DNA of 61,440 nt, counting the filler. It is 6 parts of 6 records of this genome, joined end to end, with 100 filler letters (N's around TTAATTAATTAA, not from the genome) between each part and the next. Parts side by side here need not be neighbours in the genome. Positions count along the whole stretch, not along the records: positions 52,887 to 61,440 come from SRR31156797_2670; 5 more parts are not named here. One strand, written 5' to 3'. The notes under the pieces are model-generated. The model did no database searches and had not been told where the DNA came from. It was given only the letters and a program-made list of their open reading frames with translations. Position numbers and translations under genes: made by a program. Positions 1-61,440 of the stretch are shown here, in pieces; within the stretch, counting starts at the first letter, position 1; every line of letters starts with the position of its first letter.

Positions 1-297
1 AAGTCCCAGATCAAGAACAAGGCCAAGGCCCTCAGGGTGCTCCGCTCCCGTCTTCTGGAAGCCGAAGAGGCCAAAAAAAACGCCGAGCGCGCCGAGGCCA
101 GAAAGAGCCAGGTCGGTTCGGGAGACCGTTCCGAGCGTATCCGGACCTATAACTTCCCCCAGAACCGTTTGACCGATCACAGGATAAACCTGACCCTGTA
201 CAAGCTGGACGCGGTCATGCAGGGCGATTTCGGCGAGACCTTTAACGCCCTGAAGATGAGCGCCCAGGAAGAGGCCCTGAAAAACGAGGAAGGATGA
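1..297 (+). CDS. prfA: Peptide chain release factor 1, C-terminal part (5' truncated)
   Basis: Frame open from base 1 ([18 protein letters not shown]); motif [24 protein letters not shown]; directly upstream of prmC. Confidence 0.95.
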
Positions 298-1142
298 TCG
301 CTCCCATGACTGTCCGTGACGCCCTGCAGGAGCAGTCGAAACGCCTGACTGACTCGGAAAGCCCCTGGCTGGACGCGACCCTCCTCCTGGCCGAGGCCAC
401 GGGAAAGAGGCGCGAGCAGATCCTCGCGTCCTTTCCCGACCCCCTCGAGCCCGCCCATTGGGACGCCTTCAGGGCGCTGATAGGGCGCCGGGCCCAGGGC
501 TATCCCGTCGCCTATCTGACGGGAAGCAAGGAGTTCTACGGCCGTCCCTTCCATGTCCGGGAGGGCATACTCTGCCCCCGCCCGGATACGGAGGTCATTG
601 TGGAAGAGGCCCTCTCCCTGATGGATAAACACGGACTGAAGAGGGTTCACGACCTGTGCACCGGCAGCGGCTGCATCGCCCTCACCCTGGCTTTGGAGCG
701 ACCGGACGCCCGGCTCTCCGCCTCTGATGTGTCCGGGATCTCGCAGAAGGTTTTCAGAATCAACAGGGAGGAGCTGCAGGCGGAAAACGTCCCCTTCACC
801 CTGGGATCCCTTCTGGACGGGATCGAAGCCCCCCTGGACATGATCGTCTCCAACCCGCCCTATCTGACCACCCGCGAAACGGACGAAAGGATGGAGGACA
901 ACTGGAAGGAGCCCGCCCTGGCTCTGGACGGGGGAGACGACGGCCTGGACCTGATACGCGTCCTGATCCCCCAGGCGGCGGAAAGGCTCATCCCCGGGGG
1001 ATTCCTTCTGATCGAAGCCGATCCCCGGCAGATGGAGGGCATGGCCTCTCTTCTGAAGGACGCGGGATTTGCGGAGATCCGCTGCGCAAAAGACCTGGCG
1101 GGTCGCGAAAGGGTCATACAGGGAAGGAAGGCGACCCCGTGA
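294..1142 (+). CDS. prmC: Release factor glutamine N5-methyltransferase (HemK)
   Basis: [13 protein letters not shown]-binding motif, SNPPY motif, PRPDTE; overlaps prfA stop (ATGA). Confidence 0.95.
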
Positions 1143-3160
1143 AGCAGCCCCTGATCACCACCAGCGAGAATGTGGAAGAGTTCATAGAGCAGTTCGCCGG
1201 GCGGCTTAATCACTTCAGCAGGGAGGAGCAGGCCAGTATCCTCGAGGCCTGCCGCTGGGCCAGGGAGCTTCATTTCCATCAGAAAAGGGCCAGCGGCGAA
1301 CCCTATATCATCCATCCCATCAACGTCGCCATAACCCTGCTGGACTTTCAGCTGGACGCCACCGCCGTAACCGCCGGTCTCCTCCATGACGTTCTGGAGG
1401 ACACCGATGTCACGCGGCAGGAGATGAAGGAGCGCTTCGGCGCGGATGTGCTCCATCTGGTCAACGGCGTGACCAAGATCAATATCGTCAACGTCAAGAA
1501 CAAGTCGGTTCAGGAACGGGAGACCATCCGCAAGATGATCCTGGCCATGGACAAGGATATCCGGGTCGTCCTGATCAAGCTGGCCGACAAGCGCCACAAC
1601 ATGAGCACCCTCCAGTACATGCGGGAGGACAAGCAGAAGCGCATCGCCCGGGAGTGCCTGGAGATCTACGCCCCCCTGGCCGGAAAGCTGGGTATCTATT
1701 CCATCAAGACCGAGCTGGAAGACCTGTCCCTGAAGTTCCTCAAGCCCGAGGTCTACAAGGAGATCAAGTTCTTTCTCAGCCAGAAGAAGGACGAGCGGGC
1801 GGAGTTCCTGGAACAGATACAGAGACAGATCTGCGCCGGCGCCGAAGAAGAGAACATAACCATAAAGATCAAGACCAGGGCCAAGCACTTCTTCTCCATC
1901 TATCTGAAGATGAAGAACAAGGGCAAGGAGCTGAACGAGATCTACGACTTTTTGGGCATCCGCATCCTCTGCAAGACGCCTACCCAGTGCTACACCCTGC
2001 TGGGCCTGGTGCACCATCTCTACAAACCCCTGTCGGGCCGCTTCAAAGACTATATCGCCATGCCCAAGGAGAACGGCTACAAGAGCCTCCACACCACGGT
2101 GATGACGCCTGAAGGCAAGCCCCTGGAGATCCAGATCAGGACCTACAAGATGAACAACACCGCCGAATACGGCGTGGCGGCGCATTGGGCCTACAAAGAG
2201 GGAAAGAAGCTTGAGGAGCTGGACAAGTACAACACCAATCTCCTGAAGAAGCTAAGGGACATCAACGACGGCGACTACGAGACCAGCGACTTTATGAACG
2301 GCCTCAAAGAGGACGTCCTTACCGATACGATCTTCGTCTTCACACCTAACGGGGATACGGTGGAGCTGCCGCGGGGATCCACTGCCGTGGACTTCGCCTA
2401 CCATATCCACTCGGATATCGGGGACCACTGCCTCAGTGCCAAGGCGGACAACAAGATCATACCCCTGAACAGGCCCCTGAAAAACACACAGACCGTATCC
2501 ATACAGACCTCGCCCAACGCCCACCCCCATCTGAACTGGCTTCGCTTCGTGAAGACCACCAGGGCCAGGGCAAAGGTAAGGGCCTGGCTGAACAAGCATG
2601 ACAACGACATCGTCATAGACAGGTCCATCGTCGCCAAAAAAGCTCCCCAGCCTCAGTCGCAGCCGGAAAAGAGCGAGGAAAAGCCCGTCCAGAACAAGAT
2701 GATGGACAGCAAGAAGGTCGGGGTCAGCATCAACAAGGACAGGAATATCATGATCCACCTGGCAGGCTGCTGCAGCCCCACGCCCGGAGACAGGATCATA
2801 GGATTCATCTCCCGGGGGCGGGGCATCATCGTCCACAGGGAGGACTGCAGCAACCTGGGAGGCATACAGGACTTCGACGATCGGAAGATCGATGTGGAAT
2901 GGGAGAATTACTCGGACAAGGCCACCGAAAGCTTTCGGGTGAACGCCCGCTATGTGGCGGATCTCTTTTCGGAGATAGAGGGGGCCATACGCAAGCATAA
3001 CGGCCATCTTATATCGGGCAGTATCAACGAGACCGACAGGGGGGAGCTGGAAGGCTTCTTCACGGTGGAGATGAACCGCCCCGACGACTATAAAAAGATA
3101 GCCAAAAGCATCAGAACCATCCCCTCGGTTCTGAACATACAGAAAGAAAAACGATACTGA
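1139..3160 (+). CDS. rel: Bifunctional (p)ppGpp synthetase/hydrolase, long RSH (HD-SYNTH-TGS-ZFD-ACT)
   Basis: RASGEPYIIHP, intact LLHDVLED hydrolase motif, RFKDYIAMPKENGYKSLHT, EIQIRT, TGS DFAYHIHS, CC..PGD zinc region. Confidence 0.95.
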   Translation: MKQPLITTSENVEEFIEQFAGRLNHFSREEQASILEACRWARELHFHQKRASGEPYIIHPINVAITLLDFQLDATAVTAGLLHDVLEDTDVTRQEMKERFGADVLHLVNGVTKINIVNVKNKSVQERETIRKMILAMDKDIRVVLIKLADKRHNMSTLQYMREDKQKRIARECLEIYAPLAGKLGIYSIKTELEDLSLKFLKPEVYKEIKFFLSQKKDERAEFLEQIQRQICAGAEEENITIKIKTRAKHFFSIYLKMKNKGKELNEIYDFLGIRILCKTPTQCYTLLGLVHHLYKPLSGRFKDYIAMPKENGYKSLHTTVMTPEGKPLEIQIRTYKMNNTAEYGVAAHWAYKEGKKLEELDKYNTNLLKKLRDINDGDYETSDFMNGLKEDVLTDTIFVFTPNGDTVELPRGSTAVDFAYHIHSDIGDHCLSAKADNKIIPLNRPLKNTQTVSIQTSPNAHPHLNWLRFVKTTRARAKVRAWLNKHDNDIVIDRSIVAKKAPQPQSQPEKSEEKPVQNKMMDSKKVGVSINKDRNIMIHLAGCCSPTPGDRIIGFISRGRGIIVHREDCSNLGGIQDFDDRKIDVEWENYSDKATESFRVNARYVADLFSEIEGAIRKHNGHLISGSINETDRGELEGFFTVEMNRPDDYKKIAKSIRTIPSVLNIQKEKRY

Positions 3161-3170
3161 AGGAGACCCC

Positions 3171-3689
3171 ATGAGCCTTAACATAGTGCTTCTGGAGCCT
3201 GAAATACCACAGAACACGGGCAATATCGCCCGGACCTGCGCCGCTACCGGCGCCGCCCTGCATCTGATTGAACCCCTGGGATTCTCTATCGACGAGAAGG
3301 CCGTAAAGCGGGCGGGCCTGGACTACTGGTCCAAGCTCTCCCTCTTCGTCTACGCCAGCCTGGAAGACTTCTTCGAACAGAACCACGGCCCCTACTACTT
3401 CTGCAGTACCAAGGCCAGGAGGACCTATGCGGAGATCCAGTATCCTCCCGGAGCCTATATCCTCTTCGGCAAGGAGTCCAGAGGGCTGCCCGAGGACCTG
3501 CTGGTGCGCAATGAGGAGACCTGCCTGCGCATCCCCATGAAGCCGGATATCCGTTCTCTGAACCTCTCTAACGCCGTGGCCGTCGTGGCCTACGAGGCCC
3601 TGAAACAGCAGGACTTCAAGGGGATGGAGATGGAGGGGGAACTCCATGAGATCCCCTGGGAAGAGGCCCTGAGGCTCCCGGAGGAATAA
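3171..3689 (+). CDS. trmL: tRNA (cytidine/uridine-34 2'-O)-methyltransferase, SPOUT family
   Basis: EPEIPQNTGNIAR, RAGLDYW, FGKESRGLP, RSLNLSN; AGGAG RBS upstream. Confidence 0.93.
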   Translation: MSLNIVLLEPEIPQNTGNIARTCAATGAALHLIEPLGFSIDEKAVKRAGLDYWSKLSLFVYASLEDFFEQNHGPYYFCSTKARRTYAEIQYPPGAYILFGKESRGLPEDLLVRNEETCLRIPMKPDIRSLNLSNAVAVVAYEALKQQDFKGMEMEGELHEIPWEEALRLPEE

Positions 3690-3724
3690 AGCCTCCCGCC
3701 CCTCGGAAGCTCAGAGAGAGCGGG

Positions 3725-3756
3725 CGTCCGGAAGGGGGAAGCCCTCTTCCGGAGCC
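3725..3756. terminator. GC-rich hairpin between convergent trmL and fhs
   Basis: Inverted repeat TCCGGAAG...CTTCCGGA; no clear U-tract. Confidence 0.45.
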
Positions 3757-3762
3757 GCCTGA

Positions 3763-5265
3763 TCAGAACAGACCCTTCACCCGTCCCGTCTCCACATCGA
3801 TATCGATGCCCATAAAAGCGGGCTTGCTGCCCAGCCCCGGCATGGTCAGGATGTTTCCGGCCAGGGGATAGAGGAACCCCGCTCCCGCGCTGAGCCTGAT
3901 ATCCTGAACGGGGAAGACGTAACCGCGGGGAGGCGTGTTCTTCCAGGCCGGATTGTGGGAGAGGGAGTACTGGGTCTTGGCCATGCAGATCGGCAGCTCG
4001 CCGTATCCCATCTCCGTATAGTCGGCGATCTTCCTCTCCGCATCGGGAGAGTACTCCACCTTCGCGGCGCCGTAAACCTCCCTGGCCAGGGTGGCGATCT
4101 TCTCTTTCACCGGCGTCTTCAGCTCATAGAGGGGGTGGAAGCGGGCGGGGGCCTCGCAGGCCTTCACCACGGCCCTGGCCAGATCGGCCGCTCCCTCGCC
4201 TCCCATCTCCCAGTGCCTGGCCAGGACAGCGTCCTCGGCGCCCGCCCCCATGGCCTCATGACGGATGATATCCCACTCTTCCGGATCGTCCGCGGGGAAG
4301 GCGTTGACCGCCACTACCACGGGCACGCCGAACTTGGCGGCGGTGCGGATATGGGCCTTCAGATTCTCACAGCCCGCCTTCAGCAGCTCCGTGTTTTTCT
4401 CGGTGTAGACAGGATCCAGGGGCTTGCCGGGAACAACCTTGGGGCCTCCCCCGTGCATCTTCAGGGCCCTTACCGTGGCCACCAGGACCACGCAGTTGGG
4501 GGTCAGTCCGCTGGTACGGCATTTGATATGGAAGAACTTTTCCATCCCCACATCGGCGCCGAAGCCCGACTCGGTGACCAGATAGTCTGCCATGCGGACG
4601 CCGAAGCGGTCGGCGATGACCGAGGAGTTGCCATGGGCGATATTGGCGAAGGGTCCGGCGTGAACCAGGGCGCCGTTCTCCTCCAGGGTCTGAAGCAGAT
4701 TGGGCATCAGGGCGTCTTTCATCAGCACCGTCATAGCGCCGGCTACGCCGAAATCCTCGGCTGTCAGGGGCCTGCCCTTCTTGTCCAGGGCCATCACCAT
4801 CCGTCCGATCCTGGCTCTCATATCCTTCAGGTCCGAAGCCAGGGCCAGGATGGCCATCAGCTCGCTGGCCACGGTGATATCGAATCCTCCCTGCCGCAGG
4901 GGACCGTCCCCCTTCTCCCCCATTCCGCTCATCACGTTGCGGAGGGCCCTGTCGTTGATGTCCAGGACACGGCGCCAAAGCACGTTATAGGGATCGGCAT
5001 TGGTCCTCTTCAGGCCCTGCTTCTCCAGAAAGGCGTCGCTCCAGCGGCTCTCATGGTAGATCCGGGCGTCCACGGCGGCGGCGCCCAGGTTATGAGCGGC
5101 ACCGACCGCATGAAGGTCCCCTGTCAGATGGAGGTTGAACTCCTCCATGGGGACGATCTGGCTATACCCTCCCCCGGCGGCGCCGCCCTTTATCCCGAAG
5201 GTGGGGCCCATAGAAGGCTGACGGATGGCGCACATGGACTTGTGTCCCAGATGGGCCAGTCCCTC
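3763..5265 (-). CDS. fhs: Formate--tetrahydrofolate ligase (5' truncated at contig end)
   Basis: RQPSMGPTFGIKGGAAGGGYSQ, HAGPFANIAHG, TESGFGAD, TMPGL motifs; frame open to the N-gap. Confidence 0.96.
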   Translation of the reverse strand, partial: EGLAHLGHKSMCAIRQPSMGPTFGIKGGAAGGGYSQIVPMEEFNLHLTGDLHAVGAAHNLGAAAVDARIYHESRWSDAFLEKQGLKRTNADPYNVLWRRVLDINDRALRNVMSGMGEKGDGPLRQGGFDITVASELMAILALASDLKDMRARIGRMVMALDKKGRPLTAEDFGVAGAMTVLMKDALMPNLLQTLEENGALVHAGPFANIAHGNSSVIADRFGVRMADYLVTESGFGADVGMEKFFHIKCRTSGLTPNCVVLVATVRALKMHGGGPKVVPGKPLDPVYTEKNTELLKAGCENLKAHIRTAAKFGVPVVVAVNAFPADDPEEWDIIRHEAMGAGAEDAVLARHWEMGGEGAADLARAVVKACEAPARFHPLYELKTPVKEKIATLAREVYGAAKVEYSPDAERKIADYTEMGYGELPICMAKTQYSLSHNPAWKNTPPRGYVFPVQDIRLSAGAGFLYPLAGNILTMPGLGSKPAFMGIDIDVETGRVKGLF

Positions 5266-5365
5266 NNNNNNNNNNNNNNNNNNNNNNNNNNNNNNNNNNN
5301 NNNNNNNNNTTAATTAATTAANNNNNNNNNNNNNNNNNNNNNNNNNNNNNNNNNNNNNNNNNNNN
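5266..5365. other. Artificial contig spacer 1
   Basis: 44 N + TTAATTAATTAA (stops in all six frames) + 44 N; sharp GC change across it. Confidence 0.97.
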
Positions 5366-6823
5366 AATTTTAGAAAAATCAAGAATATCATTAATCAAGG
5401 CCAGCAAAGTATCTGCCGATCTTTTGACTACTTTCAACATACCTGCATCAGACTCCCCCAAATTATCAGCTTGTAAAACCAGATCTGTCATCCCAATTAT
5501 TCCGTTCAGTGGTGTTCTCAATTCATGACTGATATTGGCAATGAAAGCAGTTTGTGCTTTATTTTTTGCACTTTTTTCAACTTGTCTTGGTGTAATCTCA
5601 ATGAATACTTGGATAGTATAGGCTTCTTGTTGATTGTAGAACTTAATTTTTTCGCTTAAATAAACCTGTTCTTTATGCACTCCATCACTAACTACATATT
5701 TATTTGAAGATGGAGATATTTCCTCCACCTGAAACAGCCGTTTTTTATCAAACAAAAGTTTATCATAGGCATATTGATCTACCAACAACTCCTCATCCTC
5801 ATAGTCAAAAATAGATAGTGCTACCTTGTTAACTAGTCTGATCTTATTTTCACTATCAATCAATACAACCCCAATAGGTAAATAATGCAAAATTTTACTT
5901 AACGCATCTTCAGATTGACTTTCTCTCTTTTCCCGTTTTCGATTAGTCAGTATTTTCTGGTAAAGAGCAGCAATAATCAACAAAATAACGATAAAAGTAA
6001 TTGCTGCTACTAACAAGGAATTCTTGGCTATGGAATAAGTGATTGGTTTAACTGGCATAGAAAATACCAGATACATCTTTGTGTTTTGTGCTTTAATGAC
6101 CTTATGCACAGAGAGCACTTTTATCAGTTCTTTTTCTATTAAAAGCTCATGAATATGCACCTCTCTATCTGAATGTTTTTCTGGTATTAATTCCTCCTCA
6201 TCAACTAAATTAAATGATAGGAATGGTGCATACACTACCTTTTTACTTTCTGTGGTAACCCACTGAAATTGATGATCATCTACAAAATAACTATGAAAAA
6301 TACTTTGATAAAACTTTTTCAAATTCAACTCAAACAGCACATATCCATATATATGAGTGTCATTATAAAGTGGCTGTGTATAAGTGATGGTATTATCGCT
6401 TGAAGTAATTACCAGAGATGATTTGTACTCTTCCTTTATTGCTTTTTTACCATAGCGATTAACAATGTTGCCCATAGCATCTTTTGAGAGGCTATAGTAG
6501 TTTCCTTTAATATCAATAACGGATACCGATTTTAACTCTTTCTTGTAACGATTATACAAGAGCTCAATACGTTTTTGAATTTCTTTATTCTGTAAACGAA
6601 ATTCGAACAATCCTCCCAACTCACTCTCATTTAATAACAAAAGGACATTGGTTTCCACTTTCGAAAAATACTCATCCAGCTGTTCTGCACAGGTCGACAT
6701 TTCCTTTTCTAAAACTTTTTTATGCGTAATAAGCTGCCAGTTGTAAGTATCGTAGTAATAATATATAGTTGATATAATTAAAAAAACTATACTTGAAATC
6801 ACTATACTTAAAGTACTTTTCAT
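5366..6823 (-). CDS. Membrane-bound sensor histidine kinase, probably hybrid (3' truncated)
   Basis: Two TM segments flanking a periplasmic domain, PAS-like region, H-box FIANISHELRTPLNGIIG, LINDILDFSKI at the gap. Confidence 0.88.
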
Positions 6824-6865
6824 GTATGATATGTTGTTGTGTCGATGATGTTGATCCTTTATAGA

Positions 6866-7792
6866 CTATCGGTATTTTTCCTGATTTGAATCGTATATAC
6901 TTAAATAACTCATGTATCTGCTTTCTGCAATTTCTTCCTCTTCTACTGCTTTCTTTACTGCACACCCCGGTTCATGAATATGCGTACAATTTCCAAATTG
7001 ACAATATTGTGACTTTTCAAATATCTCTTTAAAGAAGTGGTGCAATTCATTTTTGTCAATATCTATTAGACCATAACCTCTGATTCCAGGCGTGTCTATT
7101 ATTGCCCCTCCAAAATTAAGCTGATGCATTTCGGCATAGGTAGTGGTATGTTTTCCACTTTGATGAATATCAGAGATTTCTGCTACTTTTAGATTAAGTC
7201 CTGGTTGAATTCTATTAATCAGTGTAGATTTTCCCACACCGGAATGGCCAGAAATAACGCTTACTTTATCCTGAAGCAACTCAACCATAACACCTAAATC
7301 ATCCTGTTGTTTGGCAGAAATAGCATAAGTTTCGTATCCAATCTTTTCGTACACTTCTCTTAAGTACTTTACTGTTTCTAAATGCTTCTCATCGTATCGA
7401 TCCATTTTATTAAATATGATTTTAACAGGAATACGATAGGCCTCAGCAGAAGCTAAAAAGCGATCGATAAATACATTAGTTGTAATAGGATAGTTAACCG
7501 TAACCAACAATAAAGCCTGATCTATATTAGAAGCAATAATATGCGTTTGTTTAGATAAATTGGAAGCTTTTCGGATAATATAGTTTTTTCTTTCACCTAT
7601 TTCAGAAATGACACCCATATCATTCTCCTCATCAAAAGTATACATCACATGATCACCTACTGCAACCGGGTTGGTACTTTTAATGTTATCCATTCTGAAT
7701 TTACCCTTAATGGTACAGGTTATAAATTCTCCATTTTCATTCTTCACAAGATATCTACTTCCTGTTGATTTATATACGACTCCCTTATTCAA
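6866..7792 (-). CDS. rsgA: Ribosome small subunit-dependent GTPase A
   Basis: Circularly permuted GTPase: NKMD, GHSGVGKST, GKHTTT, DTPG; C-terminal CQFGNCTHIHEPGC zinc finger. Confidence 0.96.
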   Translation of the reverse strand: MNKGVVYKSTGSRYLVKNENGEFITCTIKGKFRMDNIKSTNPVAVGDHVMYTFDEENDMGVISEIGERKNYIIRKASNLSKQTHIIASNIDQALLLVTVNYPITTNVFIDRFLASAEAYRIPVKIIFNKMDRYDEKHLETVKYLREVYEKIGYETYAISAKQQDDLGVMVELLQDKVSVISGHSGVGKSTLINRIQPGLNLKVAEISDIHQSGKHTTTYAEMHQLNFGGAIIDTPGIRGYGLIDIDKNELHHFFKEIFEKSQYCQFGNCTHIHEPGCAVKKAVEEEEIAESRYMSYLSIYDSNQEKYR

Positions 7793-8070
7793 CGCCTTAT
7801 TTTTTTAGTATACTCCTTCTTTTCTTATAATTAAGACCATAAAAATGATAATTTTTGACGAAACATACATGATTTATCCATTAAAAAACCAATAGAATAT
7901 CAACTCCTCAACTAACACCCTTTGTACTTACTTCAAAATATAAAAGAACTTAAACACATCTCGATCAAACCAAACTTTCTTTAGAAAGGAAAAGCAGCCA
8001 GGATAATTACATAAAATCATGTTTTAAAACAGTATATTCGTTCCTGAAAAAGAGAACCGTAACATTTCCC

Positions 8071-9225
8071 ATGAATTTAAATCCAATAAGGCATCTATTA
8101 TTAACCGCTTGCATACTGTTTCTTAGTGTTGGCTATCTGCAAAGCCAAAACAAGTGGAGCATCAACGGTTACATTAGCGAAGCTCCTTTTTATTATTGGA
8201 ATCAAGAAGATGCAGCCTACTTTAACAACTTAATACTAAACCAAATTAATGTACAACACGAATTGGCTTCATCTTTACATCTAAATCTTTCATTGCGCAA
8301 CCAGCTTCATTTAGGCGGGCACATAAAACACAATCCGATATACAAGTACATTATTGATAATGACCCCGGGCTAATCGACTTAAGTTCCAACCTTACTTCG
8401 GGAAAAAGTAGCGTACTCAATAGTAAAATTGACAGAGTTAATTTAAGTTTTAAGAATGAACGCTGGTCGTTTAACCTGGGAAGACACCGAGTTGATTGGA
8501 GCGTAACCCAAATTTGGAATCCTATTGATATCTTCAACATTTACTCTTATTTTGATTTTGAATATCCAGAGAAGCCAGCCATGGATGGGATCAGCTCTGC
8601 CATTAACATTTCAAAAACAACCCAATTGAAAGGTGCTCTTAAATTCAATCAAAATGGATTGACGACATGTGCTTTGGCTTTAGCTGGTAAATACCAAAAT
8701 TATAAATACCAACTAATGCTTGGTAATATTTTAGAAAATGAGTTCATCATAGGAATGAGTGGTGCATATAGTTCAACAAATTCCAATATTTATGGTGAGA
8801 TCGCATATTTTCCTCAATCTCCTGGAGAAAAAAATGATCATATTATAATTTCTATAGGATTCTCACATATCTGGAAACGTCATTCATTGAAATTTGAATA
8901 TTTGTTTACCGACTATTTAAACAGAATTATTAATAGCAATTCCGCACTTATTCAAAACCAAATTTCAATAAAAAATATCAGCATTGCAGATCATAATTTT
9001 TACGCATCATATAATAATACCATCAATAAAAAACTGAAGTTGGGTATCGATATAATGAGCTTTGGAGTTCCGCTTTTGGATAGCTATTTCATCTGTCCAA
9101 ATTTAACTTTGAATTTATCTTCGAGATTTTCCTTTACTTCTTATATGCAATTTTTTAATCAGGATTTAACGCAAGAAAGGCAATCAACAGTATTATCTTC
9201 TCTTAAATTGCAGTACTATTTTTAA
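8071..9225 (+). CDS. Outer-membrane beta-barrel protein of unknown function
   Basis: Signal peptide, alternating beta-strand pattern, GRHRVDW...WNPIDIFN motif, C-terminal LQYYF. Confidence 0.65.
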   Translation: MNLNPIRHLLLTACILFLSVGYLQSQNKWSINGYISEAPFYYWNQEDAAYFNNLILNQINVQHELASSLHLNLSLRNQLHLGGHIKHNPIYKYIIDNDPGLIDLSSNLTSGKSSVLNSKIDRVNLSFKNERWSFNLGRHRVDWSVTQIWNPIDIFNIYSYFDFEYPEKPAMDGISSAINISKTTQLKGALKFNQNGLTTCALALAGKYQNYKYQLMLGNILENEFIIGMSGAYSSTNSNIYGEIAYFPQSPGEKNDHIIISIGFSHIWKRHSLKFEYLFTDYLNRIINSNSALIQNQISIKNISIADHNFYASYNNTINKKLKLGIDIMSFGVPLLDSYFICPNLTLNLSSRFSFTSYMQFFNQDLTQERQSTVLSSLKLQYYF

Positions 9226-9300
9226 ATTAATCGATCAACGCAATTCTCGCCTCCTTAAAATACGATTTTATTACACACTGTTATACTGACACTTACAGGC

Positions 9301-9371
9301 TGTCACAAAATGGTCACGTTTTATTTTTTAGTGGTCACACACACGTCACGCATTTGTCACACATTTGTCAC
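9301..9371 (+). promoter_or_regulatory. Helically phased GTCAC direct-repeat array (putative transcription-factor binding sites)
   Basis: GTCAC at 9302, 9313, 9334, 9345, 9356 and 9367 (spacings 11, 21, 11, 11, 11). Confidence 0.6.
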
Positions 9372-9446
9372 GCCTAAAATTGTATAAATTTTCATTTCTT
9401 CATTTACATTCGTAGTTATAAGATTAAAAACTAAAAACTACAGTGT

Positions 9447-9680
9447 ATGAATTATATTAGATTTGGTCTCCGTTTTCTACTTTTTTCTATTTTATTAACG
9501 GCAACTACAGTAATTATTGAATTTACCATTTCGGGCATTTATAGTTTTCTTCTTGACTACTATGCTTTGCCTAAATCAGATTCTAACATTACTTTTTTAT
9601 CTTTTTTTATCAGTCTGATTTTTATATTGCTTCTTACTTTTGGAACCGGTTTTTGGCAGCTATCAAAATCTTACGAATAG
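9447..9680 (+). CDS. Small two-helix membrane protein (hypothetical)
   Basis: 77 aa with two hydrophobic segments; follows a TACATTCG -7-like box at 9405. Confidence 0.45.
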   Translation: MNYIRFGLRFLLFSILLTATTVIIEFTISGIYSFLLDYYALPKSDSNITFLSFFISLIFILLLTFGTGFWQLSKSYE

Positions 9681-9938
9681 TTTAAGCTTAAAATAACAAC
9701 TGTGTACGTAATCGATCAAATTGAATCATATATACTTCTGATTCAAATAATTTATTCCCACCACTAAACAATTCGTTCGATAACGTACACCCGCGATCCG
9801 TATTTGAACACTTTGAATACCTAAATTCAAAGTAGCCCAATGCTTTAGTGATTGATTTTGTGATTATTACCATCTTTGGAACAACAATTGATTTAGGTTG
9901 AAGCGTTTTACACAGTTTAATACTTAAATCATACACTT

Positions 9939-10643
9939 GTGAGTAATAGCGTTCTAAAAGTTAACTCCTTGCACAAGTCTTATGTTACAGGCAGTAACTC
10001 ACTGCATGTTCTAAAAGGCATTGATATGGATGTTAAGAAAGGTGAAATGGTTTCCATTATGGGCTCTTCCGGCTCGGGAAAATCTACATTATTAAATATT
10101 TTAGGTATTCTTGATAATTACGACAAAGGAGAATACTATTTAGATGACATCCTTATTCAAAGAATGAATGAGAAAAAAGCCGCTGCATTTCGAAATCAAT
10201 ACATAGGCTTTATTTTTCAGTCATTTAATTTGATTTCTTTTAAAAATGCAATGGAAAACGTTGCACTTCCCTTGTATTACCAGAAGGTAAATCGTAAAAA
10301 ACGAAATGCCATCGCATTGGAATATCTCGACCGTTTAGGTTTAAAAGACTGGGCACACCATATGCCAAGCGAATTATCTGGAGGTCAAAAACAAAGAATT
10401 GCAATTGCACGGGCCTTGATTTCAAAACCTAAAATCATTCTGGCAGATGAACCTACAGGAGCCTTGGATACTAAAACTTCATATGAGGTAATGGATATTC
10501 TTCAGGAAGTAAATAACTCAGGTATCACTGTTGTAATTGTTACACACGAGCATGATATTGCAGAAAAAACCCACCGCGTAATTCACTTAAAAGATGGTTT
10601 AATCGAGCGGGAACAAACCCATAAAGTATATAGCTATGCTTGA
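9939..10643 (+). CDS. ABC transporter ATP-binding protein, MacB/LolD family
   Basis: Walker A GSSGSGKST, LSGGQKQR, ILADEPTGALD, VTHE. Confidence 0.95.
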   Translation: MSNSVLKVNSLHKSYVTGSNSLHVLKGIDMDVKKGEMVSIMGSSGSGKSTLLNILGILDNYDKGEYYLDDILIQRMNEKKAAAFRNQYIGFIFQSFNLISFKNAMENVALPLYYQKVNRKKRNAIALEYLDRLGLKDWAHHMPSELSGGQKQRIAIARALISKPKIILADEPTGALDTKTSYEVMDILQEVNNSGITVVIVTHEHDIAEKTHRVIHLKDGLIEREQTHKVYSYA

Positions 10644-11859
10644 TTTAAGTAATTGGCAGGAAATTATCAGCACCATGAAAAAGAACAAGCTGAGATCTTT
10701 CTTAACAGGTTTCAGCGTGTTTTGGGGTATTTTTATTCTGGTCATTTTATTAGGTGCAGGCAAAGGCTTGGAACGTGGTGTTATGCACAACTTTAGCGAT
10801 GCCCGTAATAGTGTATTTTTATGGGGTGGACAAACTTCTATTGCTCATGACGGACTTAATGTTGGAAGAAGAATACAATTGAAGGATGAAGATTTAGAAT
10901 TAATTCAGAAGACTGTACCAGAAATTGAACACTTAGGTGGTAGATATGGCATGTATAGTTCACTAGTTAATTACAAGCAAGAATACGGAACTTTTCAGGT
11001 TTTGGCGATCTTAGAAGGCTATCAACATATTGAAGCAATTAGAATAACAGAAGGTAGAAAGCTTAATGCAAGTGATATGGCTGAAGCCAGAAAAGTAGCT
11101 GTAATTGGTCGCAGAGCAAAAGAGCAGTTGTGCAAAGATGAAAGTCCTATTGGAAAATACATGAATATACGAGGCATCCCACATAAAATTGTTGGCGTTT
11201 TTGATGATGTGCATGAAGGAGAAACGGAGCGTTTTTATATTCCTCTACCGGTTGCCCAAAAAGTTTTTGGAGCTCGTCAGAATGTAGGAAACATTTCTTT
11301 TACCACAGGAACAGACAATCTTGCCGAAAGCATGTCTATCATTAGTAAAGTAAGACAAACTTTAGCCAAAAAATACCGCTTTGACGAAACAGATAAAAGA
11401 GCATTGGGCGATTACAATGCTTTAGAAGATTATCAGCAAACGCAAGCCATTTTTACAGGCATAAGTCTTTTTGTAGGTATCATTGGTATATTCACCATTA
11501 TTGCTGGAATTGTAGGTGTGAGTAACATCATGATTATAGTTGTAAAGGAAAGAACTAAAGAAATTGGAATACGCAAAGCCATTGGTGCCTCTCCCAGTTC
11601 TGTAATTAATCTTATTCTGCAAGAAGCAATCGTGATTACCTCTATTGCAGGTTTCTTAGGCTTATTGTTTGGGGTGGGTATCCTTGAGCTGATTTCAGGA
11701 AATATGCCGGCTTCTGATTTCTTTAGAAATCCGGGTGTAGATTTTAATATAGCTATTGGAGCAGCATTACTTATCATTTTTGCAGGTGCACTTGCCGGAT
11801 ATATTCCAGCCCGCAGAGCTTCCCGTATTAAACCTATTGTTGCCTTACGCGACGAATAA
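10636..11859 (+). CDS. ABC transporter permease, MacB/FtsX family
   Basis: N-terminal TM, periplasmic domain, VKERTKEIGIRKAIGA, PARRAS.IKPIVALRDE. Confidence 0.93.
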   Translation: MLDLSNWQEIISTMKKNKLRSFLTGFSVFWGIFILVILLGAGKGLERGVMHNFSDARNSVFLWGGQTSIAHDGLNVGRRIQLKDEDLELIQKTVPEIEHLGGRYGMYSSLVNYKQEYGTFQVLAILEGYQHIEAIRITEGRKLNASDMAEARKVAVIGRRAKEQLCKDESPIGKYMNIRGIPHKIVGVFDDVHEGETERFYIPLPVAQKVFGARQNVGNISFTTGTDNLAESMSIISKVRQTLAKKYRFDETDKRALGDYNALEDYQQTQAIFTGISLFVGIIGIFTIIAGIVGVSNIMIIVVKERTKEIGIRKAIGASPSSVINLILQEAIVITSIAGFLGLLFGVGILELISGNMPASDFFRNPGVDFNIAIGAALLIIFAGALAGYIPARRASRIKPIVALRDE

Positions 11860-11870
11860 AACTTAGAACT

Positions 11871-13136
11871 ATGTTTGATATAGATAAATGGCAGGAAATA
11901 TTCTACACGCTAAAAAAGAACAGGCTAAGAACTATTCTTACCGGATTTGGAGTATTCTGGGGAATATTTATGCTCATGATAATGATGGGCGCCGGTACAG
12001 GTTTAGAAAATGGTGTGTATGCTAACATGGGCGACTTCGCTACAAACAGTATGTTTATTTGGACTCGACCAACCTCTAAACCCTATAAAGGATTCCCTCG
12101 TAATCGTAGGTTCTTTTTTAAATATGAGGATAAATATGCGATGGAAAGTAAAATTCCGGGTATTGACGTAATAGCTCCTAGAATGAATGGAGGAGGTTAC
12201 CGGGATGCCACAACCATTACACGTGGTCTTCAGCAAGGCTCCTATGAGGTGGGAGGTATTGTTCCACAGGAAAATCTGATTGACCCGGTTACTTTAACGC
12301 ATGGTAGATATATTAATCAGATTGATCTGGATAATACTCGCAAAGTGGTTGTAATTGGCAAACGGGTTTATGATGAACTATTTAAAGATGGCGAAGATCC
12401 ACTCAATCAGTATGTGAAAATTGGAGAGTTATATTTTCAGGTTATTGGAGCATTCGAATCGAAGCATTCAGGTAGATGGGGCGAAAACCAAAATGCCTCT
12501 GTGCTTATTCCGTTCTCTACCTGCCAAATTGTATATAATTACAACAATATAGTTGGACACTTTTCTATAACGGCTAAACCCGAATACGACATAATTGAAG
12601 TAGAAAAACAAGTAAAAACGCTATTGGCTGAACGACACGATGTACATCCGGAAGATGAAACTGCATTTGGCTCCAATAATGTTGGCGAAGAATTTAAAAA
12701 AATGAACGGCTTGTTTTTAGGTATAGATGTGCTGATTTGGTTTGTTGGTATCGGAACTTTGCTGGCAGGAATTATTGGAATTAGTAATATTATGCTTATT
12801 ATCATAAAAGAACGAACGCAAGAAATAGGAATTAAACGAGCCATTGGCGCTTCTCCATCCAATATTATTTCTTCGGTATTAACTGAGTCCGTTTTTTTAA
12901 CAGCAGTCGCCGGATTAATTGGGATGTTCTTTGGCGTATTTATTATTGAGCTTGTAAGTCAGGCCATTGGTTCATCACCTTCTGAGAGTTCTGGATTTGT
13001 CAATCCGCAAGTCGATTTTAAAGTGGCATTTTCCTCTTTATTAATTTTAATAGGTGCAGGCGTATTCGCTGGAATTATTCCATCGCGGCGGGCTATATCT
13101 ATTAAGCCAATTGAAGCCATTCGATCAGAAATTTAA
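11871..13136 (+). CDS. ABC transporter permease, MacB/FtsX family (paralogue)
   Basis: IKERTQEIGIKRAIGA, IKPIEAIRSE; same architecture as the preceding gene. Confidence 0.93.
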   Translation: MFDIDKWQEIFYTLKKNRLRTILTGFGVFWGIFMLMIMMGAGTGLENGVYANMGDFATNSMFIWTRPTSKPYKGFPRNRRFFFKYEDKYAMESKIPGIDVIAPRMNGGGYRDATTITRGLQQGSYEVGGIVPQENLIDPVTLTHGRYINQIDLDNTRKVVVIGKRVYDELFKDGEDPLNQYVKIGELYFQVIGAFESKHSGRWGENQNASVLIPFSTCQIVYNYNNIVGHFSITAKPEYDIIEVEKQVKTLLAERHDVHPEDETAFGSNNVGEEFKKMNGLFLGIDVLIWFVGIGTLLAGIIGISNIMLIIIKERTQEIGIKRAIGASPSNIISSVLTESVFLTAVAGLIGMFFGVFIIELVSQAIGSSPSESSGFVNPQVDFKVAFSSLLILIGAGVFAGIIPSRRAISIKPIEAIRSEI

Positions 13137-13174
13137 ATTAAAAGAATACAAACTAATAGTTAGATATCATCATC

Positions 13175-14257
13175 ATGAAAAAGGTTAGAAACATCATTTT
13201 TATAGTAATTGCCATAGTTGTTGTGGTTGGCGGTTTTTATTACTTATATGACAAGTCGAGCGAAAAAACTGTTGTATTTAATACTGAAACTGCAGAAGTA
13301 ACTAACATCATTAAAAAAACAGTAGCCACCGGTTCTGTTGTTCCTCGTAAAGAGATTGAAATAAAACCACAGGAATCAGGAATTATAACCGAAATATATG
13401 CTGAACCAGGCGATATGGTTAAAAAAGGAGATATTTTGGCTAAGGTTCAGATTATTCCTGAAATGGTTCAGGTAAATAGTGCTGAAAGCCAGCTAAACAA
13501 GGCAAAAATCAGATTTAAAAATGCCGAGATAGAATATAAACGCAAAAAAGAATTGTACCAAACCGGGGTAATTGCCGAATCAGAATACCTTGATGAAGTG
13601 ATGGCTTACGAAAATGCCAAAGAAGATGTGAATGCGGCTGATAATAATCTGCAACTGATTAAAGAGGGTGTAACTAAAAAAATGGGAGCGCAAACGAATA
13701 CGATTATCAGAGCAACCATAGAAGGAATGATATTGGATATTCCGGTTGAAGTAGGTAATTCTGTTATAAAAAGTAATACATTTAACGATGGTACCACTGT
13801 AGCGATATTAGCTGATATGGGCGAAATGATTTTTGAAGGCAAAGTGGATGAAACAGAAGTTGGCAAGATTAAAGAAGGAATGGATTTAGTATTATCTATT
13901 GGTGCTATTGAAGGCGAAAAATTTGATGCCAAACTGGAATACATTTCTCCTAAAGGTGTAGAAGAAAACGGAGCCATTCAGTTTGAAATTAAAGCGGATG
14001 TTAATCTAAAAGAGGGACAATTTATTCGTGCCGGTTATAGTGCCAATGCAGATATTGTGTTGGATCGCAGAGACAGCGTTTTAGCGATTAATGAAAAATT
14101 ATTACAGTTTCAAAACGATTCTGCTTTTATAGAAGTAGAAGTTGCTGAACAAATATTTGAGCGCAGAGAAGTGGAAACCGGCCTTTCTGATGGAATTCAG
14201 ATAGAGGTAAAGTCAGGTGTCGAAAAAGAAGATAAAATTAAAGTGCCACAATCGTAA
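13175..14257 (+). CDS. Efflux periplasmic adaptor subunit (MacA/HlyD family)
   Basis: N-terminal anchor, lipoyl-like motif EPGDMVKKGDIL, coiled-coil hairpin, TGLSDG. Confidence 0.92.
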   Translation: MKKVRNIIFIVIAIVVVVGGFYYLYDKSSEKTVVFNTETAEVTNIIKKTVATGSVVPRKEIEIKPQESGIITEIYAEPGDMVKKGDILAKVQIIPEMVQVNSAESQLNKAKIRFKNAEIEYKRKKELYQTGVIAESEYLDEVMAYENAKEDVNAADNNLQLIKEGVTKKMGAQTNTIIRATIEGMILDIPVEVGNSVIKSNTFNDGTTVAILADMGEMIFEGKVDETEVGKIKEGMDLVLSIGAIEGEKFDAKLEYISPKGVEENGAIQFEIKADVNLKEGQFIRAGYSANADIVLDRRDSVLAINEKLLQFQNDSAFIEVEVAEQIFERREVETGLSDGIQIEVKSGVEKEDKIKVPQS

Positions 14258-14293
14258 TCAATTAAGCATTCTAAACCAACTAAAGTTATATCA

Positions 14294-15631
14294 ATGATTC
14301 AAAAAATAATACCTACTGTGTTAGCTTTGTTTTTAATACATGCTACAGCTACCTCAGCACAGGAAACCTGGACCCTGGAGAAATGTATTAATTATGCTTT
14401 TGAGAACAATATCTCCATAAAAAGACAGGAAATTAGTGCGGACATTCAGAAAAATCAACTTAACCAAAGTAAATTAAACCGCTTACCTAGTCTGAGTGCT
14501 CAATCTAGTTATGGGCACAATTATGGATATACCTGGATTCAGGAAAAAGGAACAAATGTAGATGCCAATACCCAATCATTTAATCTAGGAATTGGAGCTT
14601 CTGTAAATGTTTTTAGTGGCTTGTATAATGCCAACACGATTAAAAAAAATCAATTTGATTTAATGGCTGCGACTTCTCTAACAGAAGAGCTGAGAAATAA
14701 TATTGCATTGCAGATTACTGGACAGTATTTACAGATTTTATTCGATAAGGAATTATTAAACGTAGCTAAAGAACAATACAATGTTACTAATCAACAGGTT
14801 GAACGAACTAAGAAATTAGTAGATGCTGGTAGTCAGGCAAAGGGTAGTTATTTGGAGATGAAATCACAGGCTGCTAAAGAAGCGCTTACTGTTACTCAGC
14901 AGGCCAATAGTTTGTCACTATCCTTATTAAATCTGGCTCAATTATTAGATCTGGAAGAAGTGAGTGGTTTTGACATTATTTCTCCGGAAATTCCGGAAAT
15001 GGAAGAATTAAAATTAGACAAGCCTGGAGCTGTTTACAATACTGCTCTGGACATCATGCCTCAAATAAAAGGAGCCGATTACAGACTGGAAAGTTCAAAG
15101 GTAGATGTTGACATTGCCAAAAGTGCTTACTATCCAAGTCTGGATTTGGATGGCAATTGGGGAGCGAGAGCCAACTGGTTAATTGATGATCCGAAAGGAC
15201 TGAACCGCTCGTTAAGTGATCAAATTAACTCTACTAAGAGCACCTATATAGGCGCCACCTTGAGAGTACCAATTTTCAATAAATTCCAAACTCGTAGTCA
15301 GGTTAAAAACGCACGCATCCGGGTATTGGATGCAGAATTTTCTCTTGATCAGGAAAAATTAGCTTTAAGAAAAGAGATACAGCAAGCTTATGCTGATGCC
15401 TTAGCAGCATACAACAAATACATTTCCAGCTCAGAAGCTGTAAACTCTTATAAAGAGTCTTTCCGGTATACCGAACAAAAATTTAATGTAGGGATTGTAA
15501 ACTCAGTAGATTATAATGTGGCTAAAACAGATTATATGAGAGCGCAATCTGATTTAATACAATCAAAATATGAATATATCCTAAGAAATAAAATCCTTGA
15601 CTTTTATAAAGGGATTCCAATAGAACTCTAA
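14294..15631 (+). CDS. TolC family outer-membrane efflux protein
   Basis: Signal peptide, WTLEKCINYAFENN, YYPSL, duplicated OEP repeats. Confidence 0.92.
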   Translation: MIQKIIPTVLALFLIHATATSAQETWTLEKCINYAFENNISIKRQEISADIQKNQLNQSKLNRLPSLSAQSSYGHNYGYTWIQEKGTNVDANTQSFNLGIGASVNVFSGLYNANTIKKNQFDLMAATSLTEELRNNIALQITGQYLQILFDKELLNVAKEQYNVTNQQVERTKKLVDAGSQAKGSYLEMKSQAAKEALTVTQQANSLSLSLLNLAQLLDLEEVSGFDIISPEIPEMEELKLDKPGAVYNTALDIMPQIKGADYRLESSKVDVDIAKSAYYPSLDLDGNWGARANWLIDDPKGLNRSLSDQINSTKSTYIGATLRVPIFNKFQTRSQVKNARIRVLDAEFSLDQEKLALRKEIQQAYADALAAYNKYISSSEAVNSYKESFRYTEQKFNVGIVNSVDYNVAKTDYMRAQSDLIQSKYEYILRNKILDFYKGIPIEL

Positions 15632-15702
15632 ACTATTTTTCCTGTGTTCGACTTTCATTTTCATCGAACACAGGTAATTATTGTGTTGGTTTAATAATTG
15701 TT

Positions 15703-15740
15703 AGCACCTGCTTCCCCTGGGGAGTGGGTGCTTTGCTTTT
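15703..15740 (+). terminator. Rho-independent terminator after tolC (a second hairpin lies at 15641-15674)
   Basis: AGCACCTGCTTCCC-CTG-GGGAGTGGGTGCT followed by TTGCTTTT; upstream CCTGTGTTCGA...TCGAACACAGG. Confidence 0.7.
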
Positions 15741-15789
15741 ATGCGTAACTAAAATTATAGGATTAAAATACATGACTCATATAAATCGC

Positions 15790-15797
15790 TAATTTTG
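15790..15797 (+). promoter_or_regulatory. Bacteroidota -7 promoter box in front of selU
   Basis: TAATTTTG matches the TAnnTTTG consensus, 5 nt before the ATG at 15803. Confidence 0.55.
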
Positions 15798-15802
15798 TAT
15801 CC

Positions 15803-16858
15803 ATGACAGATATTCAAATTGATCAGTATTTTCAACTATACCAACATTATCCTTTAATTGACGTTCGTTCTCCCGGAGAATTTGAAAAAGGTCATATTCC
15901 GGGTGCTTTTAATATTCCACTTTTTAGTAATGATGAAAGAGCCCATGTAGGTACTGTTTATAAAAATGAAGGACAGGACAAAGCCATTGAATTGGGCTAT
16001 CAATATGTAACACCTAAATTACAATGGTTTGTTGATGAATCCTTAAAAATTGCTCCGGATAAAAAAGTGATAGTACACTGTTGGAGAGGTGGAATGCGCA
16101 GTCACTCGTTTGCAAAACATCTTATCGACAATGGTTTTCAAGATGTAAAAGTCATTACGAAAGGATATAAAGCCTTTAGAAATTTTGTACTGAATTTATT
16201 TGAAAAAGAAGTTGATTTAAAAGTAATTGGCGGCTTTACCGGGAGCGGAAAAACACACATCCTTCATCAGTTACAGCAAATGAACTGTCAGGTAGTAGAT
16301 TTAGAAAAAATTGCCAAACACAAAGGTTCAGCATTTGGGAGTATTGGCGAGGATCAACAACCTACGGTAGAACAATTTGAAAACAATTTGTTTTTGCAAT
16401 GGTATCAACTCGATTTTAACAAACCTGTATATGTGGAGGATGAAAGTCATAGCATTGGAGGAGTTAAAATTCCAATGTCGCTGTACAAAAAAATTAGAGA
16501 AAGCCGAGTTTACTTTCTGCATATACCCAAAGAAAAAAGAGCCAAATTATTAGTCGATGACTATGCTCGTTTCGACAATCAATTATTGAAAAATGGCATT
16601 TTAAAAATTACCAAAAAGTTAGGAGGATTGGTCACACAACAAGCCTTGGAAGCACTGGATAGTGAAAACTATTTTGATGTAGCCATGCTTGCACTAAATT
16701 ATTACGACAAATCATATTTAAGAGGTGTGGAACGAAGAAAAAAAGACTTAATTGAACCCATAGATCTCAATGAATCAGACCCTAAAAAAAATGCCATTTT
16801 CTTAAAAAATTATATTGAGAAGAATACGATTATAAATCAACATACCTCATCTTTTTAG
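15803..16858 (+). CDS. mnmH: tRNA 2-selenouridine(34) synthase (SelU/MnmH)
   Basis: Rhodanese domain DVRSPGEF..GHIPGA and CWRGGMRS, P-loop GFTGSGKT, HKGSAFG; adjacent to selD. Confidence 0.94.
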   Translation: MTDIQIDQYFQLYQHYPLIDVRSPGEFEKGHIPGAFNIPLFSNDERAHVGTVYKNEGQDKAIELGYQYVTPKLQWFVDESLKIAPDKKVIVHCWRGGMRSHSFAKHLIDNGFQDVKVITKGYKAFRNFVLNLFEKEVDLKVIGGFTGSGKTHILHQLQQMNCQVVDLEKIAKHKGSAFGSIGEDQQPTVEQFENNLFLQWYQLDFNKPVYVEDESHSIGGVKIPMSLYKKIRESRVYFLHIPKEKRAKLLVDDYARFDNQLLKNGILKITKKLGGLVTQQALEALDSENYFDVAMLALNYYDKSYLRGVERRKKDLIEPIDLNESDPKKNAIFLKNYIEKNTIINQHTSSF

Positions 16859-16909
16859 CATCCATAGAACATTTAAGTAAAATAAAAATTGATTCAAACT
16901 TCAAAATAA

Positions 16910-17944
16910 ATGAACGACATAAAACTAACACAATATAGCCACGGTGCAGGTTGCGGATGTAAAATATCACCGAAAGTACTGGACTCCATGCTGGCAAGCA
17001 ATATTAATCCTATTAAAGATGCCCGTTTAATTGTTGGAAACGAAAGTCGTGATGACGCTGCCGTTTACGATTTGGGTGATGGCACGGGAATTATCAGCAC
17101 AACTGATTTTTTTATGCCGATTGTTGATGACCCATTTGCTTTTGGTAAGATTGCTGCAGCCAATGCTATTAGTGATGTATATGCCATGGGCGGATCACCT
17201 TTAATGGCCATTGCAATTTTAGGTTGGCCTATTAATAAGTTATCTCCGGAGGTGGCTCAACAAGTTTTAGACGGTGGTCGTGAAGCCTGTAAAGATGCAG
17301 GGATATTGTTGGCCGGAGGACATAGCATTGACAGTCCTGAACCTATTTTCGGATTAGCTGTAACCGGGAAAGTAGATTTATCGCAATTAAAAAGAAACGA
17401 CACTGCTACTAAAGGATGCAAATTATACCTGACAAAACCATTGGGTGTCGGCATATTAACTACTGCTCAGAAAAAGAAATTATTAAAACCGGAACATCAG
17501 CACATAGCTCCTGATTCGATGAGTAAACTTAACAAAATTGGGGCTGAAGTAGCTAAGATAAATGGAGTAAAAGCCATGACTGATGTTACCGGTTTTGGTC
17601 TGTTAGGGCATCTTTGCGAAATTTGCGAAGGGAGCGAACTTTCAGCCCATATTGACTATCATAAAGTTCCCCGATTCTCTGAAGTGAAAGAATATATTGA
17701 TTTAGAATGCATCCCGGGAGGAACGCATCGAAATTGGGACAGTTTTGGAAACAAGATTCAACTGGATAATGAAGAGCTAAAACTACTATTGTGCGATCCA
17801 CAAACTAGCGGTGGTTTAATGATAGCCGTTGAACCTGCTTTTTCTGATGAATTGGAAAGTCTACTCACAGAAAATAGATATCAAGCTATTCCTTTTGGCG
17901 AACTCATCGAGAGCAAAGACAAACTCGTGTTTGTTAATGAATAA
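16910..17944 (+). CDS. selD: Selenophosphate synthetase (Cys form)
   Basis: [46 protein letters not shown]; no in-frame TGA. Confidence 0.96.
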
Positions 17945-18066
17945 AAGGAAATTCAAATTCGTTGGATTTTATTTAAAATAACAATCCTCCAGCTTATAAT
18001 TCTTGTTATATTGCATTGGATTAAAACATTACATCCAATTCTTTTGAAAGTTAAAGTTATAATAAG

Positions 18067-19326
18067 ATGAAAAAATCAATTCTTTACCCCTTACTCGGAT
18101 TAGTTGTTATAATAATTTTACTTGTTGTAGCTAAAAAAGCAGGATGGATTGGAGGTGAATTCAGGCATAAGGTAACTATTGAAGAAGCTAAAACCCGAAC
18201 AATAACCGAAACCATTACAGCCAACGGAAAAATTAAACCTGAAGTTGAAGTAAAAGTTTCCTCTGATGTTTCGGGAGAAATATTAGAATTAACAGTGAAA
18301 GAAGGCGACGAAGTGATTAAGGGACAAATATTAGCAAAAATACAACCCGACATTTATCAACGTCACCTTGAAAAGATGCAAGCTTCTTTAAGATCATCTG
18401 AAGCTAATCTGGCTCAGGCCGAAGCACAGTTTTCTCAAAAAGAATTGGCTTATCAACGAAATAAAAAGCTTTGGGAAGAGGAAACAATAGCCGAATCTGA
18501 ATATGAAAGGATATTGGCAGAATACAATGTAGCCAAAGCCAGTGTTCAAGCATCAAAAGCATCTTTAATCAATGCAAGAGCTTCATTGAATGAGGCGAAA
18601 GATAACCTTTCGAAAACAACTATTTATGCACCTATGGCCGGAACAATTTCCCGCTTAAATGTGGAAAAAGGAGAAAGGGTTGTAGGTACGGCGCAATTTG
18701 AAGGTACAGCAATGATGACCATTGCCAACTTAAATAATATGGAAGTTGTGGTTGATGTAAACGAAAACGATATTATTAGAGTTAGTTTTAGAGATACAGC
18801 CCTTATTGAAGTGGACGCCTATCTTAAACAGAAGTTTAAAGGTATTGTTACCGAGATTGCCAATTCTGCCAAAACGCAAGGAAGTTCCGATCAGGTTACT
18901 GATTTTGAAGTGAAGATTTTAATCTTACCAAAATCTTATCAAGAATTAATTAAAGATAAAGGAAGTAATTTTTACCCTTTCAGGCCGGGGATGTCTGCTA
19001 CTGTTGATATTCAAACCAATACGCAAACTAATATCTTAACCATACCCATTCAATCGGTTACCACCAGACAAGATACAGCAAAAGTAGATTCTATTGATCA
19101 CAAAATAACTGATGAAAAAATAGAAGTAGTATTTGTTGAAAACCAAGGAACGATAGAGCAAAGAAAGGTTGAACCCGGTATTCAGGACACCAAATACATT
19201 GAAATTATTAATGGACTAGAGGAAGGCGAAAAGGTAATTAGCGGACCTTATAGTGCTATTTCTAAAAAATTGAATAACGGTGATTTGGTTGAAGTTGTTG
19301 ACCAGTTATTTGAAAATAAAAAGTAG
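18067..19326 (+). CDS. Efflux RND/ABC periplasmic adaptor subunit
   Basis: N-terminal anchor, VKEGDEVIKGQ lipoyl-like motif, long coiled coil, FRPGMSATVDI. Confidence 0.92.
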   Translation: MKKSILYPLLGLVVIIILLVVAKKAGWIGGEFRHKVTIEEAKTRTITETITANGKIKPEVEVKVSSDVSGEILELTVKEGDEVIKGQILAKIQPDIYQRHLEKMQASLRSSEANLAQAEAQFSQKELAYQRNKKLWEEETIAESEYERILAEYNVAKASVQASKASLINARASLNEAKDNLSKTTIYAPMAGTISRLNVEKGERVVGTAQFEGTAMMTIANLNNMEVVVDVNENDIIRVSFRDTALIEVDAYLKQKFKGIVTEIANSAKTQGSSDQVTDFEVKILILPKSYQELIKDKGSNFYPFRPGMSATVDIQTNTQTNILTIPIQSVTTRQDTAKVDSIDHKITDEKIEVVFVENQGTIEQRKVEPGIQDTKYIEIINGLEEGEKVISGPYSAISKKLNNGDLVEVVDQLFENKK

Positions 19327-19414
19327 AAGATATTTATTAAAAAACCTGCCTTGATCGTATAAAACAACCAAGGCCAGCTTACTCATTAAATGTATATTCA
19401 GACTGCGAGCGCTT

Positions 19415-19921
19415 TTAGCGCATTGCAAAATATTCTTCTGCTGACGAAATTTCTCCGCTGCTCTTAAGCTGCGCCAGTTTTTTCATTTCCTTTGTTACCT
19501 TTACTTTGTTGGTTGGATTATTACAATAAGATATAAAAGATTCGATAGCTTGTTTTTCAACCTTATCATCTACTACTTCCACTTCTTTTTCCAATACAAC
19601 TTTTGCAAAACAAGTGATGTAAATTCCAATCAAATCTTCCTTTTCTTCAGTAATGCTTTTAATATTTTCACTTACCGAAAAATCGTAAGCCGGATTTCCA
19701 TTTAACCATCTTGTAATAAAATCTGTAGCTGCAGTTCGTTCTGCATCTTTTTTATCAAAAGGAGTCATTAATAAATAATAACTACAATCTAATACTTGCT
19801 CAGCATATTCTTGATAATCTGCATCAGACTCAAATTTTACCTCATTTAAATGTGCGAATTGAGCATTTGCCCATGTTCCAGCTAACATTGCTATTAATAA
19901 AATAATCGTTGACTTTTTCAT
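19415..19921 (-). CDS. Secreted hypothetical protein
   Basis: Signal peptide ending ANA-Q; helical 168-aa protein; convergent with the adaptor gene. Confidence 0.75.
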   Translation of the reverse strand: MKKSTIILLIAMLAGTWANAQFAHLNEVKFESDADYQEYAEQVLDCSYYLLMTPFDKKDAERTAATDFITRWLNGNPAYDFSVSENIKSITEEKEDLIGIYITCFAKVVLEKEVEVVDDKVEKQAIESFISYCNNPTNKVKVTKEMKKLAQLKSSGEISSAEEYFAMR

Positions 19922-20014
19922 TTCTCTTTCTTTTAAAAGTCGCTTCTATTGAAGCATCTTTTTTGTTATGTATTGTCTTTATAGCGTAACTAGCTGAAAT
20001 AGTTTTGATTGCTT

Positions 20015-20043
20015 GATAAATGTTCGATATTGTACGGTGAATG
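20015..20043 (-). promoter_or_regulatory. Possible LytTR-type direct repeat upstream of 19921
   Basis: Minus-strand CATTCACC and CATTTATC with starts 21 bp apart. Confidence 0.4.
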
Positions 20044-20301
20044 GTTAAAATATTTATGTAAATACCAAACTAGCTAAATGCCATATTTATAGGTTTTTAA
20101 GCATTTTACTATCTAATTTAGAGAACTTTTGAACATTATATCCTCCAGTTTGAAGAACAAATTAAAACTTGACTTCGCTGGATTTTGGAATGGGCGTAAA
20201 GAGCAGAATCTAGTATAAAACCAAGGTTCATTGATATAAACATTTACCTTTGTATCCCCATAGACCTGATTACCCATTTTCAAAGAATAAACAAACATAA
20301 C

Positions 20302-21129
20302 ATGTTGGATTTTAAAATAGACGAAGCAAAGTGTACCCAATGCGGCATCTGTTCAAAAGAATGCCCTACCCTTATTATAGATGGAAAGATGGGACTTCCT
20401 GAAATTAAAGAAGGAAAAGAAAAAAACTGTATTAAATGCCAGCACTGCCTGGCGGTCTGCCCTACCGGAGCTTTATCCATCTTTGGAAAAGATCCAGAAG
20501 CTAGCATCCCGGTTAACGGAAATATTCCTGAAGCTTCAGCGTTAGAAAGTCTGATCAAAACCCGACGTTCTATCCGCCGATTTAAAAACGATGAATTACC
20601 CAAAAGTCAGATAAAGCAATTGTTGGAAGTTGCCGCTTATGCTCCTACCGGACATAATAAAAACCAGGTACTCTTATCGGTAACCGAAACCAAAGAAGAG
20701 CTGAACAAAGTTCGTTCGCTGGTATACAATGCAATCAAAAAAGTAAAAGAAGAAGGAACATTAAGCCCGGCTCTAACCATGTATGGCAACTTTCAGAGTT
20801 TATGGGAAGATAAGGGCGTTGATGTGTTATTTAGAAATGCCCCTCATTTTATTGTGGCTTCTGCTCCGGAATCAAACCCAAATGCTGTTGCTGACTGTGT
20901 AATTTCGATGAGTTATTTTGAGCTAATGGCAAATACCATGGGAATCGGAACGCTTTGGGATGGTTTAGCCAAAGCTGTGTTTGAACATATTGCACCGAAA
21001 CTAAAAGAACAACTGGGTATTCCTGCCGACCATACTATTGGATATATGATGGTATTTGGTTTACCGGCAATTAAGTTCGCCCGTTCCATTCAAAGTGATG
21101 GTTTGCATTTAAATAAAATCAAGTTATAG
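20302..21129 (+). CDS. Nitroreductase family protein with N-terminal 2x[4Fe-4S] ferredoxin domain
   Basis: CTQCGICSKECP and CIKCQHCLAVCP; RRSIR and APTGHN; TACCTTTG promoter box at 20245. Confidence 0.9.
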   Translation: MLDFKIDEAKCTQCGICSKECPTLIIDGKMGLPEIKEGKEKNCIKCQHCLAVCPTGALSIFGKDPEASIPVNGNIPEASALESLIKTRRSIRRFKNDELPKSQIKQLLEVAAYAPTGHNKNQVLLSVTETKEELNKVRSLVYNAIKKVKEEGTLSPALTMYGNFQSLWEDKGVDVLFRNAPHFIVASAPESNPNAVADCVISMSYFELMANTMGIGTLWDGLAKAVFEHIAPKLKEQLGIPADHTIGYMMVFGLPAIKFARSIQSDGLHLNKIKL

Positions 21130-21143
21130 TATAAAAGTTATAT

Positions 21144-21192
21144 CGGTTTTGTTATAAATCAGCAAGTAGCTTTTATAACAAAACCGTTTCAT
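21144..21192 (+). terminator. Hairpin terminator after the ferredoxin-nitroreductase
   Basis: CGGTTTTGTTATAAA...TTTATAACAAAACCG inverted repeat followed by T-rich sequence. Confidence 0.6.
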
Positions 21193-21400
21193 TCTTTTTT
21201 ATCCTTTCACCTTTTTCCTTCAATTAACATCTTGTTAAGATCGTTTCTTTTACAAAGCTTATACTTTTACGGATAACATTATTCAGAGATAAAAACGAAT
21301 CTCTTCACCATGAAACGAACCATGAGTATATTTTTCTCACACAGGGAATTATTCAAATATAGAGAATTCCATCTGACAATTAAAAGCAAATAATAAGCAG

Positions 21401-22018
21401 ATGAAAGCAAAAACCTTAAATTACGTATTAGCTATTGTTGTATTGATATTAATTACAGCTAAGTATTGCCCTTATTTTGCAGGAGAAAATACTGCAACTA
21501 AAAGTACCTTAGAAATTATCCATCAACGAAAAAGTGTTCGAAATTACACCGACCAACAAGTAAGCAAAGAACAACTACAAACATTGGTTAAAGCTGGAAT
21601 GGCAGCTCCAACAGCAGTTAATAAACAGCCATGGGCATTTATAGCCATTAATGACAGAGAAATTCTTGATCAATTAGGCGACGTATTGCCGTATGCAAAA
21701 ATGCTAAAGCAAGCTACTGCAGCCATCGTGGTTTGTGGCGATTTAGATAAAACCTTACCAGGAGAAGGACAACAGTTTTGGATTCAGGACTGCTCGGCAG
21801 CTACAGAAAACGTACTGCTTGCTGCTGAAAGTATTGATTTAGGTGCTGTTTGGACAGCAGCTTATCCTAATTCAGAAAGAATACGTTCTGTAAAGGATAT
21901 TCTAAACTTACCCTCTAAAATTATTCCTTTAAATGTAATTGCCATTGGATATCCTTCTGGGAAAGATAAACCAAAGGACAAATGGAAACCGGAAAACTTG
22001 CATTGGCAAAAATGGTAA
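21401..22018 (+). CDS. Nitroreductase family protein with N-terminal hydrophobic/signal segment
   Basis: RKSVRNY, AAPTAVNKQPW, QDCSAATEN, LGAVW. Confidence 0.9.
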   Translation: MKAKTLNYVLAIVVLILITAKYCPYFAGENTATKSTLEIIHQRKSVRNYTDQQVSKEQLQTLVKAGMAAPTAVNKQPWAFIAINDREILDQLGDVLPYAKMLKQATAAIVVCGDLDKTLPGEGQQFWIQDCSAATENVLLAAESIDLGAVWTAAYPNSERIRSVKDILNLPSKIIPLNVIAIGYPSGKDKPKDKWKPENLHWQKW

Positions 22019-22449
22019 GTCATCACTAATATAAAATTCAAATAAAGCTGGCCATTTTTTCTCTATACCTAGCAGCATTTTTTTGTCAGCCTTAGTTTTA
22101 TTCTCTCCTTTCCAAGGATGTATCCTATATACCAATTGATACCACAAAACAAGACTCAATATCTTAATGTATTTAAAGAGTAGCACTAGATTAATGACCA
22201 AATAAGATGGAGATAAATTCACTTATTTGCATAAACAAATCTGCTTTCAATATTTCGTCATGAATTTACATATTTTAATTATTTTGATTTGTTATTTATA
22301 CATAATTATTACACCAACTGAAACACCTATTATTCCTACAGAATTAAGAACTATACATATTTCATTGATATTAATCATGTTAAATTTTACATGTCGTAAA
22401 TTTCATTCTTACTAAATTAGAATACATTATTAATTTAAATTTATTTAAA

Positions 22450-22800
22450 ATGAAAAAAACTCTTATTTTATTTAGTATTATGCTAATGTCATTAGCTCTT
22501 GTACCTGAAGTTAGTGCTCAATCTGTGGGAAATCCAATTAATGTTGGACAAGGTCGAGTAATACTACCTTTTCTCTCCTCCTACGGAGAACCATGTAGGA
22601 TTGAATATTGCTATTCGAACCAATTTTACGGATCATTTTCAAACCCTCACCCAAATGTTGAATACAATATGTACAATAATATAGCAATTATTAGTGTACT
22701 ACCCCCTAATTATACTTTTAAATTCAGAGTGGTGTGGAAAGTAGGTGCTTCATATGTATATTCAGCTTGGACACAAAATATTGTAATTACGCCTTGGTAG
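22450..22800 (+). CDS. Small secreted beta-rich protein (FN3-like pattern)
   Basis: Signal peptide ending VSA-Q; LPPNYTFKFRV...YSAW resembles FN3 C-terminal strands; hairpin and T-tract at about 22826-22859. Confidence 0.6.
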   Translation: MKKTLILFSIMLMSLALVPEVSAQSVGNPINVGQGRVILPFLSSYGEPCRIEYCYSNQFYGSFSNPHPNVEYNMYNNIAIISVLPPNYTFKFRVVWKVGASYVYSAWTQNIVITPW

Positions 22801-23151
22801 AACAAACAACAGTTATTATTACTTTAAGGCTGCTTAACTCTTCTAAGTAACCTTTTTTTATGAAATAAAGTTTAACCTTGGCTATTTCCATACACGAACA
22901 ATGTTGGTATAAATTATTTTTTGCAGTACTCCGCAATTTTGTATACAAATAATTTCAATTTGTATTTCATCTAGCTTCAGAACTACCTCTTTTGAAATAT
23001 GATTTGCAGAAAATGCAAATGAATACTCTTTCCAATACTTTTCTATTATTTTTTGCAATTTCTTCACTTAGCTCTTGCAATACTCCATTCTGATAAAGGG
23101 CATTCTAAGCCTAATTTTACATTAGTAATGTTGAACTAATGTGATGATAAA

Positions 23152-23790
23152 ATGATTATTCTGGCTTATTTTTTATTTAGGATGCTTTTAGGTGGCAACT
23201 CATTGGCTACCAATAGAGCAATTATTCACACTGCTTTTAGTTATACAGAATGGATTTGTGTGAAAGAAGATCGTGGTATTTCGTTACACGAAAGATGGAT
23301 TCAGGTAAATGACTCTCTGAAAGTAAGAGAGCGAAAAGGGGAATTTGTGGTAAACTGTAATATGGATGATGTTGCGCATTACCTAAAAGATTATAAAACG
23401 GTTGATAAGTGGATGAAAGGTGTTAAACAAGTAAAAACGGCTGATTCCAACGATAAAGACCTGGTGTACATGGTTATTCACCTGCCATGGCCATTTCCCA
23501 ACAGAGATTTTTTTGCCCGCTATTCTTCATTTCAAATGGATAGCAACCAAATGATTATTAAAGTAAATAGTGAAGAAAACAATAAAACAACCAGCAAAAA
23601 ACTGGTAAGAATTAAAGACTATCGGGCATCGTGGAAATTACAACGTATCAATCAACAAAAAACAAAGGTAACTTTTACTGTTTTTTCCAGCGAACCACCA
23701 CTTTTTCCACAATGGATGCAAGAACCTGTTATTAAAAAAGTATTTTTAAACAACCTCAAAAGATTACAATCTGCACTTAACAAGAACTAA
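23152..23790 (+). CDS. START/SRPBCC lipid-binding domain protein
   Basis: Motif LPWPFPNRDF and KTKVTF.....PP..PQW typical of bacterial START proteins. Confidence 0.78.
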   Translation: MIILAYFLFRMLLGGNSLATNRAIIHTAFSYTEWICVKEDRGISLHERWIQVNDSLKVRERKGEFVVNCNMDDVAHYLKDYKTVDKWMKGVKQVKTADSNDKDLVYMVIHLPWPFPNRDFFARYSSFQMDSNQMIIKVNSEENNKTTSKKLVRIKDYRASWKLQRINQQKTKVTFTVFSSEPPLFPQWMQEPVIKKVFLNNLKRLQSALNKN

Positions 23791-23809
23791 CCTTACTAAA
23801 AACAAAACC

Positions 23810-24619
23810 ATGAAAGGGAAATTAGCAATTATTACTGGCGCAACAAGTGGATTAGGATATACGTTTGCACAAACACTGGCTCGTCTTCACTGTAATTTAC
23901 TCATTACAGGGAGGCGGGTGAAGCGCCTGCAGCGAATAAAAGAGCATCTTGAAAAAAGTTACTCCATACAAGTAGATACAGTATGTGTTGATTTTAACGA
24001 TCAAAAGCAATTCAATCTCTTGCTATCGAAAATAGATAAACTTGAAACAATTGATATGCTCGTAAACAATGCAGGATACGGTAGTCGTAAAGACTTTTTT
24101 GAAGATAATTACGAGTCCCAGTCTCAAATGCTGAATGTATTGGTACAAGCATCTACTCAGCTAATCCATAATGTAGTACCTAAAATGAAGCAAAAAGGGC
24201 AAGGAACTATTATTAATGTTTCGTCACTATCAGCCTTTTTGCCTGCACCTTTAAATTTTATGTATTGCTCTGCTAAATCATTTATGGTTGAATTCTCAGA
24301 GTGCTTACATGTAGGATTGGCTGATACGGATATTAAAGTACAAGTACTTTGTCCTGGTTTTATCCGAACCGCCTTTCATTCCAGAATCGGACAGGAAGAA
24401 AACACAGGTTGGTTGCAGGAGAAATTACTTTGGATGAATCCGGAGGATGTGGTTAAATCGAGTTTAAATTCACTTAAAGATCGCAGAGTAATTTGTATTC
24501 CCGGCATAGTAAATCAACTTATTTACAGACTGGCTAAGCATTTACCCAAATCATTCTGCTACTGGTTAACCGCACAACAGGCCAGACATTACAACCATCC
24601 GGAAAAAATGGCTGCGTAG
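23810..24619 (+). CDS. Short-chain dehydrogenase/reductase
   Basis: TGATSGLG, NNAG, YCSAK, LCPG. Confidence 0.92.
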   Translation: MKGKLAIITGATSGLGYTFAQTLARLHCNLLITGRRVKRLQRIKEHLEKSYSIQVDTVCVDFNDQKQFNLLLSKIDKLETIDMLVNNAGYGSRKDFFEDNYESQSQMLNVLVQASTQLIHNVVPKMKQKGQGTIINVSSLSAFLPAPLNFMYCSAKSFMVEFSECLHVGLADTDIKVQVLCPGFIRTAFHSRIGQEENTGWLQEKLLWMNPEDVVKSSLNSLKDRRVICIPGIVNQLIYRLAKHLPKSFCYWLTAQQARHYNHPEKMAA

Positions 24620-24640
24620 GAACATTTTAAATTTTATAAA

Positions 24641-25444
24641 ATGAAAACCGATATAAAATATGCACTCGTAACTGGTGCCGGAAAAGGATTAGGCAAAGCT
24701 ATTGCTACAGAATTAGCTACAAAACACATAAACCTGTTGCTCCTTGCCAGAAAAGGTGAACATTTAAAAGTATTTAGCCAAGAGTTAAAATTCAGGTTTG
24801 CTATAGAGGTTGAATGCCTTGAAATAGACTTTTTGGAATCAAACGCTATATCGCAGATAGAAAACTTTATACGACACAAAGATGTATTTATGCTGATTAA
24901 TAATGCAGGAATTGGAGGCACTATGCTTTTTGAAAAAACAGGAGCTGATTTCATTGATGCTGTTATTCAGGTTAACGTGCGAATGCTGGCTATGATCACC
25001 CGAATGATGGTGAATAAATTATCGGAACATGCTCATTCATACATCTTAAATGTAGCCAGCATGGCTTCCTGTTGTCCAATTGCGTATAAAACAGTTTATC
25101 CAGCATCAAAAGCTTTTGTTTACTCATTTTCTAAAAGTCTGGCTTTAGAATTAAAACAAAGCGGCATTCATGTTTGTGTATTACTTCCCGGACCTATTAA
25201 AACAAATGCTGAAGTTTCTAAACGAATAGAAAAACAAGGTTGGTGGGTAAAAGCAGGATTACAAACTCCGGAAAAACTAGCCTCAATTGCAGTCAAGAGC
25301 CTTTTTAATCATACAGAAGTTGTTATTCCGGGAATAGTCAATAAGGTAAATTGGTTATTGCTCCGCCTATTACCCAAAACAATCTGTATCCCTATCATAT
25401 CCCGAACTATGAAAAATGAAATTCAATTACAACCTGCTTGCTAG
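24641..25444 (+). CDS. Short-chain dehydrogenase/reductase
   Basis: TGAGKGLG, NNAG, YPASK, LLPG. Confidence 0.92.
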   Translation: MKTDIKYALVTGAGKGLGKAIATELATKHINLLLLARKGEHLKVFSQELKFRFAIEVECLEIDFLESNAISQIENFIRHKDVFMLINNAGIGGTMLFEKTGADFIDAVIQVNVRMLAMITRMMVNKLSEHAHSYILNVASMASCCPIAYKTVYPASKAFVYSFSKSLALELKQSGIHVCVLLPGPIKTNAEVSKRIEKQGWWVKAGLQTPEKLASIAVKSLFNHTEVVIPGIVNKVNWLLLRLLPKTICIPIISRTMKNEIQLQPAC

Positions 25445-25502
25445 TTTATTAGTGAATTCGCTTTTAAGAAATAATTGCCCTCACTCACCTCTAAATCTCC
25501 TA

Positions 25503-25602
25503 NNNNNNNNNNNNNNNNNNNNNNNNNNNNNNNNNNNNNNNNNNNNTTAATTAATTAANNNNNNNNNNNNNNNNNNNNNNNNNNNNNNNNNNNNNNNNNN
25601 NN
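25503..25602. other. Artificial contig spacer 2
   Basis: N-run with central TTAATTAATTAA. Confidence 0.97.
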
Positions 25603-25902
25603 CATTGCTAAAAATCCACTTTTTGCATAAGGAAGAGTTCTTAGGATTCCAGTAAGCATAGGTTCCCCTGCTCGTAAAATCGGCACTAAAACCAATTTTT
25701 GTACCTCTATCACTTCTACATCTAAAGGTCCTTGCCATGTATTTATTTTTTGTGTGATCGTAGGAAAATCACTTAATGCTTCTGATGCAATTATTCTTGC
25801 TAACTCTTCAATAGTTAGTCTAAACTCATATGATGTTGTTTGTACATCTCTTAATCTGTTGATAAGATGTTTTACTACAATATTTGAACTCTCTTTATAC
25901 AT
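25603..25902 (-). CDS. upp: Uracil phosphoribosyltransferase (3' truncated)
   Basis: VPILRAG motif, LRD..T...FR; divergent from a uracil permease. Confidence 0.9.
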
Positions 25903-26001
25903 ATACTCATCCTCAAATTTTTTTGATCTATTGTAACATACTTTAACAGAGTATTTAAATAAAAAAAGCTATGATAATTTCACTTTATAAAAGGAATCAC
26001 C

Positions 26002-27246
26002 ATGGAAAAAACCGATTATAGATTTAGAGTAAAAGACTCGATAATAGGTTTACAATTTTTATTTGTAGCCTTTGGTGCTTTGGTTCTTGTCCCTATCCTT
26101 ACAGGACTTGATCCAAGTGTAGCTCTTTTTACTGCTGGTATTGGAACATTGGCTTTTCAATTTATTAATAAAAAAGCAGTCCCTCCTATCTTTTTAGCAT
26201 CTTCGTTTGCTTTTATCGCTCCGATATCTTATGGAGTACAACAATGGGGAATCGCAGCAACGATGTCTGGACTAGTTGCAGCAGGTCTATTTTATGTAGT
26301 ACTTAGTTTTATCATCCGATATAAAGGGAGTGATATTATCCATAAGTATCTCCCAGCAGTTGTAGTTGGACCAGTGATTATGTCTATTGGTTTGATCCTT
26401 GCTCCAGTTGCAGTCAATATGGCTATGGGGAAAACAGGAGATGGTGCAGTTCAGCTTGTTCCACTTGATCAAGCTCTTGTGATCTCAATGGTTGCTTTAG
26501 CAGTAACAGTACTTGCTTCACTTGTAGGAAAAGGGATCTTTAGACTGATCCCTATTTTATTTGGTATTGCTATAGGATATTTTATCGCTTTGATGTATGG
26601 AGTTGTTGATTTTTCAGCTATTGATAAAGCTGCTTGGATAGCAATGCCAAACTTTACAGCACCAGAGTTTCACTGGGGTGCTATAATTTTTATCTTACCA
26701 ATTGCTATAGCTCCAGCCATTGAACATATAGGAGATATGTTAGCTATCTCAAATGTAACAAAAAAAGACTATCTAAAAAAGCCAGGTCTGAAAAACACCC
26801 TTTTAGGTGATGGTATCGCTACATCCTTAGCTTCATTTTTTGGCGGACCTCCAAATACAACATATTCAGAAGTAACAGGAGCTGTTTCTATTACCAAAGC
26901 TTTTAATCCTGCCATTATGACATGGGCAGCAATCTTTGCTATTGCTTTAGCATTTATTGGAAAGCTTGGAGCTTTTCTTTCAACCATTCCAGTTCCAGTT
27001 ATGGGTGGAATCTTACTTTTACTTTTTGGAATCATCGCTTCAGTTGGGATGGGAACTCTTGTAAGAGAAAAAGTTGATCTAAGCTGTACTAGAAATATGA
27101 TCATTATCTCTATGATCTTAGTCTTTGCAATTGGTGGTATGACTTTTAACTTTGGTTCCGTTTCTTTTTCTGGAATCGGTCTTGGTGCTATTTTAGGAAT
27201 CCTTTTAAATCTTATCCTTCCAAAACCTCAAGAAGAGAAAAGTTGA
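26002..27246 (+). CDS. uraA: Uracil/xanthine permease (NCS2 family)
   Basis: GLQFLFVAFGALVLVP, LASSFAFI, EHIGD, GPPNTTYSE. Confidence 0.92.
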   Translation: MEKTDYRFRVKDSIIGLQFLFVAFGALVLVPILTGLDPSVALFTAGIGTLAFQFINKKAVPPIFLASSFAFIAPISYGVQQWGIAATMSGLVAAGLFYVVLSFIIRYKGSDIIHKYLPAVVVGPVIMSIGLILAPVAVNMAMGKTGDGAVQLVPLDQALVISMVALAVTVLASLVGKGIFRLIPILFGIAIGYFIALMYGVVDFSAIDKAAWIAMPNFTAPEFHWGAIIFILPIAIAPAIEHIGDMLAISNVTKKDYLKKPGLKNTLLGDGIATSLASFFGGPPNTTYSEVTGAVSITKAFNPAIMTWAAIFAIALAFIGKLGAFLSTIPVPVMGGILLLLFGIIASVGMGTLVREKVDLSCTRNMIIISMILVFAIGGMTFNFGSVSFSGIGLGAILGILLNLILPKPQEEKS

Positions 27247-27728
27247 AAAAATATATTATAAAGATAGTTAAATTCATAGTAATCTTAACTATCCTTTTAA
27301 ATATTGTAAGCTTTTATAAATCAAGAGACCTTAATAAAGAGAACCTTACTCTTTCAACATTAGAGCTTTTGGATAACACAAAATATACAATAAATAATGA
27401 AAAACCGATCCTTATCTACTTTTGGGCAACATGGTGTCCTATATGTAAAATAGAATCTACGCATATACAAACTCTCTCAGAATATTTCGAAATACTTACT
27501 ATTGCAGTTGATTCAGGATCAAATGAAGAGATACAAGCTTATTTAGATATACATCAACTAAACTTTAAAGTTTATAATGACCGAAATAGAGGGATAAGTG
27601 AACAATTTAATATAAAAGGCTATCCAACTATACTGGTGTATGATAAAGATAAAGAACTTATCTCAACTGATATAGGATATACATCTACTATCTCACTTTA
27701 TCTTAAACTTTTATGGAGTAAACTCTAA
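27243..27728 (+). CDS. Membrane-anchored thioredoxin-like (TlpA/redoxin) protein
   Basis: FWATWCPIC CxxC motif and YPT cis-Pro loop; TTG start overlapping uraA. Confidence 0.85.
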   Translation: MKKYIIKIVKFIVILTILLNIVSFYKSRDLNKENLTLSTLELLDNTKYTINNEKPILIYFWATWCPICKIESTHIQTLSEYFEILTIAVDSGSNEEIQAYLDIHQLNFKVYNDRNRGISEQFNIKGYPTILVYDKDKELISTDIGYTSTISLYLKLLWSKL

Positions 27729-27876
27729 AGTTTTTTATATTTTAATTATAATTTAAATATTTTTTGAGACTTTATAACAATAACTTATAATTTACTATTT
27801 AATTTTAATTAGATAGAATCACTAAAGTAATTTAAAAGATATATATAATCTTTACTATCTAATACAGGAGAATTGT

Positions 27877-29622
27877 ATGCTAATGGATTTAGAAAAAAAA
27901 GAAGAGCTAAAAGAGTTTAGTCAAAACCTAAAAATCCTTTATGTTGAAGATAATGAAGATATAAGAGAGATCACTTTTAATTTATTAAAAGAGTTTTCAA
28001 CTCATATTACTACTGCAAATGATGGACTTGATGGTCTTGAAAAATACAAACAAGATAGCTTTGATTTAATCATTACAGATATAAATATGCCTAAAATCAA
28101 TGGTATTGATATGATATCAAAAATTAGAGAAGAGAATGATGATATTGCTATCCTTGTTGTCTCTGCTCACAGTGAATCGAAATACTTAATGGAAACCATC
28201 CCTTTAGGGGTAGAGGGATATATTTTAAAACCAATTGAGATAAAGCCATTTTTTACAATCATTTTTAAAGCAATAGAAAAAATCAAGATGAAAAAAACTA
28301 TTGAGAAATATCATCAATATTTAGAACAATCTAATATCTCTTTAAATGAAAACCTTAAAGAGAAAACTCAATTATTAAAAAAACTTGTCTATAAAGATCA
28401 TTTAACTGGACTTCCAAATAGATTTGCACTAGAAAAAGATATCGCTGCCAATGAAAATGAATTTATTATAATATACTTAGTTGATATTAATAACTTTAGA
28501 AAACTTAATGAGATGTATGGATTTGAAAAAGGGAATGAAATCTTGATGGAACTTTCCAAAAAGATCCAACAAACTATTATAGAGAAAAACTCACTGACAC
28601 TTTATAAAACCTCTGCTGATGAGTTTGCAATAGTTCAATCTCTTGATGAATATAATTTACAAGAAGTAGATAAGATTTTAGCATTTATTTTAAATAATAT
28701 TGAAAATCAAAAGTTAACTATACAAGAGGATGATATCATTATCAATATTACTCTTGGTATTGCTATAGATAAGAAAAATGTTTTAACAAAAGCTTTATCT
28801 GCTCTAGACCTTGCAAAACTACAAAATAAAAAATATCTTCTTTATAATGATGATGAAAAGTTTCAAGGGGAATTAGAAAAACTGTTTTATTGGCAAAAGG
28901 AGATCAAAGAAGCTTTAGATAGTGATAATATTATCCCTTTTTTCCAACCAATCTATAACCAAAACAAAGAGCTTGTAAAATATGAAGTATTGATGAGGAT
29001 GAAAAAGATAGAAGAGAATGAAACCAAATTTATCTCTCCATTTTTCTTCCTTGATATTTCCGTAAAAACAAAACAATATGATAAACTCTCTGAGACTATT
29101 ATACAAAAGGCGCTAAGTGTCGCAAAAGAGAATAAAGATAAATGTTTCTCTATCAACCTAGGATATAGAGATATGTCTAACCAAACAGTCAAAGAGATGA
29201 TAAAAGCTTATGTAAAAGATTCTATTCAAAACAATACCCCATGTAACTTAGTCTTTGAGATCGTAGAGAGTGAAGATATCTCAGATTATAAAGTGATCAA
29301 AAGTTTTTTTGAAGATTTTACCTGTCAAGAGCTCAAGATCGCTATAGATGATTTTGGAAGTGGATATTCTAACTTTTCTCATATTTTAGAGCTTATGCCT
29401 GAATATATCAAAATCGATGGAAGTCTTATCAAAGATATTGATAAAAATAAAAATATGTTCACATTAACCCAAGCGATTATCAGCTTTGCTAAAAAATTAG
29501 ATATTAAAATAATCGCTGAGTTTGTTCATAGTCATGAAATATTTGAGATGTTAAAAGCTGAAGATGTGGATGAATTTCAAGGGTTTTATTTAGCAGAACC
29601 AGCAGAGACACTTAAAGTCTGA
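27877..29622 (+). CDS. REC-GGDEF(degenerate)-EAL c-di-GMP phosphodiesterase response regulator
   Basis: YVEDN..DINMP receiver; SADEF in place of GGDEF; EVLMR and IDDFGSGYSNF. Confidence 0.9.
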   Translation: MLMDLEKKEELKEFSQNLKILYVEDNEDIREITFNLLKEFSTHITTANDGLDGLEKYKQDSFDLIITDINMPKINGIDMISKIREENDDIAILVVSAHSESKYLMETIPLGVEGYILKPIEIKPFFTIIFKAIEKIKMKKTIEKYHQYLEQSNISLNENLKEKTQLLKKLVYKDHLTGLPNRFALEKDIAANENEFIIIYLVDINNFRKLNEMYGFEKGNEILMELSKKIQQTIIEKNSLTLYKTSADEFAIVQSLDEYNLQEVDKILAFILNNIENQKLTIQEDDIIINITLGIAIDKKNVLTKALSALDLAKLQNKKYLLYNDDEKFQGELEKLFYWQKEIKEALDSDNIIPFFQPIYNQNKELVKYEVLMRMKKIEENETKFISPFFFLDISVKTKQYDKLSETIIQKALSVAKENKDKCFSINLGYRDMSNQTVKEMIKAYVKDSIQNNTPCNLVFEIVESEDISDYKVIKSFFEDFTCQELKIAIDDFGSGYSNFSHILELMPEYIKIDGSLIKDIDKNKNMFTLTQAIISFAKKLDIKIIAEFVHSHEIFEMLKAEDVDEFQGFYLAEPAETLKV

Positions 29623-29921
29623 AATCTTTGATCCATAAAACTTTGTAGCTCAAAAAACTCTTTTGAATACTCAGTTTTTAGAATCCGATCTTGTGTGACA
29701 TATTTAAGATAGACTTTATGGATATTGTTACTTTGCTCTATTCTTCCACGTTTATAAAGCTCCATCGATACAGCCCCATTAATAAAACCTTTTAAAACCA
29801 AACAAAGATCATCTTTTGTTTTTCTCATAGGAAACCAAATCTCTTCTAAGACTTCATGAGCTTCATAAAATCTTTGCTCCATAATACAGTTTTTAAAACT
29901 TTTTACTTTTTCGTGTAACAT
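29586..29921 (-). CDS. DUF309 family protein
   Basis: FYEAHEVLEEIW motif; 3' end overlaps the EAL gene. Confidence 0.75.
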   Translation of the reverse strand: MLHEKVKSFKNCIMEQRFYEAHEVLEEIWFPMRKTKDDLCLVLKGFINGAVSMELYKRGRIEQSNNIHKVYLKYVTQDRILKTEYSKEFFELQSFMDQRFQTLSVSAGSAK

Positions 29922-29974
29922 ACTACTTTCTTATAATAATGATGAATTAATAGATATTTGGATACGATTTTCCA

Positions 29975-30577
29975 ATGAAATATTTTATTGTTTTTTCCCT
30001 TTTATTTAGCTCTTTATTGGCAAAAGATTGTTATAAAAATAAACTATGGAATGAAACTATTTGCTACTACAAGTACTTTGATCGAAAAAATATCTACAAT
30101 GCAAAAGATGATGAAGTATACTACCAAACCCAAAATGGGAGTATCTACGCTATTAGTGATAAAATAGAGATTAAATTTCACGCAATAGGTGCAATATTAA
30201 CAGTCCTTGATAATTTTGAAGTTGACTTTAGCAATAATAACGACGATATAAATATGGGTGATTTTACAATTGGATTTAATGAGTATGATCTTGAATTTTT
30301 TGATAAAACAAGAACGGATAAGTTTATTTTTCGTGTAAAAAAGCCTAAAGCGATGTTTATAATTTTACGAAAACTCAATGAACTGGAAAATGTAAAAAGT
30401 GCTGAGCCAATCATTACTCGAAAATATACAAATACTGAAGTAAGAAGAAGAGTAGAAGCAGCAAAAGCAAGAAGAGAAAGTGCTTCAGGCAGTTCTGGAG
30501 CAAAAGGTTCAGGAAAAGGTGGAGCAGCAAAACAAAGTTTCCAAGGTGGAAACTTTCTTAAAGGTGGTGTAAAATGA
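29975..30577 (+). CDS. Secreted hypothetical protein with Gly/Ser/Lys-rich tail
   Basis: Signal peptide; low-complexity C-terminus; ATGA-coupled to aguA. Confidence 0.7.
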   Translation: MKYFIVFSLLFSSLLAKDCYKNKLWNETICYYKYFDRKNIYNAKDDEVYYQTQNGSIYAISDKIEIKFHAIGAILTVLDNFEVDFSNNNDDINMGDFTIGFNEYDLEFFDKTRTDKFIFRVKKPKAMFIILRKLNELENVKSAEPIITRKYTNTEVRRRVEAAKARRESASGSSGAKGSGKGGAAKQSFQGGNFLKGGVK

Positions 30578-31569
30578 TCAGATTCCCTGCTGAATGGGAA
30601 GAACAAGAATTTGTTCAATTGGTGTTTCCTCATAAGGATACAGATTGGGATGAGTATTTAGAAGAGGCGATAGATACTTTTGTAACCATTGCAAAAACTA
30701 TTGCAAAATATCAAAAAGTACTTATCGTATGTAAAAACTTAGAATATATCAAATCTAAATTTACCACGAAAAAAAATATCACTTTTATAGTTCTTGATAG
30801 TAATGATACATGGTCTAGAGATTTTGGTGGAATTACAATACAAGATGATGGGTTTAAAATACTTGATTTTACTTTTAATGCTTGGGGGAAAAAGTTTCCT
30901 TATGATAAAGATAATGGGATCACTAAAAAACTCAAGCTAAAAGGGGCCTTTAAAGGGTATAATCATCAAACGATCCCTTTTGTATTAGAAGGTGGAGCTA
31001 TAGAGAGTAATGGGGAAGGTGTACTGCTTACTACATCTCAATGTCTGTTAGAAGAAAATCGAAATCCAAGACTTACAAAATCTGGAATTGAGAAAAAACT
31101 GATCCAGTTTTTTGGACTCAAAAAAGTACTTTGGCTAAACCATGGATATTTAGCTGGAGATGATACAGATTCCCATATTGATACTTTAGCTCGTTTTGTT
31201 TCCAATGATACGATTATGTATCAAACTTGTGATGATGAAAATGATGAGCATTTTAGTGAACTCAAAAAAATGGAAGAGGAGCTTAAAAAACTCAAACAGC
31301 CAAATGGAAAAACTTTTAAACTGATTCCTCTTCCTTGGATTGCTCCAAAATATTATGATGATGAAAGGCTCCCTGCAACCTATGCTAACTTTTTAATTAT
31401 CAATAATGCAGTGCTTGTTCCAATATATAATGATGAAAATGATCAAAAAGCCTTAGAAGTGTTTAAAAAAGTATTTAAAAATAGAGAAGTTATAGGGATA
31501 GATTGTTCTGTTCTTATTAGACAACATGGGAGTTTACATTGTATCTCAATGCAATATCCCAAGATCTAA
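30574..31569 (+). CDS. aguA: Agmatine deiminase family protein
   Basis: PAEWE, DTWSRDFG, LEGGAIE, DDTDSHID, GSLHC catalytic Cys. Confidence 0.9.
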   Translation: MIRFPAEWEEQEFVQLVFPHKDTDWDEYLEEAIDTFVTIAKTIAKYQKVLIVCKNLEYIKSKFTTKKNITFIVLDSNDTWSRDFGGITIQDDGFKILDFTFNAWGKKFPYDKDNGITKKLKLKGAFKGYNHQTIPFVLEGGAIESNGEGVLLTTSQCLLEENRNPRLTKSGIEKKLIQFFGLKKVLWLNHGYLAGDDTDSHIDTLARFVSNDTIMYQTCDDENDEHFSELKKMEEELKKLKQPNGKTFKLIPLPWIAPKYYDDERLPATYANFLIINNAVLVPIYNDENDQKALEVFKKVFKNREVIGIDCSVLIRQHGSLHCISMQYPKI

Positions 31570-31578
31570 ACAAAGATA

Positions 31579-32004
31579 TTAGTAACTTAATATCTTTGTA
31601 TCTTCATCAATAAGTTTTTTTGCAACCATTGGTGGCTTTGCGATACCAACACCTGAAATTAGATCAGCTTTTGTTTTTCCAGTATTTGGTAAATATGGAG
31701 GACAAAGCTCAACCATTGCACCACCTTTAATAAGATTATTTAAAAGCATCTGTGGAGACATCCCTTTTGGTTTAAATGTAACCTCTTTAGAACCTTTTAT
31801 TACAAGATCACCTGCTTTTCCACAAAATAGTACTTCTACATTTGCCCCTTGTTTTTTTGCTTGCGTTGCTAAAACCATAGACATCAATTGTGTCATACTA
31901 TCTTCTGTAGTTACTACTACCATAAGATTTTTTTCACTTGCAAGTGCTGCCATTGGAGATAATAGTCCTAAGACCATTAATGTTTTAATAAAAAGATTCT
32001 TCAT
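31579..32004 (-). CDS. Periplasmic DsrE/DsrF-like protein
   Basis: Signal peptide; FCGKAGDL and VELC motifs of DsrE-like sulfur-relay proteins. Confidence 0.65.
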   Translation of the reverse strand: MKNLFIKTLMVLGLLSPMAALASEKNLMVVVTTEDSMTQLMSMVLATQAKKQGANVEVLFCGKAGDLVIKGSKEVTFKPKGMSPQMLLNNLIKGGAMVELCPPYLPNTGKTKADLISGVGIAKPPMVAKKLIDEDTKILSY

Positions 32005-32186
32005 CTTCTTCCTTTCAATTTTAAATTTCTCGAAAATTATATGAGGAATAATTTATAGAAATATTAAAGTTTTAGATTATATTTTTAATTATACAAGTTT
32101 ATAATAATCATAAAACAGAGTAATTATAATTATAAGTTATAGTGTATTATAAAGAAAAGAATGATGATCAAATAATCTATAAAAGA

Positions 32187-32750
32187 TTATTTGATGATAT
32201 CTACTAAAAAAGCACCTCTGAAGTCACCTTTTTCATATCCAATTGCTTTATCATTTGGATACTTTTTAGCGATAATACTATATGCATCTTTATTTCTTGA
32301 AGCATCAGTACCATGACAATTTAAACATTTTTTTCCAACATTTAAAGGTTTATACACTTGATAATGATTTTCAGATAGTTTTTTCACAACCATTCCTGGC
32401 TTCTCCCCAGGTTTTAAAGAGCTTTTGATCTCCTCTAATACTTTAAGCTGTTCAGCTGTTGCTTGATTTTTTTCATTTCTTGGTTTATCAGTGATTCTTT
32501 TTACACTTACCCCTTTAGGTAAACTTTTAGATGCTTCTTTTGCTACATTTCCAGCTTCAGTTGAACAAAATTCAGCAGCTTTTGTCAAACCACCCTCTTT
32601 TGCTTTTTGTCCTAAAGTGTGTTTTAACTTTCCACCAACTGTTTTGATCGCATCCCCTGCAATCTTCATCGCTTCTTGATCACTCATTGCATAGAGTGAT
32701 GAACTACAGGCTAACCCTACTACTAAACATAGTTTTACTAGTTTTGACAT
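32187..32750 (-). CDS. Periplasmic monoheme cytochrome c (DUF3365-type)
   Basis: Signal peptide, KPRN..N, CLNCH heme motif, YP.DKA.GY..GD.RGA; start placed at MSKLV after AGGGG. Confidence 0.8.
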   Translation of the reverse strand: MSKLVKLCLVVGLACSSSLYAMSDQEAMKIAGDAIKTVGGKLKHTLGQKAKEGGLTKAAEFCSTEAGNVAKEASKSLPKGVSVKRITDKPRNEKNQATAEQLKVLEEIKSSLKPGEKPGMVVKKLSENHYQVYKPLNVGKKCLNCHGTDASRNKDAYSIIAKKYPNDKAIGYEKGDFRGAFLVDIIK

Positions 32751-32915
32751 TTTATTTCCCCTTGTGAATATTGATTCATAAAATCGCAAGAATTTTATCT
32801 ATAGGAGTTTAATCAATTATTAACAAAGATAAATTATTACTTTATTTTTATAAATATTTAAGTTATAAAATAAAAAAGTATTCAATTGCAAGTAAAATAT
32901 GATAAAATTGCTCTT

Positions 32916-33788
32916 ATGAAAACAGCACTTATACAACAAAAATATTATGGATCGAAAGAAGATACCATAAAACAAACCGTAACAAAAATAAAAGAAGCTT
33001 CATCAAATGGAGCAAGCCTTGTGGTATTGCAAGAACTCCACCAAACTCACTACTTTTGTCAAAATGAAAATGTAGATGTATTTGATCTGGCAAATTCATG
33101 GGAAGAGGATATTAGATTTTGGTCCGTAATCGCAAAAGAAAACAACATAGTTTTAGTTACATCTCTTTTTGAGAAAAGAGCACCAGGACTTTATCACAAT
33201 ACAGCAGTAGTTTTTGAAAAAGATGGATCAGTTGCAGGGAAATATAGAAAGATGCATATCCCAGATGATCCAGGGTTTTATGAGAAGTTTTATTTTACCC
33301 CTGGTGATCTTGGATTTGAGCCGATTACTACTAGTGTAGGAAAACTTGGTGTTTTAATTTGCTGGGATCAATGGTACCCTGAAGCTGCACGTCTTATGGC
33401 ACTTAAAGGTGCTGAAGTACTTATCTACCCAACAGCAATAGGATGGTTTGAAGATGATCTAGAAGATGAGAAACAACGACAACTTGATAGCTGGATAGCG
33501 GTACAACGTGGTCATGCAGTTGCCAATGGACTTCCAGTACTTACAGTAAATCGTGTTGGCTTTGAAGAGGATGACACAAAAGTTTTAAAAGGAACAAAAT
33601 TTTGGGGGAACTCTTTTGTATTTGGACCACAAGGGGAGTTTTTAGCTCATGCAAATCATCAAAATGAAGAGATCATCTATACTGAACTTGATCTTGGACG
33701 CGCAGAAAATGTTCGAAGATGGTGGCCTTTTTTACGTGATCGTCGTATAGAAAATTATTCAGATATTACAAAAAGATATATAGATTAA
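32916..33788 (+). CDS. aguB: N-carbamoylputrescine amidase (carbon-nitrogen hydrolase)
   Basis: LQELH, YRKMHIPDDPGFYEKFYF, ICWDQWYPE (E-K-C triad). Confidence 0.88.
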   Translation: MKTALIQQKYYGSKEDTIKQTVTKIKEASSNGASLVVLQELHQTHYFCQNENVDVFDLANSWEEDIRFWSVIAKENNIVLVTSLFEKRAPGLYHNTAVVFEKDGSVAGKYRKMHIPDDPGFYEKFYFTPGDLGFEPITTSVGKLGVLICWDQWYPEAARLMALKGAEVLIYPTAIGWFEDDLEDEKQRQLDSWIAVQRGHAVANGLPVLTVNRVGFEEDDTKVLKGTKFWGNSFVFGPQGEFLAHANHQNEEIIYTELDLGRAENVRRWWPFLRDRRIENYSDITKRYID

Positions 33789-33862
33789 AATAAAGTTTGT
33801 TTTTGTTATTTTGAAGTTACTTTCATTATATACACTTCTCTTATCAATATGAGGAGATCACA

Positions 33863-34207
33863 ATGAAAACACTAACAAAAATAGGACTAATAAGTTTAGC
33901 CTGTGCTGTAACACTCTTTGCAGGAAGTGCCCCAAAAGCATATCCAGAGGGTGAACTTGGGAAACTAGTAAAAACTGGTGAAGATATCTTAAACAATACA
34001 GATACTCACCCACTTACAAAAGATCTTGTAGGGAACAAACTCCAATGTAAAAACTGTCACTTACAAGGTGCTGATGGAAAACCTGGAACTGCTGATGGGA
34101 TCTCAAGTTTTATAGGAACTGCTGCTGCGTTTCCTGCTTGGTCAAAAAGAGAAAAAACAGTTCAAACACTTCAAAACAGATCAAATAACTGTTTTATGAG
34201 AAGTATG
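33863..34207 (+). CDS. tsdA: Thiosulfate dehydrogenase TsdA-type c cytochrome (3' truncated)
   Basis: Signal peptide, VGN.L.CKNCH, then LQNRSNNCFMRSM containing the active-site Cys motif. Confidence 0.8.
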
Positions 34208-34307
34208 NNNNNNNNNNNNNNNNNNNNNNNNNNNNNNNNNNNNNNNNNNNNTTAATTAATTAANNNNNNNNNNNNNNNNNNNNNNNNNNNNNNNNNNNNN
34301 NNNNNNN
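34208..34307. other. Artificial contig spacer 3
   Basis: N-run with central TTAATTAATTAA. Confidence 0.97.
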
Positions 34308-34338
34308 AGCCCCATTTCCATATGGAAATGGGGCTTTT
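34308..34338. terminator. Hairpin terminator downstream of the MCP gene
   Basis: AGCCCCATTTCCA-TA-TGGAAATGGGGCT perfect inverted repeat. Confidence 0.7.
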
Positions 34339-34350
34339 CTTTGTCTGTGG

Positions 34351-36312
34351 TTAGAATTTTTCGAATCCGTTTTGATCATCCATTTCAAGCGCAATGCTTG
34401 AATATTGGTTTGTGTCTGTTTGAATAGCAGAGGGTGCCGTTTTTGTGATCGTTACTGAGGATTGGTGAGTTGATGTACTGGTGTTACCAGTGTTGAAAAA
34501 GGCCACAGTGTTTTTGAGATGGTCGACTTGTCCTGCCAATTCTGAAGATGTGGATGACATTTCTTCAGAAGCGGAGGCAATTTGTTGAATGACATTGTCG
34601 AGTTGATGGATGGCCGTATTTACGCCTTCAGCGCCAGATTGTTGCTCTTCACTAGCTGCAGCAATAGTCTGAACCAATTGAGCTGTATGTTTAATGTCCG
34701 GCACCATTTGATTGAGCATTTCACCAGCTTCTTCAGCAACCCGTACACTTGACGAAGATAATTCACTGATTTCGGCTGCGGCCAGTCCCGAACGTTCAGC
34801 CAGTTTTCGAACTTCGGCAGCGACAACCGCAAAGCCTTTACCGTGTTCACCAGCCCGTGCTGCCTCAATTGCTGCATTCAGTGCTAACAAGTTGGTTTGC
34901 CGTGCGATTTCTTCAACTACAGATATTTTGTCTGCTATTTCGTGCATTGCCTTAAGCGTTTGAGCAACAGACTGCCCACCGCGTTCGGCGTCAGAAGCGG
35001 AACGGAGAGCAATTTGTTCTGTTTCCTTGGCGTTCTCGGCGTTTTGGCAGATGTTTGCGACCATTTCTTCCATGGATGAAGCAACTTCTTCAACATTAGC
35101 TGCCTGTTGAGTTGCCCCTTGAGAGAGGGTTTCAGAAGTGGTGGAGAGTTCGTCCGCACCAGTTGTGACTCCTTCAACGGTTGTTCTGATTTCACCGACA
35201 ATTTGGCGCAGTTTTTTGCCCATCATGCCAAGGTTGTTGGCTAGATTGGAAACTTCATCCTTTCCGTTGGAACTGAGATCTGCCGTAAGATCTCCAGATG
35301 TGATTTTTCTGGCAAACTTACCGTTTCTTAGAATTGGGGTAGTCATCGACTGAGCCATTCTCCATCCAAACAGTGCGAATATAAGGGCGATAACAAGACC
35401 GATTATCAGGGTTTGGAATATGGCTGAATTCGATGCAGCCACAATTTCACTTTCTTCAATAAGGGCAATGAACTTCCAGCCTGTTTTAGGAGAAACAAAT
35501 ACGCTCGCGTACATTGAATTTCCTTCGATATCCAGGTCCTCGATGATGCCTTCTGATGTTTTGTCCATTGAAACATATGCTTCGGGCAAATCATTTATTT
35601 TTTGAAATAAATGATTTTTGTATCGAGGGTCGGCAAGAATTGTCCCGTCCCCTTGCACGATCATGACATATCCGGTTTTTCCAATTTTGATTTCCGAAGC
35701 AATTTTAGACACGGTCGAGAGTGAAAGGTCAACGGAGGCAACGCCAATCACCTGATTGTCGGCAGCTCTGATTTTCGTGACCATACTGATATTAGGTGCT
35801 CCTTCCGTGGTCTTGTATGCTTTTAAGAGAGTCGTTTCATCAGGGGACGAAATGCATTGCTTATACCATGGGCGTCTCCGTGGATCATATTTTTCAGGGA
35901 GCTGTTCGTTGGGAGCAACTGCATATCCACCATCTTTCAGTCCCGCTTGAACATATGCAAATTCGGGGTGACTTTTGAGAAGTTGGTTGAAAGTTTGGCA
36001 TGCCTGTTTTTCCTGTGGATTCATATCGGGCCTTTCGGCAAAAGGTTTTCCCGGTATTTCGTAGAATTTGGTCCAATCTCCAACACCATTTTTAACGGAT
36101 GGTAGGGACGCAACATATCTGGTGACGTTGGCTGGACTTTTGAGGAATTGATTTACCAATCCGTCTATGCGTTGAAGCTGACCTTTGGATGATTCTTCAA
36201 ACAGGTTTGTGACTGTGCCTGTGAACTGAAGGGAAACCGCAATGGAAACGATAGCCACTGACAGTATGACAGGGATGATAATAGATAGAATGAATTTTGA
36301 CCGAATTTTCAT
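34351..36312 (-). CDS. Methyl-accepting chemotaxis protein (dCache-HAMP-MA)
   Basis: Two TMs, YDPRRRPWY Cache motif, [28 protein letters not shown]-terminal pentapeptide GFEKF; AAGGAG RBS before MKIRSK. Confidence 0.95.
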
Positions 36313-36476
36313 GACTCTCTCCTTTGCATGAATTTGGAGGGATTCAGCCATGCATCATTCTGTCAATCTATTATATTCTATGTGCTATTTTTGGAGTGAT
36401 AAGGGATGAATTTGTTTAAAGTTAACGGGTGAATAGAGCGAAATGGTGGTGCCGGAATGTGGTATCCAGTTAGCAC

Positions 36477-37238
36477 CTACTTCCACTGAGCCAAAAGCTT
36501 GTCAAATTGACTTTGGCCATTGACTCCTGTTGCCTTGAGGTCTTTAAGTTCTTTATTTAGTCGAGAGATGAGGCTGTCATCCGTATCTTTGCTGAAGGCG
36601 AAGTAGAGCGGTTGCTCATCGAAGGTATAGCAGATTGTGTAGTCGCTTTGTGCCATTCCCAGTCCATCCATCAAATATGGGGCGCCTTTTTCCGTAAAAG
36701 CAAAAAGGTCCACTTCTCCATTGCTTAATTTACGAAGAGCCTGAACATGAGCAGGGCTGCGGTGGAGCATGTTTGCTTTTATGCCACCAGCCAGCAAAGC
36801 CTTTTCCGGTCGGCTCCATCGTACGGTTGCGATGCGAAGTCCTTTGAGATCGGATTTTGTGTTTATCAAAAAATGGTCTGTCTTTCGACCTATGAGTACG
36901 ACTTTGCTTGTTGCGATGGGGCCGACCCATTTATAGAGCTGTTCCGTTTTGGGGGTGCGAACTGCATTGAGTATAATTTTTTGTGGTGTGCGTGCTGCAC
37001 ATTCATAGGCATAAGCCCATGGGGCCAGCTTTATTTCCTGATTGCTGATAGGGGTGCCGCATCGTTTCATGATGGTCATTAACGTGGTGACGGATATCCC
37101 TTCAACTTGCAATCCCTTACTGAAGCTATACGGGGGGTACGGGGCCGCCATCGCTAGAAAATGTTCAGCCTTGGCGATAGAACTGAATCCTATCAAGGAA
37201 GTGAAGAGGCATACGAGAACAAGCTGGATGTAATTCAT
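36477..37238 (-). CDS. Periplasmic substrate-binding protein, family 3
   Basis: Signal peptide, YPPYS, PW..A, YKWVGP, LYFAFSK. Confidence 0.82.
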   Translation of the reverse strand: MNYIQLVLVCLFTSLIGFSSIAKAEHFLAMAAPYPPYSFSKGLQVEGISVTTLMTIMKRCGTPISNQEIKLAPWAYAYECAARTPQKIILNAVRTPKTEQLYKWVGPIATSKVVLIGRKTDHFLINTKSDLKGLRIATVRWSRPEKALLAGGIKANMLHRSPAHVQALRKLSNGEVDLFAFTEKGAPYLMDGLGMAQSDYTICYTFDEQPLYFAFSKDTDDSLISRLNKELKDLKATGVNGQSQFDKLLAQWK

Positions 37239-37607
37239 GGCTCTCAATAAGTATAAATATGAATAAAATCAAATTATTGAAAGCAAATATCGTGCCGGAA
37301 TATTTTGACAGTTGTTGCAATGCGTGTCCTTTTTTTTGTCGAATAATAGATATGTACTCATATGGAAAAGGGAACAATTGTTGTTCATTTAGAGGATAAA
37401 TATAAGCTGTAAGAGCGGTTTGGTTTTTGTGATGATAGTCATAGTATACATAAAACATTTTTCTTTTTGGCTTTGAGGGAGGGGCTGGTTGTCGTTTCTC
37501 TTTTTGATGACGTTTAGACCATTGTCTTTCTTTTCCTCTTATTCTCCATACGGCCTTGCAAGGTCTGGGTTTTCCGAGTATCTGACTCTCCTGAAAGGAG
37601 AAATATT

Positions 37608-38783
37608 ATGTCAGAGAAATTCGCTCGGAGGATGGAGACGGTTCACCGTTCATTCATTCGAGAAATCTTGAAAGTTACTGCTGATCCCGAAATTATTTCA
37701 TTTGCTGGTGGATTACCCAATCCTGAATTGTTTCCAGTGGACGCCATGGATAAAGCTTCACAGGAAGTTTTTGCCAATATAGGTGCTTCTGCCCTGCAGT
37801 ATTCTACTACTGAGGGTGATGCCGGTTTGCGGGCTATTATTGCACAACGATATGCCAATCGTGGTTTAACGGTGGACCCGGATTCTATTCTCGTGACCAC
37901 AGGGTCGCAGCAGATTCTAGATATTTGCGCCAAGGTTTTTCTGGATAAAGGTGATAAGGTTGTGATTGAGCGACCTGGTTACCTTGGGGCCATTCAGGCT
38001 TTTTCCATTTTTGAGCCAGAATTTGTGACCGTTTCTCTTGAAGACGATGGCCCAAATCTTGAAGAGTTGGAAGCGACCTTCAAGGATGGTGCAAAGTGTT
38101 TTTATGCTGTACCGAACTTCCAAAATCCATCAGGCGTGAGTTACAGCTTGGAAAAGCGTAAGGCTGTCGCTGAGTTGACTGATAAGTATGATGTTCTTTT
38201 TGTCGAAGATGATCCGTATGGTGAATTACGTTTCTTGGGTGAGGATATGCCAAGTGTGTACTCCTTCAGCAAGAAACCGGGTATATTGTGTGGGTCCTTT
38301 TCCAAGATAGCCGCACCAGGTTTCCGCATTGGTTGGGTGGTCGCAGAGAAGGCTGTTTACGACAAATTGGTCATCGCCAAACAAGCATCTGATCTGCACA
38401 CATCCACCGTGGCGCAGGCCATCATGCGTCGGTATTTGGAAACCAACGACATCGAAGCTCATGTGGAACTCATCAAGGAACGGTATGGGCGTCAACGTGC
38501 GTGCATGGTCGAGATGATTGAAAAGTATTTTCCGAGTGATGTTTCCATTACTCGTCCTGAGGGTGGTATGTTCTTGTGGGCAACCATGCCTGAAGGTTTT
38601 TCAAGCATGGATCTTTTTGATGCGGCCATTAAAGATAAGGTTGCGTTTGTTCCAGGAAGGCCCTTTTATGTAGACGGGTCTGGTGAGAACACCCTGCGTC
38701 TCAACTTCTCCAACGCCGACGAAGCGCGGATTGAAGAAGGTATCAAACGGTTGGGTCTGAGCATTGACTCATTCTTGAAGTAA
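37608..38783 (+). CDS. PLP-dependent aminotransferase class I/II (LysN-like)
   Basis: ISFAGGLPNP, PNFQNPSG, EDDPYGEL, GSFSK..PGFRIGW. Confidence 0.92.
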   Translation: MSEKFARRMETVHRSFIREILKVTADPEIISFAGGLPNPELFPVDAMDKASQEVFANIGASALQYSTTEGDAGLRAIIAQRYANRGLTVDPDSILVTTGSQQILDICAKVFLDKGDKVVIERPGYLGAIQAFSIFEPEFVTVSLEDDGPNLEELEATFKDGAKCFYAVPNFQNPSGVSYSLEKRKAVAELTDKYDVLFVEDDPYGELRFLGEDMPSVYSFSKKPGILCGSFSKIAAPGFRIGWVVAEKAVYDKLVIAKQASDLHTSTVAQAIMRRYLETNDIEAHVELIKERYGRQRACMVEMIEKYFPSDVSITRPEGGMFLWATMPEGFSSMDLFDAAIKDKVAFVPGRPFYVDGSGENTLRLNFSNADEARIEEGIKRLGLSIDSFLK

Positions 38784-38834
38784 CGTCTTTGGTCGTGAGG
38801 GACGATCAAAGCGCAATCTTATAGGTAAAGCACC

Positions 38835-40544
38835 ATGTCTCAGCATATTGTTGTTATTGGCGGCGTGGCCCTTGGGCCCAAGGCCGCCTGCCGTTTCAAG
38901 CGGCTTGAACCGGAATCCACGGTGACCATGATCGATCAGAGTTCGCTCATCTCCTACGGGGGATGTGGTATTCCGTATTATGTCTCCGGCGATGTGTCCG
39001 ATGCGATAGAGTTGTCTCAGACCAGCTTTCATATGGTACGTGATCCCAAGTTCTTCAAGGAAGTAAAAGGGATTGACGTTCAGATTTTGACCAAGGCTAC
39101 GCGTATTGATCGCGATAAGAAATGCGTTGAAGTCGAGAATATGACGACCGGTGAGAAGGCGTGCATCAACTATGATAAGCTGGTCATTGCTACTGGCGCC
39201 TCTCCTCGCACATTGAATTTGCCCGGTGATGATCTTAAAGGCGTTAATTACGTTTGTAATCCGCATGATGCTACGTGTATTCGAGAGTCGATTTCCAAGG
39301 GTGAAGTCAGTAACGCCGTTATTATTGGTGCCGGATTTATCGGTCTGGAAATGGCTGAGGCTTTTGCTGATATGTGGGGCGTGGAAACGTCTGTTGTGGA
39401 GATCACTGATCAAATTATGCCGCGTCTCGTCAGCCCCGCCTTGGCGACCATGGGCCAGAAGCATATGGAAGAGGGCGGTGTGAATTTCTACTTCGGTGAG
39501 ACCGTCACGGCTATCGAAGGTGAAAATGGCAAGGTCACTCGTGTTGTAACTAACAAACGGACCCTTGATGCCGAGGCCGTGATTATCGCTGCGGGCGTTG
39601 TCCCGAATTCCGATATCGCCAAAGAAGCTGGTCTGAACGTGCACGAGCGCGGTGGTGTTTTTGTTGATGAATTCATGCGCACCAATGACCCGGATATTTA
39701 CGCTGGTGGTGACTGCTGCCTTGTTAAAAATCTTCTCACAGATCAGCCTGCGTTTTTGCCGCTTGGGTCCATGGCGAATCGCCAGGGCCGCATTATCGGT
39801 TCCAACTTGGCTGGAAGTGAGAGTAAGTTTGACGGTGTGATTGGTTCTTTTGTGGTCAAGTTGTTTGAGACATCCATGGCCGGAACCGGCATGAGTCTCG
39901 AAACCGCCAAGGCTGCTGGATTCGATGCTATCAGTGTCCTGCTTATTCAGCTTGACCGTGCGCATTTTTATCCAACCAAAGAGCTTATGACTCTTGAGTT
40001 GGTTGTCGAAAAATCGACGCGCCGTGTACTCGGCGTGCAGGGCTTTGGTAGTTCCGGTGATGCCATGGTTGGACGTATCAATACTGTGGCTGCTATTCTT
40101 AAATCCAAGCCGACTATTGATGATATCTCCAATCTTGAAGTTGCTTACTCCCCGCCGTTCGCGGCTGCCATGGATATTCTCAATACTTTGGCAAACCTTG
40201 CGGACAATGCGTTGCGCGGCATTAACCGTGGCGTTGGCCCTGATGGTTTCAAGGAGTTGTGGGATAACCGTGAATCAAGTGAGTGTTTTTTCCTTGATTG
40301 TCGCGAAAATCCTGATGCTCAACCGGTTATAGATCGTCATCCCGGCCAGTGGCATAACGTGCCCCAAGGTGAAATCTACAATCGTTTGGATGAGATCCCT
40401 ACGGACAAGCCTATTGTGCTTATTTGTAATACCGGAGCACGGTCTTATGAAGCGCAAATTATGCTCGACGCCAAAGGCTATAAGGATGTCACCAACATCC
40501 ATGGTGGTATGGCTTCTATCAAAAAGTATGGAGTAGACGTGTAG
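38835..40544 (+). CDS. CoA-disulfide/persulfide reductase-type flavoprotein with C-terminal rhodanese domain
   Basis: GGVALG, SYGGCGIPYY redox Cys, GAGFIGLE, YSPPF, rhodanese CNTGARS. Confidence 0.88.
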   Translation: MSQHIVVIGGVALGPKAACRFKRLEPESTVTMIDQSSLISYGGCGIPYYVSGDVSDAIELSQTSFHMVRDPKFFKEVKGIDVQILTKATRIDRDKKCVEVENMTTGEKACINYDKLVIATGASPRTLNLPGDDLKGVNYVCNPHDATCIRESISKGEVSNAVIIGAGFIGLEMAEAFADMWGVETSVVEITDQIMPRLVSPALATMGQKHMEEGGVNFYFGETVTAIEGENGKVTRVVTNKRTLDAEAVIIAAGVVPNSDIAKEAGLNVHERGGVFVDEFMRTNDPDIYAGGDCCLVKNLLTDQPAFLPLGSMANRQGRIIGSNLAGSESKFDGVIGSFVVKLFETSMAGTGMSLETAKAAGFDAISVLLIQLDRAHFYPTKELMTLELVVEKSTRRVLGVQGFGSSGDAMVGRINTVAAILKSKPTIDDISNLEVAYSPPFAAAMDILNTLANLADNALRGINRGVGPDGFKELWDNRESSECFFLDCRENPDAQPVIDRHPGQWHNVPQGEIYNRLDEIPTDKPIVLICNTGARSYEAQIMLDAKGYKDVTNIHGGMASIKKYGVDV

Positions 40545-40632
40545 CTGACGGGGAGTGATTGCCTATCGGCGTCATCTTTTGCGAGATGTATTACGTCATT
40601 ATTAGTCGAATTTGTTTTAACTTTGAAAAAAT

Positions 40633-40672
40633 ACGACGTGCCATGTTTGATACATGGTGCGTCGTTTTTTTG
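40633..40672 (+). terminator. Rho-independent terminator
   Basis: ACGACGTGCCATGT...ACATGGTGCGTCGT followed by a T-run. Confidence 0.75.
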
Positions 40673-40830
40673 GGTTCAATTCGTGGATACTTTTTAGGAG
40701 AAGAAAGTACTATAGGTTTCTTTATCTATTTTTGACGCAAACGAATGAATAATGCGTAAAAGCCAAGATTGACTCTAACAACTGATCTGCGCAAATACGC
40801 ATACAAAATGTTTTGGAAAAGAGAGGGATG

Positions 40831-40904
40831 GGGGTCTGGTGAAAGGGAGAGAAAGAACCTTTTACAAAAAGGTTATTCTCTCCCTTCCACCAGCCGCCGG
40901 AGGC
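40831..40904. repeat. Extragenic palindromic element with GCCGCCGGAGGC tail
   Basis: CTGGTG-AAGGGAGAGAA-AACCTTT/AAAGGTT-TTCTCTCCCTT-CACCAG long imperfect hairpin followed by CCGCCGGAGGC. Confidence 0.6.
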
Positions 40905-40911
40905 ATGCCGC

Positions 40912-41919
40912 CTAGAGGCGACCTTCTTCGACAGCATGGCAGGCGACACTTACGTCGTTTGCCAGAATTTCTTGTTTGGGTATTTCCCGCATACACCGTT
41001 CATTGGCGTGCGGACACCGGCCGTTGAATACACACCCTGTGGGCAGGTTGATAGGAGTGGGTACATCGCCGGACAACTTTACGTGCCCACCTGCGGTGCC
41101 ACCGATTTTTGGAATGGCGGAGAGCAGAGCCTGTGTATAAGGGTGTCTCGGGTTGGAGAACAGTTCCTTGGCCGGAGCCAGTTCACAGACACAGCCGAGA
41201 TACATAACAGCCACGCGGCTGGAGATGTGCTCGACCACGCTTAAATCATGGCTGATGAACAAGTATGTCAGACCACGTTGATCTTGAGCATCCATGAGCA
41301 GGTTCAGAATCTGTGCCTGAATGGATACGTCAAGAGCGGCGATGGGTTCGTCTGCAGCGATGAATTCCGGGTCAACAACCAAAGCACGGGCAATGGATAT
41401 GCGCTGGCGCTGGCCGCCAGAGAACTCATGCGGATAGTTTGTAGCCCAGACCGGATCAACGCCGACTTGCAGCATGACTTCTGCAACTTTGTCTTTAATC
41501 TCGGCGCGGGACATGTCCGGATTATGAAACCTGACTGGCTCTTCCAGAATCTGACGGACGGTCATGCGAGGGTTCAAAGATGCATATGGGTCCTGAAAGA
41601 CCATCTGCATTTTAGTGCGATAGGGGCGCATTTGGTGTGAACTGAGATTATCGATTCGTGCGCCTTTGTAGTGGATTTCTCCCTTGTTGGGACGGTAGAG
41701 TCCCATGACTGTTCGGGCCAGTGTGGACTTGCCACAGCCGGACTCGCCGACAACACTCAGAGTTTCACCGGGCTGAACATCAAGTGTGACGTTGTTCACG
41801 GCTTTGACCAAAGTCTGCTTGCGGTTAAATTTACCGCCAGAGAATTTAATCTGATCGATGATGGAGCCGGAGATGTCAAAATGCTTGTCAATATCGCGGA
41901 CTTCAAGGATTGCACTCAT
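40912..41919 (-). CDS. Dipeptide/oligopeptide ABC transporter ATPase (DppF/OppF-like)
   Basis: GESGCGKST, FSGGQRQRI, C-terminal Cys-rich oligo_HPY region. Confidence 0.93.
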   Translation of the reverse strand: MSAILEVRDIDKHFDISGSIIDQIKFSGGKFNRKQTLVKAVNNVTLDVQPGETLSVVGESGCGKSTLARTVMGLYRPNKGEIHYKGARIDNLSSHQMRPYRTKMQMVFQDPYASLNPRMTVRQILEEPVRFHNPDMSRAEIKDKVAEVMLQVGVDPVWATNYPHEFSGGQRQRISIARALVVDPEFIAADEPIAALDVSIQAQILNLLMDAQDQRGLTYLFISHDLSVVEHISSRVAVMYLGCVCELAPAKELFSNPRHPYTQALLSAIPKIGGTAGGHVKLSGDVPTPINLPTGCVFNGRCPHANERCMREIPKQEILANDVSVACHAVEEGRL

Positions 41920-41921
41920 GG

Positions 41922-42893
41922 TTACTTTCCTCCTTCGCGAGCGAAACAAGCCACTTGTGTTCCGTTTTCAAGCGTAGTGAGCTTTGGAATTTTAGTCTTA
42001 CATTTTTCCATGCTTTCGGTACAGCGTGGTTCGAAAGGACAGCCGACTGGCATGTCACGGAGTGACGGCATCATTCCAGGGATTTGGTTGAGTCGCTGTT
42101 CTCCTCCTGCCATTTGCGGAAGAGCCTGAAGCAAACCCTGTGTATAAGGATGCTGTGGATTGCTGATAATTTGATCAGTGTCACCAAGTTCAGCGACCTT
42201 GCCTGCATAGAGTACTGCAATGCGTTGAGTGACCTCTGAAACAACGGCCAAGTCGTGAGTGATCAAGATCAGGCCCATGTTTTCTGTTTTGCAGAGTTCC
42301 AACAGCAGATCCATGATTTCAGCCTGGATGGTAACATCCAACGCCGTAGTTGGCTCATCGGCGATGATCAATTGTGGACTGGTCAACAAGGATATTGCGA
42401 TGACAATACGTTGACGCATTCCGCCGGAGAATTCATGTGGATATTGTTTTAACCGTTTTTCCGGAGACGGGATGTAGACTTTCTGCAATTTGTCGAGACA
42501 GATTGCTTCTGCTTCCTTTTCCGAAACGTCCATATGCGCCAGAATTGTTTCCTTCATTTGGGTGCCGATTGTAAGCACCGGATTGAGGGTCATCATTGGG
42601 TCCTGAAAAATCATGGAGATATGATTTCCCCTGATTTCACGCATTTGGTCGTATTTGAATTTGGCGATATCCTGTCCGTTGAAGATGATTTCACCGCCGG
42701 ATATCTTACCGGGTTTGGATATAAGATTGATGAGCGAAAAGCCGAGCACCGATTTACCTGCTCCGGATTCACCCACAATGCCGAGGCGTTCGCCCCTATT
42801 GATAGCCAAGCTGACATCGCGCACAGCCCGGACAGTGCCGGAGCGCAGTTCGAAGTCAACACGAAGGTTCTTGATATCTATGAGAGGTTCCAC
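41922..42893 (-). CDS. Dipeptide/oligopeptide ABC transporter ATPase (DppD/OppD-like)
   Basis: GESGAGKS, FSGGMRQR, DEPTTALDV, HPYT. Confidence 0.93.
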   Translation of the reverse strand: MEPLIDIKNLRVDFELRSGTVRAVRDVSLAINRGERLGIVGESGAGKSVLGFSLINLISKPGKISGGEIIFNGQDIAKFKYDQMREIRGNHISMIFQDPMMTLNPVLTIGTQMKETILAHMDVSEKEAEAICLDKLQKVYIPSPEKRLKQYPHEFSGGMRQRIVIAISLLTSPQLIIADEPTTALDVTIQAEIMDLLLELCKTENMGLILITHDLAVVSEVTQRIAVLYAGKVAELGDTDQIISNPQHPYTQGLLQALPQMAGGEQRLNQIPGMMPSLRDMPVGCPFEPRCTESMEKCKTKIPKLTTLENGTQVACFAREGGK

Positions 42894-42896
42894 ACC

Positions 42897-43814
42897 TTAC
42901 CCCTTGTACAGTTTGGGGTTGAGGAAATCCCGGACCCAGTCACCAAGCAGGTTGATGACAAGAATCAGGGTAACGAGCAGGATGCCGGGGAAGATGGTAA
43001 TCCACCAGGAGCCAGAGAATATGTATTCAAATCCGGCTGTGATCAGCGATCCCAAAGAAGGCTTATTTACGGGCATGCCGAGTCCGAGGAAGGAAAGAGC
43101 TGCCTCGGACATGATAGCATTTGCCACTTGAACTGTTGAGATAACCAGTACAGGAGAAAGCGTGTTCGGCAGAATGTGTCGCCACATGATGCGGACTTTT
43201 GACAAGCCGATAACTCGGGCTGCTTCTACGTATTCCTTACGGCGTTCAGCAAGAACTGAGGCGCGAACAGTGCGGGCGTACTGAGGCCATTCTGCTAAAC
43301 CGATGATGACAATGATCAGTGGTACAGCAACTTTATCATAACCGGCTACACCGAATGCTGTCTGGACAATGGCACCAATGAAAATGGCGACCATATATGT
43401 TGAGAATGAGAGCTGCACATCGGCTATTCGCATGAGAATGTTATCGAGTCGTTTGATATAGCCGGAGAGGAGGCCAACCACGATACCGAGGAAGGCCTGA
43501 AGACATACTGCGCCTACACCAATAATGATGGATACACGCATGCCATAAAGCATGGTGGACAGAATGTCGCGGCCTTGAGCATCGGTTCCGAGGAGGAATT
43601 TGGTACCACCACCGTCTTCCCATGCCGGAGGAATCTGGGCGTCCATGATGTCGATTGTGGTCGAATTGTATGGATCGTGTGGTGCAATAATGGGGGCAGC
43701 AAATGCCGAGATGAACAGGACCGCCAGAATAATGAAGCTGATGAGAGCAACAGGATCCCGGAGGAAGTTATAGAGCATGTATGATTCTTTGAATCTTTGC
43801 CATTTGGATCGCAT
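42897..43814 (-). CDS. Dipeptide/oligopeptide ABC permease (DppC-like)
   Basis: LGTDAQGRD, EYVEAAR..G EAA motif; start at MRSKW after a GGAGG RBS. Confidence 0.92.
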   Translation of the reverse strand: MRSKWQRFKESYMLYNFLRDPVALISFIILAVLFISAFAAPIIAPHDPYNSTTIDIMDAQIPPAWEDGGGTKFLLGTDAQGRDILSTMLYGMRVSIIIGVGAVCLQAFLGIVVGLLSGYIKRLDNILMRIADVQLSFSTYMVAIFIGAIVQTAFGVAGYDKVAVPLIIVIIGLAEWPQYARTVRASVLAERRKEYVEAARVIGLSKVRIMWRHILPNTLSPVLVISTVQVANAIMSEAALSFLGLGMPVNKPSLGSLITAGFEYIFSGSWWITIFPGILLVTLILVINLLGDWVRDFLNPKLYKG

Positions 43815-43815
43815 A

Positions 43816-44793
43816 CTACTTCCTCCCTGCCACGCGCACTGTGGGATTGACGAGGCCGTAGATGATGTCGACCAATGTGTTGACCATAACGAAAATGATG
43901 CCGACGAAAACGAGATAAGCAACCATTAGCGAGGTGTCGGAACGTTCAACCGATTCAATAAACATGGAACCCATGCCTTGCCACTGAAAAACGGTTTCAG
44001 TCAAAATAGTAAAGGCCACCATGATACCGAGCTGCACACCACCCACGGTGATAACTGGAAGCAAGGTGTTTTTGAAGGCGTGAACCAGCCAGACGCGGCG
44101 AGGCTTGATGCCTTTGGCCCAAGCGTATTTGACGTATTCTGTTTCCAGTACTTCCATCATCTCGGATCGGATGAGGCGGATAAAGAGCGGGAGCATGATA
44201 GAGGAAAGAGCGATGGATGGCATGATTAAATGCTTCAAACCGTCCAAGGTCAGCAAGCCAGTATCCCACCATCCGAAGAGCCTGACTGTATCACCTCGCC
44301 CAAATGAGGGAAGCCAATGGAGTTCAACCGAAAAAATATAGATGAGGAGAATGGCGGTGAGAAAGACCGGCATTGATACCCCGACGATCGAACTTCCCAT
44401 GACAAACTTGCTAAACCAACTGTGAGGTTTGATGGCTGCATAGATACCCAGTGGAACGGAGAGGAGCACGATGATCAGTGCTGCACAGAAAACCAGTTCC
44501 AATGTGGCGGGAGCTTTTTTGATGATGACTTGTGCTGCGGGTTTTTTGAAGAAGTAACTTTGGCCGAGATCGCCATGCATGGCGTTGCCCAGAAAACGGA
44601 CATATTGGACCATGAAGGGATCATTGAGGCCGAGTTTCTCGCGCATTTCAGCACGCTCGGCAGGCGTGACCCGTTGGCCCACGAGATCGCGGATAGGATC
44701 ACCGAAATTGTGTTTGATAGCGAATCCGATGAAGCTGATGATCAGCATGACCATCACTGCTTGAAGGACTCTTTTAACAGTGAATGCAAACAT
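43816..44793 (-). CDS. Dipeptide/oligopeptide ABC permease (DppB-like)
   Basis: GDLGQS, PATLEL, YVKYAWAKG, ETVFQWQGMG. Confidence 0.92.
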   Translation of the reverse strand: MFAFTVKRVLQAVMVMLIISFIGFAIKHNFGDPIRDLVGQRVTPAERAEMREKLGLNDPFMVQYVRFLGNAMHGDLGQSYFFKKPAAQVIIKKAPATLELVFCAALIIVLLSVPLGIYAAIKPHSWFSKFVMGSSIVGVSMPVFLTAILLIYIFSVELHWLPSFGRGDTVRLFGWWDTGLLTLDGLKHLIMPSIALSSIMLPLFIRLIRSEMMEVLETEYVKYAWAKGIKPRRVWLVHAFKNTLLPVITVGGVQLGIMVAFTILTETVFQWQGMGSMFIESVERSDTSLMVAYLVFVGIIFVMVNTLVDIIYGLVNPTVRVAGRK

Positions 44794-44893
44794 GTCTACT
44801 CGATTGCCGTCAGTTTCCTGTACATGGGATTATGCTACAGGCGTTGATTTTATTGGTTTTTTTTAGGGCGTTCCAATGATCGCCAACTATATG

Positions 44894-44929
44894 AAGGGGA
44901 ACCCTAGCTTGAGGCCGGGGTTCCCCTTT
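44894..44929. terminator. Intergenic hairpin between the binding-protein gene and the permease
   Basis: AAGGGGAACCC...GGGTTCCCCTT inverted repeat. Confidence 0.6.
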
Positions 44930-44966
44930 AATTTTCTTTCCGATCTATTGCAAGTGATGATTTACA

Positions 44967-45068
44967 TTACTTGACGATCAGATCACCGAAGTACGGGAAG
45001 TTCATGACGTTAACAACCTTCGGAGTGTCCATGTTGGACTTGGAAGCCCAGGACAGGTTCTGCCAATG
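44967..45068 (-). CDS. Peptide ABC substrate-binding protein, last 33 codons (absent from the ORF track)
   Basis: Translates to HWQNLSWASKSNMDTPKVVNVMNFPYFGDLIVK*; position upstream of the DppB-like permease. Confidence 0.7.
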   Translation of the reverse strand, partial: HWQNLSWASKSNMDTPKVVNVMNFPYFGDLIVK

Positions 45069-45168
45069 NNNNNNNNNNNNNNNNNNNNNNNNNNNNNNNN
45101 NNNNNNNNNNNNTTAATTAATTAANNNNNNNNNNNNNNNNNNNNNNNNNNNNNNNNNNNNNNNNNNNN
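45069..45168. other. Artificial contig spacer 4
   Basis: N-run with central TTAATTAATTAA. Confidence 0.97.
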
Positions 45169-47274
45169 TGTGCTTTAGTTGAAAAGCTAAAAAAGATATA
45201 CCAAACCGTTGAACTTTCAGTCCCGCTGAAAGCTTTAATGGGCGTTTTAATTACGCAACTTTCATCTATTTGCTGTTCAGCAAAAAAATTAGAAGTGCTG
45301 CTTGAGGAAATCAACAAGCGGAAAGAAAACATCATCGTCCGTCTCAAACTTCGGAAGTTTGTTGAGAAATACCCCGGATTAGAACATAAAGCCGGTGTTG
45401 AACCAGGTGGCACTTTCTTTTTAATTTATCTGAATAAATCGGTAGTTAGTGAAAAAGAGTTATTACAAAAAGAAGAAACGATAAAAGAAAATACAAGTGA
45501 TTATTTTGCTTCAGAAATTCGCTCTATCCGAAATATTGCTGATAATATTGAAAAAGTTACTGATGATGCCATTTCCATTCGAGAACTTGCATTAAATGAC
45601 AAAAAAGAAAGTCTGTTAAAGACTGATATTCTGGAACGATCGGTAAAAATTACTGAATTGCCAAATAATACAGTTGTTGCCGATTTCTCACTTCCTTATT
45701 TATGCTGTTCCGACTGTTCTCCTATTAATTTTATAGTAGAAAAACCGCCTGTTTCATTGCGATTAAACAGTGATCATTATTGTTTGGGAAAAGATACCGA
45801 ACCACTGAGTTTTGTAGTTTCTACGGCAAACGGAACAATAAAAGCAAATCCGGAAGTTGAAGGAATGACCATCGACGGAACAAAACTAAAATTTGATGCC
45901 GCACTATTTCCAAATCAAATGCTGGGCGAGATTATCCGTTTTACAGTTAACGAGCAGGTTACAACTTGTGAAGTTGTGGTATTTCGTGCCATTCAGTTCG
46001 ATTTCGATGTGCCTGAATCACCAACAACCAAAACTGAAATTACATTTGTTCCCACAGGAAACCTCGATGGAGCTACTTTCCTTTGGAGTTTTGGCGACGA
46101 TAATTTATCTACAGAACGAAATCCAACACATAAATACATTTTACCTGTAAACGATGAAAATAAGGTAACGGTTTCGCTTACCGTAACTGCACCAAATGGA
46201 GTTTGTCAGACCACTGTAACACACGATATAATGTTTGTTATGGAAGAAACCAAAATTAGTTTAGCGGACGATAATTTCTGTGAAAACGATAAAAATGAAT
46301 ATCCGTTTATTATTACACCGGCCGGAGCAATTGCTAAAATTGAAGGCGATGGTGTAGAACCTACCGATTCTGATGGATTTGTTTTTATTCCCGCAAATGC
46401 AGGAGCCGGAAGTTATGAGTTTATTCTCGACGGAGTTGCTTCGGGGGTAAAAGCTACAGTGCATAAAGCTCCTGTGGCTGCTTTTGATGCAAAACAGATT
46501 GGAAATCAACTAATTCTTACCAATACATCAACAAATGCAAAAAGTTATATCTGGTTTGTAAATGGCGAAAAACTGGAACGCGACGACAATAATCCGGTAA
46601 CCATAGAATTAACTCCAAACAGTCCTAACGAATGGAAAATACAACTCCGCGCATTAAGTGAATTTTGTGGTATAAAAACTACAAAAGAAATAATAGTAAA
46701 TACAAAATTTATTGAAGAACCGGTAGTCGATAATTGTTTGGAAGAAACAAAAGCATTAATACTTACTGATTTCAGAATTTTAAGAGAACTGGATTTGCCA
46801 GATTCCGAATGGGTGCATCCAACCTGGCTAAAAACAGCTGAATTATTTGGTGGAACAACCGATTTTAAAAATGGTGTTCTGAACGATATCGACAAATATC
46901 TTTCGGGTGTGAATAATGGTAATTTAATTATGTTGTTCGAGAAATTGTTGAGTGAAACCGTTAGAAAACTGCTTACAATTAACAGAATTGAAAACAAACG
47001 TGAATTTACAAACCTGCTTAGTTTATTCATATTACAGCTGCAATTATTCTATAATATTTTGGGTTGTCAGAATGCTGAAATACTAAAAGAATTTACAGAC
47101 CCGATAAACCAACTCTTTAAATTGATTTTAGTATTGCTTCGAAACCTGAAAGAAAAAGAGATTAAAATGCCCGATAGTTTAAGGGAATTTATTTCAAAAT
47201 ATCCTGAAAAAGTAAGTGATATAAATGTAATTATGGAACATCTTTCTTTAATTAAAGAGGAAAATCTGATTTAA
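45169..47274 (+). CDS. eCIS-associated large protein with PKD/Ig-like repeats (5' truncated; candidate fibre/receptor-binding subunit)
   Basis: Frame open from contig start; PGLEHKAGV..GGTF and VVADFSLPYLCC motifs; PKD motif FLWSFGD...STERNPTHKY; upstream of the tape-measure gene. Confidence 0.7.
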   Translation, partial: CALVEKLKKIYQTVELSVPLKALMGVLITQLSSICCSAKKLEVLLEEINKRKENIIVRLKLRKFVEKYPGLEHKAGVEPGGTFFLIYLNKSVVSEKELLQKEETIKENTSDYFASEIRSIRNIADNIEKVTDDAISIRELALNDKKESLLKTDILERSVKITELPNNTVVADFSLPYLCCSDCSPINFIVEKPPVSLRLNSDHYCLGKDTEPLSFVVSTANGTIKANPEVEGMTIDGTKLKFDAALFPNQMLGEIIRFTVNEQVTTCEVVVFRAIQFDFDVPESPTTKTEITFVPTGNLDGATFLWSFGDDNLSTERNPTHKYILPVNDENKVTVSLTVTAPNGVCQTTVTHDIMFVMEETKISLADDNFCENDKNEYPFIITPAGAIAKIEGDGVEPTDSDGFVFIPANAGAGSYEFILDGVASGVKATVHKAPVAAFDAKQIGNQLILTNTSTNAKSYIWFVNGEKLERDDNNPVTIELTPNSPNEWKIQLRALSEFCGIKTTKEIIVNTKFIEEPVVDNCLEETKALILTDFRILRELDLPDSEWVHPTWLKTAELFGGTTDFKNGVLNDIDKYLSGVNNGNLIMLFEKLLSETVRKLLTINRIENKREFTNLLSLFILQLQLFYNILGCQNAEILKEFTDPINQLFKLILVLLRNLKEKEIKMPDSLREFISKYPEKVSDINVIMEHLSLIKEENLI

Positions 47275-47275
47275 A

Positions 47276-48811
47276 TTGAACGATAAAAAACACATAATTG
47301 AAAAGGTACTGGTTGATGTAAATACCAATAATTTGGAAACAGCCAATTCAATCAAAAACAATATCGATGTATTTTTGAAAGATGAAGTTTTTCCAAAAAT
47401 TGAAGAATTGCTTGATAAATATAGTTCGCAGCAGTCTGTTATACGTTTTAATAAAATTGAAATTGTATTAAAGGCAGTGCAGGAAACGAAAAACTTAATT
47501 CGGTATAAATTTGAGATACTAAAACAATTCGAAGAACAGCTTAAAAATATAGAAAGTAATAGCTTACTTTCTGAAGATTCCATTTTTTTACAACAAAAGG
47601 ATAAAAAATTCCGTAACATAATCTCCAGAGAAAATTATGAGGATATATTTCTGTTTTTTATTAAAAATGGTTTTTATCCCTGGTTTGGCAGTAATCGGCA
47701 GATTAAAGAATTTACTGAAAATGAAATCTGGAAAGAAAGTTTTAATGATAAAATATTTATTCAAAAATTAGAAAAAATTGTACTGGAGAATAAGAGGGCT
47801 ATTCAGCGGTTTGTGTATCAGTTTCCTTTATTGATTTATACCTTTTTAGCCCAAATTAATTTGAGATTGAATGAAGCAATAACACACATTCAAGTAAATA
47901 AAGATTTGTTTCATCCTCTAACTGAAACAAAATTTCTGAGTGTCCTCTTTTTTATTTCAGTAGAAAAAAGCAATACAAAGATTATTTCTGAAATTGAAAC
48001 CTGGTTGAATTATATTGAAAAAAATAATAATAGTGAGAATCAAATTTCTATTTCAGAATTAAACAAAATACTGTTAAAAATAATCCCTGAAGAGTTGATA
48101 AATACTACAGCTTTTCACGATCCGCTCAATCGCCTTTTATCTTTTGTGAAAAACGATAATACGTTTTCAGTAAAAACCATTAAAAACGATTTTACTGAAA
48201 AGGATTTAATAGAAAATTCGCATGACTTTTTTAGCCAAAACAGTATTATAGAAGAAAATAAAAAAGCTCAAGATCAGGAATTAGCAGAAGAATCTTTTTT
48301 TGATGAAACTATTAATGAAATCAGGATTGAAAATGCCGGACTAGTAATTGTTCATCCATTTCTCAACCATTTTTTTTCGATTTTAAAAATTGTAAATAAA
48401 GAAAGTATTATAAAACCTGAAAAGAAAGATTTGGCTGTTCAGGTATTACATTATCTGGCAACCGGCGAAGAGAATGCATTTGAAGGTGACTTGGTTTTTG
48501 AGAAATTTTTATGTGGAGTTCCATTAACAATGCCAATAGTTAAAAAATCGATTTTGGATGATGAAACTAAAAGGGAAGCTGATAATTTATTATCAGAAGT
48601 GATAAAAAACTGGCCGGCTTTAAAAAATACATCGCCAGTGGGGTTGCAACAAATGTTTTTGCAACGGAACGGAAAACTGATTTTTGAAAACGAAAAATAC
48701 AAATGTATTGTGGAGCGAAAAGCTCAAGATGTTTTACTTGAAAAACTGAACTGGAATATTTCCTTTATAAAATTACCCTGGCATAAAGAGTTGTTACAGA
48801 TTGAATGGTAG
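47276..48811 (+). CDS. Contractile injection system tape-measure protein (Afp14-like)
   Basis: C-terminal block NAGLVIVHPFL...KFLCG...WPALKNTS..GL...FLQRNGKL...DVLLEKLNW..IKLPW. Confidence 0.8.
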   Translation: MNDKKHIIEKVLVDVNTNNLETANSIKNNIDVFLKDEVFPKIEELLDKYSSQQSVIRFNKIEIVLKAVQETKNLIRYKFEILKQFEEQLKNIESNSLLSEDSIFLQQKDKKFRNIISRENYEDIFLFFIKNGFYPWFGSNRQIKEFTENEIWKESFNDKIFIQKLEKIVLENKRAIQRFVYQFPLLIYTFLAQINLRLNEAITHIQVNKDLFHPLTETKFLSVLFFISVEKSNTKIISEIETWLNYIEKNNNSENQISISELNKILLKIIPEELINTTAFHDPLNRLLSFVKNDNTFSVKTIKNDFTEKDLIENSHDFFSQNSIIEENKKAQDQELAEESFFDETINEIRIENAGLVIVHPFLNHFFSILKIVNKESIIKPEKKDLAVQVLHYLATGEENAFEGDLVFEKFLCGVPLTMPIVKKSILDDETKREADNLLSEVIKNWPALKNTSPVGLQQMFLQRNGKLIFENEKYKCIVERKAQDVLLEKLNWNISFIKLPWHKELLQIEW

Positions 48812-48816
48812 AAACT

Positions 48817-50955
48817 ATGAAAACAAAATTAAACAAACCGACAAACAATAAAGGGAGCACTTCTTTTTTTACAAATCAAAACAGTTCCTCTTTTATTACG
48901 ACCCAGCCAAAATTAAAGGTTGGCGAGCAGGGTGATAAATTTGAAACTGAAGCCGATCGGGTAGCCGAAAGTGTGTTAAGTCAACCTTTATCCCAAAATA
49001 AACCCTTTTTCTCACCCGCAAATTCTTCACTTCAAAATCAATCGTCAGTTGGAATACAAGAAAAACCAGTTGCCGAATCCGTTACACCTATACTTCAAAA
49101 ACAACCAATGGAAGAAGAGGAGGAGATGATTCAACCCCAGGCAATGGAAGAAGAGGAAGAAATGATTCAAACTCAGCCAGTAGAAGAAGAGGAAGAAGAA
49201 TTGATGCCAAAAGCGGAGCAGGAAATTAAAGAACCAGCGATTGCGGTTGAGAATAAAATAAGGGAATCAAAAGGAAATGGAAATTCACTGGAAAGCAATA
49301 CGCGACTTCAGATGGAAAGTAGTTTTGGTGCCGATTTTAGTGGCGTAAAAATACATACCGGAGAAAATTCGATTCAATTAAACAGAGAATTAAAATCGCA
49401 TGCTTTTACTACCGGGAATGATATATTTTTTAATGAAGGGAAATATCGCCCGGAGACAACTAATGGTAAACGTTTACTGGCACACGAATTAACGCATACC
49501 ATTCAACAGGGAACTAGTTTAGCAAATTCAGAGCAACATATTCAACGTTGGCCATGGACAAGAAGTATTGAAGAACAAAAAAGGGATTTTCGTAGTCGGA
49601 ATTACGGTCCAATGACATATACAACACCTGCAACCTCGGGTTCGGGTTTTGAAGCGAGTTACTGGCCAATGTCAAGCCGGCTGAATATTACAGTCAGGGC
49701 AAAATTACGATTTGCCGATACACTTTCCGGAAGTATTGGTTCTTTGGCGTCGCCAAATATTTTTATGAATCAATCGAGTTTTATTACAACAATTAATAAT
49801 TTGCCTGCCGATGTTCAAACCCGTATTTTACCTTACTTCCAATGGACCGATGAACAGAAACAGATTCATTTGTTGCGGTTCAGACAAAATCTGGAAGTAG
49901 TGCGGCAAATGTGGCAGGGAACAGGCATGTCTTTTCAGGTTAATGAAACAGGGTGGGAAGATATTACAGCTACACCGAATATTAGGTTTACCGTTGGTGA
50001 AGGAGATGCTATCCATCAAACGCGAAGGGGTGGTTTCTTAAATTTATTTACTGTAACCGATGAAGCGGCCAGTGATCATTTACAAATAGAAATTGTAAAA
50101 CAACTTACCAACCAGGAAGCAGATGAAATTATAGCAATTATTACAGCTCATAATGCCGCTACAGGTGCAACAGTCGACCGGGGGTCTATTCAGGCAACAC
50201 GCTCATATATGCATAACGATCCCGGAAGCAGGGGATCTGCTCCCCAGGGATTTAATAATATTATGTCGATGGAGAGTAATCTGGTTGGCGATCCAAGAAG
50301 ACGAATTTATGCTACCGATGTATATTTTGGTCATAATCAAAGCGATTTGTCTGCTGAGGCCACCACACAGTTGGATAGCTTCTTTAGCGATCCGATGATT
50401 TTACTCGATAACGGAGAAAATGCTGTTAATGTTAATTTAAGTGGTTTTGCTTCTGCACCGGGATCAACAGCATATAACCGATCGCTGGTTGAAAGTCGAA
50501 TAAATTCTGTTCAGAATTATGTCGATAACCATTTAATGAACACAGAACTGACAACAAATATTTACACCAGTAATAATACAAACGATTCAGACACAAGTGC
50601 TGAGGCCGATTTAGCAGCAAATCCGGGAACTCATGATCCTTCGGATTTCAGAAGAGTTGAAATTACAATTATACGTGAGGGAAGGGGAGGACAGAATACG
50701 CTGGCTCACGAAATGGGACATGTTTTCGGGCTTGGTGATGAGTACGCCGAAGTAGGTGGAATGTATAATCGTCCGGCCGGCACAGCTGCAACACACGACC
50801 CGCTGGCCCGAAATGCAGGAATTTCAGGAGGCGCAACAGTAGCCGATGATCAGAGAATGATGTCGCAGGGAAACGTAATTGGCGGTGCACATTATTCCAC
50901 GTTTGCCGATGCATTAAATCAATTAACTTCAAAAAGATGGAATATAATAACTTAG
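48817..50955 (+). CDS. DUF4157 (eCIS core domain) protein with OmpA-like domain and HExxH metallopeptidase toxin domain
   Basis: QPKL.V...GD.FE.EADRVA; MESSFGADFSGVKIHT...LLAHELTHTIQQ; OmpA-like VYF...GFAS..G...YN..L...R...RRVEI; AHEMGHVFGLGDEY; alternative start at 48805. Confidence 0.85.
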   Translation: MKTKLNKPTNNKGSTSFFTNQNSSSFITTQPKLKVGEQGDKFETEADRVAESVLSQPLSQNKPFFSPANSSLQNQSSVGIQEKPVAESVTPILQKQPMEEEEEMIQPQAMEEEEEMIQTQPVEEEEEELMPKAEQEIKEPAIAVENKIRESKGNGNSLESNTRLQMESSFGADFSGVKIHTGENSIQLNRELKSHAFTTGNDIFFNEGKYRPETTNGKRLLAHELTHTIQQGTSLANSEQHIQRWPWTRSIEEQKRDFRSRNYGPMTYTTPATSGSGFEASYWPMSSRLNITVRAKLRFADTLSGSIGSLASPNIFMNQSSFITTINNLPADVQTRILPYFQWTDEQKQIHLLRFRQNLEVVRQMWQGTGMSFQVNETGWEDITATPNIRFTVGEGDAIHQTRRGGFLNLFTVTDEAASDHLQIEIVKQLTNQEADEIIAIITAHNAATGATVDRGSIQATRSYMHNDPGSRGSAPQGFNNIMSMESNLVGDPRRRIYATDVYFGHNQSDLSAEATTQLDSFFSDPMILLDNGENAVNVNLSGFASAPGSTAYNRSLVESRINSVQNYVDNHLMNTELTTNIYTSNNTNDSDTSAEADLAANPGTHDPSDFRRVEITIIREGRGGQNTLAHEMGHVFGLGDEYAEVGGMYNRPAGTAATHDPLARNAGISGGATVADDQRMMSQGNVIGGAHYSTFADALNQLTSKRWNIIT
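49102..49209 (+). repeat. Intragenic 36-bp tandem repeat, three copies
   Basis: Encodes QPMEEEEEMIQP / QAMEEEEEMIQT / QPVEEEEEELMP. Confidence 0.85.
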
Positions 50956-50992
50956 TAGTATCTTTAATTTACATAACCGATATACATTCATA

Positions 50993-51439
50993 ATGAATCA
51001 ATTAATTCAAAATACAGAAGGTTTAAAGACTGAACATCAGAATAAAACACCATTATTTGAGAAAAGTTATTTTCCTCCCGATTATGGTGCAAAACAGGTT
51101 TCCAGATTGTACGACGATGGTAGTTTGTATTTTTTTATATTAAGTAATAAATCGAAAAATACAAATGAAGACGCAGGGAAATGGGGATATATTTCAACTG
51201 TTAAAGATTCAGGCATTCAAAAAATAAAAGAAATATTAAAAAACTCATTCAATCTTGTAAACGATAAACTTGATGGTGGAAATGTAAAAGGAATAGTGGT
51301 TTGGAGAATACCTTTTAAAAATGAAGTAAAAGAAATTGTAACAACCATTATTCCCGAAAGTAAGCACGTAATTTTTAACGAAATAGGAAATATAGTTAAT
51401 GCCAATCTAAATCCTATTCCTTCTGATAAGGAAAAATAA
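50993..51439 (+). CDS. Hypothetical protein, candidate immunity protein or chaperone
   Basis: 148 aa with no recognised motif, directly after the DUF4157 toxin gene. Confidence 0.55.
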   Translation: MNQLIQNTEGLKTEHQNKTPLFEKSYFPPDYGAKQVSRLYDDGSLYFFILSNKSKNTNEDAGKWGYISTVKDSGIQKIKEILKNSFNLVNDKLDGGNVKGIVVWRIPFKNEVKEIVTTIIPESKHVIFNEIGNIVNANLNPIPSDKEK

Positions 51440-51488
51440 AAACAGCAGCATCAGTAGTGGAACATGGTTATAATTAATTTAAAAAATT

Positions 51489-52786
51489 ATGAGCAAAACC
51501 AAAGTTCTTTCCTTTTTACGAAACGCTGTAAGTTCGCGGCTCGAGTTTGAGTTAAAAGGAAATAAAAAGGAGTTTTCTCCTTTATTTGAAGAAGAATTGG
51601 ATGGTTCGAAACTGTCTGATTTTATTCGTAATAACAATCTCTCTTACGAAGAATTGATAACTCTTTTACTTGCTTTGGTTCCACATATTTCGCCCGATTT
51701 TTTTAATTCAGTAATTATTAATTATTTACCAAATGGCGGCGATTTTCCGGAGTTTGGTGGAATAAAAGGAAAAAATCACAGGGGTATTTTACCTACCGGA
51801 GAAACTGTTTTATATATTCTTGCCGGAAAAGATATTGAAAAGCGCATTGAAATTTCCAACCTATTTAATGAGAATCATTTATTCGCTAAAAAAAGTGTTT
51901 TGTCGGTAGATAATCCGGGCGACGGAGAACCAAAAATGAGTGGCCGCTTATTAATGGATGAGGAGTATATAGATTTATTTACTACAGGAAAAATTTCAAA
52001 ACCAAAATTAAGCAGCGATTTTCCGGCCGAAAGAATCACCACTGAGCTGGAATGGAAAGACTTGATTTTACAGGAAAAAACGTATTCAGAAATAAAAGAA
52101 ATTGAAACCTGGCTGAAATACAACGATGTATTACTGAAAGACTGGAAAATGGCCGGGAAAATAAAACCTGGTTTCAGAATTTTGTTTTATGGCCCGCCTG
52201 GAACAGGTAAAACAATGACAGCCTGCTTGTTAGGGAAAACGACTAAAAGAGATGTATTTCGCATCGACCTTTCCATGGTAGTTTCAAAATATATTGGTGA
52301 AACAGAAAAAAATCTGTCGAAACTTTTCGATAAGGCAGCAAACAAAGACTGGATACTTTTTTTTGATGAAGCAGATTCAATTTTCGGAAAACGTACTAAT
52401 GTACGCGATGCCCACGACAAATATGCCAATCAGGAAGTTTCATATTTATTACAACGTATTGAATCGCATGCCGGATTGGTAATTCTGGCTTCGAACCTGA
52501 AAAGCAACATCGATTCTTCTTTTACCCGCCGCTTTAATTCCATTATTGAATTTGAAAATCCGGGAATGCCGGAACGAATAAAATTATGGGAAAACTATAT
52601 TCCTGAAACGGTTAATCTGGATAAAAAAGTAGAGATAAAAACAGTTGCTCAAAAATACGATTTAACTGGAGCAAATATTGTAAATGTTATACATTTTGCA
52701 GGATTGAAAACACTTGAAAAACGTTCAAAAACAATTTCTTACAACGATTTAATGAAAGGAATTCAAAAAGAATATCAGAAAGAAGG
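51489..52786 (+). CDS. eCIS AAA+ ATPase (Afp15-like), truncated just before its stop
   Basis: GPPGTGKT, IDLSMVVSKYIGETEKNL, LFFDEAD, DKYANQEVSYLLQRIE. Confidence 0.88.
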
Positions 52787-52886
52787 NNNNNNNNNNNNNN
52801 NNNNNNNNNNNNNNNNNNNNNNNNNNNNNNTTAATTAATTAANNNNNNNNNNNNNNNNNNNNNNNNNNNNNNNNNNNNNNNNNNNN
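52787..52886. other. Artificial contig spacer 5
   Basis: N-run with central TTAATTAATTAA. Confidence 0.97.
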
Positions 52887-52906
52887 AATTCATGAATTGC
52901 CCCTAC
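52887..52906. repeat. Partial copy of a GTAG-type palindromic repeat at the contig edge
   Basis: AATTCATGAATTGCCCCTAC, identical to 58905-58924. Confidence 0.75.
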
Positions 52907-52935
52907 ATACCCTGTTTAGCATATTGAATTTGATT

Positions 52936-53880
52936 TTAATTTACTCTCACACCTGAATACTCTTCTTCGATAGTAGTTCTGTACTCAGTTGGACTTAATC
53001 CCTGTAGTTTTTTGAAAAATTTACCAAAATAACTAGGGTCATCAAATCCTAGTTTATATGCAATCTCTTTAACGGAATCATCAGAGTTAAGCAGCATATT
53101 TTTTGCTCTGTCCATTACATAATCATTAATATACTCTTTTGTATTTCGTCCTGTTTCTTTTCTCAGCATATCGCTCAAATAGTTAGGAGAGAGGCACATT
53201 TCGGCTGCACACTCTTTTACACTTGGTATTCCTTTTAGTTCTAATTCATCAGAATAAATTCTGGAATTTAGGAAATCTTTGAATTTTTCAACAGTATCTT
53301 TATTCATATTCTCTCTGGTAATAAATTGCCTACCATAAAACCTTTCACTGTAGTTAAATAAAAGTTCCAGACTAAGATTTATTAAGCTGTGGCTATGAGT
53401 ATCAATATTTGAATTAAATTCAGTTACGATTTCATCTTTTAATCTATTTATGATCTCCTTTTCTTTATCAGAGAGATGAAGTGCTTCATTTGCATCATAA
53501 GTAAGAAAAGTATAGTTTTTGATTTTACTTCCCAATGAACTTCTCCTAATTAGATCAGGGTGAAAATATAAGCCCCATCCATCTAACTCTTGATCAGGAT
53601 CGATGTTTTCCATGGTCATTATTTGATTAGGTTCCATGAAATTTAAGACACCACTTGAGAAGTCATAGTGCTTTCTCCCATAGGTCATGTCACCAACACA
53701 TTTTGTTTTAAATAAAATCCCATATAGATTCATAATAACTTTAAAAGATTCCATCTCTTTAGCAAATTTTACTTTTGTAAAGTCTATGATTGAAATTAAT
53801 GGATGTCTTACCTCTCCATAATCTAATGCTTTGTGCAACTCCTCTATTGTACTAATCTCTATTTTAACTTTTTTACTCAT
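52936..53880 (-). CDS. AraC family transcriptional regulator
   Basis: C-terminal double HTH LSPNYLSDML...IAYKLGFDDPSYFGKFFKK; start at MSKKV after GAGGTG. Confidence 0.92.
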   Translation of the reverse strand: MSKKVKIEISTIEELHKALDYGEVRHPLISIIDFTKVKFAKEMESFKVIMNLYGILFKTKCVGDMTYGRKHYDFSSGVLNFMEPNQIMTMENIDPDQELDGWGLYFHPDLIRRSSLGSKIKNYTFLTYDANEALHLSDKEKEIINRLKDEIVTEFNSNIDTHSHSLINLSLELLFNYSERFYGRQFITRENMNKDTVEKFKDFLNSRIYSDELELKGIPSVKECAAEMCLSPNYLSDMLRKETGRNTKEYINDYVMDRAKNMLLNSDDSVKEIAYKLGFDDPSYFGKFFKKLQGLSPTEYRTTIEEEYSGVRVN

Positions 53881-53921
53881 TGAGCACCTCACATTCAATA
53901 TAAAATCTATATATATAAATT

Positions 53922-55124
53922 TTACGATTTTCTTTTTCTAACACCCAAAACTAATTTCATAATCCAAATTAACGGCTTAAACATAAAACTTTCCATATCT
54001 TTCTGGACTTTATTAAGTTCCTGAGGAATGGCGATATTTTGCGGACATTTTTTGACACAGATCCCGCAATTTACACATTGTGATGCAAGAGAGGCTTCAG
54101 TTGTAATTCCACCGTTCATAAATGCATACATCATTTTAGCACCTTTATCACCAAAAGTGTGAAAAGAATTATACTGCTCAAAACATAGCGGGATATTTAC
54201 TCCCTTTGGGCATGGCATACAGTATTGGCAGCTGGTACAGCCAACCCGCATTACTTTTCGGAAAGTATCAGCAGCTTCATCAACTAACCTTACCTCTCCC
54301 TCTGTAAGTGAGTCAGGAAGGGCCTCAGAGGCAATCTTCATATTTTCCTCTACGTGTTCATCTACATTCATTCCAGATAACACAACTGCTACTTCAGGAT
54401 GATTCCACAGCCATCTTAATGACCATTCAGCAGGTGTTCTTTTGATTTCGGATCTATTCCAAATTGCTTGAACCTCTTTTGGAGGAGTTTTAGCTAAATT
54501 TCCACCTCTTAGAGGCTCCATTATAATTACAGAGATATCTTTTGAAGCAGCATATTTTAATCCGGCTGTTCCCGCTTGGTTATTTGTGTCCAGATAGTTA
54601 TATTGGATTTGGCAAAATACCCAGTCATAATCATCAACTATTTTGCTAAAATCTTCAGCTGCCCCATGGAAAGAAAAACCGGCATTCTTAATTTTACCAC
54701 TTTTTAATGCATCGTCCAAAAATTCGATGACACCTTTCTTTTTACATTTTTCCCAGCTATCTCCACTTAGAGCATGAATCAGATAATAATCAATATAGTC
54801 TGTTTGAAGTTTTGCAAGTTGCTCGTCTAATATTTTATCCATATCAGCTTTTGAACTAGTCGACCAATGTGGTAATTTAGTTGCAATTTTTACTTTATCT
54901 CTATATCCGTTTTTAGATAAGGCTTTACCTAAAAAAGATTCACTTTTTCCATTATGATACGGATAAGCTGTATCAATATAGTTTATACCCTTATCAATTG
55001 CAGAGTATAATTGTTTTGATGCAAGTTCCTCATTAATACCTGTCCCTTTAGTAGGAAATCTCATAGCACCATAACCTAAAACTGATAATTTGTCGCCATT
55101 CTTTTTAATTTCTCTGTATTGCAA
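53922..55124 (-). CDS. Aldo/keto reductase with C-terminal [4Fe-4S] domain
   Basis: LGYGAMR, DTAYPYH, IATK, MEPLRGG, CTSCQYCMPCP and CVNCGICVKKCP; TTG start after GGGGG. Confidence 0.9.
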   Translation of the reverse strand: MQYREIKKNGDKLSVLGYGAMRFPTKGTGINEELASKQLYSAIDKGINYIDTAYPYHNGKSESFLGKALSKNGYRDKVKIATKLPHWSTSSKADMDKILDEQLAKLQTDYIDYYLIHALSGDSWEKCKKKGVIEFLDDALKSGKIKNAGFSFHGAAEDFSKIVDDYDWVFCQIQYNYLDTNNQAGTAGLKYAASKDISVIIMEPLRGGNLAKTPPKEVQAIWNRSEIKRTPAEWSLRWLWNHPEVAVVLSGMNVDEHVEENMKIASEALPDSLTEGEVRLVDEAADTFRKVMRVGCTSCQYCMPCPKGVNIPLCFEQYNSFHTFGDKGAKMMYAFMNGGITTEASLASQCVNCGICVKKCPQNIAIPQELNKVQKDMESFMFKPLIWIMKLVLGVRKRKS

Positions 55125-55260
55125 AATAATCCCCCCTATATTAATTATAAAAAAAGTTCCTATACAATCTTTACTAAAAATTATTGATTTTCATTTAATA
55201 ATATAGATTTTTTTCTCAAATATATTATATATCAATATTAAAAAAAGTAGAATGGACATA

Positions 55261-55289
55261 TTACTGATTGAGAGGTAATTTTTACTGAT
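55261..55289 (-). promoter_or_regulatory. Direct repeat, putative AraC binding site
   Basis: TTACTGAT at 55261 and 55282 (21-bp period) upstream of the reductase-araC pair. Confidence 0.5.
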
Positions 55290-55376
55290 ACAAGAAAAGT
55301 CTTTGGATCAAAAAAATTAAAAGTAACCGAAGCTCTTTCTAAAACTTGCAAGTTTATACTTTCCCAATGCATAAAA

Positions 55377-55406
55377 AAACTCACAAGTAAAAACTACCTG
55401 TGAGTT
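55377..55406 (-). terminator. 30-bp hairpin, copy 1 (terminator of the DUF2589 module)
   Basis: AAACTCACAAGTAAAAACTACCTGTGAGTT with a T-run on the minus strand. Confidence 0.75.
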
Positions 55407-55436
55407 AATCTTTATTATTATTTTAGATAATTCAAG

Positions 55437-55985
55437 TTAAAATGGAAATGTTCTTATTATTTGATCATTTATCCTTGCAACAGCCTCCGGTGCATCACCA
55501 TTTTCAAATTCAATTTTGATTTTGGCCATAGTGCTGTTTTTTGGAGAATTTCTAGTGTTTTTAAAATCAACCATTAGTGGTCCTTGATGATTTTCACTTA
55601 ATTTTTGTTCATTACTCTGTTCTTTCTTTTTGATGATGTTAGCAAAATTAAACCCTTTTTTCTTTGGTTCAATTTCTTCGAAACCTGAAATCTGAGCATC
55701 AAAAGAAATTTTCATATTTTTTATTTTCATTGATGTTGGAGGGGTTATTGAGATTACAGGTATTTCAAATTCAGAGTAGTTTATTTTGCCGTCTTCTCCA
55801 ACATGCGGCAATTTAATCGGCAAAGTTTTAGGTTTTCCGAAATTCTCTTTTGTTGTTTCTTCATTTGATTCATCTAGATAAAAATATCTATTAAGCATTC
55901 TTATGTGTTGTTGTTCTGTAAGTTTTTGAGCTTCAATTATTGAATTATGCATTGCTTTTAGAAGATTGTCTAAATTTACACTCAT
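55437..55985 (-). CDS. DUF2589 family protein (second paralogue)
   Basis: LDNLLKAMHNSIIEAQ, IPVISITP, KIKIEF..GDAPEAVARI; start at MSVNL after AAGGAG. Confidence 0.72.
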   Translation of the reverse strand: MSVNLDNLLKAMHNSIIEAQKLTEQQHIRMLNRYFYLDESNEETTKENFGKPKTLPIKLPHVGEDGKINYSEFEIPVISITPPTSMKIKNMKISFDAQISGFEEIEPKKKGFNFANIIKKKEQSNEQKLSENHQGPLMVDFKNTRNSPKNSTMAKIKIEFENGDAPEAVARINDQIIRTFPF

Positions 55986-56038
55986 TTGGCTTCTCCTTAA
56001 AAATTTAGTGATCATTCGAATCTAACATATGTGTTTTA

Positions 56039-56314
56039 CTATAACCAAAATGGTTTTCTTGAAAAGCCTATATGGTATGTAGTTACCTGCATTGTTATTT
56101 GATGTTCTCCAATTTGATAAACAGCAAAACCAACATCTTTTCCGATTATTTTTCCTTTTGGTGATTCATTCAAACATCTGTTTAAAAGATCCATCTGTTC
56201 ATCTTTTTTTTCATTTGACATTGGGTTATTAGGATTTAAATTACCAATTTCAATTCTTTTGACAAATGTAACATCTGATAAAGGAAAAGTTTTATTTTGA
56301 CTTTGATTAAACAT
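56039..56314 (-). CDS. Small hypothetical protein between the DUF2589 genes
   Basis: 91 aa, AAAGGA RBS, co-oriented with 22-nt and 53-nt gaps to its neighbours. Confidence 0.75.
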   Translation of the reverse strand: MFNQSQNKTFPLSDVTFVKRIEIGNLNPNNPMSNEKKDEQMDLLNRCLNESPKGKIIGKDVGFAVYQIGEHQITMQVTTYHIGFSRKPFWL

Positions 56315-56336
56315 GTTAATCCTTTCTTATGGTAAA

Positions 56337-56975
56337 TTAATGATTCTCTCCATTTGTTGTATCAGTAGTAGTTTGATCTGTATTTCCAGTATTTATTTGC
56401 TGAGTAGCAGGAGCTTTCGCTTCACCAACAGATTTTGGTGCAACAGCTTGATTCATCATATCGAGAACTCTTGCTAAGCCCTCCGGCATACCATGGTCAG
56501 TAGCTTTAACTTGTACATGATATTTAGCTGATTTATCAGTTGATCTTGTGTGTTCTTTGTGCGCAGAGATACTACCTTTTACACTTACAGAAGCACTAAA
56601 TGGACCTACTCCGACTTTTGCTTTTCCTGAAATCCCAATGTCTGTATCTTTTTTCTCAACAGATTTTTCAGATGATTTAATTTCCATATCAAAAGTGATG
56701 TCAACTAAATCAACTTTTAAACTTGGAATTTGAACAACTGAAAGTAAAGGTACTTCAATATCAACTTTTTCCTGCATAATAGCTCCATCATTTCCCACAA
56801 CAGGTCTATTAAATGAGAAGTCAGCTGTTCTAACTTTGTCACCTTCAAAACCAACTGTTTTAATAAAATCAGCAGTTGATTTTGCCAGATTAACATTTGC
56901 CTCACTAGCTGCTTTTAACGGTGCTCCGATAAGATCTTGCATTGGTAATCCCTGAAATTCTTGTCCTAATGCCAT
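56337..56975 (-). CDS. DUF2589 family protein (first paralogue, with long Ser/Gly beta-hairpin)
   Basis: FQGLPMQDLIGAPLKAA, VPLLSVVQIPSL, FDMEIKS, TRSTDKSAKYHV, PEGLARVLD; GAGGA RBS. Confidence 0.82.
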   Translation of the reverse strand: MALGQEFQGLPMQDLIGAPLKAASEANVNLAKSTADFIKTVGFEGDKVRTADFSFNRPVVGNDGAIMQEKVDIEVPLLSVVQIPSLKVDLVDITFDMEIKSSEKSVEKKDTDIGISGKAKVGVGPFSASVSVKGSISAHKEHTRSTDKSAKYHVQVKATDHGMPEGLARVLDMMNQAVAPKSVGEAKAPATQQINTGNTDQTTTDTTNGENH

Positions 56976-57320
56976 AATTATCCTCTCCTTTTGTCTGTTA
57001 TATCAAACTCAGTAATATATAGTATATTAGAGTTAAAAATAAAAATTAAATTAATCGTAATTGGTTTATTTCTTCTAAAATAAAAAAATATGAGAAAAGT
57101 AAGTTGTAGTGTGAAAATGTTTTTTATGAGAATTGAATTTCTAGAATACAATATATACATTTTAGTATACATAAAACCTGGTGTCAAACTATTTTTAGCC
57201 AAAAAAGCTGATATTGAGAAAAGTGGTGTTAAAGTAATTTTTTAATTAGCTGAAATTAGAAAAAAGGTGAAAAAAGCACTGAAAAATAGCAAAAATAAGA
57301 AAAAATAAAACTAAAAAAAT

Positions 57321-57350
57321 AAACTCACAAGTAAAAACTACTTGTGAGTT
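57321..57350 (-). terminator. 30-bp hairpin, copy 2 (terminator of the DUF1294 gene)
   Basis: AAACTCACAAGTAAAAACTACTTGTGAGTT; 29/30 identical to 55377-55406. Confidence 0.75.
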
Positions 57351-57355
57351 TAAAA

Positions 57356-57637
57356 TTACCGAGATAATATCCCGTTTCCAAATTCAAAAATTAAATAATT
57401 TCCAAATAATAAGATTGGTAAACTTAACCAAAAATACCATTTTCTGATTTTGTGTCTAAAAGCAATCATGGCAATTAAGCCACCCAAAGCTCCCATATAA
57501 ATCATAGTTAATAATAATACTGCTTCCGGAATTCTAGCTTTCCCGCGTTTTGCCTGCACTTTATCCAGTGAGAAAACAGCAAATGAAATTATACTCATAA
57601 TTCCCCAAACAATAAAAAGTAATCTAGTATTTGTCAT
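57356..57637 (-). CDS. DUF1294 family membrane protein
   Basis: DK..A......RIPE..L...GALG....M..FRHK motif. Confidence 0.85.
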   Translation of the reverse strand: MTNTRLLFIVWGIMSIISFAVFSLDKVQAKRGKARIPEAVLLLTMIYMGALGGLIAMIAFRHKIRKWYFWLSLPILLFGNYLIFEFGNGILSR

Positions 57638-57942
57638 TAAAGCACCTCTTTAAAATAATTTTTCTTTACTTTTTCTAAGATTATTACGATATTATATATG
57701 ATATACTAAAGCTATTTTATCTTAGTTTAACTAAAACTGCAAGAGGTGTTTATATAAGTATTTTATAAAAATTGATAATAAACACAGGGAATTATTGCTT
57801 TTTTCAGATAATTTATATATAATGTATGGGTAACTTGATAAATATAAAATAAATAAATTAAACTATAACTTTATAGTTAGAAATTTGAGGAAGTGTATGA
57901 AATAAAAAATATTTATTTCATAAATTTAAGGAGGATATTATT

Positions 57943-58851
57943 ATGAAAAAACTGGCCTTATTACTGGCAGGATTAGCAATTTTTAACCTATCTTTTTCAG
58001 CGGTAGAAAATATTGAAACAGGAAATGTTTATCTATTCGGAGATGGTGGAGACGCAAAAAATCTAGAAGCAAGAGATGATGAAGAAGGTTTAGGATTAGA
58101 TGAATTTGATATTCCATCAAATCAGAATCAAAACGGAAATGGAAATGATAGAGCTCAAGATAAATTCCAAATCGGTGTATCAATGATTTTAGGAAGTAAA
58201 GAGTACGAAGGTGACGATGCGCAATTTACATTTATGCCATTATTTGATATTCAATATAACGGAGTATATATTGATAAAACAATAGCAGGAATTAGAATTC
58301 TTGAAAGAGAGGATCTGACATTCGCTCTATTAGGTGAGTACAATATGATGGGATATGACGCTAACAAATTAACTGGAGATTATGCTACTGCTTTAAGTGA
58401 TACTGAAAATGAACTGCATGCAGGTTTTGGTATTGAGTTTAAGCCGGTTAATGCATCTGATATTCAGATTGACTTTAGATTAACGAGAGATTTCTCAAGT
58501 AAGAGTAATGGTTTCAAACTTCACATAGAGGGAGAAAGAAGCATCAGATACTCGCAAGAGATCGAAGTTGAACCAAGCGTATACTACACACTTTTAAGTC
58601 AGGATATGATCAATTATTACTACGGAATTACTAGTGCACAAGCATCAGGATATGACGTAAATACTTATTCAGCTGATAGTGCAGGATATGTTATTGGTGT
58701 AGGTTTAGATTTTGATTATCACTTAAGTCCGTCAGTAGTACTTAAATCATTCAATAAATTAGAGATGCTTTCAAGTGAAATTGTATCAAGTCCGCTTGTT
58801 CAAAATTCATTTAACTTAGAGATCGGTGCAGGATTCGTACTTGCATTATAA
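57943..58851 (+). CDS. MipA/OmpV family outer-membrane protein
   Basis: Signal peptide, YEG......P, YYYGI, I.SSPLV; GGAGG RBS. Confidence 0.75.
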   Translation: MKKLALLLAGLAIFNLSFSAVENIETGNVYLFGDGGDAKNLEARDDEEGLGLDEFDIPSNQNQNGNGNDRAQDKFQIGVSMILGSKEYEGDDAQFTFMPLFDIQYNGVYIDKTIAGIRILEREDLTFALLGEYNMMGYDANKLTGDYATALSDTENELHAGFGIEFKPVNASDIQIDFRLTRDFSSKSNGFKLHIEGERSIRYSQEIEVEPSVYYTLLSQDMINYYYGITSAQASGYDVNTYSADSAGYVIGVGLDFDYHLSPSVVLKSFNKLEMLSSEIVSSPLVQNSFNLEIGAGFVLAL

Positions 58852-58873
58852 TTTCGAATAATAATTTAAATAA

Positions 58874-60430
<1,557 letters not shown>

Positions 60431-60577
60431 CTATTTTTACTTGAAAAGAAGTAGAATAAGTCTTAATGATCAGCTTGAATTCTTCTAAAATATATATTAA
60501 AATAGAATATCATAAAATAAAATTATAAAAAAGTAGTCAAGTTAAGTAAGGTTAAATTATTTTCATACGGAGGAAAA

Positions 60578-61408
60578 ATGAGTTATTTTTTTAGAACGAA
60601 TGATTTTGAATTAGATAAATATGATATAGAGATAGAATGCCAGCCAAAATTTACTAAATCAGAGAGAGAGCTTTTTAATTATTTACTTGAGATTTCTAAA
60701 TGGGGAGAGGAATATACGGAAATTGATCTAATATCTCTTAGAGAGCGATTTGATGATTCTAGAAGACTTGCTTTTAAATTATCCAAAAAGCTAATAACTT
60801 GTTATATTAAAAATAAAAATAATAAAAGATCAGAAATTAGTTTTAGTATCTTTGATTTTATAATTTTTGAAGATCATAAATTTATATTTAATTTTTCAAA
60901 TGAAATCAAAAAATCTAAAAATTTTGGAAATTTTTATTCCAGAATAAATATAATTGGAATTTTACAGTTTAAACTGTTATATACTAAAAAAATATTTAAA
61001 ATATTTTTAAAACATCATGAAAAAAAAGGTGTGATCTATTATAGCTTAGATAAATTAAAAAAACTATTAGATATTGATTTAGAAAATTACAGTAGATTTT
61101 ATAATTTGGAGAATAAAGTCCTGAATCCAATAGTAAAAGATTTAGAAAATGCGGGAATAACTCTTTGGTTTGAAAAGGTAAAGAACTCTCCAGCAAAAAC
61201 GTCACGCGTAACAGGAGTAAAAATACATTATGTTAATCAACCGATTTCACGAATACACAATGATACTAATGAAATAATTAAAAAATATAGAGATGAAATT
61301 AAAGATTTTGCAAAAGCATATGAGTTAATTTATAATTTCAAAAAATTTAATACTTATGATGATACAATAGATTATGTTGAGAAAAACAAGGTTGATATAT
61401 TTGATTAA
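60578..61408 (+). CDS. Rep_3/RepB-like winged-helix replication-initiation family protein
   Basis: FK..YT..IF..., SLDKLKKLL....YSRFYNLENKVLNP..KDL, K....RVTGVKI patterns; GGAGG RBS. Confidence 0.65.
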   Translation: MSYFFRTNDFELDKYDIEIECQPKFTKSERELFNYLLEISKWGEEYTEIDLISLRERFDDSRRLAFKLSKKLITCYIKNKNNKRSEISFSIFDFIIFEDHKFIFNFSNEIKKSKNFGNFYSRINIIGILQFKLLYTKKIFKIFLKHHEKKGVIYYSLDKLKKLLDIDLENYSRFYNLENKVLNPIVKDLENAGITLWFEKVKNSPAKTSRVTGVKIHYVNQPISRIHNDTNEIIKKYRDEIKDFAKAYELIYNFKKFNTYDDTIDYVEKNKVDIFD

Positions 61409-61440
61409 AAACTATAATGATTGTCTAAATCTAAAGCACA

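Follow-up and report, generated by a model that had tools for sequence, protein, structure and literature searches.

A compact operon of three genes, A, s and B, lies on the minus strand of the DNA analysed here (61,440 nt; this whole stretch is referred to as the window), in a cassette of about 1.9 kb. The genes and associated features are as follows.

56337..56975, minus strand: gene A, 212 aa, a strongly conserved DUF2589 paralogue with a variable, low-complexity C-terminal tail.
56568..56639, minus strand: A residues 113-136, an amphipathic, beta-hairpin-like stretch that is conserved and has G-W/V-G-P-F at its tip.
56039..56314, minus strand: gene s, 91 aa, outside any described family; its C-terminus carries the signature YH(V/I)GFxR(K/R)P.
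55437..55985, minus strand: gene B, 182 aa from MSVNL, a divergent DUF2589 paralogue that lacks the hairpin.
55378..55406, minus strand: terminator-like hairpin and T-run 31 nt past B, closing the operon and lying within the copy of a 34-nt element at 55373-55406.
57317..57350, minus strand: second copy of the 34-nt hairpin element, ending the upstream DUF1294 gene and 94% identical to the copy at 55373-55406.
57159..57187, minus strand: the sigma-70-like promoter candidate ahead of A that matches best, TTGACA-17-TAAAAT (11/12 positions), a weak site.

The coordinates and three-ORF layout given in the original prediction were confirmed, with all three genes on the minus strand, an RBS before each and one terminator after B, and the compact, self-contained operon that it proposed is supported. 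RBS-like sequences precede the three ATGs (AAGGAGAGG for A, AAAGGA for s and AAGGAGA for B), and the genes are separated by 22 nt (A to s) and 53 nt (s to B). The longest ORF for B opens at 56015 with no RBS ahead of that start; the start at MSVNL agrees with close B homologues, which begin at the same MS/GLNLDN. The region upstream of A is AT-rich as predicted (GC 0.26-0.30) and contains 11 promoter-like sites against a mean of 11.0 in shuffled sequences; as such sites are no commoner than in the shuffles, the sigma-70-like match at 57187-57159 is weak evidence for a promoter. The two copies of the 34-nt terminator-hairpin element flank the cassette 1944 nt apart and are the only two across the 61-kb window, with none arising in 100 shuffles. 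Beyond them lie a gene for a DUF1294 membrane protein on one side and an aldo-keto reductase/AraC pair on the other. In the closest relative among the loci kept for comparison, from a Fusobacteriaceae MAG (A 75% identical), the trio sits between different genes. The bracketing hairpin copies and the different flanks in this relative fit a mobile cassette. No wall hydrolase or holin-like gene was found among the 56 ORFs scanned in the window.

Both A and B match Pfam DUF2589 (PF11655), a family with no assigned function, far above the gathering cut-off of 23 (A, 154.3 bits, E 4.1e-45; B, 79.2 bits, E 5.7e-22). They also match each other, both directly (BLASTP E 2e-7) and as profiles (hhalign 98.2%, E 2.7e-14 over 165 columns), so that, judged by sequence, they are paralogues, as had been proposed. 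Identity of relatives to the window proteins is 48-76% for A (46 sequences, other phyla included), 34-77% for s (78 sequences) and 13-67% for B (77 sequences): A is strongly conserved and B diverges fast. The alternating hairpin with a hydrophobic turn that had been noticed in A only is conserved as a pattern over the 46 aligned A sequences and is missing from B. In the alignment positions 113, 115, 117, 119 and 121 are hydrophobic or small, the turn is G122-W/V123-G124-P125 followed by F126, and positions 126, 128, 130, 132 and 136 of the second arm are hydrophobic, with Ser, Lys, Glu or Thr between the hydrophobic positions. Near-invariant motifs (ITFDMEVK and HKENTRSTDxSAKYHV) lie either side of the hairpin, and at the corresponding position B has a variable linker that cannot be aligned. 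A Kyte-Doolittle scan for 19-residue hydrophobic segments detected no TM segment in any of the three window proteins, and none has an N-terminal hydrophobic segment or lipobox, in agreement with the earlier statement that signal peptides are not visible. Searches of NCBIfam and PHROGs (lysis families included) gave no meaningful match for A, s or B, no toxin family and no aerolysin or ETX_MTX2 model in Pfam or NCBIfam matched A or B beyond DUF2589, and the PADLOC-DB 2.0 defence models returned no family for any of the three at E up to 1. In the ESM Atlas A matched DUF2589 clusters alone, and the clusters matched by s are unnamed.

Relatives were collected by an A-profile search of one-genome-per-species contigs, which found 473 relatives, and the best 80 loci were kept; the ORFs of these and of the window (81 sources) were then searched with the A, s and B profiles. 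The small gene s is present in 79 of the 81 sources, the two misses (L003 and L013) being at a contig edge just past A, and is therefore found in 79 of 79 where the DNA is uncut. B is present in 78 of 81, the misses (L003, L052 and L070) being cut at the B site, and so in 78 of 78; 68 of these B proteins are of the usual type, and the other 10, a Vibrio variant, are confirmed as DUF2589 by Pfam. A, s and B are thus a conserved unit with s an obligate third component, and the inclusion of the small protein in the predicted module was borne out. The order of the genes varies: A-s-B in Fusobacteriaceae, Arcobacteraceae, Mariprofundus and Flavobacteriia, B-A-s in Pseudomonas, sphingomonads, Luteibacter, vibrios and Selenomonadaceae, and A-B-s in Myxococcales. 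By the record titles, the 80 loci kept span at least nine phyla (Fusobacteriota, Spirochaetota, Campylobacterota, Pseudomonadota, Myxococcota, Desulfobacterota, Bacteroidota, Bacillota and Acidobacteriota). A third DUF2589-like paralogue, C, follows s in 15 loci (hhalign 97.5%, E 5.9e-12 to the B profile). The 102-aa protein that follows s in Pseudomonas-type operons (c8) was considered as a further DUF2589-like member and rejected, no relationship being detectable (hhalign 7.5%).

The original prediction had called for a survey of the neighbourhood for lysozymes, and this proved positive. Within a few kb of the cassette, peptidoglycan-active genes of eight kinds are present in 39 of the 80 loci (best 80 of 473): GH19 in 18 loci, GH108 in eight, a VgrG3-C-like lysozyme in four, GH24 in three, a PG_binding_1 protein (PG_binding_1-x) in three, and Amidase_3, VanY and CHAP in one each, the last in the sole Roseburia locus, a DUF2589 locus from a MAG of this genus, which lacks an outer membrane. 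In 32 of the 39 the hydrolase belongs to the same-strand gene chain as the trio. Neighbours were labelled by Pfam on one representative per BLAST cluster (365 greedy-set representatives), and all neighbour counts are lower bounds because a further 276 same-strand cluster representatives lie outside the Pfam scan; nor are the hydrolase counts independent events, since whole operons travel together. No signal peptide was seen at the N-termini read, which were those of three members each of the GH19, GH108, VgrG3-C-like and PG_binding_1-x groups and of one Amidase_3, one GH24 and one M15_3 gene, VanY and CHAP being left out of this reading. Phage endolysin PHROGs match the GH19, GH108 and PG_binding_1-x representatives. 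As a control for specificity GH19 matches were counted across five genomes (2, 2, 1, 8 and 1 matches); GH19 lies inside the locus in all five, two of which have no other GH19 match in the genome. In five further genomes six of seven GH108 matches adjoin a DUF2589 cassette, and in a Luteibacter with two DUF2589 cassettes both GH108 copies adjoin cassettes. Over these ten genomes the hydrolase at the cassette was often the sole gene of its family. The DUF2589 cassette is specifically linked to dedicated leaderless wall hydrolases.

Other genes also recur beside the cassette. Regulators are of AraC type in 17 loci, LuxR-type response regulators in nine and Mor type in nine. Small TM proteins of about 77 aa and signal-peptide-bearing proteins of about 130 aa are recurrent neighbours, and 10 loci encode a 3-TM protein. 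Ten sphingomonad loci have a leaderless astacin-like peptidase and 10 loci an EndoU nuclease with its own signal peptide; a Tle1-like lipase was found in one locus and a patatin in two. In some loci the neighbours include restriction-modification genes, a gene for a STAND NTPase, an integrase gene or one encoding a DUF4231 2-TM protein. Relatives of A are also present on 10 IMG/VR contigs, two of which carry the full trio and eight A and B without this s. On one viral contig (L081) the end of an endolysin gene (phrog_315) is the exact start of B-A-s, and on another (L084) an endolysin gene lies 1.5 kb upstream. By tblastn, cultured phage records gave a single distant, unannotated match (30% identity) and plasmid records eight matches.

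The small protein itself matches no family in Pfam, NCBIfam or PHROGs above the cut-off. A profile of 78 s sequences searched against 1.84 billion representatives gave a compact family, with 122 matches at E up to 1e-3, of which 85 reach 1e-10 or lower, in which G24, N45, G54, Y80, H81, G83 and R86 are invariant. A zinc ribbon was considered and rejected because the single Cys of s is not invariant. Among the matches is a natural fusion, P0158 (363 aa), the representative of a 14-member cluster whose members include Massilia timonae proteins named GH19 at source. Its residues 5-86 correspond to s (46% identical to the window s, E 2e-28) and are joined through an Ala/Pro-rich linker to residues 148-360, which share 58% identity (E 3e-89) with the separate GH19 protein encoded after the cassette of Massilia sp. 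CF038; the Pfam score of this GH19 domain is slightly below the cut-off. This fusion points to s acting as an adaptor or coupling domain that serves a wall hydrolase. In further matches s is joined to an unknown 190-aa domain or is present in tandem. P0234, a truncated A C-terminus followed by s, was not counted as a fusion as it looks degenerate and belongs to a single-member cluster. A relaxed search of the 80 loci found no s-like domain hidden in neighbouring effectors.

Structure prediction was of limited help. AlphaFold2 monomers made with family alignments are weak (pLDDT 59 for A and 65 for B), and residues 103-146 of A, the hairpin region, are below 50. In these weak models both proteins would be alpha/beta, with two long helices and four to six strands, and they share an element order of long helix, three strands, low-confidence insert, strand and helix. 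With these models the best Foldseek matches in the PDB had E 1.8 (A) and 1.9 (B), and the VIA wide exhaustive aligner gave a best Z of 4.3 for A (N-terminal helix only) and 3.7 for B, so that, within what such models allow, neither method found a credible PDB fold match, tubes, shells and gas vesicles included. Sequence and profile searches of the PDB gave nothing for A, the profiles of B and s, or a 275-aa fusion (P0230), and the B sequence alone gave one chance-level match (E 1.4). When A(1-185), B and s were predicted as a complex without alignments, ipSAE with s as partner was 0.00 in both runs, a value that speaks neither for nor against binding. The original prediction had pictured A as oligomerizing into a beta-barrel or tube, with B as a partner or cap and the small protein as chaperone, inhibitor or trigger; these assignments remain conjecture, the weak models speaking neither for nor against a barrel or tube. 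The operon, the A/B paralogy, the hairpin confined to A and the place of s, now an obligate component, were supported.

The reading that we favour, tentatively and at rather less than an even chance, is that A and B form a cytoplasmic membrane-active assembly for which s is the adaptor, serving to breach the envelope or to release leaderless hydrolases. It draws on the conservation of the trio, the conservation of the A hairpin and the linkage to leaderless hydrolases, all of which were computed here. On this proposal the A, s, B operon would encode a cytoplasmic device of leaderless proteins in which the working role falls to the conserved A, and its fast-evolving paralogue B would co-assemble with it as a partner. 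Upon some trigger the conserved amphipathic hairpin of A might enter the membrane from the cell interior, and s could be the small adaptor that joins the A/B assembly to a wall hydrolase that has no export signal. So equipped, the device would aid envelope breach, for lysis or protein release, in the manner of a holin-endolysin pair, using unrelated, non-transmembrane proteins. Where the core of A, s and B stands by itself, as in the window, any hydrolase partner would be encoded elsewhere in the genome. As its relatives in other bacteria adjoin wall hydrolases that have no export signal, or are fused to them, the cassette may represent a new way to breach the envelope. Taken further, the trio may possibly be a mobile machine without TM helices that inserts through its hairpin and uses s to guide the exit of folded leaderless wall hydrolases, perhaps of other effectors too; we regard this fuller version as less probable than the general reading. 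That such a machine would amount to a previously unrecognised mechanism of lysis or protein release in bacteria, possibly also in phages, is a similarly speculative prospect.

Several observations count against the favoured reading. The window has no hydrolase or holin-like gene in its 61 kb, and 41 of the 80 loci (best 80 of 473) have no hydrolase nearby, which indicates that the core can stand alone. Many of the hydrolase operons also encode small TM proteins that are possible holins, so that A and B need not be what opens the membrane. A simple view of the cassette as a new holin is weakened by both these TM proteins and the core-only half of the loci. The monomer models are weak, and neither an oligomer nor an extended hairpin appears in any model.

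The same small TM proteins lend themselves to a rather unlikely alternative, which is nevertheless the best of those considered. A and B, perhaps with s, would be a leaderless two-component toxin that forms pores in, or otherwise damages, the membranes of other cells, and would be freed by lysis of the type 10 secretion kind. The A hairpin resembles the stems of beta-pore formers, many relatives have a small TM protein and an endolysin-type hydrolase in the operon together with dedicated regulators, and enzymes of the kind used in antagonism are nearby (EndoU, Tle1-like lipase and patatin in the 10, one and two loci given above). However, A and B match no toxin family, the EndoU genes have signal peptides of their own, and the s-GH19 fusion binds the core to the hydrolase itself, not to a separate release step. 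The A/B pair is also found on viral contigs, where an exported toxin would be less natural.

A second possibility, which we consider unlikely, is that A is the subunit of a polymer, tube or shell that does not involve a membrane, with B as a minor or nucleating subunit and s as a cargo-recruiting tag, a logic analogous to that of gas-vesicle or encapsulin systems. The high conservation of A beside a diverging paralogue, as if every surface were an assembly interface, would suit such a structure, as would a third paralogue in 15 loci and the occurrence of s in tandem and fused to differing partners (GH19 and the unknown 190-aa domain); poor monomer models are themselves common where folding awaits assembly. 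Against this, the searches with the weak models gave no tube, shell or gas-vesicle fold, and a polymer leaves the linkage to wall hydrolases without export signals unexplained.

The patchy, mobile occurrence of the cassette across phyla, and the restriction-modification, STAND NTPase, integrase and DUF4231 genes near some loci, would agree with an abortive-infection or defence module whose pore kills the infected cell from inside; this is quite improbable given that A, s and B have no PADLOC match, that the trio has no conserved sensor or enzyme companion and that phage-like contigs themselves carry the A/B pair. Least probable of all is a cytoplasmic holder or regulator that stores, inhibits or times leaderless hydrolases with no membrane activity of its own, which could account for the s-GH19 fusion and leave membrane opening to the possible holin-like small TM proteins of many operons, but explains neither the conserved amphipathic hairpin nor core-only cassettes such as that of the window.

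The cassette is widespread, mobile and unstudied, and the window copy is intact. In the full-text literature, with subscription journals outside the coverage, the articles that name DUF2589 give it one passing mention each (in an expression table, and in a sentence on genes up-regulated in Archaeoglobus), and a search of the same kind for PF11655 found no mention. The combination of at least nine phyla, an unusually conserved A, an obligate partner from an undescribed family and a hydrolase link that includes a natural fusion bears on how leaderless proteins leave bacteria and on envelope opening by phages that lack recognisable lysis genes. The window contributes a clean instance of the core by itself, and with it the s family is defined.

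Among the closest known systems are the phage holin-endolysin(-spanin) cassettes, since the operons of the relatives likewise contain leaderless phage-type hydrolases, small membrane proteins and a dedicated regulator; A, s and B differ from holins and spanins in having no TM helix, lipobox or homology to them, and the window lacks the hydrolase and holin-like genes. Bacterial gasdermins, too, are cytoplasmic and make pores in the membrane from the inside, but as single-gene pore formers. The trio has no known homology to them and no accompanying protease gene. In the beta-pore formers of the aerolysin/ETX-MTX2 type, alternating hairpins span membranes, and A likewise has a hairpin of about 2 x 10 residues that is amphipathic, alternating and rich in Ser and Gly. 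A and B differ from these toxins in matching none of their family models, in having no signal peptide and in being apparently cytoplasmic; the alpha/beta character with two long helices seen in their weak models would be a further difference. Type 10 secretion, reported for Serratia, Salmonella and Yersinia entomophaga, is a domesticated lysis cassette (PMC10847048, PMC10109510, PMC9527704); its holin and hydrolase genes are missing among the 56 ORFs of the window, whereas a hydrolase is present in 39 of the 80 relatives' loci. A soluble protein other than a spanin, the outer-membrane disruptor gp28 of phage phiKT, has been proposed to finish envelope disruption after holin and endolysin (bioRxiv 10.1101/515445); it is reported to be a short cationic peptide and is unrelated to A, B or s in sequence and size. 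The Roseburia locus, from a genus with no outer membrane, marks a further difference. The 65-aa TM protein described in a preprint on lysis by LambdaSo of Shewanella is likewise unrelated to the trio. If A and B do breach membranes they would form a new class beside holins, spanins and gasdermins and give a function to a whole DUF, and a polymer or a toxin built from them would likewise be new.

The cassette, which comprises A (56975-56337), the small protein gene s (56314-56039) and B (55985-55437), all on the minus strand, has the following features around it, of which the eCIS-type, MipA-family and Rep3_C entries come from the domain scan of the window ORFs.

45238-51436, plus strand: gene run typical of extracellular contractile injection systems (eCIS)
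within 45238-51436, plus strand: PKD-domain protein, member of this run
within 45238-51436, plus strand: CIS tape-measure protein (PF19268, E 2e-99)
within 45238-51436, plus strand: eCIS_core-domain (PF13699) protein, 716 aa long
within 45238-51436, plus strand: 148-aa ORF, member of this run
55373-55406 and 57317-57350, direct orientation: two copies of a 34-nt palindromic terminator element, flanking the cassette
57943-58848, plus strand: MipA (MltA-interacting protein) family outer-membrane protein
60578-61405, plus strand: plasmid-type Rep3_C replication-initiator domain

The two terminator copies may be a vestige of cassette insertion. Upstream of the cassette, divergent from it and on the far side of the DUF1294 gene, lies the MipA-family gene; no other gene close to the cassette in the window is murein-related. 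The Rep3_C stretch, at the end of the window, is very AT-rich (GC about 0.20), and at the Veronia locus (L022) the cassette is adjoined by Rep3 and ParA genes. The eCIS-type run belongs to a different joined part from the cassette and lies about 4 kb from it in window coordinates; the domain scan of the window ORFs found no sheath, tube or baseplate genes.

The s domain also occurs in larger proteins. Matches of the s profile search (P0228, P0230, P0233, P0237, P0239 and P0223) include proteins of 254-277 aa in which it forms the C-terminus, and their 190-aa N-terminal domain matched no Pfam family and no PDB sequence; a tandem duplicate of the s domain was found as well.

Among the best 80 loci from the 473 relatives of A are Vibrio-type cassettes (L006-L008, L011, L021, L028, L029, L031 and L047), in which A is long (283-317 aa) and a gene for a Mor-family transcription activator (9 loci) adjoins the cassette in place of a hydrolase. 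At the Corticimicrobacter MAG locus (L038) a gene of the ETX/MTX2 (aerolysin-type) toxin family (1060-2085) is encoded upstream of the cassette, at a distance of 2.7 kb. At 4369-6575 of the Roseburia MAG locus (L079), the trio is followed by genes encoding a two-TM DUF4231 protein, a hydrolase with a CHAP domain and a phage-type integrase; at 7734-10475 of the Mariprofundus MAG locus (L005), it is followed by those for a leaderless Amidase_3 protein and a Tle1-like phospholipase. Enzymes of the Amidase_3 and Tle1-like phospholipase types are typical of interbacterial antagonism.
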